Assembly: GCF_035084215.1 (NCBI RefSeq)
Contig: NC_090358.1
Location: 15,686,001 to 15,750,000, forward strand
Length of the DNA stretch: 64,000 nt
Reading direction: 5' to 3'
Source of the DNA: Heptranchias perlo
Lineage: Eukaryota
This document shows, piece by piece, positions 1 to 64,000 of the stretch (position 1 is its first letter; the number at the start of each line of letters is the position of its first letter). The notes beneath the pieces are model-generated. The model had not been told where the DNA came from. It saw nothing but the letters and a program-made list of their open reading frames with translations, and searched no databases. The position numbers and the translations under genes are program-made.

Positions 1-360
1 ACATTAGTGCCAGGCAGTGACCAGTGCCAACAAGATTGGGCCCAATCACCTCCCCTGACCTTCAACAGCACTGTCATCACTGAGTCCCCCACTATCAACA
101 TTCTGGGGGTCACCATTGGGCAGAAGCTAAACTGGACCAGCCATATCAACATCATGGCTACAAGAGCAGGGCAGAGGCAGGGCACTCTGACAAATGGCTC
201 ACCTCCTGACCATTTGGTTCTTCTCCACCATCTACAAGGCTCAAGTCAGGAGTACGATGGAATACTTACCACTCGCTTAGCTGGGTGCAAACACAACTAT
301 TCTCGAAGTTTGACACAAAGCAGCCACTGAAGTCAATATTTACCACTTCCACCATCACTC
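1..360 (+). mobile_element. Degenerate fragment of LINE family B (APE/RT non-LTR element, CR1/L2-group; clade uncertain)
   Basis: PLTFNSTVITESPTINILGVTIGQKLNWTSHINIMATRAGQR matches the copy at 53575-54420. Confidence 0.85.
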
Positions 361-549
361 ACGTCCTGAGAACAAATAAAAAAAATGTATTCTATATTTG
401 TGCGTCAAAATGCTTTACGGTATTCAAAAGATGGCATTCTTGTGTTGGCACAAATTTCACAGCACTTAGCACTGTTAGTAAAGTAGCAAATTCAAGCAAT
501 AGAAAAATTTTGGATTATGGCAGATGCTTCTGATTACTTTTTTTTTTAA

Positions 550-878
550 CCTGTGGGACAATGTTGGAAAGGCAACATTTACTGCACATCCCTAGTTGCC
601 ATGAAAAGGTGATGGACCTTTTCTGAGCAATTGTTTTTACAATGGAATGACTTACTATGCCATTTCAGAGTCAGCCATGTAGTGTGAGACTAGTCACATT
701 TAGGTCAGAGTAGGTAGGGGTGGCATGTGACAGAAGAAAGCTTATTAGTGATAGTTGGCTTTCTGTGATCCATTTTCTGGTAGCAGTCCTCAAATTGCAA
801 GATTTATTGAATTAATGGTGGGATTTGAATTCACGATCTCTGGGTTGCTGGGCCAGCGTCATAACCACTGTACTTCTG
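550..878 (-). mobile_element. Old tRNA-headed SINE sharing its 3' tail with LINE family B
   Basis: tRNA-like head with a B-box-like segment near 820-878 on -; tail GCAACTAGGGATG...CCCAC resembles the LINE-B 3' end. Confidence 0.55.
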
Positions 879-965
879 TACCCAATTTGTAATTGAAAAA
901 TAAGTAGTTAAATTTGGGACCAAAATAGTTACTAGTTCCTGGCCTTCAGAACAAAAAATATTTTG

Positions 966-3900
966 TCCTGTGTCCTGGGCAACCACAAGTGTAGGAAGTG
1001 TCGTCAGCTGGAGGAGCTTGAGCTCCGGATTTCGGAGCTTGAGCAACAGGTGGCGTCACTGCAGTGTATTTGAGAGGTTGAGAGCTATGTGGGTAGCACG
1101 TTTCAGGAGGTGGTCCCCCCCCGCAGCTTAAGAGTGCAGGAAGAGAGGGACTGGGTGACCGCCAGACACGACGAGGAGGAGCAGGCAGGTAGTGTAGGAG
1201 TCCCCTGAGGGCATCTCACACTCCAACCAGTATTCAGTTATGAATACTGGTGAGGGAGAGGGTTCCTCTGCGGAGTGTAGCCAGAGCCAAGACCATAGCA
1301 TCATGGCTGGCCCAGCTTGCATGGGTTGGGGGGGGGGAGAAAGAGAAAGATCTGGAGAGCAATAGTCATAGGGGATTCCATAGTTAGGGGAGCAGACAGA
1401 TGTTTCTGCGACCGCAAACGTGATTCCAGGACGGTATGTCGTCTCCTGGTGCCAGGGTCAAGGATGTCACTGAGCGGCTGCAGGACATTCTGTTTGGGGC
1501 AGGGTGAACGGCCAGAGGTGGTGGTCCATATCAGTACCAACGGTGTAGGTAGAAAGGGGGATGAGGCTCTGCAGGCAGAGCTTAAGGAGTTAGGAAAGAG
1601 ATTAACAAGCAGGACCTCAAGGATAGTTATCTCCAGATTACCCCCAGTGCCACATGCTAGTGAATATAGAAATAGGAGGATAGAGTAGATGAATGCATGG
1701 CTGGAGAGATGGTGTAGGAGGGAGAGCTTTAGATTCCTGGGGCATTGGGACCGATTCTGGGGGAGGTGGGACCTGTACAAGCCAGACGGGTTGCACCTCG
1801 ACAGGGCCGGGGACCAATATCCTTGCGGGGAGGTTTGCTAGTGCTGTTGGGGAGGGTTTAAACTAACTTGGCAGGGGGATGGGAACCTGAGAGGATATTC
1901 AGAAGGGAAAGTAACAAAGCTGGAAGTGGAAGGCAGAAAAGTAGTAAGTGAAATTGAAAGGCAGTGGAAACAAAGGCCAGCAGCAAATAAGGTCAAAATA
2001 GGAAAAAATTTTAAAAAGGCAAAATTAAAGGCACTTTATCTGAATGCATGCAGCATTCGCAACAAGGTAGATGAATTGACGGTACAAATAGAAGTCAATG
2101 GGTATGATCTAATTGCCATTACGGAGACGTGGCTGCAGGGTGATCAAGGCTGGGAACTGAATATTCAAGGATATTCAACATCTAGGAAGGACAGGCGAAA
2201 AGGAGGTGGGGTAGTGCTGTTAATAAAGGATGAGAACAGTACAATAGTGAGAGAGGATCTTGGCTCAGAAAAGCAAGATGTAGAATCAATTTGGGTGGAG
2301 CTAAGAAACAGCAAGGGACAGAGTTGTTTATAGGCCAACAAACAGTGGTAATGTAGGGCACGGTATAAAGCAGGAAACTAGGAGTGCATGTAACAAGGGT
2401 AATTATGGGGGACGTTAATCTACATAGAGATTGGGCAAACCAAATTAGCATTAATACTGTGGAGGATGAATTCCTGGAATGTATACAAGATGGTTTTCCA
2501 GATCAGTATGATAAGGAACCATTTAGATCTAGTATTGTGCAATGAGGAAGGGTTAATTAATCTTGTTGCAAAGGACCCCTTAGGGAAGAGTGACCATAAT
2601 ATGAAAGAATTCTTTATTAAGTTTGAAAGTGATGTAGTTCAATCTGAAACTGGGGTCTTAAATCTAAACAAAGCAAGCTACGAAGATATGAGGCGCAAGT
2701 TGGCTGTGGTTGATTGGGGAACTACATTAGAAGGTATGATGGTAGACAGGCAATGGCTAGCACTTAAAGCATTAATACATAATTTGTAACATATATATTC
2801 CTTTAAGGCACAAAAACCCAACAGGAAAAGTGGTCCAACCGTGGCTAACAAGAGAAATTAAAGATAGTATTAAATCAAAGGAAAAGGCATATAAAGTTGC
2901 CAGAAAGAGCATTAGGCCTGAGGATTGGGAGCATTTTAGAATTCAGCAAAGGAGGACCACGAAATTGATGATGAAAGGGAAATTAGAATATGAGAGTAAA
3001 GTAGCGAGAAACATAAAAATGGACTGTAAAAGCTTCTATAGGTATGTAAAAAGGAAAAGACTGGCGAAGGTTCATGTGGATCCCTTACAGACAGACGGGA
3101 GAATTCATAATGGGGAATAAGGAAATGGCAGAGAAATTAAACAAATACTTTGTGTCTGTCTTCACGGAAGAGGACACAAAAAACCTCCCAAAAATACTAG
3201 AGACCCAAGGGTCTGGCGAGAATGAGGAACTGAAAGAAATTAGTATTAGTTTAAAAAAAATAGTACTAGAGAAATTAATGGAACTGAATGTCAATAAATC
3301 CCAAGGACCTGCTGATCTACGTCCCAGGGTTTTGAAAGAGGTGGCTATAGAGATAGTGGATGCATTAGTTGTCGTCTTCCAAAATTCTATAGAGTCTGGA
3401 ATGGTTCCTGCAGATTGGAGGATAGCAAATGTAACTCCACTAATTAAGAAAGGAGGGAGAGAGAAAACAGGGAACTACAGACCTGTTAGCCTGACATCAG
3501 TTGTAGGGAAAATACTAGAATCTATTATAAAGGATGTGATAACAGGACACTTAAAAAAATAATAATAGGATTTGGCAGAGTCAGCATGGATTTATGAAAG
3601 GGAAATCATGTTTGGCAAACCTATTGGAGTTCTTTGAGGATGTAACTAGTAGAATAGATAAGGGGGAACCTGTGGATGTGGTGTATTTGTACTTTTAGAA
3701 GGCTTTTGATAAGGTCCCACACAGGAGGTTGGTGAACGAAGTTACAGCACATGGAATTGGGGTAATATACTGGCATGGATTGAGAATTGGTTAACAGACA
3801 GAAAACAGAGTGTAGGAATAAATGGGTCTTTTTCAGGTTGGCAGACTGTGACTAGTGGGGTACTGTAGGGATCAGTGCTTGGGCCACAGCTATTCACAAT

Positions 3901-4860
3901 ATATATCAATGATTTGGATGAGGGAACCAAATGTAATATTTACAAGTTTGCTGATGACACACAACTAGGTGAGAATGTGACTTGTGAGGAGGATGCAGAG
4001 TGGTTTCAAGGGGATATAGACAGGCTAAGTGAGTGGGCAAGAACATGGCAGATGGAATATAATGTGGAAAAATGTGAAGTTATCCACTTTGGTAGGAAAA
4101 TCAGAAATGCACAGTTTTTTAAATGATGAGAGATTGAGAAATATTGATGTTCAAAGAGACCTGGGTGTCCTTGTACATGAGTCAATGAAAACTAACATGC
4201 AGGTGCAGCAAGCAATTCGGAAGGCAAATGACCTTTATTACAAGAGGATTAGAGTACAGGAGTAAAGATGTCTTACTGCAATGATATAGGGCCTCAGTGA
4301 GACTGCATCTAGAGTATTGTGTACAATTTTGGTCTCCTTACCTAAGAGAGGATATATTTGCCATAGAGGGAGTGCAACAAAGGTTCACCAGACTGATTCC
4401 TGGGATGGTGGGATTGTCATATAGGGAGAGATTGAGTCAAGTGGGCCTGTATATTCTCGAGTTTAGAAGAATGAGAGGTGATCTCATTGCAACATACAAA
4501 ATTCTTACAGGGCTCGACAGGGTAGATGCAAGGAGGATGTTTCCCCTGTCTAGGGAGTCGCGAACCAAGGGTCACAGTCTCAGAATAAGGGGTGGACCAT
4601 TTAGGATTGAGATGACGAGAAATTTCTTCACTCGGAGGGCGGCAAATCTTTGGAATTCTCTACCCCAGAGGGCTGTGGAGGCTCAGTCATTGAGTACATT
4701 CAAAACAGAGGTCGATAGATTTCTAGATATTAAAGGCATCAAGGGATGTGGGGATAGTGCAGGAAAATGGCTTTGAGGTAGATGATCAGCCATAATCTTG
4801 TTGAATGGCGGAGCAGGCTCGAGGGGCTGGATGGCCTACTACTGCTCCTATTTCTTAAGT
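966..4860 (+). mobile_element. Near full-length decayed CR1 LINE (ORF1 SGNH esterase; ORF2 APE endonuclease + RT)
   Basis: ORF1 IVIGDSIVRG...DGLHL with a CRKC/coiled-coil N-terminus; ORF2 LNACSIRNK, ITETWL, GNYRPVSLTS, KFADDT, LEYCVQFWSP; frameshifts and stops; CR1 tail; possible 7-bp TSD TATTTTG at 959-965 and 4861-4867. Confidence 0.95.
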
Positions 4861-7292
4861 TATTTTGAACATTTTTTGTTCCAAAAGGTTATTGCTGCAG
4901 ATATCTGCAAACTTTTCAAGATTTTTTAAAAATGTTTTTTTTTCATATTCATATATTCTATTGCTTTCACTTGGGGGTCACTAAATTAGGTAGGCTAACA
5001 ATTAAGCGAACTGGGAGGAACTGTTGAATTTTTTAGAAAAATTCCAGAGGCAAATAGATGTGCAGTGTATTGTAGTGGATTTGCTTAGGGTCCATAATGC
5101 ATATATTATACATAGTGCATGCAAGATTTTAATATGTCATGATATTAGTCAACCTGATATCACAATCTTGGAGAGAAATATTCCAATTGAGTATGGAGAC
5201 CCTGGAGCTTTAAGTGTTTAGCTTTCAAATAATCCATGTACTTGTCCTAATAAGTATAGTGACCTGCCAAAAGTTCAAAATTACAATTTGAATCAAGGCA
5301 TAAAAAAGGAATCTATTTTAGCTTCTAAGGGAGTAATATTCAAAGCCTTTATACATGAGGGCAGTGTTTAAATTTTTGCTAAGAGTTTTTTTTGGCAATA
5401 TTGTGGAAGAATGGATTGTGTAATCTGCTTTAATTTTTAAATTTAGCAAATATATTACTGCAAAAATATATATTTTTTGTTGTATGTGTACCATGGTTAA
5501 GGTACTAGGCTCTTATTAACTTTACAATTGAAACGAAGTATGTGTGTCCTGGAAACTAATTTCATTGCTTTCTTTTCCTGTCGTACTTCCTTTCGCACTG
5601 AGAAGCCTTTCCTCATTTGTCGTCTTATTTTACTGCGCTGTGCAGCCTAAATGCATTACTTATAATTATACCCATTCTATAGTATATCTTCCAAATTTTT
5701 CTTGCAACACATTTTTAAAAAATAACAAAACTTACATTCTCTAGTTACTTCCTTTTTAGCTATTTCACCTTGTCTGAATTATATACCATTTTAAACAGGG
5801 GTAAAATGCAAAAAGCTGCTGCTTAGGATTTATCAAATGTATATAAATGACCGTTGTTCATTTTAGGTCTCCGGCTTTTTTACGTGTGTCCTTTCAGCCC
5901 GCATGTTAGAATTAGTCTATATGCTGTGTCTTGGGCATTAATAGGTTCTATACGGAGCAAAGTCCCCTGATGTAAAACTTACAGGAAGTCATGAAATGAG
6001 TCCAGAAGAAATTGAGTTAACTCTACTGCCTAGATTATTCAATCCTGACCAATTGCATTCCACAAACATGGGAGATTTTCATACACTAATTTGTATGCTC
6101 AATGTGATGAATGGTGCTACAGAATGCAACACTTAACTTCTAGGCCCTATTTGGCACTCCTGGGTCAAGTTTAGTACAGATTCAACACTAAAGCTCTTTT
6201 TTCACACTTTGTATAATTGTATTTTAACCCCAATCTGAGTGCCTCCTACCTAACCAATGTGATGTTTCAGTGGTGTGTTTACCACACACTAAGATTGGGT
6301 TTGCTTTGGGGGCGCTGTTATCTCCTTGATGGCAACATAAAAGGAAAGCACGCTTACTTACTAAGGTGGCCATGATTTCTGTTTAACCCAGCAAAAACTA
6401 TTTTGATTCACAGGCCTGTGCAGATTTTTCCAGCCATTTGGGACTGTAAGGTGGCCAGATATGTAATCCTGAATCATGACTTAAACAACAAAGTTTGCAG
6501 ATTTGTAATTATGATGAGAGGTCTGTGGAATCATCCCTGCAATATAAGCAAGGCTTTTTTGGCACCTGAGACCTGGAACAGTATTGGATAATCTCTTCCT
6601 AAAATGGTTCTGTAATGTAAATGCATTGAGAGAAATTGCCAGCTGATGCTGTATTATGTGCAGTTTATGCTGTTCATGAATACTCCAGGCACTGGGTTAA
6701 AATGATGAGTAAAATGGATTTGAACAATTGATTTAGATCCAAATCTAGGGTCCAGAGGCAAAAGGACAATACTGTAACTTGCTGCACTAACCAGTGGTTA
6801 AGTCTTGTGTTGTTTATACTCAAGTGTAGCCTGGAGTATTCCTTGAAATGCAACTCCTAGTGTGCTAATTGCAGATTCTGCAAAGGGAAAGTCAGAATTA
6901 ATGAATTTTTGTGGGCTATTGACCATTTATATGCAAGGCATGCAAGTTAAATGAAGTGCGAAACTTTGCATAATGCTGCCAAGAAAGTCCCTCTAATTAT
7001 GCCGCCAGTCATCAATTATGTCTGTTTGGCTGATCAAACCAAAGGATATGTGAAGATATACTGTCTTAAAAGTTTGATAAAATCTGTAACATTGGTTTCT
7101 AGCACACTTATTTACTGTGTTTTGTACTGGATTTATTATTGGAACAAAGCTTTCATTATGGAATATTTGGTCACTTATCAACCATAGGCTTATACAGTTA
7201 TTCCTCTTGAGAAGAGAAGGAAGAGTTGTAAAACTTAAGTGGTGAAGTTCTGAATAACCACAGACAAATTGCCATACAGTATAACCAAGTCA

Positions 7293-8165
7293 GTTACTGC
7301 TTTAATTTGGTCAGTTCTCAAAGGATAATAACTTCAAATTAATACAATTCACCATTAGTTGCTGGGGACAAGAGTCAAAATATTTTATGACACTTGGTGC
7401 TGTTCAGTCATGCATCGACACCAGAGCAATTTGTACAAACATGCAACATAGTCATAATGTTTAAAATGATTCTTCCAAAGATGGCACCATGATTGCATCA
7501 AATTGTAATCTGCCTAGCTGAGATCACACTAAGTCATTTTAAAGTTGTTTATACTCCCTTGGAATAGATTTTAAGATTGTAATAAAACTTACCTCTGTCA
7601 TGATCTGTGAATTAGCATACAATAATTGGACTTGTTAAGTATTGCTAGAGTTTACAATGCAGTGACTGTTCCCTTATGCATTGGAAGACATGAACTGCAT
7701 AGCTGTGCAATGTAATTCAGAGAGGCCTAAAATTTTGTACTAGGGGTTAGTTGGATATGTGGCTGAACAGTACAAGTAAAAATCTGTGACAAAAACTAGA
7801 GTTTTATTTTGTCCTGTTGGTTGTGTCCAGACAGAATTATTTCATCTTTTCTGGGAAAGACCTATGCGTTATCTGTGGTTCCAATTTGCTGCTTTCCAAT
7901 ATCACTGCTTTACATAGGGCAGTAATTGATTAAAACATAAAAATGTGCACAGACCGGAAGTGGAGATACTGCCATCTTTGGAAGAATAATTTTAAACATT
8001 ATGACTATGCAGCATATTTGTACAAATTGCTTTGGTGTCGATGCATGACTGAACAGCGCCAAGTGTTATAAAATATTTTTGACTCTTGTCCCCAGCAACT
8101 GATGGTGAATTGTATTCATTTGAAGTTGTTATCCTTTGAGAACTGACCCAAATTAAAGCAGTAAC
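7293..8165. repeat. ~195-bp inverted repeat (7293-7486 and 7970-8165), about 94% identical
   Basis: Manual alignment: 10 substitutions and 2 single-base indels; spacer about 483 bp. Confidence 0.93.
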
Positions 8166-8829
8166 ATATAGGATACAGACCTGTTCGTTCTTGAAAGTTT
8201 CAGATCTGCTAAGTGTTGTTTCTCTTGTGTCCAATTGTTTTATGGTTTCAAGTGCTAGCCCAGGAGCTAACTTGTGAAAAGTGACTGAAGGTCTGAGGGA
8301 TGATATGGGTCAAGAAATGTGGACAAGAACAATATTGTTATACTATCACAAAGTGGATTCAGTAAGTAATTACACACAATATTTAGGTCAGAGCTTGCCT
8401 GGACCAAAACTGACACATGTGCACAGCATATATGGATCAAAAAAATTAACTGACCAGGCCATTTAAAAAAAAAATTGTTTTAAAGTAGTTATGGAAATTA
8501 TGCATGTATTAATTTATGCACTGATGAAACCTTTATAGGGTAATAGACATTTGGCCAAACATTTAGTCATCACATTTGCTGTCATTTATTTAGAATCAAA
8601 GGGTTAAAGTGACACTAGCCAGAATAATTCTGACTGATGCCTCAATCCATTTAGTTACCCAGATGAAACTAATACAGAATCTCACTGACCTCACCCCTAC
8701 TGTACTACATCAACTGAGGTAGCAGATCATCATCTGAGATGCTATAGCCTTGGAGAAGTTGCCAGGGGAAAATTCACACAGACTATGGCAAATACTGTTA
8801 GTTTCTTGATCCTTTACCTAAGTTGAAAG

Positions 8830-8940
8830 TAAAGGCAAGGTGACTGCAAATGCTGGAAATCTGAAATTAAAACAGAAAATGCTATTAAAACACAGCAAGT
8901 CAGTCAGCCTCTGAAAAGATGGGTCAGTTCAGGTTGATTT
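8830..8940. mobile_element. Degenerate Penelope-like terminal repeat fragment (family P2)
   Basis: TGCTGGAAATCTGAAATTAAAACAGAAAATGCT matches the copies at 18848, 32586 and 37354. Confidence 0.6.
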
Positions 8941-9677
8941 TCGAACAACATCCATTATGACCACAGCCTGTACCTGCAATGGCATAACTGTTATCCAGAT
9001 GTTAAGCTCCAATACAAAGACTTTTGGTGAACGAGCTGATGTGTCACTGCATCACAGATGCATTAAATAATCAAGTATGTAAAAAGAGCTTGCATAGTCT
9101 TCATCCACAATAGCAAAGAGAGTTCATTAAGACAAGGCAGTCAAATGTTCTGGGAGGAATGGTTTTAAATTACCATGCTTGGAGGTCAAAGTCTGAGTGC
9201 ACAAGTGCCCAAGTAATTGGTAAAGTATAACAACAAAGCAGGTCTTGCAGATTTTTTCAGAACATTATTGTAGAAGAGCTAAATTATGCTCCTGCCACCT
9301 TGACAGCTAGTAATGGTAGTGGCTTCCTGATTGTTTCAGCCAAAATTCCAATCTCTCAATTCACTGAAGTAACTATCTTGCACCCGTGAGGAGGCAGCCA
9401 TGAATACAATTCTTCACCTGAAGGTCATCCAAGATTAGTAACCAACTTTCTAGATGCAGTCATCTTCAAAACAGGCTGAGTAGTCAAAGCTTGACTAGCA
9501 TTGATAGTGCTGCTGAAACTCAAGTAGATGATTCTATTCCGAGCTCCTTTCATTCTGTTTTTATTGTGTGTGATATCTCTCTGCAGCTAATGTACTGTTC
9601 TGCTCTTCATAACTAGTTGGAAATAGATGGACCCTCAAAGTATTGCTATTTTGTGACCTTATGGCACGGTGGAGAAC

Positions 9678-10127
9678 TGACAAAGCAGCCCGTTTGATTG
9701 GCACCCCATCCACCACCCTAAACATTCACTCCCTTCACCCACCGGCGCACAGTGGCTGCAGTGTGTACCATCCACAGAATGCACTGCAGCAACTCGCCAA
9801 AGCTTCTTCGACAGCATCTCCTAAACTCGCGACCTCTACCACCTAGAAGGACAAGAGCAGCAGGCACATGGGAACAACACCACCTGCACGTTCCCCTCCA
9901 AATCACACACCATCCCAACTTGGAAATATATCACCGTTCCTTCATCGTCGCTGGGTCAAAATCCTGGAACTCCCTTCTTAACAGCACTATGGGAGAACCT
10001 TCACCACACGGACTGCAGCGGTTCACGAAGGCGGCTCACCACCACCATCTCAAGGGCAATTAGGGATGAGCAACAAATGCTGGCCTTGCCAGCAACGCCC
10101 ACATCCCATGAACGAATTTTTAAAAAC
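9678..10127 (+). mobile_element. 3' end of LINE family B
   Basis: DKAARLIGTPSTTLNIHSL...; tail GGGCAATTAGGGATG...CCCACATCCCATGAACGAAT. Confidence 0.9.
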
Positions 10128-11814
10128 ATTTACTGTAACTGCTAGTGGTGTCTTGTCCCCATGTGGAAAGTGTTGAAGTTGCAATTCTCCAGCACTTTTA
10201 TAATGTTTAAATAGTTTCTTACCACTATTACATTTATTTGGACCGACATAGACTGCAAAAAAAAAACTTTGGCAAGGAAATCTCCTGGAGGCGAAGAAAA
10301 GGAAATTTGAAAAATCTGTATTTTATGAGTAAAATCTATGCCCACTCATTAAGAATTCCACTGCTGATAAGCTTGGCCATCTGACACAGGTCATACCAAG
10401 ATTCTATGCAATAAATGGATGTGGTGGTACAAGTGCTTTGAGCCACACTAGAATGAAGAAAGCCTGGAAACAGTTACAACATGTTAAGATATATTTATGG
10501 TCCTCTCCTTGTTGACTAAAGCAAAAATGATGTGCCATTGGACAACATTCAGAAGAAAAATGTATCTCAAGTCTTTATTGCCTCTCTGATGCAATTGCTT
10601 CACTCGATAATGTCAAAGCTTTGCTTGATCTGTTCTGTAGGTACAGACTCAAAAATGAACCCTTCCAATTTTAGATGCAATTGATTTGCACATTCAAACA
10701 GCAAATAACTGAACACTTGCAGAAGACAGGAAATGAAGCCCTTCCCATTTTAATATTGTTCAGTTTCCTTTTTAATATCAAATTACAAGGGATGACAAGT
10801 TTTTTTTTGATTGAGAATAACATGATTAGAGTTTTTTTTGAATTCCTCATTTAGAACACATTGTTTTTAGCAAATATAATCTGATCAATAAAACATGTTA
10901 ATTATCTAAATATCAAATCTTTTTAATACATTGCCTGGTAAAATGAAGGAAATTCAGAACCGAGTACATTGTATGATGTGTAGGAATGAACAGAAAATCA
11001 TCCATCCAATCAGTGTACAAGTTTTGAGAGCTCCAGCAGCATACTTTTGTACAGTTGTGATTTATTATTTTTTTTACAATTTTTAAAAAGAATACAAAGA
11101 GGACAAAAGCCATTTTTTTTCCTGATTTTAAGATGGGAGGTTAAGATAACTAGGAGAGGAGTTCTGCAGCTGACAATCTAGGAAACATTTTCAACAGTAA
11201 TTGATTGACCTGGGGACCTATTTGGACCACTTCTCCAAACAGTTCCTGAGCAGTGGCCTTAAGCTGGCCTACCCCATAACAGCAAAACATCTCAACCATG
11301 CTCCAAACAATCTGCAAGGAATGCTATTGATATAATGGAAAGTTCTCCTAAATCAAACTTGGAGCTCATTCATTGTTACTTTATTTACTAAAAACAGGAG
11401 TCATTACAATTAAAGCTTTTAAAATATAAAAATACGTATTGGCTAGTAAGGTAACGAGTCTAATTAGAAATTGATAGAAAATCAGAAAAAAAGTCTTCAG
11501 AAAGGAAATAGAAAATGAAACAAAAATTCTTGGCAATATTTAATAAAGATTGACTAAAATGCTAGTTATGCAGGAGGGAGGGGTGAGGGAGCATTTCATG
11601 GGAGCCGAAGTGGTTTTATTTTGACCCTTAAGTAGGAATTTGTTTCAGTAAAGTCTCTCTCATACCATTTTTGTACCATCAAAGTTTTAGTTTAGTGCCT
11701 GCTAATGAAAATTTATGTGACTCTTCTCATGTTGTTCTTAATGCTAAATAGATTGCTGGAAGCTACGTAATCATGTATGTAAGTGCTTTTTTTCAATTCT
11801 TGGATTTAAACTGT

Positions 11815-11995
11815 GATGTGGAGATGCCGGTGATGGACTGGGGTTGACAATTGTAAACAATTTTACAACACCAAGTTATAGTCCAGCAATTTTATTTTAA
11901 ATTCACAAGCTTTCGGAGGCTACCTCCTTCCTCAGGTGAACGATGTGGAAATAAAATTGCTGGACTATAACTTGGTGTTGTAAAATTGTTTACAA
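11815..11995. mobile_element. Penelope-like palindromic remnant (family P1) with 15-bp TSD
   Basis: Perfect 50-bp inverted arms 11848-11897 and 11949-11998; TSD TTGGATTTAAACTGT at 11800-11814 and 11996-12010; contains a hammerhead core. Confidence 0.8.
11902..11940 (-). ncRNA. Minimal type I hammerhead ribozyme (Penelope-type)
   Basis: UUCAC-CUGAGGA-A-GGAGG-UAG-CCUCC-GAAAGCU-U-GUGAA: 5-bp stem I, CUGANGA core, 5-bp stem II, GAAA, palindromic AGCU stem III. Confidence 0.75.
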
Positions 11996-13139
11996 TTGGA
12001 TTTAAACTGTTTTAGGTGTTGAGTTGAAAACTACCTTTAACTGGCATCTAGAAAAAAAAGCAGCTGTTTGAAGAAATAATTTAGTCAGTATTAAACTCAG
12101 CCACACTCTCCAGCTTTTAAATCGGACTTAAAACAAAAGATCAGTCATCTAAATTGGACAGCTGCTTTAAGACCTAAAACCACACTACAAGACAGATGTA
12201 GGTCAGCCTAAGAATTGTATTGAAATGATTTAAAGGCTAATGTAAATATCCAGGTAAACTCTTCTAGTATCCTTAAATGTTACTGCGCAACATTTATTGG
12301 TTTTAGTGGAAAATGTTGAATGTATAAATACTTCCAGTTCCTGATTGTTCATATTATTGAGATCCGAGTATGAATCTTCTAATGTACTTTATCCAGCAAA
12401 GAAAGTTCAGATAATTACCCCATTTATATTGCAGCATAGTCCCTGGAGGCAGTCGGAGTTGATGAGAAGTAGTCTTCAGCAAGAAACTGCTGAATAGAAG
12501 CAGTCGGTGAATCATTTCCATTGGGTTGAGAATGTAGGGGTGTCATAAATGTTAAGCTGAATGACATTTGTGGGATGGAAAAACACTGGTAGAGAGTACT
12601 CAAATTTCAGAACAAATTGTTTAAGGAAATGACGTTCTCAAATTTGAGCACTGTTTAAATGCATTCTAGCGATAGTGGAAACCCTGGGCGTGCTCTGCTA
12701 TCGATGTCACGTTTTTCAGAAACAGGAAGGGAGTATTCACAAATACTTGTTCTTGTCAAAATATTGAGGCATGTTTATGAAGTCCTTTTTTTTTATTTTG
12801 AGGTGTGCTGTTTTATATTCTGAAAGTTTTTCAAAGTTGACCAATTCTATAAGTGATCCTTAATGCAAGATTGTTAATTTCCAATAGTGTTTTTTGAATT
12901 GTGGTGATATGCTGTGTAGCTACTACTTTATCAGGATGTTGACTGTCATGGACAATTTTTCTGACTCTTCCTCTCAGATGGTTTACTTCAAATTTGAATT
13001 TGAGGGTTTTCTGCTAAATGTTCAAAACATGCCCTGACTTGGATTACATGAGCAAGTTCCTTTCGTCGTTGATGCCTTGTTTTCACAGAAGGCAAATCTG
13101 TAATTCACATTATAAATTAAAGGTTAGACCAGCAAAAAA

Positions 13140-13865
13140 AATCATAGAATCATACAGCACAGAAGGAGGCCATTCAGCCCATAGTATATGTGTCAGCTCT
13201 TTGAAAGAGCTATCCAATTAAGTCCTACTCCCCTGCCCTTTCCCTATAGCCCTGCAACTTTTTCCTTTTCCGGTATATATCCAATTCCCTTTTGAAAGTT
13301 ACTATCGAACCTGTTTCCACCACCCTTTCAGGCAGTGCATTCCAGATCATGACAACTCGCTGCGTTTATAAAAAAAAATTCTTCTTATCTCCCCTCTGGT
13401 TCTTTTGACAATTATCTTAAATCTGTGTCCTCTGGTTGCCAACCCTTCTGCCAGTGGAAACAGAGTAAATAAGGAGAAACTATTAACACCCTTCATGATT
13501 TTGAACACCCCTATTAAATCTCCCTGTAACCTTCTCTGCTCTACGGAGAGCAATCCCAGCTTCTCTAGACTCTCCACATAACTGAAGTTCCTCATCCCTG
13601 GCACCAGTCTAGTAAATCTCCTCTGCACCCTCTCCAAGGCTTTGACATTCTTCCTAAAGTGTGGTGCCCAGAATTGGACAAACACTACTCCAACTGAGGC
13701 TTAACCAGTGAATTATAACTGTTTAGCATAATTTCCTTGCTTTTGTACTCTATGCCTCTATTCATAAAGCCAAGGATCCCATATGTTTTTGTTAACAGCC
13801 GTATCAACTTGTCCTGCCACCTTTTAAAGATTTGTGTATGTGAACCCCAGGTCTCTCTGCATCCC
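13140..13865 (-). mobile_element. 5'-truncated CR1 LINE 3' end (different subfamily)
   Basis: VQFWAPHFRKNVKALERVQRRFTRLVPGMR...; tail ending GTATGATTCTATGAT. Confidence 0.92.
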
Positions 13866-15877
13866 CATTAGAATGGTAGGCCATTGTTAGAAAGTTAATT
13901 AAGAGCAAGTCTTTGATGTTGTTAGAATACATCGCCATTTAAAATACCCTAATCCGGTAATATTGCATGAGTAGTGTTGTTCTCATTCATGTGCAATTAA
14001 AGTTGCAGACTTCTGTGTCTATCTGATGCCGCTGTCATGGTTAGGATTACTACAATATATAGTACTTTACTGCTGAATGCATAAACAGAGATTCACTGAG
14101 GATAGGGTCTGTTATATTGGCCCCAGGCACACAGCACTATTCCTGATGGAATATTAACTGCATAGCTCATGCCAGACAGAAAATGGTAAGTTGAGGATCG
14201 CTGTGTGAGTAGTGATGGTTTGAGAACTGCCCACCTGGATAAGTGCATGGGCACGATACTGCACAGCTGTCTTGTGAAGGTGTTGCTATTTACTGGCCCA
14301 TTGAAGAACAGGACTGTATTGGAAGATATTCTGTCTATTCCGCTACAGTATGGCTGGCAGGTCCTGTGCGGCTGGCACAACCAAAGATAAACTTACAAAG
14401 GCCGTTAAAGTCCACCAACAATAGAAACCCCATTATACTGGGTCTTCCCAACTACCGCTGGTTTGTGGAGTTGAATGGACTGGCTACTTGTCTGTCTGTA
14501 GTCTGATGTCATGATGGGGTACTGGGTCATGACATCAAGCACAGACTCAGGACAGGCTCAGCGTGTGCAATGTCTTGCGGTTATTTGACCTGCTCCTGCT
14601 GTGGACTTTAACTGATTTGGCTCAACACTTGGGTGTTCTTTAGGCTCTTGTACTATATGGACTACTGTAATCTGTGCAGTGGGAAATCAAACAGTGCACC
14701 CAAGAGTCAGTCATTGCTGATGCAGTACTTCCAGCATGCACAGTGGTCAAAGTGTCGAAGCATGTGAGGATTCTTGGGAATTAACGGCTCCATTCTTGCA
14801 TGGAAATACACAAGAGCATCTCATTTAAGTAGTCTTCTCATGCCCCAGGATATGGAAGCTCTTAATGTAAAACTGCCTTTTAGTGCTGCATTTACATTCC
14901 AATCAATGTGAATGCAGCACTAAAACTAGAATGTAACAGGTGTGAGTGAAATGGGCGAAAGGATCACTCGCACTCTTTTTTTAAAAAAAAGAACATGGTA
15001 GTAGATTAAACTGTCATCAAATAGAAATGATGATCTGTATTTTGCAATAGAATTAAGGGCAGCTGACCTGTCTTCCCCAGAGCCTCCTCTCTTAATCAAC
15101 CTGCCTTCTCAGTTCCTGATGCTGTTAATTAGATATAATGTCCAGAGGGTGACATTTTTTAAATAAGTTTTAAATTTAAAAAGTTACAAAATATGCCTCT
15201 GAAAATGCTCCGAGGGTTAAGGCTAGTTATTTTTAAGGGTTGCAGATTCATTGAGGAATATTGAATACTACAATTGCAGAGACATTTGCTGTACTGAGAG
15301 TTCCTATATATTACTCAGCTGCTGATGTTTGCTGCTTTATGGGTATAAATAGTTATGCAACAATTTTTTTAAAACATGTTTGCAAATGTGCTTATGTTCT
15401 TGCATAAGTTATATTTCATTTAGGTGCAAGTAAAATATATTGCATATCAATGCAGCAACTTCAGTAAAGGTGTGAGTCAGTCCAATTTTAGTAAGAACTA
15501 AGCAGCAACTAAAAAGAAATGACAGTGGCAATGCTTGGAAAATGACAGCTTTTTCAAGTAAATGAAGTCTCCATTCAGCAGTTGGCATCAATGCTAGGCT
15601 TGCATTCCAGTTATGAGCATCAGAAATCTTTACACCATATCATCATTGAACTCACATTGGGGAGTCATTGGATATATTTAATCCATGAGGAGATCCAATT
15701 GAATAATGCACAAGTTTTGCAGCTCTAATTGCATTGACATTTGATTGGTTCATTCTATGTCCAGTGGGCCCACAATCTATTCTGTTTATTCTATAGGTAT
15801 GTGCAAGTTTTTGAAGTGATATCGATGTTAAAATATAAACAGGCTTCCCTGCAGAGTTCTTTGAATCATGAAGAGAT

Positions 15878-15994
15878 TGGAGTAGATCTTGACTTTGTGC
15901 GTTTGTGTAAAATGGGTGATAGCAAGTCACCGAACTGGCTGCCGACTCGCTATTACCCGTTTTACACTATCGCACAAGGTCAAGATCTATCCCA
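15878..15994. mobile_element. MITE-like palindromic element (about 117 bp)
   Basis: TAGATCTTGACTTTGTGCG...GCAAGTC pairs with GACTCGC...CGCACAAGGTCAAGATCTA, arms about 46 bp. Confidence 0.65.
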
Positions 15995-16084
15995 TTGGGT
16001 GAAATTAGCTTCCTCTTATACTTTCTGTCACAAAGACCATCTACTGCATAACATAACTCCATAACATCACCTGCTGAGGCCTAT

Positions 16085-16662
16085 CTGCTGTTGAAACCCT
16101 CATCCATGCCGTTCTCGTCTCCAGACTGGACTCTTCCAGTGGTCTCCGGACCAGCCTCCCATCCTCTGTAAACTTAAGCAGCAGAATTTTGGATGCCTTA
16201 TCTCCTATCCCACATGAGGTCCTTGCTGACTTGTATTGGCACTCAGTCATCCACTCCTCCAATTTAAAATTCTCATCCTTGTGTTTAAATTCTTTCTTGG
16301 CCTGGCCCCTCCCTTTCTCTAACTTCCTCCAGTCCTACAACCTCCCAACTCTCCGGGCTCTCTTCCTCCAATTTTGGCCTTTTGTGCAATCGCCCACTCT
16401 CTCTTTGCCCATCATTGGCAACAGTCCCTTCAGCCGCCTAGGCCCCATGCTCTAGAATTCCTTTCTTAAACCCCTCTTCCTCTCCATCTCCCTCTCATCC
16501 TTTAAGGCTCTCCTTAAAACCCACTTCTTTGCCCAAGGTTTTGGTCACCTCTCCTATTATCTCCTCGTTTGGTTTGACATCCATTTTTGTCTGACTACGT
16601 GTCTGTGAAGCGCCTTGGGACATTTTTCTACATTAAAGATACTATCTAAAAGCAAGTTGTTT
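16085..16662 (+). mobile_element. L2-like LINE 3' fragment
   Basis: ETLIHA...SRLD-like remnants, pyrimidine-rich body, tail GTGAAGCGCCTTGGGAC...AAGTTGT. Confidence 0.7.
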
Positions 16663-18847
16663 TAAGTCATAGTGATGAGGTTGCTCTAGTACATAGATTC
16701 TCAAGCTGGGGTCTGAGATCTTCAGATTTTTATCTCATCAGATTTCTGTATTTTGCATTATTTATTAACTAATAGCACATTCTGTCTGTGTCTCTATATT
16801 AATAAACATGTTCTGCAGCGATGTTCTTTTTTAATTTGCAATATCTGATGCTGGCTTTTGGAAATCAGAACAGGGTTTCTAGGAGAGTGTCTACTTGCAG
16901 GGCATCCCAAGCAAGTTGGTATGGAGTCCCCCACAGAGAACATTTTGAAAAGCACTCATGTTTTAGTATACAACATGAGGTATCCATTTTAATAAATACT
17001 TTGAATTAAGAATTTCCTTGTAATTTTATATCTAAATGAGGTAAGGCAATTTTGCCACTTTTAACTAATGAAGGGATAGTGCAGCTAATTATATAAACCC
17101 AGCTATCAACTTTACGTTTTGGAGTTGCTCTGTATTGTATCCAGGGTGAGAAAAGAACATCAGGCCCATACATACACATCCTTATCCTGCTGATTTCTTA
17201 CTATTGCACCAACCATTCCTTTACCCTACGTTCCAATTTAGATACATGAGTAGAAATAATTTTTGAATCCAAAATCTTATCACTGCACAAAATAGTAATC
17301 GCAACGCATCAATTGCTAATTAGTGGTATGACTTCTTCAAATTGAACAAACGGGGAAGAGGAAGGATAGACGCAAGATGTTCTAACCGCTGTGATCTTCA
17401 CATATTATGTATTAAATTAATAACATGACAAACATTTTTGAATACACATGTAACGAGTTATGTTGTAGTGCGATGGTTAGTTAAATTTAGTGATTTTGCA
17501 CTTTCAGAATGGGAGTTGATAAAAGGAATGGTCAAATTTTAAAAAAATCTTTGTAAAAGATTATCCAATCTGAGTGATTTTAAATATGGAAAGTAACATT
17601 TTGATATACAGTGTTACATACATGGGATATGTATACAGGTCAATTTGAAATACTTGTTATAAACAGTAATCAGGAATTAGCCTCTTAATAAGGCAACTGG
17701 CTTTCTATAATAAACCAAGGGATGCTCGAAGAAGTCTTGCTTCTGGAATCCACTTCCATACCTTCAGCTTCATTGACAGAGCCACTGTCGGAAGGTTCCA
17801 AACGAGTACGAAAAACTAGAGAGGGATAGGTATAAAAGCATTTATGTGTATAAAAGGCGCAGCGTTTGAGTAATGTCTTGGGTGGAGGGGGAGTGCAAAA
17901 GAAATGCAACAAGGTGATGACAAAGGTGTTCTGATTAACACTGCTGTGAGAACATTTGGATCCATAATGTGAAGAAAATTAGGATGATATAAAGCACCAT
18001 TAAGGTTTGACTTAAGAGAATGCAATCTTTCCACAGATTTTATTCAACATTTTAGTGTTAAGCAATATCTTTTCCTTATAATGAGTGTCATGATAAATGG
18101 CAGTCCATAAGTAATAGCAATAAAAGTTTCAGGATTAGATGCATTGCCATTATGTGGCAGCAAAGATTAAGGAGATTTGTAATGAATATCTTGTATGGGC
18201 CTGTAAATCATGCACGTGTTTTCTTGCTCCTTTGCCAAAACTTGTCTCAATTACTGCTGTGGAGGAGGTAGGGTAGTATTAATATGCTGTCATTATAACT
18301 TGTGTTTAAATTGGAGAGCTCAGAACAGAACTAAAATCCCAGGATATTGCCAATTACTGGGGAAGAAAGACATTGGTGACATTTGCTATTTTGTTACTGT
18401 GTGAGCTAGAAATTTACAACACTCCTGCTTATATTGGCCTTGTTTTAGTTCAGATTTCAGAACACAAGCATTCATGGACTAGTGTTCATGATCTGGCTCC
18501 CATTGTTCACACTGCTAAATCCAGCTTCCTTGTTTTGGCATCAGACTCAAAGACTGCGGTCTTCCCATTACAGCAAAACTGAGCTGAGAAACTGCACTGT
18601 GGGCATCACGAGTATGAATGCATTTCCCACCATTCTGCACTCCGTCTTTGTACAGTACATCTGTAGCTGAGCTACTTTACCCCACTTGCTTTTTATAGTA
18701 TTTAAGCAATCATATCTGTTAAAATGAAACCTGCCAAGGTAGTTGATTTTGAGAATTCTGTCACTGACATGTTTCTAGCATTTTCCCCTTAGTGAGTAAA
18801 ACAGTTGGGTGAGTATTTTGAATACTCGCCCAACTTGAAACTTGAAT

Positions 18848-19011
18848 CAAAAGCAAAATACTGTGGATGCTGGAAATTTGAAATAAAAACAGAAAATGAT
18901 GGAAATTCTCAGCAAGTCAGGCAGCACCTGTGGAGAAAGAAACAGTTAACGTTTCTGGTTGATGACCTGTCGTCAGAACTGGACGAAGTTGAAGTTCTGA
19001 TGCAAGGTCAT
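18848..19011. mobile_element. Penelope-like palindromic remnant (family P2) with degenerate hammerhead on - (18944-18980)
   Basis: Inverted arms around 18951-19022; flanking direct repeat CAACTT(G/A)AAACTTGAAT at 18831-18847 and 19012-19028; AGUU-CUGACGA...GAAACGU-U-AACU. Confidence 0.7.
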
Positions 19012-20085
19012 CAACTTAAAACTTGAATTCTAGGTTTAAGCTCAAATGGCAACTGTCAGGTTTCAAATACTGGACACATCTCCAAGATGAGAACTCTTAT
19101 GTGTAACCAATAAACTGATGCCAATTTGTCAATGTTGCAGTTCTTCCCCAAAATAAATTCTGATGTGACTCAACTTGGAATATCCTCAATTTGTTACTGG
19201 TCCCTGCAAAGTGGGGAAAAAAAACTGTGTACGCACGTGATGCTGTTCCATCACCTACAGTAGAAAGGAGGAAAATAATACTAATCTAAAGCACTGTTAG
19301 GCAGTCAGTTTTTACAACACTGGTGCATTGACTCTTGAGCATGTGGTTTAAATGATGCTCTGGAGTCAATTCATCTTTCAACCTTCCACTGTGGAACACA
19401 TTACGTCGGTTTAAACTTGTTTATCCAGGGAAATTATGAAAATCTGTTCCCGGGTAGAGGATGTCTGTCCACGCTACTCAAACACTCCCCTGCCGATTGT
19501 TTACATCCCCCTATCTGCTGACTAAATGGCACCACCTTCCTAAATTAAAGAAATGCCTGTGTATGCAATATATGGTGTGTTGTGAGAGAGGGGGTATTAA
19601 ATTGTTAATGTCCCTTCACAAAATAAAATTCTCTCTCATTTTCCCCCACAAAATGTAATGGCTTTATCTAAATTTGCGATTGAATTAATGTCAAATTAAT
19701 TTCCGCAACGTGCTTTTTCAAGTTGAATAACTTGCCTAATGGAAAGATAAATCTTGATTAGAAGAAAAACATTTCGAAACATCAATGTGCAATGATTGCC
19801 CTTCGAGTGAATCATTGTGAACTTTGAAATGAGCCACCCATTAATTTTAATGCAGGGGCATAACAAATTAAATGCAGTTTATTCCATGACAAGTCAATAG
19901 TAGGAAAAGTAATAAAACTGGTGCTTTTGGTTTGCAATGATTCAGAAAATTGTAGCTTCTGATTACAAAAAAAAATTAGAGCAGACAGCTAACATGGTAG
20001 ACCTGTCAATGTGGCTACAGCTCTTGTACTCCTGTGGTGTATTGTAACTGCAGGTTTAGGAGGTTTGCTTTCTTTTTCTCCCTAG

Positions 20086-20189
20086 AATACCCTCACAAGT
20101 ATGGGCCAGAAGGAGGCTGTGCTGACCATTCAGTGTTTGAAAGAATGAAGAAGTACCAGGAGTCTGCTGTAGAAGAGCCCACACCACAG
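20086..20189 (+). CDS. ADAM10: ADAM10 exon (human exon 5 equivalent), prodomain with cysteine-switch-like Cys
   Basis: cctag|...cag|gtgag splice sites; translates [34 protein letters not shown], recognisable ADAM10 prodomain. Confidence 0.96.
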
Positions 20190-20347
20190 GTGAGCAGGCT
20201 ATAACTTTGCAGCCTGGATCTTGAGTTTAAAATGCGAATCGTAATTGTACTGTAGCATTTATCTAATTTATACTACACTGTGGATGAAATGAATAAATCA
20301 CACTTCAAACCAGAGGTTTCTAAACTTTTCCACTCCAAAGAAGAACA

Positions 20348-20719
20348 TAATCTAGGCTAAAACTTGCAGTAATGAGGGAGCGCTGCACTGTCAGATGTAT
20401 CGTTTTTCAGATGAGATGTTAACCCGAGGTCCCGTTTGCCTTCTCAAGTGGACATGAACGATCCCATGGCACTATTCGAAGAGGAATAAGGAAGATCTGG
20501 TATCTTAGCCAACATTTAGCCGTTAACCAACATCACTCAAACAAATTATCTGGTCATTTAGCTCATTGCTGTTCGTGGGACCTTGCTGTACACAAATTGG
20601 CTGCAGCATTTCTCTACATAACAACCATGAGTACAATTCAAAAGTACTTCATTGGCTGTTTTAGTGCTTTGCTATGCCTGAGGATGTGAAAGCTGCTGTA
20701 TAAATGTAAGTCTTTCTTC
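20348..20719 (+). mobile_element. DeuSINE (SacSINE1/AmnSINE1-like), 5'-truncated
   Basis: GAGGGAGCGCTGCACTGTCAG...GATGAGATGTTAACCCGAGG central domain and L2-like tail; family assignment from recall. Confidence 0.7.
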
Positions 20720-21934
20720 TGTGTTGGGGGTCTTTGTGCAAATATTGACATACTGTTACAGGCCCCTAACCATAACTTCTGAAAGACAATATCTGTCACC
20801 CAAAGGAAAGTGGAAAAATCATTGCCGAAAATAGGTTTTAGATTTTTATTAGTATAGAAAATAAACAGAAATAATGTGCTAGTAAATCCACAACTGCAGA
20901 AATCTGATGACCTTGTGTATCCCTTAAGAACCAGGCACCCCAGTTTGAAAAACTACATCTTAATGGGATGTTTTTGCTGGGTTGCACTGGCGCCTGGTAA
21001 CAGAATTTGCTTCCATTGTTCGAAGTCAGATTATCTAGTCAGTCTTTTAATCATCTCTTTTTCATTGAGAAACCTAGATCCAGTGCCAAGGATCATAACA
21101 TAGGACATCACCAAAGTCGAAAAGAGTAGGAGAGAAGACTACATAAATTAAGTGGTTGACTGATGCTAGGCTTCAGTTGTAACATGCAGAACGTAAAGGA
21201 AACTGGGAGATGTAAGGAATAATAGTTTTGAGGTTCTGGGGGGAAAATTGTGGGAGATGGCTCAAAAGAGTCTGTATTTCCACACAGTGGGACTGCAGAT
21301 GAACTGCATTTGGAGCTTTGGGGGAACAAGAGAAGAGTAGAGGAGCAATGAACACAGAACCAAAAGCAGGCCAGCTGAGGTTTCAAATTTAAAATTGGGA
21401 GTTGGGGGGGGGAAAGGAGGAACCTGGCTGAATTACTGAAGATGATGCACATCACCAATAGCTCGGATCATTTTTTCCAAATGATGTTCTAAATATGAAA
21501 ATCATACCAGATCTTGAAAGTTCTAATACAGATTTCACACGGAAGCCGTAAAAAACACTCTGCCACTCTGAAACATGCACAGCTGTATTATTGAAATATA
21601 GGCGTCTCCAAATTATAGTTTGTTTATTGTTTTATTTTCTGTTCGTGCTTTTACATGTACAGTTAGAGGTGTTTTAAATGAATTTTTGTACCAATATTTT
21701 TAAAAATTAGAATTTATGTACACAACCCTTTACAATAAACAAAGGATAAACTACTCACTACCAGTAAGCAAAATTATAACAAAGTTGGCATATTTCCCAG
21801 TGTATTACGGGAATACGCTTTGAACGATGGCACTATGATGGTCTAATGGTTTAATAAATTATTTTAAATTAAAATTCATCCTTTAGATTCCCTTTAATCT
21901 CTCAACATTTCAAACCATATATTCAGGCAAATTT

Positions 21935-23747
21935 TTTTTATTCATTCATGGGATGTGGGAGTCACTGGCGAGGCCGGCATTTATTGCCCATCCCTAATTG
22001 CCCTTGAGAAAGTGGTGGTGAGCCGCTGCCTTGAACTGCTGCACTCCGTGTGGTGAAGGTTCTCCCACAGTGCTGTTAGGTAGGGAGTTCCAGAATTTTG
22101 ACCCAGCGACTATTAAGGAATGGCGATATATTTCCAAGTCGGGATAGCGTGCAGGTGGTCCCGTGTACCTGCTGCTGTTGTCCTTCTAGGTGGTAGAGGT
22201 TGCGGGAATGGGAGGTGCTGTCGAAGAAGCCTTGGCGAGTTGCTGCAGTGCATCATGTAGATGGTACACACTGCAGCCACAGTGCGCCGGTGGTGATGGG
22301 AGTGAATGTTTAGGGTGGTGGATGGGGTGCCAATCAAGCAGGCTGCTTTGTCCTGGATGGTGTCGAGCTTCGAGTGTTGTTGGAGCTGCACTCATCCAGG
22401 CAAGTGAAGAGTATTCCATCACACTCCTGACTTGTGCCTTTGTAGATGGTGAATCAGGAGGTGAGTCACTCGCCGCAGAATACCAAGCCTCTGACCTGCT
22501 CTTGTAGCCACAGTATTTATAATGAGGTCTGGAGCCAAGTGGTCCTGGCGGAACCCAAACTGAGCATCGGTGAGCAGGTTATTGGTGAATAAGTGCCACT
22601 TGATAGCACTGTCGACGACACCTTCCATCACTTTGCTGATGATCGAGAGTAGACTGATGGGGCGGTAATTGGCCGGATTGGATTTGTCCTGCTTTTTGTG
22701 GACAGGACATACCTGGGCAATTTCCCACATTGTTGGATAGATGCCAGTGTTGTAGCTGTACTGGAACAGCTTGGCTAGAGGCGCAGCTAGTTCTGGAGCG
22801 CAAGTCTTCAGCACGACAGCTGGTATGTTGTCGGGGCCCATAGCCTTTGCTGTATCCAGTGCACGCAGCCGTTGATATCACGTGGAGTGAATTGAATTGG
22901 CTGAAGACTGGCTTCTGTGATGGTGGGGATATCGGGAGGAGGCAGAGATGGATCATCCACTCGGCACTTGTGGCTGAAGATGGTTGCAAATGTTTCGGCC
23001 TTGTCTTTTGCACTCGCATGCTAGACTCCGCCATCATTGAAGATGGGGATGTTTGCAGAGCCTCCTCCTCCCGTTAGTTGTTTAATTGTCCACCATGACT
23101 GGATGTGGCAGGACTGCAGAGCTTTGATCTGATCCGTTGGTTGTGGAATTGCTTAGCTCTGTCTATGGCATGTTGCTTCCGTTGTTTAGCATGCATGTAG
23201 TCCTGAGTTGTAGCTTCACCAGGTTGGCACCTCATTTTTAGGTATGCCTGGTGCTGCTCCTGGCATGCTCTTCTACACTCCTCATTGAACCAGGGTTGAT
23301 CCCCTGGCTTGTTAGATGGTCGAGTGAGGAATATGCCGGGCCATGAGGTTACAGATTGTGCTGGAATACAATTCTGCTGCTGATAGCCGACAGCGCCTCA
23401 TGGATGCCCAGTTTTGAGCTGCTAGATCTGTTCTGAATCTATCCCATTTAGCACGGTGGTAGTGCCACTCAACATGTTGGATGGTGTCCTCATTGCGAAG
23501 ACGGGACTTCGTCTCCACGAGGACTGTGCGGTGGTCACTCCTACCAATACCGTCATGGACAGATGCATTTGCGACAGGTCGATTGGTGAGGACGAGGTCA
23601 AGTAAGTTTTTCCCCTCGTGTTGGTTCGCTTACCACCTGCCACAGGCCCAGTCTGGCAGCCATGTCCTTCAGGACTCGGCCAGCTCGGTCAGTAGTGGTG
23701 CTACCGAGCCACTCTTGGTGATGGATATTGAAGTCCCCCACCCAGAG
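21935..23747 (-). mobile_element. LINE family B, 5'-truncated with internal RT deletion
   Basis: WVGDFNIHHQEWLGS (APE), NYRPISLLSIISKVME, QFGFRQ, then a jump to NTVATRAGQRLG; intact 3' tail. Confidence 0.92.
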
Positions 23748-23991
23748 ACCAGTTCCTAGTACATCTTCAAATGTATTTAAATATAGTGTTCCCTCTATCC
23801 TGGTGAGAAATATGTGGCCTTGTCTGTACCTTTTTTGGGGCAGATGCCAACCAGAGATTGCAGTCACAACATGGACCATTGTCTGGTTATCCCCTGGCAT
23901 TGTATTTTGGAGTACTGTTCCATAATTTTCTGTTGTTGAAAGATTGATATTGTCATCAACTCTCTCTTTTCTGTTGCACTGTTGTCTCCAG

Positions 23992-24153
23992 GTGCAGAAG
24001 CTTGTGGAATTTGAACATGAACATGATCATGAACCAGTTATTTTGAGAAAACCTCGTGCAGCTCCAGAGGAGAAAAACACATGTCAGCTTTTTATTCAAA
24101 CAGATCATCTGTTCTTCAGATACTATGGTTCGAGAGAAGCAGTTATAGCCCAG
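23992..24153 (+). CDS. ADAM10: ADAM10 exon 6: prodomain/catalytic boundary
   Basis: ccag|...cag|gtatg; [54 protein letters not shown]; in-frame alternative AGs 6 and 9 nt downstream make the exact start slightly uncertain. Confidence 0.94.
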
Positions 24154-25726
24154 GTATGAAATAGAAAGTCAAATCATCATTCTAATTTAAAACAGGGGGT
24201 GGGGCGGGGGGTCCTCAGTATATGTAGCTTGCTGCATTAGATGTATTGACGTGCAATAGTAGGTTTGCAAACCAGAATCTGTACATGTATAAAAGCTGAA
24301 TGAGACAAGTTACCAAATATGAAGGGTAGAATAGTTACAACCTTTACAAAAGAAAACTGGGATCAGTCATCTATCGGTTGCAATATTGTTTTGACATTAG
24401 ACATTCACTGATTTGAATCCCAAACACTTGACAGTGCTACCAATTGTGTTTGTTGGTTCGGCTGCTGGTTGCACTGTCCTGTGAAAGAACAAATGATTGA
24501 AATGGGAAATGGCACACTTCTATCTTAAAGGAGCACTATTCCTTAATTGGCATTGACTAGAAATGCTGCTGATATATATTGGGCTCAATTTTTGTAAATG
24601 TTTAAGGATAAATTATGAATTTAGTTACAGTTTATCACTGTCAAAAAAAAAGGCTTCCTTGGAATTTTGCTCAAATGTGTGGGTTGAAATAATTGGCTTT
24701 TGAGAACATTTGAAGAAGTGATTGGCAATTCATAGCCAATTTTCAAACACAACTAACAAGTGAGTTCAATTGAACACAAAACTGAGATGCATCCTCCTCA
24801 ATTCCTTCTTCCTTCCCTTCACCCCCCCCCCCCCCCCCCCAAAGTATTGATTTCTAACCGATAACCAATGGAAGCTTCTTCTGCTAAAAATAAATAATCA
24901 AGATGTTGCCCAGTTATCAGTCGTTCTGAAGCACCCGTAATGAATTTTTGAACTTAATATTCGTTAAATTTGTAAGTGATCTCATCCCCAATTTATGTAT
25001 GTGCCATTTTGGGACTAATTTCCTGACACAAACTCAAATGATGTGATGGCTAAAATGTTACCCTTTGGAAGTACTATAGGAAGTAATGTCAGAATATCAC
25101 CACATCTCTGTATTCAGAGTCACTTGTGGTAAGACCGTCATGATTTGTATTTAATTTTAGTTGCAAATATATCAGTTGCTGCAGTAAGTTACATTGCTAC
25201 AGCAAGGTCCAAGATATAGCAACTAGATGTGTTGGAGTCAATTTTATGAAGAAACACTAATTTTGAAAGAACATAATTTGCAAATCCTGTAAATGAAATT
25301 GAAATAATGGTTATCTGATTGGCTTGTTAATCAAATCTCAGTTTGGATAAAGTTTGTAATTTCCATGTCAGGCTGTTGCCTCACAATTTTCAAGAAAAGC
25401 TGACCTAAGAAGCATTGGCATTGTCCATTTTATACTAGAAGCATGCCCTTTGACTAATTAATTATGCTTTGACAACTGTGTCAGAATCTTAGATTATCTG
25501 GTCTCCTGCTGAGGGTGAGGGGGGGCCTGGTGGGACAAATTGAATGAAAAATCGCATGTTCTAAATACAGTTGGTATGTTGGAAATATTGAATGTTTGAT
25601 TTTACAGTTTGCAAAACTATCTGGCTATTTTTGAATACTACTTGAGATGCTTAAGAGCTAGATAAATGTCCCCTTTTAGCAGCTATTATTGGAAATAAAA
25701 TAATTTCTTGCATGTTTCATCTCCAG

Positions 25727-25819
25727 ATTTCCAGTCATGTCAAAGCAATTGATACAATTTACCAGACAACGGATTTTCAAGGAATCCGAAATATCAGTTT
25801 TATGGTGAAAAGAGTGCGA
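25727..25819 (+). CDS. ADAM10: ADAM10 exon 7, metalloprotease domain
   Basis: 93 nt, AG/GT bounded; [31 protein letters not shown]. Confidence 0.97.
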
Positions 25820-26891
25820 GTAAGTACTAATACAAAGTTTGCATCTGACTGTGTCTGCCTGTCGGATATGAACCATGTTGATGGACTCAAATTTTTCTAT
25901 TAAGTAGAAAATCAGTATTCACAAATACACACAGCAGACTCCACTATCACCCATAAACACATGTTCTTTAAAAGTAAAATTGTTAGCTAAACATCAAAAA
26001 CTAATTTCTGGGGAAAAAAAAACACGAAACTTACTGATCCCATCTTCCAAACCCTCCAACAACTTTCTCCTGTATGGATCTCACATCTCTAGGGCCTTGG
26101 ACTTGCCTTCTGCTTGCTTCTTAGAGCTGAAATCCTTGGGTCCAGATATATTTTCCCAGCCTTTCTGGAGTCCAAGGGGTTTGCAACTGTGATCGTTGGG
26201 AAGCTGCCATTTTTAAACCTGGCAAAGCGCTCAAACATCTGATCTGACCATGCTCAATTTCTTTAGTGCTCCTTTGTGCCACCTGCAAGTACGCTGGCGT
26301 CTAGCTTCAGCTCATGATTCAGTCTCATCCCTGGCCTGTCCCTTCCTGTTGCTTGCGAGTACGGCACACCATTCCTGACTGCTTGCTAAATTATTCAGAA
26401 TCACTGAGCTTGAGCAGTAACCAAATAATTTCAAAATATCAAGAATTGGGTGTAGAAAACAGACTGAATGATGACTTAACTTAAATTTTCTTGCTTGACT
26501 TCTGAACTCAAATTTTCCCTGCAGTGCTCCCTCCCCCTCCCCTTCCCCCTCCCCCACCATTTGAGGGAAGGAGATACTTATGGAAGGTATGAGAAAGACG
26601 TGATGAAACAGATACAGTTAAATGAGAGAAGTGCTTGAGATCCTTGCAGAGAGAGGAGAGTAGAAGCAAGGATAGGCACGTGCACGCACGTAAAGGATTG
26701 GGTTTGGCAGCCAAGCAGAGAGATAGTTACAGAAAAATGCATTTTTCTTTATATCCATGAGCAATGCCAGGGAAGAACAACAAATTATTTAATAATTTAT
26801 CAGCATTATATTTATGTAGAGTATATTCCTCAAAATTTATCCTTTCTCCTCCAATGTGTTATCTAACACGATAAATAACACTGCCTTTCAG

Positions 26892-27075
26892 ATCAACACC
26901 ACAAATGACGAAAAAGATAGGAGCAACCCATTTAGGTTTGCAAACATTGGTGTGGAGAAATTCCTCGAACTCAATTCAGAGCAGAATCATGACGATTATT
27001 GCTTAGCCTATGTGTTCACAGATCGTGATTTTGACGATGGTGTCCTGGGACTGGCTTGGGTTGGTGCACCAGCAG
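26892..27075 (+). CDS. ADAM10: ADAM10 exon 8, metalloprotease domain
   Basis: 184 nt, AG/GT; [61 protein letters not shown]. Confidence 0.97.
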
Positions 27076-27712
27076 GTAAATGTCTGCAGACCTTGTTTCC
27101 AACAACTTGGGTTCCTTGAATTAAATGGCAAAGTCAGTAGTTACTACAACCAAGCTCCTGCTTTGACCATTGAAATGATCGAAGTATACAGCTTGGAAAT
27201 TGATGCTTTTAAAATGATGTGACCATTGATGGTGATTGTGTTTGTTAAAAAAGGAACATAAAATTTCTATTGATATTTACATTTTTCATAATATAAATGA
27301 GGAATGATATTGGTCTCTCTCCAGTTTACTCGAAGGTGACTCCCTTCTATTTCCATGTTCCTTTAATTATTAAGAGGAACTTTGGTAGCAGTTCTACCAT
27401 TAGAAAAAAGATCTGAGCTAAAATTCTAGCCTCGGTGAGGAAAATAATAAATAGAACTTAACTGTTCTGTCTCAACTATTTGTAAAGATTTAATGATGTG
27501 TTGGACTTGTGCCTCTAACATTGCCACTCATTGTGGAAACCATGGGCAGGAAGAGTTCCTTAATATGCCATGTGTAATGAAATTGTAAAGCCATTCTTTG
27601 TAATTTTATTACACATTGTGTACAAAGGAAATTGTCTCCCCATGTGAATAAATGGAGATCAATGCATATTTGGGATTGAATTGAAAAGCTGTAATCAAAC
27701 ATCCTAAACCAC

Positions 27713-28002
27713 TGTAAGGAGTCTTACAAAACCAGGTTATAGTCCAACAGCTTTATTTGAAATCACAAGCTTTCGGAGCTTTCCTCCTTCGTCAGTGCTC
27801 CCTCCCCCTCCCCTTCTCCCCTTCCCCCCCTCCCCCACCGTTTGAGGGAAGGAGATACTTATGGAAAGTATGAGAAAGACGTGGTGACGAAGGAGGAAAG
27901 CTCTGAAAGCTTGTGATTTCAAATAAAGCTGTTGGACTATAACCTGGTGTTGTAAGACTCCTTACATTTGTCCACTCCAGTCCATCACCAGCATCTCCAC
28001 AT
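27713..28002. mobile_element. Penelope-like palindrome (family P1) with 13-bp TSD and captured local DNA in the loop
   Basis: 82-bp inverted arms 27713-27794 and 27885-27966 (80/82 identical); TSD CATCCTAAACCAC at 27700-27712 and 28003-28015. Confidence 0.82.
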
Positions 28003-29525
28003 CATCCTAAACCACAGCAGTAAACCTGGAGACAGTTTTTTTTTAAAACTCTGGTTAAAATATGAAACTGTGTTGTAATCTTTAAGTTCATGCTACTTGT
28101 TTTAATTTCTGAACGCTTTATTCATCTTGAACTCTTTCCATGCTCTTAATGTGTTTGAACAGGCTTATTTTTTTAAAACTGAGGAGTAGTATTTCTTTCT
28201 CTATTTTCACACCATTTTGCAATCAGGCAGCAATGCTAAAATGTAAGGTTCCTTGCATCTGCTACATCTTTCCCTGACAGGGTAGGCAAGATGCTCCTCA
28301 ATTGGTCTGAGATGCTCTTTGGTCGCTGAAGTGGTGTAAAATTAACCCCAGGCTATTCTCTCCCTCCTTTACCTCGACAGCTTTGGTCATGTGGGGAATC
28401 ATGAATCTGCATCATACTACTCGATAATAAGTATAATAATGCTGACAGCAGCACTAAGTTGTTTGGATGATAAAAATTCAAATGACAATTTGTTACAGAC
28501 AGCCACTATTTTTGCACTGCTGTCTCTGAATATGCTGAACTACCACAATATACCAGTGCCCACATACACCCAGAAAAAGTATGTGGCAAAATAGTCATAT
28601 ATTTAGTTTCATGAAATCAAATGACAATGGATATGCAGGAACACAGTAGGCCTAAGTGAGAGATGGGGAACTGGGCTGAATTGAAGCCTCAACTTTCCTA
28701 AACTGCCTGTCCTCAATTGTAAACATAATGTACTTACCCAGGTCTTGTTACTTCTTTTAATATCCAGTAACTTCAAAAGACTGCTAGTTTTTTTTAAAAC
28801 TTGGCCGTGTTGTCCCTTTCATTCCATGAAACCATTCAATTTGTTCCATAGTAGAAATGCTGCTAAATCCTGCCAGAAAACTGTAGGTGCTGCAGCAGAA
28901 GTGGCTCGAATCCCTTGACACAGCAAAAGGGGACGAGCAGCTTTATACTTTTTATTAATGCACCAAAAAAGAAACTGTTTAGACAGTAGCCAGTGCACAT
29001 TAGTAAAGAATTGGAAATTTGGGCTTTAATGGAATGGATAACAATGAAATAAAGAAGGAGGACTAAGCAAGTGAAATACTGGCCTTGAAAATGTAGCAGA
29101 GAAAATCAAAGCTACTGAGACAACATAGAAGAGATTTAGAGGCACTTTGTTTAAAAAACAAACTGAAAGGAAAGCCAATTACAGTGCCACTCTAGAAAGT
29201 AGAAAACCTTGTGCTGAGATTTTATAGAACTTGCTATAGTGAAGTAAGAAAAAAAATTAAAGGAAACTGGATATTTATGGCCTCATATTAAAAAAAAAGG
29301 GCCAATGTACTTATACATCCAGAAAAAGGTATGCAGCAAAAATATATATCAGCCCACAGTAAAATATATGCTTCCAGCGGTGCACTACTCCAAATGGGTA
29401 CCTCCATGTGATACGTTTATTGTTTAATAAAGCCAGTAATAATGTGGGTTTAGTACCATTTGTATTATGGAAGAAACTGATTTCAAAATGAGATGGGCAA
29501 TATTGCCATTTTAAAAGAAAAACTA

Positions 29526-31699
29526 GTTGAGGTGCAGACATTGCGAGACATCAGGGAGGGAGAAAGTTACCTGGACACCTTGATCCAGGAGGCAGACACG
29601 CCCCTTAGACTAAATATTGTAGAATTGGCACGTGGTCAGGGACAGGAGGGTGTGACTGCGAGTGAGGCAGGTACGGGGATCCAGGAGGTAGCATTGAAGG
29701 AGCCTCAGCCTCTGCACCTGTCCAATAGATACAAGGTTCTTGCAGCCCTTGTGGACGAGTGCAGGGACTGCAGGGAGGATGAGCAAACTGGCCACGGCAC
29801 CATGGTTCAGGGGGCCATTCAAGTTGGGGGAGTAAAAAGGAATGTGGTTGTAGTAGGCGACAATGTAGTTAGAGGGATAGATACTATTCTCTGCAGCCAA
29901 GAGCAAGAGTCCAGAAGGCTGTGTTGCCTACCCGGTGCCAGGGTTAAGGACATCTCAGGGCTGGAGAGAAATTTGGAGTGGGAGGGGGAGGATCCAGTTG
30001 TCGTGGTCTATGTAGGTACCAACAACATAGGTAGGACTAAGAAAGAGGGTCTGCTGAGGGAGTTTGAGCAGCTAGGGGCTAAATTAAAAAGCAGAACCAC
30101 AAAGGTGGTGATCTCCAGATTATTACCTGAGCCACGAGCAAATTGGCACAGGGTAAATCAGATCAGAGAGATGAATGCGTGGCTCCAAGATTGGTGTGGG
30201 AGAAGTTGGTTTCGATTCATGGGGCACTGGCACCAGTACTGGGGAAAGAGGGGGCTGTTCCGTTGGGATGGGCTTCACCTGAACCATGCTGGGGCCAGTG
30301 TTCTGGCAAACCAAATAATTAGGGTGGTAGAGAAGGCTTTAAAATAATATAGGGGGGGAGGGGTCAGGTGGGGTGAAGTTTAGATCGATAGAGAAAAGAC
30401 AAGGAAGTAGTACAGGGAAGTGGTGGGGTTAATGATAAACAGAGTGTGTTAGGAAGTGACAGAGCGTACAAACATAAGAGTGCACTAGCAAATGGGGCCA
30501 GGGTAGGAAAGAGTGGTAAAAAGACAAAATTAAAGGTTCTTTATCTGAAGGCACGAGTATTTGTAAGATGATCGATGAACTGGCGGCACAAATAGAAACA
30601 AATGGGTATGATCTCATGGCCATTTCAGAGACGTGGTTGGGAGCTAAATATTCAGGGTTATTTAACATTTCGGAAGGATAGGAAAAAAGGTAAAGGTGGT
30701 GGGGTAGCTCGGTTAATAAAGGATGAAATTGGTATAATCGTGAGAAATGATCTTGGCTCAGAAGATCAAGATGTTGAATCAATTTGGGTGGAGGTAAGAA
30801 ATAGCAAGGGAAAGAAATCACTGGTGGGAGTAGTATATAGGCTTCCTAACAGTAGCTACACTGTAGGGCAAAATATTAATCAGGAAATAAGGGGGGCTTG
30901 TAAAAAAGGTAATGCAATAATCATGGGCAATTTTAACTTTCACATAGATTGGACAAATCAAATTGGCAAAAATAGCCCTGAGGTGGAGTGTATTGAGGAC
31001 TGTTTCTTAGACCAATATGTCGGGGAACCAGCCATTTTGGATCTGGTAATGGGTAACGAAACAGGATTAATGAATGATCTCAAAGTAAAGGATCCCTTGG
31101 GAAGCAGTGATCATAACATGATAGAATTTCACATCCAGTTTGAGAGTGAGGATCTTGGGTCTGAAACTACTTATTAAATTTAAATAAGGGCAATTATAAA
31201 GAAATGAGGGTGGAATTGGCTAAAGTGGACTGGGTAAACAGATTAGATGGTATGATGGTGGATAAGTAGTGGCAAACATTTAAAAATATATATTTTATGA
31301 CTCACAACAAAAATAGATCCCTGTTAGGAGGAAAGACTCCACAAAAAGGGTGAACCAACCATGGCTAACTAAGGAAGTAAAGGATGGTATCAGGTTAAAA
31401 GAAAAATCATACAACATGGCAAAGATTACTGGTAAGCCTGAAGATTGGGAAAACTTTAAAAACCAGCAAAGGATGACTAAAAGAATAATAGAGGGAAAAA
31501 AATAAATTGAGAATAAACTAGCAAGAAATATAAAAACTGACAGTAAAAGCTTCTACAAGTATATAAAAAGGAAGAGGGTAGCTAAAGTAAACATTGGTCC
31601 CTTAAAGGATGAGACTGGGGAAATAATGATGGAAAACAAGGAAATGGCAGAGGAATTGAACAGATATTTTGTTTCTGCTCCTATCTCTTATGGTCTTAT
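29526..31699 (+). mobile_element. CR1 LINE: ORF1 esterase + endonuclease, RT deleted, fused directly to the terminal tail
   Basis: ORF 29493-30347 VVVVGDNVVRG...VGTNNIG...DGLHLN; EN motifs; EELNRYFVS joins CTGCTCCTATCTCTTATGGTCTTAT. Confidence 0.93.
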
Positions 31700-32056
31700 T
31701 ATCCTTTTGACATCACTGGTTATTGAAAGAGCTTATTATTAAGGATTTGTTAGCATTGCTGCAGCAACAAGAAATTTAACTAGATTCCTGGTCACAATTC
31801 ATTCATTTTTTGTAATGGGATGCATTCCCTAAAAATGTTCAGGAATCTTCATTGTATGGTGTATCTGTTCTTGTCTCTCACGATACTTTCACAGGACTCC
31901 AATCCCAACAGCAAAGGATTAAAGCTAACATGCTAAGACCAATCTGAAAGTAGATGGTTTTCCATAGGTTCAGATAAAACTGTAGATTAAGACTGTTACT
32001 AGAATTTTTCTGTATTTTAGGTGCTGATTGACTCACATTCTGTTTCCCAAACATAG

Positions 32057-32220
32057 GAAGCTCTGGAGGAATCTGTGAGAAAAGCAAGCTTTATTCTGAT
32101 GGCAAGAAGAAGTCGCTGAACACTGGAATCATCACAGTTCAAAACTATGGGTCTCATGTCCCCCCCAAAGTCTCTCACATCACATTTGCTCATGAAGTGG
32201 GCCACAACTTTGGTTCTCCT
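32057..32220 (+). CDS. ADAM10: ADAM10 exon 9, zinc-binding HExxHxxGxxH motif
   Basis: 164 nt, AG/GT; [54 protein letters not shown]. Confidence 0.98.
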
Positions 32221-32297
32221 GTAAGTATTAAACCAGTATAGTCTGCCATAACTAAAATTTGGGTACTAAATCATTTTTCTTGAAATATAGGTGAGTT

Positions 32298-32353
32298 AGC
32301 ATCTTGGGACATTTTACTACATTAAAGGCACTATATAAATGCAAGTTGTTGTT
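32298..32353 (+). mobile_element. Short L2-type 3' tail
   Basis: CTTGGGACATTTTACTACATTAAAGGCACTATATAAATGCAAGTTGTTGTT, homologous to the tail at about 16610-16660. Confidence 0.6.
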
Positions 32354-32585
32354 GGATCTCCACAGATGTTTCTCATTAAGTTGAAAATTATGCTATTTTA
32401 AAATGACAGGCATGCTATACAATCCTAACACAAACTATGTTTTATCATTAGTAAGGGAGTGTTCATATCTTGATAACCCATTGTTATTGAAGAAAGCTGC
32501 ATGTTTCTAAAATGCAGCTGTTTTAACCTGGGCTATTTCTTTATGGACATGAAGTCTAACAGGAACAAACTAGAAATCTGGTCCA

Positions 32586-32716
32586 AAAACACACAATGCT
32601 GGAAACACTCAGCAGGTCAGGCAGCATCTGTGGAGAGAGAAAGGTACGGATAATGTCTCTGGTCGATGACCTTTTGTCAAAACCCTAACCCAGCATCTGC
32701 AATATTTTGCTTTTTG
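32586..32716. mobile_element. Penelope-like remnant (family P2) with 15-bp degenerate TSD
   Basis: ATGCTGGAAACACTCAGCAGGTCAGGCAGCATCTGTGGAGAGA plus inverted CCAGCATCTGCAATATTTTGC; TSD TAGAAAT(C/A)TG(G/A)TCCA at 32571-32585 and 32717-32731. Confidence 0.68.
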
Positions 32717-33371
32717 TAGAAATATGATCCATTTGCTTAACTACTCCATGCAGTTAAGTGCTGTGGACTAGCACACCCTGAGGTCAGTTATATTGATCAC
32801 AATTAGGTGAATTGTTGCTCTGGAAGTTTGTTTTAAAAAACACTTTTAAGATGTTACTTGTTCCGTTGTGACTTGTGTTATGAACATGCAATTGGGTGCA
32901 TGTGCAACCAATGCTTTGCATATGTGATACTTTGAACTGAGATGAATGTTCTAGGTGCAAGACTTGTGTATATATAAAGAAAGTATGCAAATTAATAGCA
33001 ACTTGGGTTTTTTTGCTTAAATTGGTCTAAAATATCTAGCTTTGCATCTAGTGAGCTCTCAAAAAAAAACACCTGACTCTATTAGTGAAACACTGCAAAG
33101 ATAAACGTATGAAATGCAGTTTGAGTCTTAAGGTAGAAACAGTAATTAGTAGAATGGGGAGAAAATATGAGTGTTTGTGCTACTGCTAAGGAAAGGGGAG
33201 CCTGAAAGGGTGCTTTGGGGGCCTGGAGGTCTCATGCCACACGAGTAATGAGGCATGAAAGCTGAAGATATGAAGTCTGCGGAAAGAAGTATTGGTAACT
33301 TGCCAAAAGAAAGATTCTGTCGTAAAGATGCAGCTGGCTGGAGGAAAAATCTTGGGAGGAGATCGAGGAGG

Positions 33372-33489
33372 ACTTTGAGAGTTTGAGTACACAAACCATA
33401 TGCAAATTATTTATTGCACAGCATATGGTTTGTGTACTCAAACTCTCAAAGTTTACCCTGCAGGTAACAATGGCCTGTTACCTGCAGGG
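33372..33489. repeat. Two adjacent perfect hairpins (32-bp and 14-bp stems)
   Basis: 33372-33403 pairs with 33421-33452; 33456-33469 pairs with 33476-33489. Confidence 0.93.
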
Positions 33490-34162
33490 AATGCATATAA
33501 TTGTAGAGGGCAGATGTTGAAAGCATGATACAACGGGAGCGAACAGTATATACAATATGGGGCTACCCATTATTGATGGAGTTTAGGAACAAAGTGTGCC
33601 CATCGGAACAATAAGCACATATAAAAGCAGGTGTTGGGTATGATCCTGGAATCTTCTCCATTCGGAGTACCCCCAGAGTAGTATGTGAGGGTTCTTACCT
33701 CTATTTTAGCCCCTAGTTAAGAGGAGTGAACTTCTTGAAAGACATTGTTTGACAAAATGCAGCCAGTTACAGAGCAGTGTTGGCCTAGGAGCTGGTTCCA
33801 AGCAGCACCTTTGCCAATTAATAAGGAATGGCATGAAGCTAGGTACAAAAAAACTGAATATGACAAAAGTTATACTGTAGAAACATGAAATGGATTAGGA
33901 GTTTAAAGTTGGAAAAATGGCTTACATGGATATTTATTTGACTTTTTATATAAAAAAAAATTGGATCAGCTTTTTTAACTCCCTGTAGTTTATCTTGTGG
34001 TGCTGCATCAGAAATGTTCAATGGCTTTTTGCTGGACCTTGCCCATCTGTTACATTTATCATAGTCTTTGTGTCACAAAGTACCGAGTTCACTAATGCTT
34101 ATGATTATATTACAAACTGTGAATGATATTCAGCATACTATTGTTTCTATTTATCTTCCCAG

Positions 34163-34346
34163 CATGACTCTGGTACTGAATGTACCCCAGGAGAATCCAA
34201 GTCTGGGGAGCTGAAAGAAAAGGGCAATTATATTATGTATGCACGGGCTACATCTGGTGATAAGCAGAACAACAATAAATTCTCTATCTGTAGCATTAAA
34301 AACATCAGCCAGGTCCTTGACAAGAAAAGAAACCTCTGTTTTGTTG
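34163..34346 (+). CDS. ADAM10: ADAM10 exon 10, third zinc His and Met-turn
   Basis: 184 nt, AG/GT; [61 protein letters not shown]. Confidence 0.97.
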
Positions 34347-34705
34347 GTAAGTATGAAGCAGCAGCTGAACTGAATTGGTAAACTGTACTTGTTTAAGCCT
34401 TTTTAATAGTATAATTCTTTACCAGAAATTAAAATATTAGCCAATGCCCAGCTTCTATTTGTAGGAAGCTAACTAATAATTTGTGGTGTTTTTAAATGTT
34501 CTTTTTGAGTTTGGTACTTTTGACTGTTCTCAGCTAATGAAATCTTCCTATTTCCATTTACAACACTGGGTAATATAGCACCGATTGTGTCTCTATTCAG
34601 TTCTGGTCCAGTGTTATAGCTTCAGAAATAACATCTAAATAGTTTAAATACTGCACTCATGCAGAATTTTAATGCTAACTTAGAAAATGTATTTTTTTTA
34701 AAAAG

Positions 34706-34856
34706 AATCTGGCAAACCCATTTGTGGCAATGGTTTAGTCGAAGATGGGGAGGAATGTGACTGTGGTTACAATGATCAGTGCAGAGATGAGTGCTGCTAC
34801 AATGCAAATGAGGCGGATGACAAGAAATGTAAGCTTAAACCAAACAAACAGTGCAG
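34706..34856 (+). CDS. ADAM10: ADAM10 exon 11, disintegrin domain
   Basis: 151 nt, aaaag|...|gtaag; [50 protein letters not shown]. Confidence 0.96.
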
Positions 34857-36669
34857 GTAAGCATAACATTTAAGCTTCTAGTGACATTGTGTTGAATAAT
34901 TTTATTTTGATTTTCCCTGTCTTGTCTGCACTGAAAGCCAATGCAATAATCAGGCCTCAGTGTACAGATCAGAGTGGGGCTGATTCAGTGAGGCTGCTGC
35001 AATTACAGAACTGTCTTTTGTATACAGACTTTATTAATCTGTACATTTGCGGGCAAGGAGGGAAAGAGAAGGGAATTCAATTGTGATTCAAACTTCAGTT
35101 TAAACTGTCAAGTGTCCAAATAGGGTACAGCAAGAAATCTACTGCTGAGGTCTGCCTTAAGCTGACAGATGCACTGTATATAATACAGCCTAATATTGGG
35201 GAAAACTGGTTTCATTTTTGATCTGACCCAAGCAACTGAAATAAGTTGAATTCTACTGGGTTTTTAAGTTGCTACAGCCATTCTGGCTTTGAAGCTTTAT
35301 ATCCTGGGTTTCAGTATTTGAAGTCTTGGATGTCAAGTTAAATGCATGTTTCTCCCCGTCCCTGTTTCCTGTGGTTTAATAAAATTGTAAAATCTCTGTT
35401 CACCTGTGACCCTGGATGGTGAACGTTTCATATGAATTGGTTTATTAATTGGACTCAAACATGGAAAGTTAATCCAGTGTGTATGTCTTGGTAGAATATT
35501 ACATTTACGTGTTTCAGCAGTGAATTTATCTGATACAAGGAGTAATTTAACTCCTGTATTTAGCATAACTTTGTGTTGTAGTGTCATAGCACATGTGTGA
35601 ACTTGATATCAGTGCTTTCTTGCTGCTGGTTATTTCTCAGTCTGGCTCTGCTTTCCATGGTTCATCTTCCACCAGCAACAAATAGCTCTGACTGTTGTAG
35701 GGAGCAGAGCAGACACAATACCCTCCTCACAATTTCTCCTCCCACAGCAAAATTTGAAATAAACACCAGTCTGAACCTTTACAAGTAATCCAACATATAA
35801 GATTTAATTGTAGTAGATCCTAAATTTACATAGTTAGAAGTTTTTGATGAAAAATTGGAAACATGCAGACATAAGTAATTGAGTGATGGCAAGCTACTCA
35901 GTACAGGCGGCCAGTATTTATCTTCACGTACAGTGTTGGTGATGTCTTTTGAGGAATTGAAAAATTCATTTAATTCAATCTTGCTTTGTTTAAAATTATG
36001 CAAGGGAAAGCATACTGAGTTTGGCAGGACAAAATCTCAGTGTTTGGGAACGGTCTTTGCTTCCCTATAGATGACAAAAGGAGCACTAACAAACGATAAC
36101 TGATTAATTATGCAATCCTGTCATGACCCTCCTGTAGCATTTTACCCAGGTGCATGCTGCTTTCCCCTTTGAACCATATCTTGACATTAGTCCAATGGCA
36201 TGATTGAAATACTGGCCTGAACGGCTGCACCTGATGATTTGTTGAAGTCCAAGTCTCAAGCTTTTCTGTTCTGGCCTACAGTAAAATGGAGTTGTATAGC
36301 AATTCTATTGTAAGAATCATTTTAATTCCTTCAGAAGAAACTCGGCTTGATACAAAATAGCCAGTGGTGCTCTTTCTGTTCTTTTACTAACTTCAACTAT
36401 TGTTTGGTGGAATTCATTTTGATTGAACACTAAAAGGGCATTTTTCTTTTGAAGTTTTAATGAATTTTGTGTCGACCTTCATTTGGATATCTTGGGAGGA
36501 ATGGTTATCTCTAAATATGTTTTGCAGTGGCAAAAAAAGCCAGGAAGCAAATGTAGTGATGTTAATTATTCTTTTGGGTTTATAAACATTAGATGTGATA
36601 CTTAAGATTTTTTAAGAAAAAAAAATTAGAATTAAAAATATTAATTTTTCTGCTGGCCATTTGTTCTAG

Positions 36670-36853
36670 CCCAAGTCAAGGACCATGCTGTACCAGAGGG
36701 TGCACTTTCAAATCCGCCAGTGAAAAATGTCGTAATGAGTCAGACTGTGCAAAGGAAGGGACATGTAGTGGTGGAACTGCTGCATGCCCAACATCTGATC
36801 CCAAAGACAACTTTACTCTCTGTAATAGGGGAACTCAAGTGTGCATCAAGGGG
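36670..36853 (+). CDS. ADAM10: ADAM10 exon 12, disintegrin domain
   Basis: 184 nt, AG/GT; [61 protein letters not shown]. Confidence 0.96.
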
Positions 36854-37353
36854 GTAAGTGGTCCATATTGTGTGTTTGCATCTGTATATAAATCTTAATC
36901 TGAACATGTCTGAGAGCAGTTGGAGCTACAACTTTTTTGAACAATGTTTAGTTTAGTCACCGTATATAATTGACAGGGTAGGATTTATTTATGCATATGA
37001 TTAGGTAAGATTCCTCTTGCATGAATGGTAAAGCGACTAAGTAATTTGTTTATACATTCTAAACTTTTTAAATAGTATATAGATATGAAAATAACTGTAC
37101 ATTAGAACTTTCTCGGGCATTTGACGCCAATATCTGGATAATAGCCCATAATTTCTTTCTGTTGGATCATACTGATTTCAGACTATGTGCTGTGAACTAA
37201 GTTTTAAATACCTGTTCCATGAAATGTTGGGATAAACTGCTCAGCATCACTTAATTCTTCTAATATTCTAGTAACTTTTCAATATTCAAGATACATTTTT
37301 CTTGAAATAAAAGTGATCCATAAATTTTTAGTACTCAATCTAAATAAAACCGA

Positions 37354-37883
37354 TGAAAAGCAAAAACCGTGGATGTTGGAAAGCTGAAATAAAAACAGAA
37401 AATGCTGGAAAAGCTCAGCAAGTGATGTAGCATCTATGGAGAAAGAAATAGAGCTGAACCATTACCAGCATTTGCTGCCCAAAAAAATGGGAGCTGTGGT
37501 TATGATCTGATGTTATTTCAGTAACTTCAGATCATTATCACTGCTCCCATTTTTTTCAGACAGCAAGTGCTGGTAATGGTTCTGCTGTTGCCATTTACAG
37601 CTAATCTAGACCGATCTTTTGTCTCTTGTCCCATTACCACCCTCCTTACCTTGCACAATCATCCCTTTTGTCATTTGATCACTCTTGCCCTCTATCCTAT
37701 AATAGACTTTCCCTTTTGTTCTTTCCTTCCCTCCTCTCGATCTCTTCTCCCCACGCGCCCCCCCCCCCACCCCGCCACTTTCCCTGGCTCTGTACTTACT
37801 TAAAAACTTTAACTCTTTAACATCTTCCAGTTCTGACGAAAGGTTTTCGATCTGAAACATTAACTCTATTTCTTTCCCCACAG
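37354..37883. mobile_element. Penelope-like palindromic element (family P2) with central fold-back and decayed hammerhead (+, 37829-37865)
   Basis: Inverted terminal repeat 37354-37455; fold-back 37456-37582; AGUU-CUGACGA-A-AGGU-UUUCG-AUCU-GAAACAU-U-AACU. Confidence 0.72.
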
Positions 37884-37991
37884 TATACGGTGTAAGAATT
37901 ATTCCCCTGTCGTCTGATCCATTTGCTTATCAAAGATTTGCTTTTGTAATTAAATATTTCAACTCAGTGAAGATTTAATTTTTTTTTCAAG

Positions 37992-38094
37992 CAATGCTCT
38001 GGATCGATCTGTGAGAAGTACAAGCTTATGGAGTGTACCTGTTCAAGCACTGAAGATGAAACCGAACTGTGCCATGTCTGCTGTATGGAGAAAC
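37992..38094 (+). CDS. ADAM10: ADAM10 exon 13, cysteine-rich domain
   Basis: 103 nt, AG/GT; [34 protein letters not shown]. Confidence 0.95.
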
Positions 38095-38267
38095 GTAAGT
38101 GCTATGTGATATTTGAAGATGAGTAAGAACTCCAATTTTCAGGTGGTGACGGACCAAACTTGATTCTAGCAGTCACGTTATATAGTTCATCTAATGGTTC
38201 TATGACATGTTTAAAATAGGTAATAAAAAGGAATTTAAAAAAAAAATTGGATCCCCCCCCACCACCA

Positions 38268-38463
38268 AAGGCCAGTAGCTGAAGGTATGATGTGGGTATG
38301 TCAAATGAGGTCAGGCTCATCTGTGATGTCCTCCGTAGTCAAATTGCCTGCCAGCACTCACTGTCTAGGCTCACACATGAAGAATATACATTTGGATGAG
38401 GTACCAATGCCTGTGGAGCTCAGTCCCAGTGACAGTCAGTGTCTTTAGTGAGGGGGAGGGAAA
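38268..38463 (+). mobile_element. Ancient SINE 3' fragment (LF-SINE-like, tentative)
   Basis: CACTCACTGTCTAGGCTCACACATGAAGAAT...GAGGTAC motif recalled from this SINE type; related copy at 61275-61570. Confidence 0.45.
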
Positions 38464-38860
38464 GTTAATGCTTTATTTGAGCATCATTGTATAATACAAA
38501 GTAATATATGCATAATAGGGCACAACTTTGCAAGTGTAAGCCTCGCAGCACTGAATTGGCAGGCATTTTTATGTAAAGACTTCCGTTGCCCTCTGCACTG
38601 CATCGCGTTGATGGCATTAACTGTACTTGCAGCCCAACACCAAAAGTGAAGATAACCTCCATTACTGAAGTGAGCCTAATATTTTTGTGAGCCACAGCAA
38701 AGCTTTGTTTTATGGATCTGTAGTGTCAGTGCTGCAGAAATAGTAAAATCATGTAGTTAACATTAGCCTAAGTATTTAATGTGCAGTTTGGAACAGAATA
38801 GCTGGTTGTATGCTTTCTGATATCTTGCAAAACTTCATCTTTTCAATGTACTTTTTACAG

Positions 38861-39081
38861 ATAACCCATCAACATGTGCAAGTACTGGGTCAGAGAAGTG
38901 GCACAATCACTTCAATCATACCACCATCACACTACAGCCTGGCTCACCCTGCAATGATTTCAAAGGCTACTGTGATGTCTTTACTAGATGTAGACTTGTT
39001 GATGCAGATGGTCCATTGGCCAGGCTAAAGAAAGCAATCTTTAATCCAGAGCTTTATGAAAATATTGCTGAATGGATTGTG
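38861..39081 (+). CDS. ADAM10: ADAM10 exon 14, cysteine-rich/stalk region
   Basis: 221 nt, AG/GT; [73 protein letters not shown]. Confidence 0.97.
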
Positions 39082-39519
39082 GTAAGTAAATTTGATAAAG
39101 GTAGTGTAGTTTGAGAAGCATGCTGTGACTATACCTTGAGTCGTGGCTCAATTGTATGTATTTAGCAGTAAGGGAAAAATCAAACCGTTTATGTACAGCA
39201 ATTCTTTGATAAAATTGATAATTTGTATTAGCAGGAAGATACTTTGTATTTCATCTTTCTTAATTTATATAAGGTACACTAGCTGTTAACAGCTTGATCT
39301 TTTCCACATGTTCCTGTTAAAGGAATTTTGATGTGTATAATGGTTTGGTTAGCTTTGATGAAGTATGTCTCCACTGCCTAAACCAGAAAATGTGCAAAGA
39401 TGCACCCTTTTGGTGCTATACCATTACACTTTGCCACATAATGGTAAGAAACAGATTTGCATCTGCAGCTCTCCTCATGGTGAGTTCTTGATCTCTGTTG
39501 TGGCCTTGGTGTAAGATAT

Positions 39520-39873
39520 CTAATGTTAGAGAGTTGAATTATGAAGAAACATTGAAAAAACTTGGGTTCTTCAACATTGAAAGGAGATGATTTTATACCT
39601 TTTACTGAGATATATGCAAGATATTAAACAGTACAATTGAAGATAGGATAAGGAGACACAGGTTCGTAGTAGTGAAAGGCAAATTTAGGAACCTATGTCA
39701 GGAAGCTCTTCAAGCAAAGAGTAACACCCGGAATAATTTTTGTATAGGGTAGGGCTAAAACTCTGGAATTATCGAAAGGATAATTTAATGCTATCATCAA
39801 GGCTGGGAGAAAAAGTGGATTTTTCTAGAATGAGGACCTAAGAATGGCCTTCCTCATCAATATTTTTCTTGTG
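39520..39873 (+). mobile_element. Highly decayed CR1 3' end
   Basis: LNYEETLKKLGFFNIERR remnant, GTGAAAGGCAAATTTAGG, GAATGGCCTTCCTC tail. Confidence 0.65.
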
Positions 39874-41511
39874 AAGAAGCTAAGTGGTGGGAGGAAATAT
39901 TTAGATAGTGTCATTGCAGTGGTTCTTGCCTACCTCATTGGCTGGCATTGGTAGAGGCCTGTGAGAAAGTTGTCTGGCTGACCTCTTGGGGTATGGTTTA
40001 TAATGTGACAGAATCAGAAGAGGACAAAAGTAACTGCAAAATGATAATGTTTTTGTAAGATTATTAAAATTGACTGTTGTTGAATCGGACTATTTCTGAT
40101 GTGTGCTAATTCTTCCACACTCCTTGTTGTACAAGGTTCACCATGTACGACAAAAGTAGTAGAAGAACCCAGTATCATTGCAATCCCATCAGTCATAAGA
40201 TATTAAAGATTTTATGTTTTCAACCATCTGCATATGCATTTTAAAATCCTCCCTTGTTTGGCTGAACACTTGCTCCCTGACTTATCTGTGCTGCCCTTGG
40301 TTTCCCCTTCCTTACGTCACAACTCTAGCATTACATACAAACATGCTACATCACGACCACTCAACCTATACTCCTTAACAATAAAACATTACCTCTAACC
40401 AATTAGGTCCTTGCATAAGATGTTTTAAACTTTTAGCTGTGTTCAGTGTTTTAAGAAAGTCAGCACAAATTCAATAGTTATTTATAATTATTGAAGAATA
40501 AATGTACGTGCACCACATACAAGTATGTATCTTGCCCTTATATGTTCATTCTGGTTCGACAAGATCACAGTTATGCTATTTGCTTGTTTAACACATACAT
40601 AGGTGTAATTTTGCATTTTCTCTCTCAAATTAAGGCAAATGACTGAATTGTGCGTACATCAGTTACACCTGACTTCACACTCACAGTCCTTAACTTTTTT
40701 TAAAATTGCATGTAGCTAAGCGTCATTAGATTTTTCTTTCAGCTACATCCTGAGAGTTATTTTCAGTTAGCTTATGTTAAAGTTTTGCCTCTGGGAAAAA
40801 TGTTAGTTTAGAGATACTGGGCTAGGCTTTCCACACACCCCTGCAAATTTAAGCCACACAAATGAGTGAAACGTGGCCGCCATGTTTCTGACCATTTACA
40901 GTACAGGAGCACTGGACACAGAGGTCACCTGTTCGGAGCTTGATAGAGGGGGAACCAGGGCAGAACTGAAAGAGGGGCCTTTGTCAGCACTCTCTGAGCA
41001 TGGTCATGTATAGACCCCATTAGTAGGAAAGAGTTTAAGTAAACTTTTTTTTTATTTCTGGGTAGCACACTGAGCACCTCTTTGTCACTGCCCATTTCTG
41101 CCCTCAGACTGGTGCAACTTCCAGTAAGGGCCTGAAATCAGGCCAGGGTCAGTAGGGCATCAGTAGGCCGGGCAGAAGTGTCCACCAGCCTCACTTCTGG
41201 TGCAACAGCCACTTTCTGTATTGTCAAACTGTTGGAGTTGTTCAGGAACTTGGGGGGTGGTGGGGTGGGTGTCGAAACAAATGAGCGAATCAATGGGCCA
41301 TTTTAAATCCTTGATGGTGTTTTTTGATTTGATGATGCTTGTACATGTTTTTATAGGTTTATTTCTGGTAGACTACAATTTTGTTTGTTCTTCTGTTGTT
41401 TCTAGTAGTGTAATGATGTGATCTGATCCCTTGTTTTGAATCAATAAATGCATTTGGGTATGCTTAGCTGCAATTCCAGTACTGGGAGTAACTCTGCTTT
41501 GCTTTTTGTAG

Positions 41512-41638
41512 GCTCATTGGTGGGCAGTACTGCTCATGGGAATTGCTCTCATTATGTTGATGGCTGGATTTATTAAAATCTGCAGTGTGCATACTCCGAG
41601 CAGTAACCCCAAACTGCCACCTCCCAAACCACTCCCAG
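41512..41638 (+). CDS. ADAM10: ADAM10 exon 15, transmembrane helix and Pro-rich motif
   Basis: 127 nt, AG/GT; [42 protein letters not shown]. Confidence 0.98.
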
Positions 41639-42863
41639 GTAAGTAATCTATCTATTAAAAGATGTAAGAAAGCCTAGCATATTTCAGTGTAATACAGCAC
41701 ATTCTTGTGGGAACAAAACAGGCTACTTTAGTTGAATGTGATTTTAAATTTTAGGTTTGTTTGGTACAGTTGAGAATTGAAAACAACCTACAATTGCCAC
41801 TAACAGTACTCAAAGGAACTGTTAACTGTAAACAGGAGGATTCCTGTTTACCATCCATCACTCCCTTATTTTCCCCAGATTCTCTCTTTTTTTCCTAACC
41901 CTATCCCACAACAATGACTCTGGCACGTTCCCATCTTTTCTACTCTGTGACCAGGCAAGCATGTGCTCTAGGAGAAGCTAAAATTCAAATGTCAGATGAG
42001 ACTGATTCTGACTAGAGATTACTAACTTATAATCCAGTCCTTCAGTATTTGAACTACTGTCCACCCTTCAACCTATAGTTAATTGTACATCTTCAGAGTA
42101 TAAGCTTGAACTTATATTAATTTTTAAAATGCTTGTTATGGCATTTTGTGCAACACCATGATGTGCACTCATTAGAGCAAGTGTTGAAAGATTGACAATG
42201 CTGTTAATGTTTTTTTAATCCAATGATCTTCCTCCTGCTCCCCAATTAGATCCCCGCCAGCTTCTCCGTGACTGCTTTCAGTAGTGGTATGTGAATGGCC
42301 TACAGGAGCTGTGCTTCTATATGAGGGTGTGACTGGTCCTACCAGTCTTTCCCTCCCCTTAGAGATGGAGCAGACCGCTGCGCTAAAGTGCTCAATCTAG
42401 TGGCCTAGCTGAGAGCAAGCTGAAGTCTCTTACTGAGGGCAAATGAGCTCAAATATCGGTCAAAATTGAAATGTGAACTCCAACTCCTTTAAATGAAAAT
42501 CCAATTTGCTACCATATAGTGTACTTCATTCAGTCTAGAGTTTACCATGTAAATAGTTCCTGTTCTATACAGCTATCCTTTGAGTTAAAATTGTAAAAGG
42601 ATGCTTGTATGATATTTCCAAACATAATTTTTATGTTGACATGTTGTATGTTAATCACAAGTGTATTTGACTCTGCACTTAAAACTGCTCACCACCAAAC
42701 ACATCTTATCTTCCCCTCCCCTCCCAGCTTTGTGGCATTTGTTGAGCAAGATATTCCGCACACAGTATATGTTCAGTAGTGCTAAGCTTTAGAATAAATT
42801 CCACGCAGTCAATGCCATAAAAGTTGTAGAATGTCGCTGAAATGCTCTTTTTTTTTTCTGCAG

Positions 42864-42964
42864 GCACATTAAAAAGAAGACGACAGCAGCAGCAGCAACA
42901 GGCAACGCAACCGTCACGCCAGAGACCCAGAGAGAACTATCAGATGGGACATATGAGACGCTAA
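42864..42964 (+). CDS. ADAM10: ADAM10 last coding exon (16), cytoplasmic tail and stop
   Basis: tgcag| acceptor after a T-tract; GTLKRRRQQQQQQATQPSRQRPRENYQMGHMRR then TAA. Confidence 0.97.
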
Positions 42965-44789
42965 ACTGCAGCATTTGCCTTGGATCTTCCTAGTGCCTAC
43001 AGCAGGAAATTTCGCTCCAAAGAAAACCTGTTCCTGTCTTTGTCTCAAATCTGATAGAAAGCTTTTAGGTTCTAATATTAGAGGGAATTGGATTACTTGT
43101 GATGGATGCAATCTCCAATTCAAAATGGAGAAAACAAAATCCTCAGTGTCCCTTCTAATCCAGTCTTAATGATCAGATCATGTTTGGATTTTATTAAATC
43201 ATGTTTGGAAAGAAAGTTTTTGATGAGGCATCACAAAGTCACATGAGATTATTCTGCTCTTGGCCATTTGTGATCTTTCTCATTGCACAGATATGTGACT
43301 GTAGGTAATACTATTACTGCTGCCAATTTCAAGCTTTTATGTATGATAACTCAGCAATTTAGAAACTTATTTGACAAATTAACAGATCTTTTTTCCAAAC
43401 ATCAGCCTGTATTTCTAACTCGTACCCATACATCTTTCTGAAGTTGTATGCAAGTAACTTGATATGGATTTAGCTGTAATGCATAAATTTCTGCTGTTTA
43501 AAAAAAATTGCTGTTTAATTGCCACACTCAGGATAATGCAAGACGCAAATAATCTAAAAGACCTCTCAATATTTATAGCAGCTGTGAGATGGTAAAATCA
43601 TGAAATTTGGCTTTAAATTTATAATCTTTATTGCCACCATTTCTTTAACTGATATGAGTGATGAATAGCTGCTGAGGTGTACAGCTCTAGACTGAATGCT
43701 CTGGATTGGGGATGTGATAGTCGTAATGCATACAAGTTTAATAAATTATGATTGTTTAAGATTTAGTGTAAAATTGGCAATATTTGATTTCATTTTAGGG
43801 AATATAGTCAGCTAGTGTGTTCTGAATTTTGCTGAAAATTGGTGCGGATTTGCCTGGATAACATTTTCAGCTTTTGCTTTATGGCGTGTGGAAAGAATTG
43901 TGACAAATCGTTTTTATATTTTGGAATTTAGGTTTGAGATTTGGGATTATATTTTTTTTAAATGCATACTTCTGTGAATTCTGATAATTACAAGGGCAAC
44001 CACTGAACAGCAGGTGCTCCGCTTTTACAAAGAGCAATAGCTCTTTAGGGGGAGTTTAGATATTTCTATTTACTAAGAATTGAAACTGCTGAATTGCAAA
44101 TTATAAATTCAACAAAAAATAGTGTTTACTTGGACATATTCAGAAAAAAATTGGATGTCAGGCAGACAGGCCAAAACACTAAAAAAGCATGATCTATTTT
44201 CCTCTTTTAAATAGTAAAAACTTGTACAGTAGTCAAGAACATTTTTCAAAATACAACTTTTTGTACATGATTTAGAAAAAGATTTTGTATTGGAAACCCT
44301 ACAATTAATGTGTGATTCTGCGGAATCCTGAATGATCTTAACAATTGGAAATAAAGGTTTCTTTTTACTTTTGAATCATCTTCTTTTGTTTTACATTGTG
44401 CGGGCTGAAAGTGGGTCTGTGTTCCAAACAATGATGGAGCTTTTCAAAGGCGTATTTAAGAAAAATCTGGAGTATTAGACATTTCATATGGTGATATTTT
44501 GCTTGTATTATCCTGTGGTAGGACATAGGCAGGACTCAACTGCCTAGTTTTTTATTTCAAGTTTTAAAACCTCATTCAAGAGATGTGCACTGAACCATAC
44601 ATTTCAAGATTAGTTCTGATAGGAATGAAGAATCCTCCAAAAGAAGACAAAATCAATACTACTGTCACATTTTAATTCCCACTGTGTTTTATACAGTATC
44701 ATTTTGTTCACTGGGAAAATTTTTACTAAAAGTTGCAAGAAGTATTGTGCAAAGATATGTAAGTTTTTTTGAAGTACTTGAAATGCATT

Positions 44790-44820
44790 AATAAAGAATA
44801 GACTTGATCGACCAAATAAA
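44790..44820 (+). terminator. Candidate ADAM10 polyadenylation signals (two AATAAA)
   Basis: AATAAA at 44790-44795 and 44815-44820 followed by a T-rich tract, about 1.85 kb after the stop; other AATAAA exist earlier in the UTR. Confidence 0.45.
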
Positions 44821-47750
44821 TGTCTTATTTTATTGAAGTTAATCTTAACTGAGTCCTAAAGAAGCATCATCCAGTCCTAGAGTAAGAAGTTCCTTCTCAT
44901 CCTTTTCAGATTAGGGTTGCTGTTATTTCAGAAAATGAATATTATTAAAAATTGGAATGTCTCAACTGATATAGTAATTTTTGTTTCAAAGTCCTGTTTG
45001 ACGTCTTAGACTGTTTAATCAGAGGATTTAGACTGAATGCTGCTTTAAAGTAATGTCCCATACTCAGCTCAAATGTGTATTACTGCATTTACTGAAACAT
45101 TTTTTCTTTGCTCTATATGTGACTGAACTGACATGTAGTTTTTGACTTTTTGCAAAGGAGAGGTCCCCAAAATCTGGCTTTTTTTAAAAAAAACAAATTG
45201 TGTTGAAGGCTCTCAATTGGATTGGAAAAATGCAGCTTTTCTTCCCTATAGTAACTTCCTACAGACTTGCATGAAAAGTGTGCTTTCCACCCCCCCCCCC
45301 CCCCCCAACCATATCCAAAAATTGGTATGTGGGTGGAGAAGAACTTTAAATGTGATACATGTGTTTAGTATCAGCATACTTTAAGTTTTCCCGCTTGTTC
45401 CTGCAGGTCCTTCCTCCTCATGAAGATCACAACAGCAGTTTTTAACTGGCAACTTCTGCTGATTCTGCATCAAACTTCACAAAACAGAGCAGAGGGAAGC
45501 AATACTACAGTTGTAGGCACTGAATAAAAATAATAGCCTGAAACATCAGTAATTACTATATTGTTACAATAGTCATTTGGAGTGAAGATAGAAATGCCTG
45601 TTCAACAATATGTATTCTCAGTATGGGTAGGTGTGTCTGCAATCTGCATTGCATTGCAACAGAAAGATAAGTGCACATCAGACAGTGTGCTCAAGTCACA
45701 ATTTTTATTCCATTAGGTGGGTGAAATGGAGTTAATGCAGTATGCAAAGCCTCCAAAAGTTTCCATTCCATTGCCATCTAATTGGTCTCTACATGAAATC
45801 TATCACCGGGATGGAATTATGTTAAACTGGGATAGGTTTAGAATACAAGATTTGTATCATCTGCTGGAGATTGGATTTGGGTAGATGTCTGCCTTTGACC
45901 TATATTTTCAGTGTGAATGAAACACTTATACACTCTATTGTTAGTGCAATGAGACATCTGCTACTGCAGACTTGTCAAATGCTCTATGGTCTCTGAAAGC
46001 AGGAAAACCGCATCACCTGCTGCCGGGCCCAGCTGTCAGTGGCTTCTACTCCTTACAGATGCAGAGACCTGAAACCAGAGTGAGGGAAGCAAAACAGAAA
46101 TGTAATTTTAAAATTTTTTTTCAGCTATTCTAAACTTTAATAAAGATGAACAATATGAAGACCCTAAGTGGAAATTTTATTTTTTTAGGACTTTGAACGA
46201 GAATGTGCATTTTTGATTTGGCTTGGTCAAAATGTCTCAAACAAATTTGCTATTTTTTTCCTCTTTTTCTCCTGCCCCTCCACCCCCCCCAAACAATTAA
46301 TGTGGCCTTTTGGAAAGTGGACCTAAAGAATTTATCTCCACAAACAGGTGTGTGGGGGGAACAAAAATAAATCAGCAAGGGGCAATGGCTCTATCATTTT
46401 GCTGGTTTTAATTTCTTTAAGCAATTCAGTAAGAAGCAATGAGTCAACATTGATTGCCTTTTTTTCTGCAGTATATTGGTTATTTATACCATTGTAGTGG
46501 TTTTTGGTTACATCGCATCAGTGAGAGACTTTAAAGCTATTACTGCAGTTGAAATGTGATTCCTATCAATCTTACTGTCACAATGTGAGAAAAAGAATGA
46601 AGCTTAGTGAGGAGCCTGAAGCAAAACAATATTGGATGTATATTAAATGCAATCGTATTTTCTATTAAACATAGTGTTCTCTTTATTGGATACTATTACA
46701 AAACAGGTTGAGTTCCCAACTAAACCATGAGAGAGATTTTATATTCTATAGGATCTGTAATATGCCAAGTTTTGGGGTGATAAAGTAAATCATCTAGGGG
46801 TTGCATGTATGAACCTATTGCGATCAGTGGATACATGTTTATTGAACTCTTTATTTTAACCGAATGATTACTCTGTACCACAGTATATTCATACTGACCA
46901 GAAATCTAACTGAACACAACGTCATTGAGCTTCAATCATATAACTGCCATTTGTGGCTGTTGAGATGTTTTATATTTAAGTCTTTTGGGATCCCTCCAAG
47001 TAGGAAACTTCAATTTGTAGCTTCTGTCACAAATTTGAGAATACTTTGGCAGTAAGAGGCAGTCATCAGTTTATGATTGGATGTTTAGAAATAAAGGTGG
47101 TAGTATTGGTTAACATTTCGTGGGATGTGATGAATGAGGGAGACTAAATGTTATTTGTCATTGAAAGGTTTTGCCCAAAGAAAACATTTCTGAATGTCCC
47201 TTTAAACATATTTAAATTGTATGTATGCTTGAATGCATTCAGAAATGGATCTTAATTGTATTGTTCCCACCCTTCCTGTTTTAGTCACAGTCCTGTTTTT
47301 AGCCTTCACTCAGTAACCAGTTTGTGCTAAGTCACTTGCCTCTGTAGATAACAGGCATATTATTAGTCACAAGTGCTGAATTTCAGTAAGTCACAATCCC
47401 AAATTAAATTTCATGCCCTTAGTATCTATATTCTTCAGAAACTATTTTGTGCTTGTTGTAAAAAAAAAATTACACCACCAACTTTTTAAAACAAACTCTT
47501 CATTTCATAAGTCAGGCCTATTTTTCTAAAGACAAACTTTTTTGGTAAAGTGAGTTAATCTCATCAGGATGTTAATTTTAATACAAAGTATATTTATATG
47601 CCTAATGAGTACCTTTTGACCCCGTGATGAGAATTCTATTATCCCTTGCTCTTAATATAATGTCAGGAACTTCTTACAAAGCTGTTTCTGCAACAGTATT
47701 TACTGTTCTACAAAATGTTTTTAATCCATCTGTATAGATTTGGGAATTTC

Positions 47751-47756
47751 TTTATT
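47751..47756 (-). terminator. Candidate LIPC polyadenylation signal
   Basis: AATAAA on the - strand about 120 nt after the LIPC stop. Confidence 0.45.
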
Positions 47757-47877
47757 GCAATTGCGATTAATATATTTACACTTTCCTTCAGTCATAAAGT
47801 GTTTAAATTATCAGCTGGAACATGTTTCTGATTTTTGAATAAATTCTGTGAACTGATGATCTCGATTTCAGCTTGCC

Positions 47878-48007
47878 TTAAGTTGATATTTTGTGCTTCA
47901 GTCTTCTGTGACGACTTCTGCTTCTGTCACCTTTGCACCTAACAAACGTTTTCTCTTGGGCTGGTTGAATATGCATATTGGTGGTGTTTAAGGAACAGAG
48001 AGTAACT
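47878..48007 (-). CDS. LIPC: Hepatic lipase exon 9 (last coding exon), basic heparin-binding-like tail and stop
   Basis: ttctag| acceptor; VTLCSLNTTNMHIQPAQEKTFVRCKGDRSRSRHRRLKHKIST then TAA. Confidence 0.93.
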
Positions 48008-49009
48008 CTAGAAAGATTTAAAAATAAAGTTAATTCTGTTCAATCCTTAATCACTCACTGGCAATGACACAGTGGGATTTTTGTCACTGATGATCGTAAC
48101 CTGATTCTGAACAGTTTGTGAACTATTTAAGCATTGTGATTGGCTGGCTGAGAATCATGTAATCATGCCCCCTCCACCATTTGTACTAATAACCGTTTAT
48201 TGTTACTGCCACGGAATCTAGACAATCATAGGTCATAGTGAAAAGTGAATTAAAAAAAAAAATTAAAATACAGATATGCCTTCATGGCAATATTGAAGGT
48301 GTTCAGAGTTTAGCACAATTTGGAAAATTTTGGTGTATTTCAAGAAAACCTACATATGTGCAAATAAGATGCAAAGAATTATTGGTAAAATCCTAATCTA
48401 CATGCTCACTAATCCTAAAACACAAACCTGTAAATAAGCTTTTACAAAGCCACACAACCCCATTTTCCCCAAACTTTCAGCAAGTAGCATCAGACTCACT
48501 TTACTGTGCGTTTGGATTTGTAGGGTATCACTAAATGCTGCACTGTTGAATACCAGTGTGAAACATTCAAAGGGAGGTATAGGCACCAGTGCGAATTCAA
48601 ATCATAATTGTCTTGATTTGTGTTGATTCATTCTTGAAGAGTTTAATAATTATAGCAAAATGATTAAATCACTGTCTCCTTATGCTTTTCAAATTGACAG
48701 TTGAGTACAAATTGTGGACCAACATCAATAAAGGTTACAGTTGCCAACAGGCCAATGTGGATGATTGGCATACATGTCTGATGCATAGAATCTGAATGGT
48801 AAGTCTAATTTTTTTGTTAATGTAAACTTTGGGAATAACTCAGTTCTGTAGAGGATCAGTTATCAATCTGAATAGAGACGAAAGGCTTTCTATTGGCCCT
48901 AGGAATGCATATGTTGTTCTTTGATTGTAACATCCTTATATAGAGACATATAATTTGAACTCATGCACTTTTAAGGATGGGAGAATGGATTTGATTGCAT
49001 AGATGATAT

Positions 49010-52000
49010 ATTGTAGCAACCAACAACATAGGTAGAACTAGGAATGAGGTTCTGCTGAGGGAGTTTGAGGAGCTAGGGTCCAAATTAAAAAGCAGAACCT
49101 CAAAGGTGATAATCTCTGGATTACTACTTGAGCCACGTGCAAATTGGCATTGGGACAAACAGATTAGATGGTTAAATGCATAGTTGAAAGAGTGGTGTAG
49201 GAAGCAAGGGTTTCAATTCATGGGGCACTTGCACCAGTACTAGCGAAAGAGGGAGCTGTTCCATTGGGACGGCTCCACTTAAACTGAGCTGGGACCAGTG
49301 TCCTAGTGAATCGAACAACCAGGGCAGTAGATAGGGCTTTAAACTAATAAGGGGCGGCGGGGGAGAGTTCAGGTAAAGGTAAATTTATAAGTCTAAAGAG
49401 AAAATTAAAGGCTGTGGAGCAGAATAGTGATTTGGGTTAAAAACAAAGTGTGTGTCAGGAAGGGACAAAGTTTAAGAAAGGTAATAGGGCATTAGTGACT
49501 AAGGTCACATCAGGGAAAAATAGTAAAAAGTTAAAATTAAAGGCGCTATATCTGAATGCACGAAGCATTCGTAACAAGATAGATGAATTAATAGCACAGA
49601 GATAAATGGGTTTGATCTAGTAGCCATTACTGAGACGTGGTTGCAAGGTGACCAAGGATGGGAACTAAATATTCCAGGGTACTTGACTTTCAGAAAAGAT
49701 AGGTAAAATAGAAAAGGGTGGGGTGGGGTGGGGTGGGGCCCTGATAATAAGGGATGAGATAAAGACAGTAGTGAGTAGTGAGAAAGGATCTAAGCTCAGA
49801 AAATCAGGAAGTAGAATCAGTATGGGTGGAGCTAAGAAATAACAAGGGACAGCAAACACTGGTGGGAGTGGCTTATAGGCCCCCTAACATAAGTTTATAG
49901 TGTTGGACAGAGTATAAATCAGGAAATTAGAGGAGCAGGGGTAATGCAGTAATCGTGGGGGATTTTAATCTTCATATAGACTGGGCAAACCAAATTGGCA
50001 AAAGTAGTTTGGAGGATGAGTTCATGGAATGTGTTCAAGACAGTTTTCTAGAACAATATGACGAACCAACTAGAACAGGCTATTTTAGATCTTGTGTAAT
50101 GAGACTGGGTTAATTAGTAATCTTATAGTTAAGGATCCTCTGGCGATGAGTGATCATCATATGATAGAATTTCATATTGCATTCGAGAGTGATGTAGTTA
50201 AGTCTGAAACTAAGGTCTTAAATTTAAACAAAGCCAATCATGTAGGTATGAGGGGCGAGTTGGCTAAGGTAGATTGGAAAATTAGATTAAAAGATATGAT
50301 AGATAAACAATGGTGAATATTTAAAGAAATATTTCATAATTCTCAATGAATATACATTCCATTGAGGAATAAAAGCTCCACTGGAAAAATGATCCAACCG
50401 TGGCGAACTAGAAAATTTAAGGATAGTTTTAGATTAATACTAAGAGGCTTACAGTGTTGCTAAAAAGAGTAGTAAGCCTGAGGATTGGGAGAGTTTTAGA
50501 AATCAGCAAAGGATGACAAAGAAATTGATAGAGGGAGAAAATTGAATGAGGGTAAACTAGCAAGAAATATAAAAACAGATTGTAAGGGCTTTTACAAGTA
50601 TGTAAAAAGGAAGAGATTAGTGGGTCCCTTAGAGGCTGAGACAGGAGAAATTATAATGGGGAATAAGGAAATGGCAGAGATGTTAAACAAATATTTTATA
50701 TTTGTCTTCACAGCAGAAGACACAAAAAAAATCGGAAATAGTGGGGAACCAAGGGTCTAATGAGAATGAGGAACTTAAAGCAATTAAGATTAGTAAAGAA
50801 AAAGTACTGGAGAAATTAATGTGACTAAAAGCTGACAAATCCTCTGGACCTGATGGCCTACGTCCGAGGGTTCTAAAAGAGGTGGCGACAGAGATAGTGG
50901 ATGCATTGGTTGTGATCTTCCAGAATTCCCTAGATTCTGTAACGGTCCCCGTGGCCTGGAAGGCAGCAAATGTAACCCCGCTACTCAAGAAAGGAGGGAG
51001 AGAGAAACCAGGGAACTACAGGCCAGTTAGCCTGATATCGGTAGGGAAAATACTAGAATCTATTAAGGAAGTGGCAGCAGGGCACTTAAAAAATCATAAT
51101 ATGATCATGCAAAGTCAGCATGGTTTTATGAAAGGGAAATCGTGTTTGACAAATCTATTAGTTTTTTGAGGATGTAACTAGCAGGGTGGATAAAGGGGAT
51201 CCAGTGGATGTAATATATTTGGATTTTCAAAAGGCATTCGATAAGCTGCCACACAAGAGGTTGTTACACAAGATTAGGACTCATAGGATTGGGGGTAATA
51301 TATTAGCATTGGTTGAGAATTGGTTAATGGACCAAAAGCAGAGAGTAGGAATAAACGGGTCATTTTCAGGCTAGCAGGTTGTAACTAATAGGGTGCCGCC
51401 AGGATCGGTGCTTGGGCCTCAGCTGTTTACAATCTATATCAATGATTTAGATGAGGGGACCGAGTGTAATGTATCCAAGTTTGCTGACGATACAAAGTTA
51501 GGTAGGGAAATAAGCTGTGAGGAGGATGCATAGAGGCTGCAAAGAGATATAGGCAGGTTAACTGGGCGAGAAGGTGGCAGATGGAGTATAATGTGGGGAA
51601 ATGTGAAATTATCCACTTTGGTAGCAAGAATAGAAAGGCAGAATATTTTTTAAAAGGTGAGAGTCTAAGAAATGTTGGTAGAGAGATTTGTGTGTCCTTG
51701 TACATGAATCACAGAAAGTTAACATGCAGGAACAGCAAGCAATTAGGAAGGCAAATGATATGTTAGCCTTTATTGCAAGGGGGTTGGAATATAAGAGTGA
51801 GGAGGTCTTGCTGCAATTATATAGGGCTCTGGTGAGACCACAACTGGAGAACTGTGTACAGTTTTGGTCGCATTACCTAAGGAAGGATATACTTGCCTTA
51901 GAGGGGGTGCAACGAAGGTTCACTAAATTGATTCCTGGGATGAGAGGATTGTCCTATGAGGAGAGATTTAATAGACTGGGCCTATACTGTCTGGAGTTTA

Positions 52001-52360
52001 GAAGAATGAGAGGTGATCTCATTGAAACGTATAAAATTCTTAGAGGGCTTGATAGGGTAGATGCTGAGAGGATGTTTCCCTGGCTGGAGAGTCTAGTACT
52101 AGGGGGCATGGTCTCAAGATAAGAGGTCGGCCATTTAGGACTGCGATGAGGAAAAATGTCTTCACTCAGAGGGTTGAGAATCTTCAGAATTCTCTACCCC
52201 AGAAGGCTGTGGATGCTCAGTCGTTGAGTATATTCAAGACTGAGATCGATGTATATTTGGACTCTAGGGGAATCAAGGGATATTGAGATAGGGTAGGAAA
52301 GTGGAGTTGAGGTAGAAGATCAGCCATAATCTTATTGATTGGCGGAGCAGGCTCGAGGGG
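49010..52360 (+). mobile_element. Decayed CR1 LINE (end of ORF1 + ORF2) filling most of LIPC intron 8, antisense to LIPC
   Basis: ATNNIG and GLH remnants, LNARSIRNK, GNYRPVSL, YLDFQKAFDK, KFADDT, LENCVQFWS; stops and frameshifts; terminal tail missing. Confidence 0.95.
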
Positions 52361-52413
52361 TTGTTCTTAAAAGTAATCTGACAAACAGGTGCGATCAATT
52401 TTTTCATACTTAC

Positions 52414-52632
52414 TTATGTTGTGTTTCTCCAGCTTTGACTCGTATTTTTCTGATGATAAACTCTGGATTTTGATTTTTCTGTCTCCAAGGAAAATAAGTT
52501 TGAACAGTCCTCCACAGGCTAGCCCAATCAACAGAGTTTTCCCACTTGAACTTGAGCATCATCAAATCTCCAATGTTAACGTCCGTGTGAATCAGAAAAG
52601 AATAGGTTTTGTTGGCAGTGATGCTTTCAACT
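52414..52632 (-). CDS. LIPC: Hepatic lipase exon 8, PLAT domain
   Basis: 219 nt, ttcag|...|gtaag; VESITANKTYSFLIHTDVNIGDLMMLKFKWENSVDWASLWRTVQTYFPWRQKNQNPEFIIRKIRVKAGETQH. Confidence 0.95.
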
Positions 52633-53574
52633 CTGAAATAAAATCAAAGTTCCAACATTATATCATCAAGTGCCAGTATAATTTCAAAAAGCTGTTCATT
52701 TTAACTCGGGCTGTTTCAAGCAATATAGGACAACTGCTCCCTACTAAGTTTATTATGAAAGATTAGTGAATGTGGGCTGTTCTGATGTGGAGTCTTAAAA
52801 AAAAAGAAGCTAGGAGTAAGTAACATGCACAATAACTATCAGTTGTTCATTTCCATCTGCTTTTTTGAATTACTTGAAAATGAGGCAAACAGGATTCCAC
52901 TGAGGAGCCCAAATACAAACATTTTTTTTAAAAAGGCAAACCCTGTAGCAGGAAAACTGAAGTAATATAAGCAAAGGACATCCTCCTGTTGATTGAATCC
53001 ACTCCTTACCATGAATGTCAGCAGATTCAGAATCAGTCTATTTAGAGACTGACTGATTTTTTTTTTCAGCCTGTTGATTATTAGCTCTGTTTCCTTCCAT
53101 AATTGTTTAGTGAACTGTGACCTTTGTCCTAGAAATTCTGAGAGAAGCCAAGGGAAAAATGATGTAGAGGTAATTGTGTTCACCACACCTTCCACCTGTC
53201 ATGGAAGAGATGTGTCCCCAGATTTTGGGGGTGGGGGGGGAGTTGGGTGAAATTTGTATAAGATTTTCAGTTGCATCTTCTGTCTTACAAAAGGACAACA
53301 GGCGGTGTGTATTTCAGATCTCGCCCTGTTCCTTCAAGTTGCTCACGTTCTCCTTATAATAATCAGAATTGGACTCAGACTCGCAGCTAAATTTGTCTGT
53401 GTGTTTTGTTAGCCGAATCACTTCATTTTTTGGTCAGCTGATTATCTGAGCTGTGTAGAAACCCTCCCCATGCTTAAGAGATTCCAAACCAAACTTCAGG
53501 GTTTCAGTTGCCTGATATGCAGTGTGCACTCCTTCTGTACAAACATACCCCAGCCTTGAGAACTCGGGTACAGG

Positions 53575-54420
53575 TTTTTTTTAATTCGTTCATGGGATGT
53601 GGGCATCGCTGGCGAGGCTGGGATTTATTGCCCATCCCTGGTGAGCCGCCGCCTTGAACCGCTGCAGTCCGTGTGGTGAAGGTTCTCCCACAGTGCTGTT
53701 AGGAAGGGAGTTCCAGGATTTTGACCCAGCGCCGATGAAGGAACGGCGATATATTTCCAAGTCGGGATGGTGTGTGACTTGGAGGGGAACGTGCAGGTGG
53801 TGTTGTTCCCATGTACCTGCTGCTCTTGTCCTTCTAGGTGGTAGAGGTCGTGGGTTTGGGAGGTGCTGTCGAAGAAGCCCTGGCGAGTTGCTGCAGTGCA
53901 TCCTGTGGATGGTACACACTGCAGTCACTGTGCGCCGGTGGTGAAGGGAGTGAATGTTTAGGGTGGTGGATAGGGTGCCAATCAAGCGGGCTGCTTTGTC
54001 CTGGATGGTGTCGAGCTTCTTGAGTGTTGTTGGAGCTGCACTCATCCAAGCAAGTGGAGAGTATTCCATCACACTCGTGACTTGTGCCTTGTCGATGGTG
54101 GAAAGGCTTTGGGGAGTCGGGAGGTGAGTCACTCGCCACAGAACACCCAGCCTCTGACCTGCTCTTGTAGCCACAGTATTTATATGGCTGGTCCAGCTAA
54201 GTTTCTGGTCAATGGTGACCCCTAGGATGTTGATGGTGGGGGATTCAGCGATGGTAATGCCGTTGAATGTCAAGGGGAGGTGGTTAGATTCTCTCTTGTT
54301 GGAGATGGTCATTGCCTGGCATTTGTCTGGCGCGAATGTTACTTGCCACTTATGAGCCCAAGCCTGGATGTTGTCCAGGTCATGCTGCATGCGGGCTCGG
54401 ACTGCTTCATTATTTGAGGT
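53575..54420 (-). mobile_element. LINE family B 3' part (RT C-terminus and tail)
   Basis: QHDLDNIQAWAHKWQVTFAPDKCQAM...MEYSPLAW...DKAARLIG; 3' tail. Confidence 0.92.
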
Positions 54421-55062
54421 TGACCGGAACCAAGGCTGAGTGACCGTCAAATACATATAGACTACTAATGATATAACCACACTTGCCTGCACAGCAATTG
54501 TAAGAATCCCACTTGAACCCAAAGTTACCTCTTGCCCAAAGGAGTTAAGTCATTAGAAAACTGACAAGTGTAGGTTTGACCCCTCACTAGGTGGACACTA
54601 TGTTAGAAACTCCTTCTGAGTGGCACATTGAGCAGCACAACCTGCCATAAAATGAGTGCATAACCACCATCCTACCACAGCATGGGCACACAGGATACCA
54701 GTGAACAGTGTTTCTACCAGTTAGAGGCACAGAGCCTCAGTACAATCTACTTGCCTTTTTCTAACCCAATCAAGGTAGTCACCAGCCCCTGGATATGTGA
54801 GCATGTGTTTGTATGCTCTGGCTGTGGTTAAAGCCGTCTAACAGTTATTGTTCCAAGTCTAACTGCCTGGATGTGCCAGCCACCTTGATGCATCACAATC
54901 TAATACAACACACACCAGGCTTGCTCATCAGCTGCTGTTCCAGATTCTGATCTAAAGGGCTTTGGCACAGTGAACAACTATACTAGGAGTATTAATAGAT
55001 GAGAGTATAAACTACTGTTACCTCTGATGTGCAAATATATCATATATACATACATACATACA

Positions 55063-55342
55063 CAGCACCTTCCACATCTTCAGGATATCATAAAGTGCAT
55101 CACAACCAATGAAGTACTTTTGAAATGTCACTGCTCTGTGCAAATGAGTTGCTGCGTTTGCCTACATTACAGCAAAATTCCGCAAACAGCAATGCGATAA
55201 ACGACCAGAACTTTTTTTTAGTGGTGTTGGCCACGACATAAGGAGAACTCTTCTGCTCTTCAAATAGTGCCACGAGATCATTTACATCCACCTTGAGCAG
55301 ACAGACAGGGCTTCAGTTTAACATCCCATCTGAAAGATGTTA
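55063..55342 (-). mobile_element. DeuSINE fragment
   Basis: Reverse complement matches the 20348-20719 and 55749-56168 copies. Confidence 0.7.
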
Positions 55343-55748
55343 CAATTTACAAGAAGTAGGAGGCACAAACTGACCCAAATCTGGCTTTGAACTATTCGAA
55401 AGATATCAAAGTATCTTGATCTTAAGCTGCTATTTCTTTGATTTCTGGCTTATAGATTCTAGGTCTGTCCTACCTGAAGTAAAATATCTATGGTGAAAAA
55501 TTCACTCTATCATTCTAAACTATATGAACATTTTAAAATACAGATTGTAAGTAAATATTTTAAATTATTGGGCAGCAGTTCACCTCAGCAGATTAGGACT
55601 TATGCAAATTGCAGTGGTGTTGGTTAAACTGGTTTGGAATCTTCCATGTGACAAAGTGAAGTGAAAACCAGTATAAAGTGGCACCTCCTAGTATATTTCA
55701 ATGAAGACACGGTGTGTGGGAGAGTCACTGGCATACTAAATTTGGTGT

Positions 55749-56168
55749 CAGCCTTGGCTCAGTGGTAGCACTCTCACCTCTGAGTCAGAAGATTATGGGT
55801 TCATGCCCCCTCCAGAGACCTGATTAATAATCTAGGCTAACACTTCAGTGCAGTACTGATTGAGTGCTGCACTGTCAGAGGTGCTGCCCTTCAAATGAGA
55901 TGTTAAAGCAAGGCCCTTTTCAGCTGGATGAAAAGATCCCACTATTTGGAGATGAGCATGGGAGTTCTGGCCAGCATTTATGCCTCAAACAGATTATCTG
56001 GTCATTTATTTCATTGCTGTTTATGGGAGCTTGCTGTGTGCAAATTTATTACCTCATTTCTCTACATTGCAATAGCGACTACACTTCAAAAGTACATAAT
56101 TGCCTGTGAAGTGCTTTGGGACGCCCTGAGGTCACGAAAGGTGCAATGTATATGCATATTTTTTCTTT
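55749..56168 (+). mobile_element. Near full-length DeuSINE with tRNA-like head
   Basis: A-box-like TGGCTCAGTGG, B-box-like GGGTTCATGCCC, central domain and L2-like tail. Confidence 0.75.
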
Positions 56169-56564
56169 ACACAGATAAGGATGTGATTCAAAGATATTTT
56201 CTTTTTTAGTCATATTTATCTTCAAAAGAATATCCTAATTTTAGTTCATTTAAGTTTGTGAATGAAATCCGCAACCCTTATTCCGTTAATCATTTGTTAA
56301 CCTATGGTCACGTGTATATGAAAATTGTGGTAATTTCTATTTCAAACACAAGAGGGTGCAAATAATGGAGAAACCATTAAGAAACTGAATTCTACTGTGT
56401 GGGGAATAGTGAGAAAATAAAAATACAGGTGAGATTACTCGGATGTCTATAGCATTTATTTTAAATTGTGTTCTTACCTTTGTAAATACCATAAAGACTT
56501 TCTGCCAAAGAGAAAGTGGGAGCTATAGTGTTTCCAACATTCTTTGTTTTTTGTTTGAAGATAA

Positions 56565-59500
56565 CTAAAGCCAGTATTAGGAATGCTAAGATGGCATTAG
56601 ATAAAAGGAGAGTGGTCAATTGCAGTATTGACGATGAGGCTTTTTTTTAGTTATGTTAGAAGTCGGATAACAGTCAAAGGCTGCCTAGGTGTTTTGAGGG
56701 ATTTGTCAGGGCAGGATTTGGCTGATGAACTGGATACTTTGCAAAAGCTTTCACTTCTGAAGCGTATGCCATGGCTCCTTGCAGTATTACAGGATAGGTG
56801 TTTAGTTAAAATTGCTTCATTAGAAGTAATTGCAGAAATGGTTTTAGTTAAGATCTATGCACTTAAGATTGATAGTGCTGCAGGACCCAATACCATTTAC
56901 CCCAGAGTGCTAAAGGAAATAGGGGAGGACACTTGCTCAAATGTTCAGTAGCTCGTTGTGGTCCAGGTTGGATGCCATGGATGAGAGGGTTACTGATGTG
57001 GTCCCATTGTTTTTTAAAAAAGGTAAGAAATCGGACCCTGGAAATTATAAGCCCATAAATTTGACGTTAGTAGTAGGGAAAAGGTTGGGAAGCATTATGT
57101 AGAATGTGATTGATGATGACCTTCGGCGAGTTTGGTGGTTATTATGGATAATCAACTTTATGACTTTATGAAACCTAGGTCCATAAGACCATAAGAGATA
57201 GAAGCAGGAGTAGGCCATTCAGCCCCTCGAGCTTGCTCCACCATTTAATGAGATCATGGCTGATCTGATTTTTACCTCAACTCCACTTTCCTGCCCTTTC
57301 CCCATATGCTTTGACTCCCTTGCTGATCAAAAATTTGTCTAACTCAGCCTTGAATGTATTCAATGACTCAGCCTCCACAGCTTTTTGGGGTAAAGAATTC
57401 CAAAGATTCATGACCCTCTGGGAGAAGGAATTCCTCCTCATTTCCGTCTTAAACGGGCGACCCCTTATTCTGAGACTATGCCCCCTAGTTTTAGATTCCC
57501 CCATGAGGGGTAACATCCTCTCAGCATCTACCCTATCGAGTCCCCTCAGAATCTTGTATGTTTTAATAAGATCTCTTCTCATTCTTTTAAACTCCAATGA
57601 GCATAGACCCAACCTGTTCAATCTTTTCTCATAAGACAACCCTTCCATACCCGGAATCAACCTAGTGAACCTTCTCTGAACAGCCTCCAATGCAAGTATA
57701 TCCTTCCTTAAATAAGGGCACCAGAACTGTACGCAGAACTCCAGGTGTGGTCTCACCAGCACCCTGTACAGTTGTAGCATGACTTCCCTGCTTTCATACT
57801 CCATTCCCCCAGACATAAAGGCCAATATTCCGTTTGCCTTCCGGATTACCTGCTGCACCTGTATGTTGACTTTTTGTGTTTCATGTACGAGGACACCCAG
57901 ATCCCTCTGTACCGCAGCATTTTGTAGTATTTCTCCATTCAAATAATATTTTGCTTTTTTATTTTTCCTCCCAAAGTGGATGACTTCACATTTTCCCACA
58001 TTATATTCCATCTGCCAAATTTTTGCCCATTTGCTTAACCTGTCAATATCCCTTTGTAGATACTTTGTGTCCTCATCGCAACTTGCTTTTCCACCTATCT
58101 TTGTATCATCAGCAAATTTGGCCACAAGACACTCTGTTCCTTCATCTAAGTCATTGATATATATTGTAAATAGTTGAGGCCCCAGCACTGAGCCCTGCGG
58201 CACCCCACTAGTTACAGTTACTTTCTGTCTCACACCCTTCTTGAATAGGGGTGTTACGTTTGCGGTTTTCTAATCCGTTGGGACCTTTCCAGAATCTAGT
58301 GAATTCTGGAAAATTACAACCAATGCATCTACTATCTCTGTAGCCACTTCCTTTAAGACCCTCAGATGCAAGCCATCAGGTCCAGGGGACTTGTCAGCCT
58401 TGAGACCCATTAGTTTACCTAATATTTTTTCTCCAGTGATTGTTTTTAGTTCCTCCCTCCCCTTTGTCCCTTGATTTTCTACTATTATTGGTACATTATT
58501 AGTGTCTTCGACTGTGAAGACATATAAAATATCTGTTCAATTCCTCTGCCATTTCCTTGTTTTCCATTATTATTTCCCCTGTCTCATCCTTTAAGGGACC
58601 AATGTTCACTTTAGCTACCCTCTTCCTTTTTATATACTTGTAGAAGCTTTTACTGTCAATTTTTATATTTCTTGCTAGTTTACTCTCATATTTTATTTTC
58701 TCCCTCTATTATTCTTTTAGTCATCCTTTGCTGGTTTTTAAAGTTTTCCCAATCTTCAGGCTTACCAGTAATCTTTGCCATGATGTATGCTTTTTCTTTT
58801 AACCTGATACCATCCTTTACTTCCTTAGTTAGCCATGGTTGGTTTACCCTTTTTGTGGAGTCTTTCCTCCTCACAGGGATATATTGTTGCGAGTCATAAA
58901 ATATCTTTTTAAATGTTTGCCACTGCTTATCCACCATCATACCATCTAATCTGTTCACCCAGTCTATTTTAGCCAATTCTGCCCTCATTCCTCCATAATT
59001 GCCCTTATTTAAGTTTAATACAGTAGTTTCAGACCCAAGATCCTCACTCTCAAACTGGATGTGAAATCCAATCATGTTATGATCACTGCTTCCCAAGGGA
59101 TCCTTTACTTTGAGATCATTCATTAATCCTGTTTTGTTACCCATTACCAGATCTAAAATGGCCTGTTCCCTGGTTGGTTCCCCAACGTATTGGTCTAAGA
59201 AACAGTCCCTAATACACTCTCTGAACTGCTCCTCAGGGCTATTTTTGCCAATTTGATTTGTCCAATCTATGTGAAAGTTAAAATCGCCCATGATTATTGC
59301 ATTACCTTTTTTTACAAGCCCCCCTTATTTCCTGATTTACATTTTGCCCTATAATGTAGCTATTGTTTGGTGGGAGGAGTATATAGGCCCCCTGTGATTT
59401 CTTTCTCTTGCTATTTCTTACCTCCACCCAAATTGATTCGATATCTTGATCTTCTGAGCCAAGATAATTTCTCACTCTTATATCAATTTCATCCTTTATT

Positions 59501-60012
59501 ATCAGAGCTACCCCCCGACCTTTACCTTTTTTCCTATCCTTCCGAAATGTTAAATAACCCTGAATATTTAGCTCCCAACCTTGGTCACCTTGCAACCACG
59601 TCTCTGTGATGGCCATGAGATCATACCCATTTGTTTCTATTTGTGCCATCAATTCATCTATCTTACGAATGCTGCACGCATTCAGATAAAGAACCTTTAA
59701 TTTTGTCTTTTTACCATTCTTTCCGACCCCGGTCCTGCCTTACTAACTTGATTAAGTTTTGTGAGGAATTGTCCAGAATGCTGGATGAAGATGTGCTGGT
59801 TGATATTCCAAAAAAACCTCTGATCAAGTATTATGTACACGAATATTAGGAAAACATAGCCCTGTGGCACGATAGGACAGTTACTACATTGGATAGGTAG
59901 CTGGTTGAAATTACTTCACCAATGAGAGTGGATCTGATTGGGGCCCAGTTATAAGTGGAGATCCACAGAGCTCTATACTGGGACCATTACTGTCCATCAT
60001 TTTCATTAATAA
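56565..60012 (+). mobile_element. Old CR1 RT fragment split into 56565-57182 and 59731-60012 by a younger CR1
   Basis: AGPNTIYPRVLKE, GNYKPINLT, FMKPR|SCLTNLIKFCEE continuous across the insertion. Confidence 0.8.
57183..59730 (-). mobile_element. Younger CR1 LINE (EN + RT with internal deletion), nested in an old CR1
   Basis: ORFs 59302-59652, 58686-59291 and 57277-58233 (GVPQGSVLGP, KFADDT); tail TCTTATGGTCTTATGG; possible TSD GGTCC at 57178-57182 and 59731-59735. Confidence 0.95.
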
Positions 60013-61048
60013 TCAAATGGAACAATTCTTAAATTTGCAGTAACAACAGAAGGTAAAATCTCCAGAGTGGCACTTCAGCAGAGGAGGGGGTGGCTGTTGT
60101 GGGGGGCTGGGAGCTGGGGAGGGGAGGAGCTGCATGGTTTTCATCTGCTCAGGATCAGTCTTGTTGCTCTTTGCTGTTTCCTTTCTAATGCAGCATATCT
60201 GTTTTGCATTGTGATCATAACTGAACACAGGAAATTAGGCTTAAAACATGAAAATTATAGTATAAGAAAGTTGGATGATTGAGGAGCTGAAATCATTTCT
60301 GAAGTGTTGCTGAACTCTACATGGTTTAAAAAAAAGTGCAAAACTGCCTGATAGGAAGTGAATGAAATGGTGGTACTTCGCTCTTGCATCTAACTCTTTG
60401 CTGCCATTTGCTTTGAATAAATGTACTAATGGCATTACTGCAATTGCAAGATATGAGTCTCTAGCAAACCCACCATAATCATGTATGTTACTCTGTGATA
60501 CGTTAGTTTCAAATGACAAGGCCTAGTTCACCACGACTGAAATTAATGAAATGTGAGAGTTTATCCCCAGTACAACAGGGCACCTTGCCATCTGTTCATC
60601 TTAACTGTTTGTTTATTTACACAAAAGCTTTTGTGATGGCACTAAAAGCATTGCATATTTGAACAAATGCAAACCCAACTTTACATCGGTGTTATCAATA
60701 TTTAGCATATAGGTACAAACACGCTGTAAAATCAAAAATAAAACTTCATTTAATGTTTGCAATTGTTTCTTCTTTGGCATTCTTACTTCATTATCTCAAA
60801 TTGCTGCTACCACAACTACCACCTGTAATCACCCAGAAAATGGTGCATCTCGGCAAGTGTCAGACAAGATCAACAATGACTGCTGGGCATTTTAAGTTAA
60901 AGTGGACACAGTAGAAACAGCACAAGACCATCAATTAGATCAATTTTTCAATCCTGTTTTTGTGTGATGCACAATTCTTTAAAGTGGAAATGAATTGGAT
61001 GTTACTTTCTAATTTATACATCATTAAAAAATACAGTACAGTACTCAC

Positions 61049-61169
61049 AATTTGATTGGTAAATTTTCAGCATCATCTTGTATTCCATACAAGGAAACAG
61101 TGAGAGAAGGTTCCAATTTACTGTGTTCTGTCTGGTTGATAAAGCGAATCTTGAATTGGTAGTGATAAA
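61049..61169 (-). CDS. LIPC: Hepatic lipase exon 7, start of PLAT domain
   Basis: 121 nt, atcag|...|gtgag; YHYQFKIRFINQTEHSKLEPSLTVSLYGIQDDAENLPIK. Confidence 0.94.
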
Positions 61170-61274
61170 CTGATAAAATTGAAATAAAATGAGTTGATAT
61201 TCATTTTAATTTAATGTAACATGTATAATTAATTCAAAAAGCTACTACCCTAATAATTTTAAGGTCTCTTTTCA

Positions 61275-61570
61275 CCTCCAATTTTCATCTCCCCTTTCCT
61301 GAAGATGTTGACTGATTCTAGGGTATCTGGAGACCTAATGCCCTGCCTTAGTGTTGGCAGGCTGTTTGACCATGGAGCATCAGAGCTAAGCCCAATCTTG
61401 TCCTCACCTGATGTCTGTACAAGTACAATTTCCATCGAATGCAGTTAGAAGTGGGAACCTGGCCTGATTTTTCTCCCCTGCAGCCTCGAGCACTAAGGCT
61501 AATTGTGGCACTCTTACTGCTGCACCAGCTAAGATCAGCTAACTAAGGGCAGATGGGTTCAAATCCAGGT
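61275..61570 (-). mobile_element. Ancient SINE (LF-SINE-like, tentative) in LIPC intron 6
   Basis: On -: TTAGCTGATCTTAGCTGG...CACAATTAGCCTTAG...GTCAACATCTTCAGGAAAGGGGAG; assignment from recall. Confidence 0.45.
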
Positions 61571-61655
61571 AGGTGTTCATTTTAATATTTCATCTGAGTA
61601 ATAACCTGGATGTGGTTTTTGCAAAGGAAGCAATGGAAACAATTAGAAATCGTAC

Positions 61656-61898
61656 CTTTATACGGCATGTCAGCGCGGGTTTTCAGATACATTTTCTTGC
61701 TTCTTTGAGTACGGACCTTTTTAATATTATAGCCCAATGTGTTGCATCGATTCTTTCTGCAGCTCAGACAGATTCCTTTGTTAAACGTGTTCAGGTCATT
61801 GCACCAATATGCAACACTTTGCTTATCTTCATTCAGCAAAGAATCAATGAACAAGTGCACAGACCTCTCATGTGCGCACTTCACAGTTGCTGTAATAC
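61656..61898 (-). CDS. LIPC: Hepatic lipase exon 6: end of lid, catalytic His (CAHERS). 5' boundary set by homology because the canonical AG is missing
   Basis: [82 protein letters not shown] donor at 61655-61654; the acceptor position reads CG. Confidence 0.92.
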
Positions 61899-63115
61899 CG
61901 GAGAGACCATGAAAGAAATGAACAATTGTTACAATAACCTCTGAGCAGTCTAAAGTTTGGAAAAATTTGATAATGTAAAATAATTGACGCCTTCTGATGC
62001 TGTGGTGATGTATGATGCAACAATGCCTGCTGATTAACACAAAGCAGTAACAAAGGCAATCACTGACCATCTAATAGAGATGTTATTTTGAGCAACAAAC
62101 AGTACCCACCATTACCCAAATATGTAATATGATTATATAGATATACATATGTGCTGTTACATTTTATATATGGAGATTCTGCCCACATGTAGACCATGAT
62201 ACTGAAGTGAATTTATTACTTCACTGCATATGTTATCTGATGTTTAGAAACTGAGCAATATAGTCTAGATTCTCGTGTTATTTTAATGCCAGCAGTAATC
62301 CATTGGGACGACACCAATGAAGAAATACACAGACTGCTCATGCGCATGGGGACATCTTGGCTAGTACGTCTGGATGGACACACATTTTGCATCTGTCAAA
62401 CTCATCGCCAATGAAGTTCTCCATATATTGAACATTACTTTATAAGGTTTAGTAATGGAGTCAGAAGATTAATGCAAATGAATGAACTGTATATGTTTTT
62501 AATGCATATTTCGCTGCCTTGCAGGCTGCTTTTATCATGCATCCAACTCCAGTCAGAGGAGATAGTTTATATCATGGATTTTCCCATGTCTGCAGGATGT
62601 GAAATCTGTGCTGAATGAGAGACAATGTCAGTCCTCCTTTCCCCTCCCCCAAACCATAAAAAAGATGAAGGATCTTGCTGTTCACAATACTTCATCCTGT
62701 GAGTCGGACAGCAATTTGCACAACTCAGCCAAGGAGGTTCCACTGATAGCCATTCCTGCAACTCAAACTGGTACTGAAACACTCGACTAACGGACTATGT
62801 CATGCCCATTTTATCTTTTATTTTCAAACTAGCCTTCTGAAAGTTATTCTAAAAATAAGGGATGTCTTTGTACCATGAAATACAGCACTGTATGAATGCT
62901 CCTTCTTGGTGTAGTCAACAATTGTCTGGATACGCCCACTGTTTAATTCCACACATTCAGTACAGACATTCAGTCAAAAGGGTCCTTTGTCAGACCCTTT
63001 CATCATCATTAAATGAATCAGTAAACACATCATTGTCAATATGGCTTTTTAGTTAACATATTTTTCTCATTACAATGAAATATTTATAGCCATTTTCTCT
63101 AAGGTTGAATCATAC

Positions 63116-63349
63116 CTAGAATTCCATATTGAGCAATGTGACTGTACATGTGTTTGATGTGACAGCCAGGTTGAAAGGTGCCACCATTTGGGTAGAAATC
63201 GTAATGGGCTACAGGTTGATTGATTCCAACACTCAGTCCCATATGTTCTTGTGTAAATGTGTGAAGTGCATCAACAAAATTTGCATCATCAGGAGATAAA
63301 CGATCGGATGATGACATGCCTTCAAACAGCGGTCCAGCTGGGTCGAGAC
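63116..63349 (-). CDS. LIPC: Hepatic lipase exon 5: catalytic Asp (GLDPAGP) and first part of the lid
   Basis: 234 nt, AG/GT on -; [77 protein letters not shown]; the [14 protein letters not shown] segment is LIPC-type; LIPC is known to neighbour ADAM10. Confidence 0.95.
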
Positions 63350-63377
63350 CTGTGCAATAAACAAAGTGTGTATTTGT

Positions 63378-63825
63378 AAAAGAAAAAAGAAAGACTTATA
63401 TTTATATAGCGCCTTTCATGGCCTCAGGATGTCCCAAAGTGCTTTACAACCAACAAAGCACTTTTTGAAGTTTAATCACTGTTGTAATGTAGGAAATGCA
63501 GCAGGCAATTTGCATACAGCAGGACCCCACAAAGAGCAATGAAATAAACAGCCAGATCATCTGTTTTAGGAGTTGGTTCAGGGACAGATATTGGATAGAA
63601 CTACTATCCAACTCTTCTACGACTAGTTCCGTGGGATCTTTTGCCTCCACCTGAGAGAGCAGTACTAAGGGAATGCTGCCCTGTTGAAGGTGCTGTCTTT
63701 CAGTTTAATGGCTCACCTGAAAGACTGCACCTTCAACAGTGCAGCATTCCCTTAGTACTGCACTGAAATGTTAGCCTAGATTATGTGCTTAAATTTGTGG
63801 AGTGGGACTCAAACCCACAACCTTG
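63378..63825 (-). mobile_element. DeuSINE with an internal inverted duplication
   Basis: Tail AAAGGCGCTATATAAATATAAGTCTTTC on -; central domain; 45-bp inverted arms 63659-63703 and 63717-63761. Confidence 0.75.
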
Positions 63826-64000
63826 TACAGAAGTTAAGTTGAGTATAAGATGATAATGAATTATGTGTACCCCGATTTTCAGCACATACGCTCGCCAGTA
63901 GTTTCCATACTTTGAGGCGTCAGTCAAGCAGTTTGATATTCCACTCTAAAACAGAGTTAACACTACTTCCTGACAACATTGTATAAACTAAAGTGAAGCC

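Follow-up and report, generated by a model that had tools for sequence, protein, structure and literature searches.

In the parts of the published sources available for comparison, Penelope-like elements with an endonuclease are described with head-to-head repeats, a tail of 30–40 bp on one side, a short TSD and a minimal hammerhead ribozyme (PMC3846280, PMC8557442, PMC11167929), the length of the tail being given in PMC8557442 and the minimal hammerhead, of the dimer type, being known from the terminal repeats of PLEs (PMC4209133). In Adineta vaga unrelated host DNA is found between the Penelope terminal repeats (pLTRs) and inside the TSD, as spacers of 0.9–1.5 kb or as a whole gene between direct repeats, and these captures were read as mobilised in trans (PMC3846280). 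At L1 sites short genomic pieces (<250 bp) are duplicated within the retroelement insertion from templates that typically lie within 15 bp (10.1101/2024.08.27.596794; PMC11702581). Class 2 TSI and SD-MMEJ events leave the donor intact, show microhomology at their junctions, carry patches without poly(A) or TSD and are inherited through the germline; the donors of class 2 TSI are distant, and the patches are argued to be RNA-derived, while the tracts of SD-MMEJ are mostly much shorter and adjacent (PMC5110952, PMC7407515). In palindromes that are engineered or long, a break at the centre rearranges the axis into a spacer (Cunningham et al. 2003, cited through PMC3300023). Finally, in pseudogenes derived from circRNA a downstream donor-like site is joined to an upstream acceptor-like site and fixed in DNA, these being annotated exons that land elsewhere (PMC4897178). 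A 2026 preprint on animal retrozymes covers one cartilaginous fish, and in its available text no passage on capture or tails was found (10.64898/2026.07.22.740005). Each of the three ingredients, a palindrome with a tail, host DNA captured between Penelope repeats and a templated patch, is already described.

The element described here occupies positions 27713–28002 of a window of 64,000 nt from Heptranchias perlo (NC_090358.1, positions 15,686,001 to 15,750,000). It resembles the endonuclease-bearing Penelope-like elements in its layout, but it consists of two stumps of 82 bp, has no ORF within 27713–28002 and carries foreign DNA at the junction of the stumps. As in Adineta vaga, host DNA lies between the repeats inside the TSD, though here the patch is 87 nt long and sits at the axis of an inverted pair, its donor is recognisable at a distance of 1.27 kb, and nothing points to onward movement. 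Like the insertions at L1 sites it holds a short duplicated genomic piece, but in another class of element and with a junction that hints at a prior hairpin. The intact donor, the microhomology on both sides, with no poly(A) or TSD flanking the patch proper, and inheritance through the germline are shared with class 2 TSI and SD-MMEJ, between which the patch is intermediate in length and distance. Compared with the revised palindromes, this is a natural stump of 82 bp with an insertion and no loss, and compared with the circRNA-derived pseudogenes the sites would be cryptic, the copy would have landed in its own locus and the RNA origin is putative. In the literature searched, which included few subscription papers, we came across no Penelope palindrome with a patch at its axis templated from nearby, and no case of a back-spliced RNA used to patch the locus it came from.

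The arms of the element (27713–27794 and 27885–27966; coordinates refer to the plus strand unless stated otherwise) are complementary at 80 of 82 positions, with mismatches at the pairs 27730/27949 and 27775/27904, and they enclose a loop of 90 nt (27795–27884). Outside lies a TSD of 13 bp, the left copy (27700–27712) and right copy (28003–28015) being identical at 13/13 positions. An earlier note on this DNA, made from its letters alone, had reported 82-bp arms, a 90-nt loop and an intact 13-bp TSD, and all three were measured again as stated. The left arm, on the minus strand, is an inverted Penelope-like terminal repeat without the tail. The right arm is the same repeat in the ribozyme-sense orientation and runs on into an unpaired extension of 36 nt, the one-sided Penelope ‘tail’ (27967–28002). 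Inverted shortened terminal repeats, a tail on one side and a TSD make up the Penelope/Poseidon-type layout, and a sister element in the window, which also has the tail, is built alike. Contigs were available from four sequencing runs, all of one sample that is possibly the source of the assembly, and were placed on 26300–28200 at 85% likeness. One of them is continuous from 26300 across the donor, the intervening exon and the left TSD into the arm, and a second spans the right TSD at full depth. The insertion looks homozygous in the sampled individual because there is no empty-site joint among the joints listed; nor was an uncaptured allele seen in the contigs of this one sample.

The host gene is ADAM10. 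A coding exon at 26892–27075 matches human ADAM10 with E 1.6e-34 and is covered by a contig of run X5 (26892–27076), a run with no cover over the donor; by human gene numbering we take it to be exon 8. In translated searches three further exons precede it and seven follow, all on the plus strand. Positions 27793–27887 align in direct orientation with 26522–26606 in the preceding intron (E about 1e-29), the starts being 1271 bp apart. The earlier note had described this match in direct orientation, with the donor on the other side of the ADAM10 exon from the element, and both points are borne out. The donor is intact and comprises a C tract, G4-capable on the minus strand, followed by purine-rich sequence. 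The copy differs from it by three substitutions and by a C tract that is 10 bases longer. The templated insert proper (27796–27882, 87 nt) contains two of the substitutions, at 27840 and 27867; the first of them (26559/27840) was absent from the description in the earlier note, as was the greater length of the C tract. The C tract does not carry the match alone, as the 44 to 47 bases to its right align to the donor by themselves, and no other direct duplication among the 70 self-hits of the window reaches 35 nt and 84% identity within 6 kb.

The sequence at the borders of the loop differs from that of the family. After 27795 the family contigs continue GTGAGTG (consensus of 112 loose ends, run X1) and before 27885 they read CACTCACC (16 loose ends, run X1), so the loop appears to be foreign to the Penelope family. 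The donor C tract (26523–26562) was skipped as a repeat in the depth count, and the depth therefore applies to the unique half of the donor. For this half (bin 26556–26619) it is 8.22 in runs X1 and X2 and 10.2 in run X4, equal to that of a single flanking contig, and the low copy number is seen in 3/3 DNA runs, all of the one sample. The arm bins, by comparison, have a summed contig depth of 0.7–2.1 million per bin, about five orders of magnitude over unique DNA, which as a rough guide marks a very abundant family. Contigs at 85% likeness, which drop rare variants, showed no extra copy of the unique half in this sample. Close by, at 26680, run X4 has a G/A difference at half depth that is likely heterozygous and gives a gauge of the depth of a single allele. 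The purine fraction at the end of the donor is 0.77 and is followed by 0.72 and 0.67 in the flank, a level reached by 3.4% of 60-nt windows; because this composition extends into the flank, the intron is favoured as the source. Donor and copy have diverged at 2/84 positions and the two arms at 2/82, which suggests that the patch is old and is no duplicate made in assembly. The case that the earlier note had named against itself, that the segment is a high-copy repeat or part of the Penelope consensus, is contradicted by the single-contig depth and by the different native sequence of the family. The reading of the loop as copied from a locally unique template, and not as family consensus, is supported by the contigs and alignments.

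It could still be argued that there was no local capture at all, the loop being a nearby repeat or family sequence, the intron segment being the copy and not the source, or the centre being misassembled. The low complexity of the skipped C tract, the fact that no contig among the rows listed runs across the arm-loop junction and the origin of all four runs in one sample are consistent with such a reading. The independent match and single-contig depth of the unique bases, the GTGAGTG of the family contigs, the lack of a second direct local duplication of this size and the purine-rich composition past the donor end all speak against it, and the private differences between copy and donor tell against an assembly duplicate. 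We regard it as very improbable and already largely refuted.

The sister lies in the opposite orientation at 11815–11995 (minus strand) and is 84% identical over 119 nt. It has an asymmetric centre, a TSD of 15 bp (15/15) and an intact minimal hammerhead with the core, stem I (5/5), stem II and a palindromic AGCU as helix III. Where the studied element has its loop the sister has the native sequence TCAGGTGAA, as the earlier note had stated. In the left arm of the studied element the hammerhead core is kept but stem I pairs at 0/5 positions, and in the right arm the core C is lost; both halves are broken, in agreement with the earlier claim that the capture took stem I or the core C from each. 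The Rfam hammerhead models gave no match at E ≤ 1, and over the window Rfam returned only sub-threshold microRNA hairpin hits (n = 13). The centre of the sister (11939–11950) contains GATGTGGA, the same as its own end at 11815–11822, which could be a small self-templated filler; this candidate was rejected, as an 8-nt match is equalled by 373 of about 5000 random 12-mers (about 7%) and is not significant. Forward splicing from the sister was likewise rejected as a source of the left arm, which matches the right arm at 80/82 positions and the sister at about 82%.

A search of metagenomes with the first family pattern gave 0 stretches. The hammerhead pattern found two, L001 and L002, which have no matching palindrome and have only the ribozyme in common with the studied element. 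L002, a marine metagenome contig that L001 overlaps, has a GIY-YIG-like frame of 177 aa at 48–581 and about 750 bp downstream of it a related minimal hammerhead at 1331–1361 (33 nt at 85%). The frame was placed by Atlas with GIY-YIG clusters (score 0.97; PF01541 on 23–34% of members), while Pfam gave no hit at 0.1. L002 is another family and not the parent of that studied here, and through it the connection of the studied family with a GIY-YIG ORF is an indirect one; judging from this arrangement L002 may be the 3′ end of a Penelope-like element of a eukaryote.

The junctions of the patch are not alike. The earlier note had reported microhomology at both, and on the left this holds, the CAG at 27793–27795 being common to arm and donor; microhomology of at least 3 has a chance of about 5% at a random junction. 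On the right the claim has to be weakened. At 27884, just before TGA, the copy has G where the donor has A and the native arm has C, so that the microhomology there, at 4/5 bases, is not clean. The native continuation of the opposite arm, on the other hand, is GG-TGA, and the GG at 27883–27884 could be the relic of the 2-nt loop of an earlier tight hairpin. A modelled precursor consisting of the left arm, two native G and the right arm explains the element in full, with an overlap of 1 base and 0 bases lost. Such a tight hairpin would account for the G at 27884 without mutation and also for both arms ending at one position. The family unit has 23 short inverted repeats in 95 nt, and the fit to a single one of these is therefore weak. 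The predicted fold energies of the present form (−104 kcal/mol) and of the modelled precursor (−94.6 kcal/mol) were considered as a test of stability and set aside as uninformative, neither value being a measure of cruciform extrusion. Dating of the capture relative to the insertion was given up for want of enough changes, the divergence intervals of 0.3–8.8% and 0.3–8.6% leaving capture at insertion and capture afterwards inseparable.

The centres of the family are variable. We compared 13 forward joints from 15 listed rows and 10 distinct joints from 12 listed rows, which together give 20 distinct joints. Among these listed joints 8 lie within 4 nt of symmetry, 2 of them forced by the studied element's own arm ends, and 12 are asymmetric, though some pairs may represent a single locus read on each strand. 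The joints listed have 1–22 nt between them; as the comparison covers at most 40 letters for each, long captures are invisible in it. One joint in the family contigs, from 27793 to 27885, belongs to a different member with a longer near-perfect hairpin and a 3-nt loop, showing that tight palindromes of >90 bp persist in the genome.

On balance it seems probable, by a modest measure, that the tip of a hairpin opened and was then patched by microhomology-primed copying of nearby DNA. By analogy with its relative, a Penelope/Poseidon-type enzyme would have made staggered cuts in the two strands, 13 bp apart, and started cDNA synthesis at either end, and two start sites would yield one arm with the tail and one without. 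The Poseidon enzyme of the anole cleaves and extends each of the two strands, and its two start sites flank the tail (PMC11167929), which would account directly for the two arms; self-priming, as proposed for such palindromes (PMC3846280), is an alternative for this step. The cDNA ends would then have joined via the short inverted repeat TCA-GG-TGA of the element into an 82-bp hairpin with a loop of 2 bases. Soon after, or late in integration, the tip would have opened, one end may have primed on the intron 1.27 kb upstream via short homology (CAG on the left, 4/5 bases on the right), and about 80 bases would have been copied before rejoining to the other end. What is seen today is the patch of 87 nt, the intact donor and the two broken ribozyme halves. 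In eukaryotic tests spacers of 42–52 bp abolish the fragility of inverted repeats (PMC3300023, PMC7999016), a 42-bp spacer having abolished the recombination that they induce (PMC3300023), and for this reason a patch of 87 nt would plausibly end the instability of the palindrome.

The suggestion of the earlier note that the tip broke and was patched is the best-fitting reading of the right junction, and we prefer it to a capture at the time of integration because a single cause then suffices for the G at 27884 and for the equal arm ends. It has difficulties of its own, however. The precursor is modelled, and a single change of A to G after the capture explains 27884 equally well; the tract of 87 nt is longer than the 1–25 nt given for polymerase theta (PMC7407515); that the donor has an acceptor-like start must be taken as a coincidence; and homology gives no reason for the choice of donor. 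Microhomology of the size found at the junctions is common, 73/191 sense CAGs within 5 kb having a partner, and extended homology was rejected as the ground for the choice since 111–247 of 383 CAG sites in the vicinity pair at least as well. The G4-capable tract, which the earlier note had offered as a link, fared no better: an equally defined motif occurs in 79/3831 windows of 85 nt within 2 kb and in 303/9831 within 5 kb, so that as a cause it was dropped as a post-hoc coincidence of 2–3%, and is kept as a lead. According to the main rival, which we consider possible but clearly less likely, the capture took place during integration, when one of the growing cDNAs switched at TGA from the element RNA to nearby DNA or unspliced ADAM10 pre-mRNA as its template and then annealed to the other cDNA via CAG, no tight hairpin ever having formed. 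The orientation is as for a switch onto sense pre-mRNA, which is expected in 1 of 2 cases anyway, the ages of arm and patch are indistinguishable and the TSD is intact; templated genomic inserts are described at L1 sites (PMC11702581), with 22 local templated insertions in about 3600 somatic L1 insertions (10.1101/2024.08.27.596794). The templates at L1 sites, however, typically lie within 15 bp of the site, against 1.2 kb here (10.1101/2024.08.27.596794). Moreover, such a capture has to invoke a further mutation at 27884, or a base added there without a template, and this base has to coincide by chance with the way in which the other arm natively continues. The two cDNAs would also have had to end no more than one base apart, while 12/20 of the family joints listed are asymmetric. 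The switch of the element's RT onto ADAM10 intron RNA that the earlier note had also proposed belongs under this rival and is less supported, as it leaves the stray G and the equal arm ends unexplained.

A third explanation, to which we give little credence, concerns the left junction. By the splice-site consensus the native continuation of the arm on the ADAM10 sense strand, CAG|GTGAG, is donor-like, and the donor starts in a putative acceptor-like context (26463–26524) with 60 nt without AG, a branch-like motif, a pyrimidine run and CAG. The patch may then be a fossil of back-spliced RNA written into its own locus. The arm would have given a new splice donor (CAG|GTGA), which the spliceosome would have joined to the cryptic acceptor at 26525 upstream of the ADAM10 exon, and the right end would have reverse-transcribed the resulting circle of 1271 nt around the exon across its junction and annealed to the left, so that the RNA templated the repair of the tip. 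The left junction falls exactly at the donor-like site of the arm and on a sense, upstream, acceptor-like CAG, as back-splicing to such a circle requires, and for this site extended DNA homology gives no account. The CAG is preceded by 8/10 pyrimidines, which 10/197 sense CAGs within about 5 kb reach, and by the zone of 60 nt free of AG, which 5/197 have. Under a model for which 10 ADAM10 acceptors were the training set, the one at 38861 being left out, it scores 1.5, within the leave-one-out range of −1.0 to 5.8 for those acceptors; this score exceeds that of only 2/10 true acceptors, though, and 43/380 CAG sites within 5 kb score as high (top 11%), 10 of these being sense and upstream. The combination, found at 1 of 197 CAGs, uses thresholds taken from the site itself and was noticed post hoc, and plain microhomology likewise yields the CAG overlap. 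An AAG|GTATGA that lies 62 nt inside shares its intron hexamer with a real ADAM10 donor (24153), but the copy runs through this donor-like site. Retrocopied back-splice junctions do occur in genomes (PMC4897178), and there are published arguments for patches of RNA origin at breaks (PMC5110952). The low rating reflects the three rare steps that are needed, and the donor site would be partly paired in the tight hairpin. The capture itself has destroyed the putative splice-donor site of the arm. Taken by itself, the stretch 26525–26586 is a possible cryptic ADAM10 exon of 62 nt, with the acceptor-like start and the AAG|GTATGA end; in the copy in the loop its last exon base is A and not G, and the pyrimidine run of the arm gives an acceptor-like context at 27795.

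Elsewhere in the window, an inverted repeat at 7293–7486/7970–8165 has arms of 196 bp at 94% and a spacer of 484 bp, with no TSD and no local source for the spacer. Six more short hairpin elements, unrelated to the Penelope family, are found at 37452–37586, 63656–63764, 33372–33452, 15883–15989, 14878–14925 and 33456–33489, two of which adjoin each other at 33372–33489; these six have neither a convincing TSD nor a convincing local donor. Of the 8 local inverted repeats compared besides the studied element, none had a convincing local donor for its centre (two weak hits, E 0.025 and 0.034) or a convincing TSD. About 55 bp to the left of the TSD of the studied element there is a degenerate inverted repeat (27541–27644, 70%), at which contig depth is 3–7 times that of the flank; it is probably an old low-copy repeat.

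The earlier note had seen in the capture a route by which palindromic retroelements might pick up and carry host DNA. This is not borne out: the contigs of this sample, at 85% likeness, show no further copy of the unique half of the donor, the ribozyme halves are broken and the centres of the family differ. The element is most likely a dead intronic repair scar, a single fossil and not a mobile unit, and on its own the studied copy is one dead scar in an intron without demonstrated function. If the back-splice reading were true and general, the Penelope palindromes of sense introns would preserve a record of breaks repaired in the germline from RNA templates; the segments captured in their loops would begin at acceptors, come from upstream, have the sense orientation of the host gene and be joined to the arm at its CAG. 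The strand, side, distance and splice context of the donors over captured loops would be a sharp separator of DNA- and RNA-templated patching. In the studied copy both junctions and the donor can be read base by base, and the centres of this abundant family, each insertion having its own, provide a large natural record of the joining of cDNA ends and the repair of hairpin tips in the vertebrate germline.

Follow-up and report, generated by a model that had tools for sequence, protein, structure and literature searches.

We propose that the hepatic lipase gene (LIPC) in the window, the whole 64-kb stretch of DNA analysed here, has very likely lost the old splice acceptor of exon 6 and instead uses the AG that follows 9 nt later, so that the product keeps its reading frame, has a lid of 19 residues and is likely still a working lipase. 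In RNA contigs of two organisms, exon 5 is joined to this downstream AG with the reading frame intact, and the position homologous to the acceptor of other sharks reads CG.

A LIPC gene with intact catalytic motifs

On its minus strand the window carries exons 5-9 of a vascular lipase gene, tail to tail with ADAM10, whose Cys-rich domain lies on the plus strand at 38821-39111; we take this arrangement of LIPC and ADAM10 to be the human one. The gene name LIPC, given in the initial annotation, is borne out by domains, similarity, tree position and the ADAM10 neighbour. Both the Lipase (PF00151) and the PLAT (PF01477) domain are found in the protein P0005, which matches the window exons. All best non-fused matches of the window lipase are LIPC, and a tree of 30 LIPC rows, built without LPL or LIPG rows, places it within the LIPC of sharks; its paralogues in the same genome reach 47-70% identity in exon 6. 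The motifs of the Ser-Asp-His triad, placed by alignment to LPL structures, are intact: GYSLG in an exon upstream of the window (L008), GLDPAG in exon 5 and CAHERS in exon 6.

Exon 5 (63116-63349, minus strand, 234 nt) encodes the catalytic Asp motif, the cysteine that opens the lid and the 15 lid residues after it; its donor is the GT at 63115, and the RNA contigs stop at 63116. As spliced, exon 6 (61656-61889, minus strand) has 234 nt, not 243, and contributes the last four lid residues, the second lid cysteine and the catalytic His. Exons 7-9 (47881-61170, minus strand, with matches at 61170-61048, 52631-52413 and 48009-47881) are open and identical to P0005 except for one junction residue, and none of the LIPC exons seen has a damaged frame, splice site or catalytic motif. 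P0005 is the RefSeq model XP_067827605, the hepatic triacylglycerol lipase of Heptranchias perlo, an automatic gene model that is identical to window exons 5-9, already has the 19-residue joint and carries no remark on the lost acceptor or the lid. Since it matches the window exons and contains the 61889 joint, we do not count it as evidence separate from this genome.

Three lipase paralogues of the genome have lids of 19 (EL-like), 22 and 22 residues at their best-looking splice sites, which are guesses from DNA. The EL-like gene (L003, on G000:C1), with its EL-type 19-residue lid, is separate from LIPC; there is also an LPL-like pair about 75 kb apart on opposite strands, each with a 22-residue lid, plus a more distant lipase (L004, L005/L007 on G000:C32, L006 on G000:C20). 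Fragments of retroelements are numerous in the LIPC and ADAM10 introns, for example at 57280-58269 (minus), 29481-30344 (plus) and 53593-54549 (minus). Such pieces match reverse transcriptase (PF00078) and a GDSL-esterase-like domain (PF13472), presumably as in CR1/L2-type LINEs; the piece at 53593-54549 is without a Pfam match. Just upstream of exon 5, 63376-63500 is a very high-copy short repeat, with a summed contig depth above 600,000 in a DNA run.

The end of intron 5 in the DNA

Read on the minus strand, intron 5 ends in ...catttctttcatggtctctcCG, followed by gtattacag and then by the exon sequence caactgtgaagtgc. The homologous acceptor at 61899-61900 is a CG in place of AG, with no AG at the 61898 boundary, as the initial annotation had read, and no RNA joint uses it; the homology of this boundary comes from relatives. 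The nine bases that follow (61890-61898, minus strand) are former exon and now intron: they correspond to the codons for the G-I-T stretch in other sharks' lids, and their last two bases are the AG now serving as acceptor (61891-61890). All three in-frame AGs listed in that annotation were recovered, with exon starts at 61949 (+51 nt), 61940 (+42 nt) and 61889 (-9 nt); another AG, at 61938, does not keep the frame. When the three starts are spliced in silico to exon 5 (63349-63116), the lids would have 39, 36 and 19 residues, respectively; the CG site would give a 243-nt exon and a lid of 22.

The two unused upstream in-frame AGs lie at 61941-61951 on the minus strand. Organisms C and D, which both cover the acceptor site and show 46 differences in 523 bases around exon 6, have a 1-nt insertion at 61940 that would put both of these AGs out of frame there. 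The pyrimidine tract (61901-61920, minus strand) is still in best register with the old acceptor, with 16/20 pyrimidines for 61898, 14/20 for 61889 and 13/20 for both 61940 and 61949. Two adenines, at 61929 and 61919 (minus strand), are candidate branch points by motif; they precede the used acceptor by 40 and 30 nt, respectively, and both come after the unused AGs. A stretch of 47 nt free of AG precedes the used acceptor.

RNA contigs enter exon 6 at the downstream AG

Fifteen runs contain part of the stretch, and eight of them were examined, five RNA-type and three DNA-type; the type is an inferred label, although the RNA-type contigs are spliced, and the tissues of origin are unrecorded. 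Every run consists of assembled contigs, which makes depths and shares rough and allows rare forms to drop out. The joint from 63116 to 61889 is present in all three RNA-type runs of the window's organism (X5, X6 and X8, with a single contig per run at depth 225, 39 and 25, from one sample) and in both RNA-type runs of organism B (X9 and X11, with depth 1418 and 14, from two samples of another study); it is absent from the three DNA-type runs. Intron 5 as spliced is the 1226-nt GT..AG intron at 61890-63115 on the minus strand. The acceptor at 61889 and the 19-residue lid, which had been predicted from the DNA, match the RNA contigs of two organisms. Indeed, the proposed check of the exon 5-exon 6 junction, run on the RNA-type contigs, finds splicing at 61889 and none at 61898. 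The two longer options of the initial annotation (+14 residues from 61940 and +17 from 61949) are unused: no joint at 61898, 61940 or 61949 is found in any of the five RNA-type contig sets, although a minor joint of depth 8 was kept in X9.

In X9, eight contigs enter exon 6, with about 98.6% of the depth at 61889, 0.8% unspliced (depth about 12) and 0.6% (depth 8) at a TG site. This trace acceptor (61908-61909, minus strand, exon start 61907) is weak, being found in one X9 contig at depth 8 against 1418, and the joint may be noise. It precedes the used AG by 18 nt, keeps the frame and would give a 25-residue lid; the spacing falls inside the 28-nt limit within which a TG near an AG can be a minor acceptor (PMC2374985). 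A GT-CG intron was considered and rejected on the lack of any joint at 61898 in the five RNA-type runs. An origin of the spliced contigs from a retrocopy was likewise rejected, since the exon 6 DNA has a single match in the genome and the three DNA-type runs lack the joint.

The CG is found in two organisms

The DNA-type run X1 has one contig of 3709 nt (depth 13.4) that covers 61500-63405; no difference is listed at 61900, and it is the only contig in bins 61835-61968. It differs from the window at 1/1906 bases; X1 may be the source of the assembly, and it is therefore not independent support for the CG. Such support comes from organism B, in whose run X9, from another study, unspliced contigs cover 61862-61908 with 0 differences and 61879-62109 with 5, all elsewhere. 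Organism B differs from the window at 62/1061 bases (about 6%) of one intron piece and 5/231 (2%) of another, against 1/1906 in the window's own DNA run, which makes B a distinct genome. The CG is thus neither an assembly error nor a private allele. Of the three origins that the initial annotation had left side by side, the lineage trait is the one supported by the same CG and the same joint in organism B, and the two others fall away. The joint comes from three samples and the CG from two, which is thin for the word "fixed", and fixation within the lineage is what we infer from them. At 61825, inside exon 6, organisms B, C and D share one base that differs from the window, so the base of the window is the derived one there.

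A shortened lid that resembles endothelial lipase in length

Compared with the 22-residue lid of the sawshark, HLKHMYNHIAQYGFLGITETVK, the 19-residue lid of the window lacks one of the two G-I-x units at the turn and has A in place of E, and both cysteines, the terminal lysine and the catalytic motifs are kept. In PMC9439636, this terminal lysine is K276 of human HL, bridged to E97 in a model. The lid lengths given in the initial annotation, 19 for EL and 22 for LPL and HL, agree with PMC3482443; PMC3607615 gives the EL lid as 252-272, and the EL-like protein of a seal, P0210, also has 19 residues. The likeness to endothelial lipase extends to length but not to sequence and charge. The window lid has 2-7/19 identities with three EL lids against 15-16 with the 22-residue lids of sharks, and it is basic (net charge +2, compared with -1 in EL).

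The C-terminal lid segment has a lower amphipathic moment (0.35 versus 0.57). An AlphaFold model of P0005, from an 89-row alignment, has a mean pLDDT of 67, and values below 50 over residues 217-258 and 261-268 make it uninformative on the lid. The LIPC branch length of the window gene is 0.096, compared with 0.080 for the sawshark. P0005 has 14 private changes at conserved columns, three of which are the lid loss, versus 1-13 in 16 other sharks and rays; given these 14 changes, selection on it may be slightly relaxed. Between the window and organism B, exon 6 differs at 1/234 bases and exon 5 at 7/238, against about 6% of the intron.

Lid lengths in sharks, rays and other vertebrates

The lid has 22 residues in 40 of the 41 chondrichthyan LIPC records (isoforms counted apart, four records without a species name, and the read-through protein P0009 left out), and P0005 is the only one with 19. 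The long-lid records represent 22 named species, including Callorhinchus, rays, galeomorph sharks and the sawshark Pristiophorus, and no 19-residue isoform occurs among these 40 records. The skate-like read-through protein P0009 can be aligned across the intron end without any gap, with FFHDLLGITETVKC against the 14-residue translation of the window; this marks the boundary as homologous and the nine bases as sequence that was once exonic. Taken together, the record counts and this alignment make the change derived and confined to a lineage that has at least two organisms and excludes the sawshark, and they support the acceptor shift as a lineage trait. Short protein fragments of further sharks gave none close to the window (among the best 120 of 206 matches).

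Over all matches, the lid has 22 residues in 94 of 123 rows in one set (17 rows being without a whole lid) and in 78 of 87 in a second set. Apart from the window gene, the LIPC records with 19-residue lids in these sets are all from pipid frogs, namely all seven records of Xenopus and Hymenochirus (P0024, P0025, P0153-P0157); LIPC of Rhinophrynus, Bombina and Ascaphus has 22. Lid length varies by 2-4 residues in fish lipases, both in this survey and in PMC12111056. Herring- and catfish-group LIPC (P0080, P0118, P0119, P0176, P0181, P0195) have lids of 24 residues, and some euteleost LPL records have 25.

Discussion

From comparison with relatives, the ancestral AG probably stood at 61900-61899. 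We favour an order in which the acceptor was lost first and the latent AG came to the rescue second. Likely, a point change at the A of the acceptor was rescued at once by a latent AG within the first codons of the exon: the spliceosome would retain the old branch point and pyrimidine tract and scan to the first AG that it meets. The register of the tract, a branch distance of 30-40 nt and the 47-nt AG-free stretch fit what PMC2374985 describes, namely a branch site typically 20-40 nt from the acceptor and human AG>TG mutants that activate neighbouring AGs. Probably the lid could bear the loss because, of two short G-I-x repeats at the turn between its helices, one is left, and both cysteines, the lid lysine and the catalytic His are kept. 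The short form would then have spread in a lineage that includes at least two organisms and leaves the sawshark outside, and the enzyme would have retained lipase activity.

The events may also have run in the reverse order: the downstream AG was first put to use as an alternative acceptor, the two forms coexisted, and the old AG decayed after the short form had prevailed. The end state would be the same, and alternative splicing often takes place at tandem acceptors spaced by 3, 6 or 9 nt (PMC2279118), but the lack of a 19-residue isoform in the other chondrichthyan records and a pyrimidine tract that still favours the old position make this order unlikely. Another reading is that of a mildly damaging change fixed by drift, where the short lid lowers activity in a gene under relaxed selection. 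The private changes of P0005, the highest count among 17 sharks and rays, and the lower amphipathic moment at the C-terminal end of the lid point in that direction; against it stand the intact frame, splice sites and catalytic motifs, the ordinary branch length, the few exon differences from organism B compared with the intron, and a spliced transcript in five runs, and we consider drift quite improbable. That the gene makes a normal 22-residue protein, with the CG being an assembly error or a rare allele, or that the CG or an upstream AG is the true acceptor, can hardly be entertained: the possible role of X1 as assembly source and the dropping of rare variants from contigs would leave room for it, but all five RNA-type runs lack joints at 61898, 61940 and 61949, and organism B has the CG as well.

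The last alternative concerns what the loss, by whichever route, would mean for the enzyme. A short lid might admit phospholipids, so that HL works more like EL and was selected for that, with pipid frogs having done likewise independently. The window lid does equal the EL lid in length, the seven pipid records stand against 22 residues in Rhinophrynus, Bombina and Ascaphus, and both short lids, shark and pipid, have G-I at lid positions 13-14. The lid-anchor change E97G raises the phospholipase activity of human HL 4- to 7-fold (PMC9439636), and selection acts against in-frame tandem splice events in ordered regions (PMC2279118), which makes a fixed one in the lid notable. On the other side, the lid is far closer to shark lids than to EL lids and of opposite charge, an EL-type 19-residue lid is still encoded by another gene of this genome, any loss that keeps the frame goes in steps of three residues, and lids of 24-26 residues occur in other fishes (our lid counts; PMC12111056). 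We regard an adaptive switch as possible but doubtful.

Griffon's lid swaps of 2006, which we count against such a switch, reportedly transferred specificity only in part. Short lids accompany phospholipase activity in PS-PLA1 and LIPH (12 residues; PMC9031518), and together with the effects of the lid anchor on HL phospholipase this makes a predicted effect on substrate choice plausible; any such effect would probably be modest. Because the window lid equals that of EL in length only, we hold a clear shift of this HL towards phospholipid to be a tentative prediction, on the doubtful side. Equally tentative is the broader proposal, drawn from sequence comparison, that HL has twice, by a splice shift in the shark and by a deletion in pipids, gained an EL-length lid that would make it a mainly phospholipid-cutting enzyme. 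If true, the two cases would test in nature, each in a single step, whether substrate choice in vascular lipases is set by lid length alone. In the shark, three residues have been lost naturally from an HL lid that otherwise remains almost the same as in other sharks (15-16/19 identical), and pipid frogs are a second independent case. HL phospholipase activity controls human LDL and HDL levels (PMC9439636). If substrate preference is unchanged, the case would be an ordinary tolerated splice shift; it is a clear case, proven by RNA, of a lost acceptor whose in-frame rescue falls inside a functional element. Our literature searches, made outside subscription journals and supplements, found among the papers listed none on a short-lidded HL of sharks or frogs.

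Comparison with known systems

The LIPC genes of the sawshark (UniRef100_UPI00398EAB89) and the horn shark (XP_067873999) are like the window gene in domains, motifs and exon layout, at 84-86% identity, and also in tree placement and in having ADAM10 next to them. The window gene differs from them in a lid of 19 rather than 22 residues, an exon 6 of 234 rather than 243 nt, and an E to A change at the first residue past the new joint. Endothelial lipase (LIPG) shares the lid length with the window gene but differs in lid sequence and charge. The LIPC of pipid frogs (Xenopus XP_018110969, Hymenochirus KAG8440433) has a 19-residue lid like the window gene; however, the alignment places its three missing residues in the first helix of the lid, within exon 5, while the shark lost its three by a splice shift. 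By this alignment the pipid loss appears to be an ordinary deletion and an independent event.

The nearest parallels in splicing are the evolutionary acceptor shifts described in the TOGA2 preprint and PMC5010894, in which the homologous acceptor is apparently mutated and a nearby AG that keeps the frame is used, as here. TOGA2 adjusted 452 coding exons from human to mouse (10.64898/2026.06.30.735536), and most apparent acceptor shifts are annotation artefacts according to PMC5010894. In the window gene the homologous acceptor is lost, a nearby AG is used in RNA, and the outgroups keep the 22-residue boundary. The in-frame acceptor shift is thus a known kind of mechanism, and the interest lies in the site affected: unlike the artefactual shifts of PMC5010894, the one in the window is proven by RNA and falls within a substrate-gating element.
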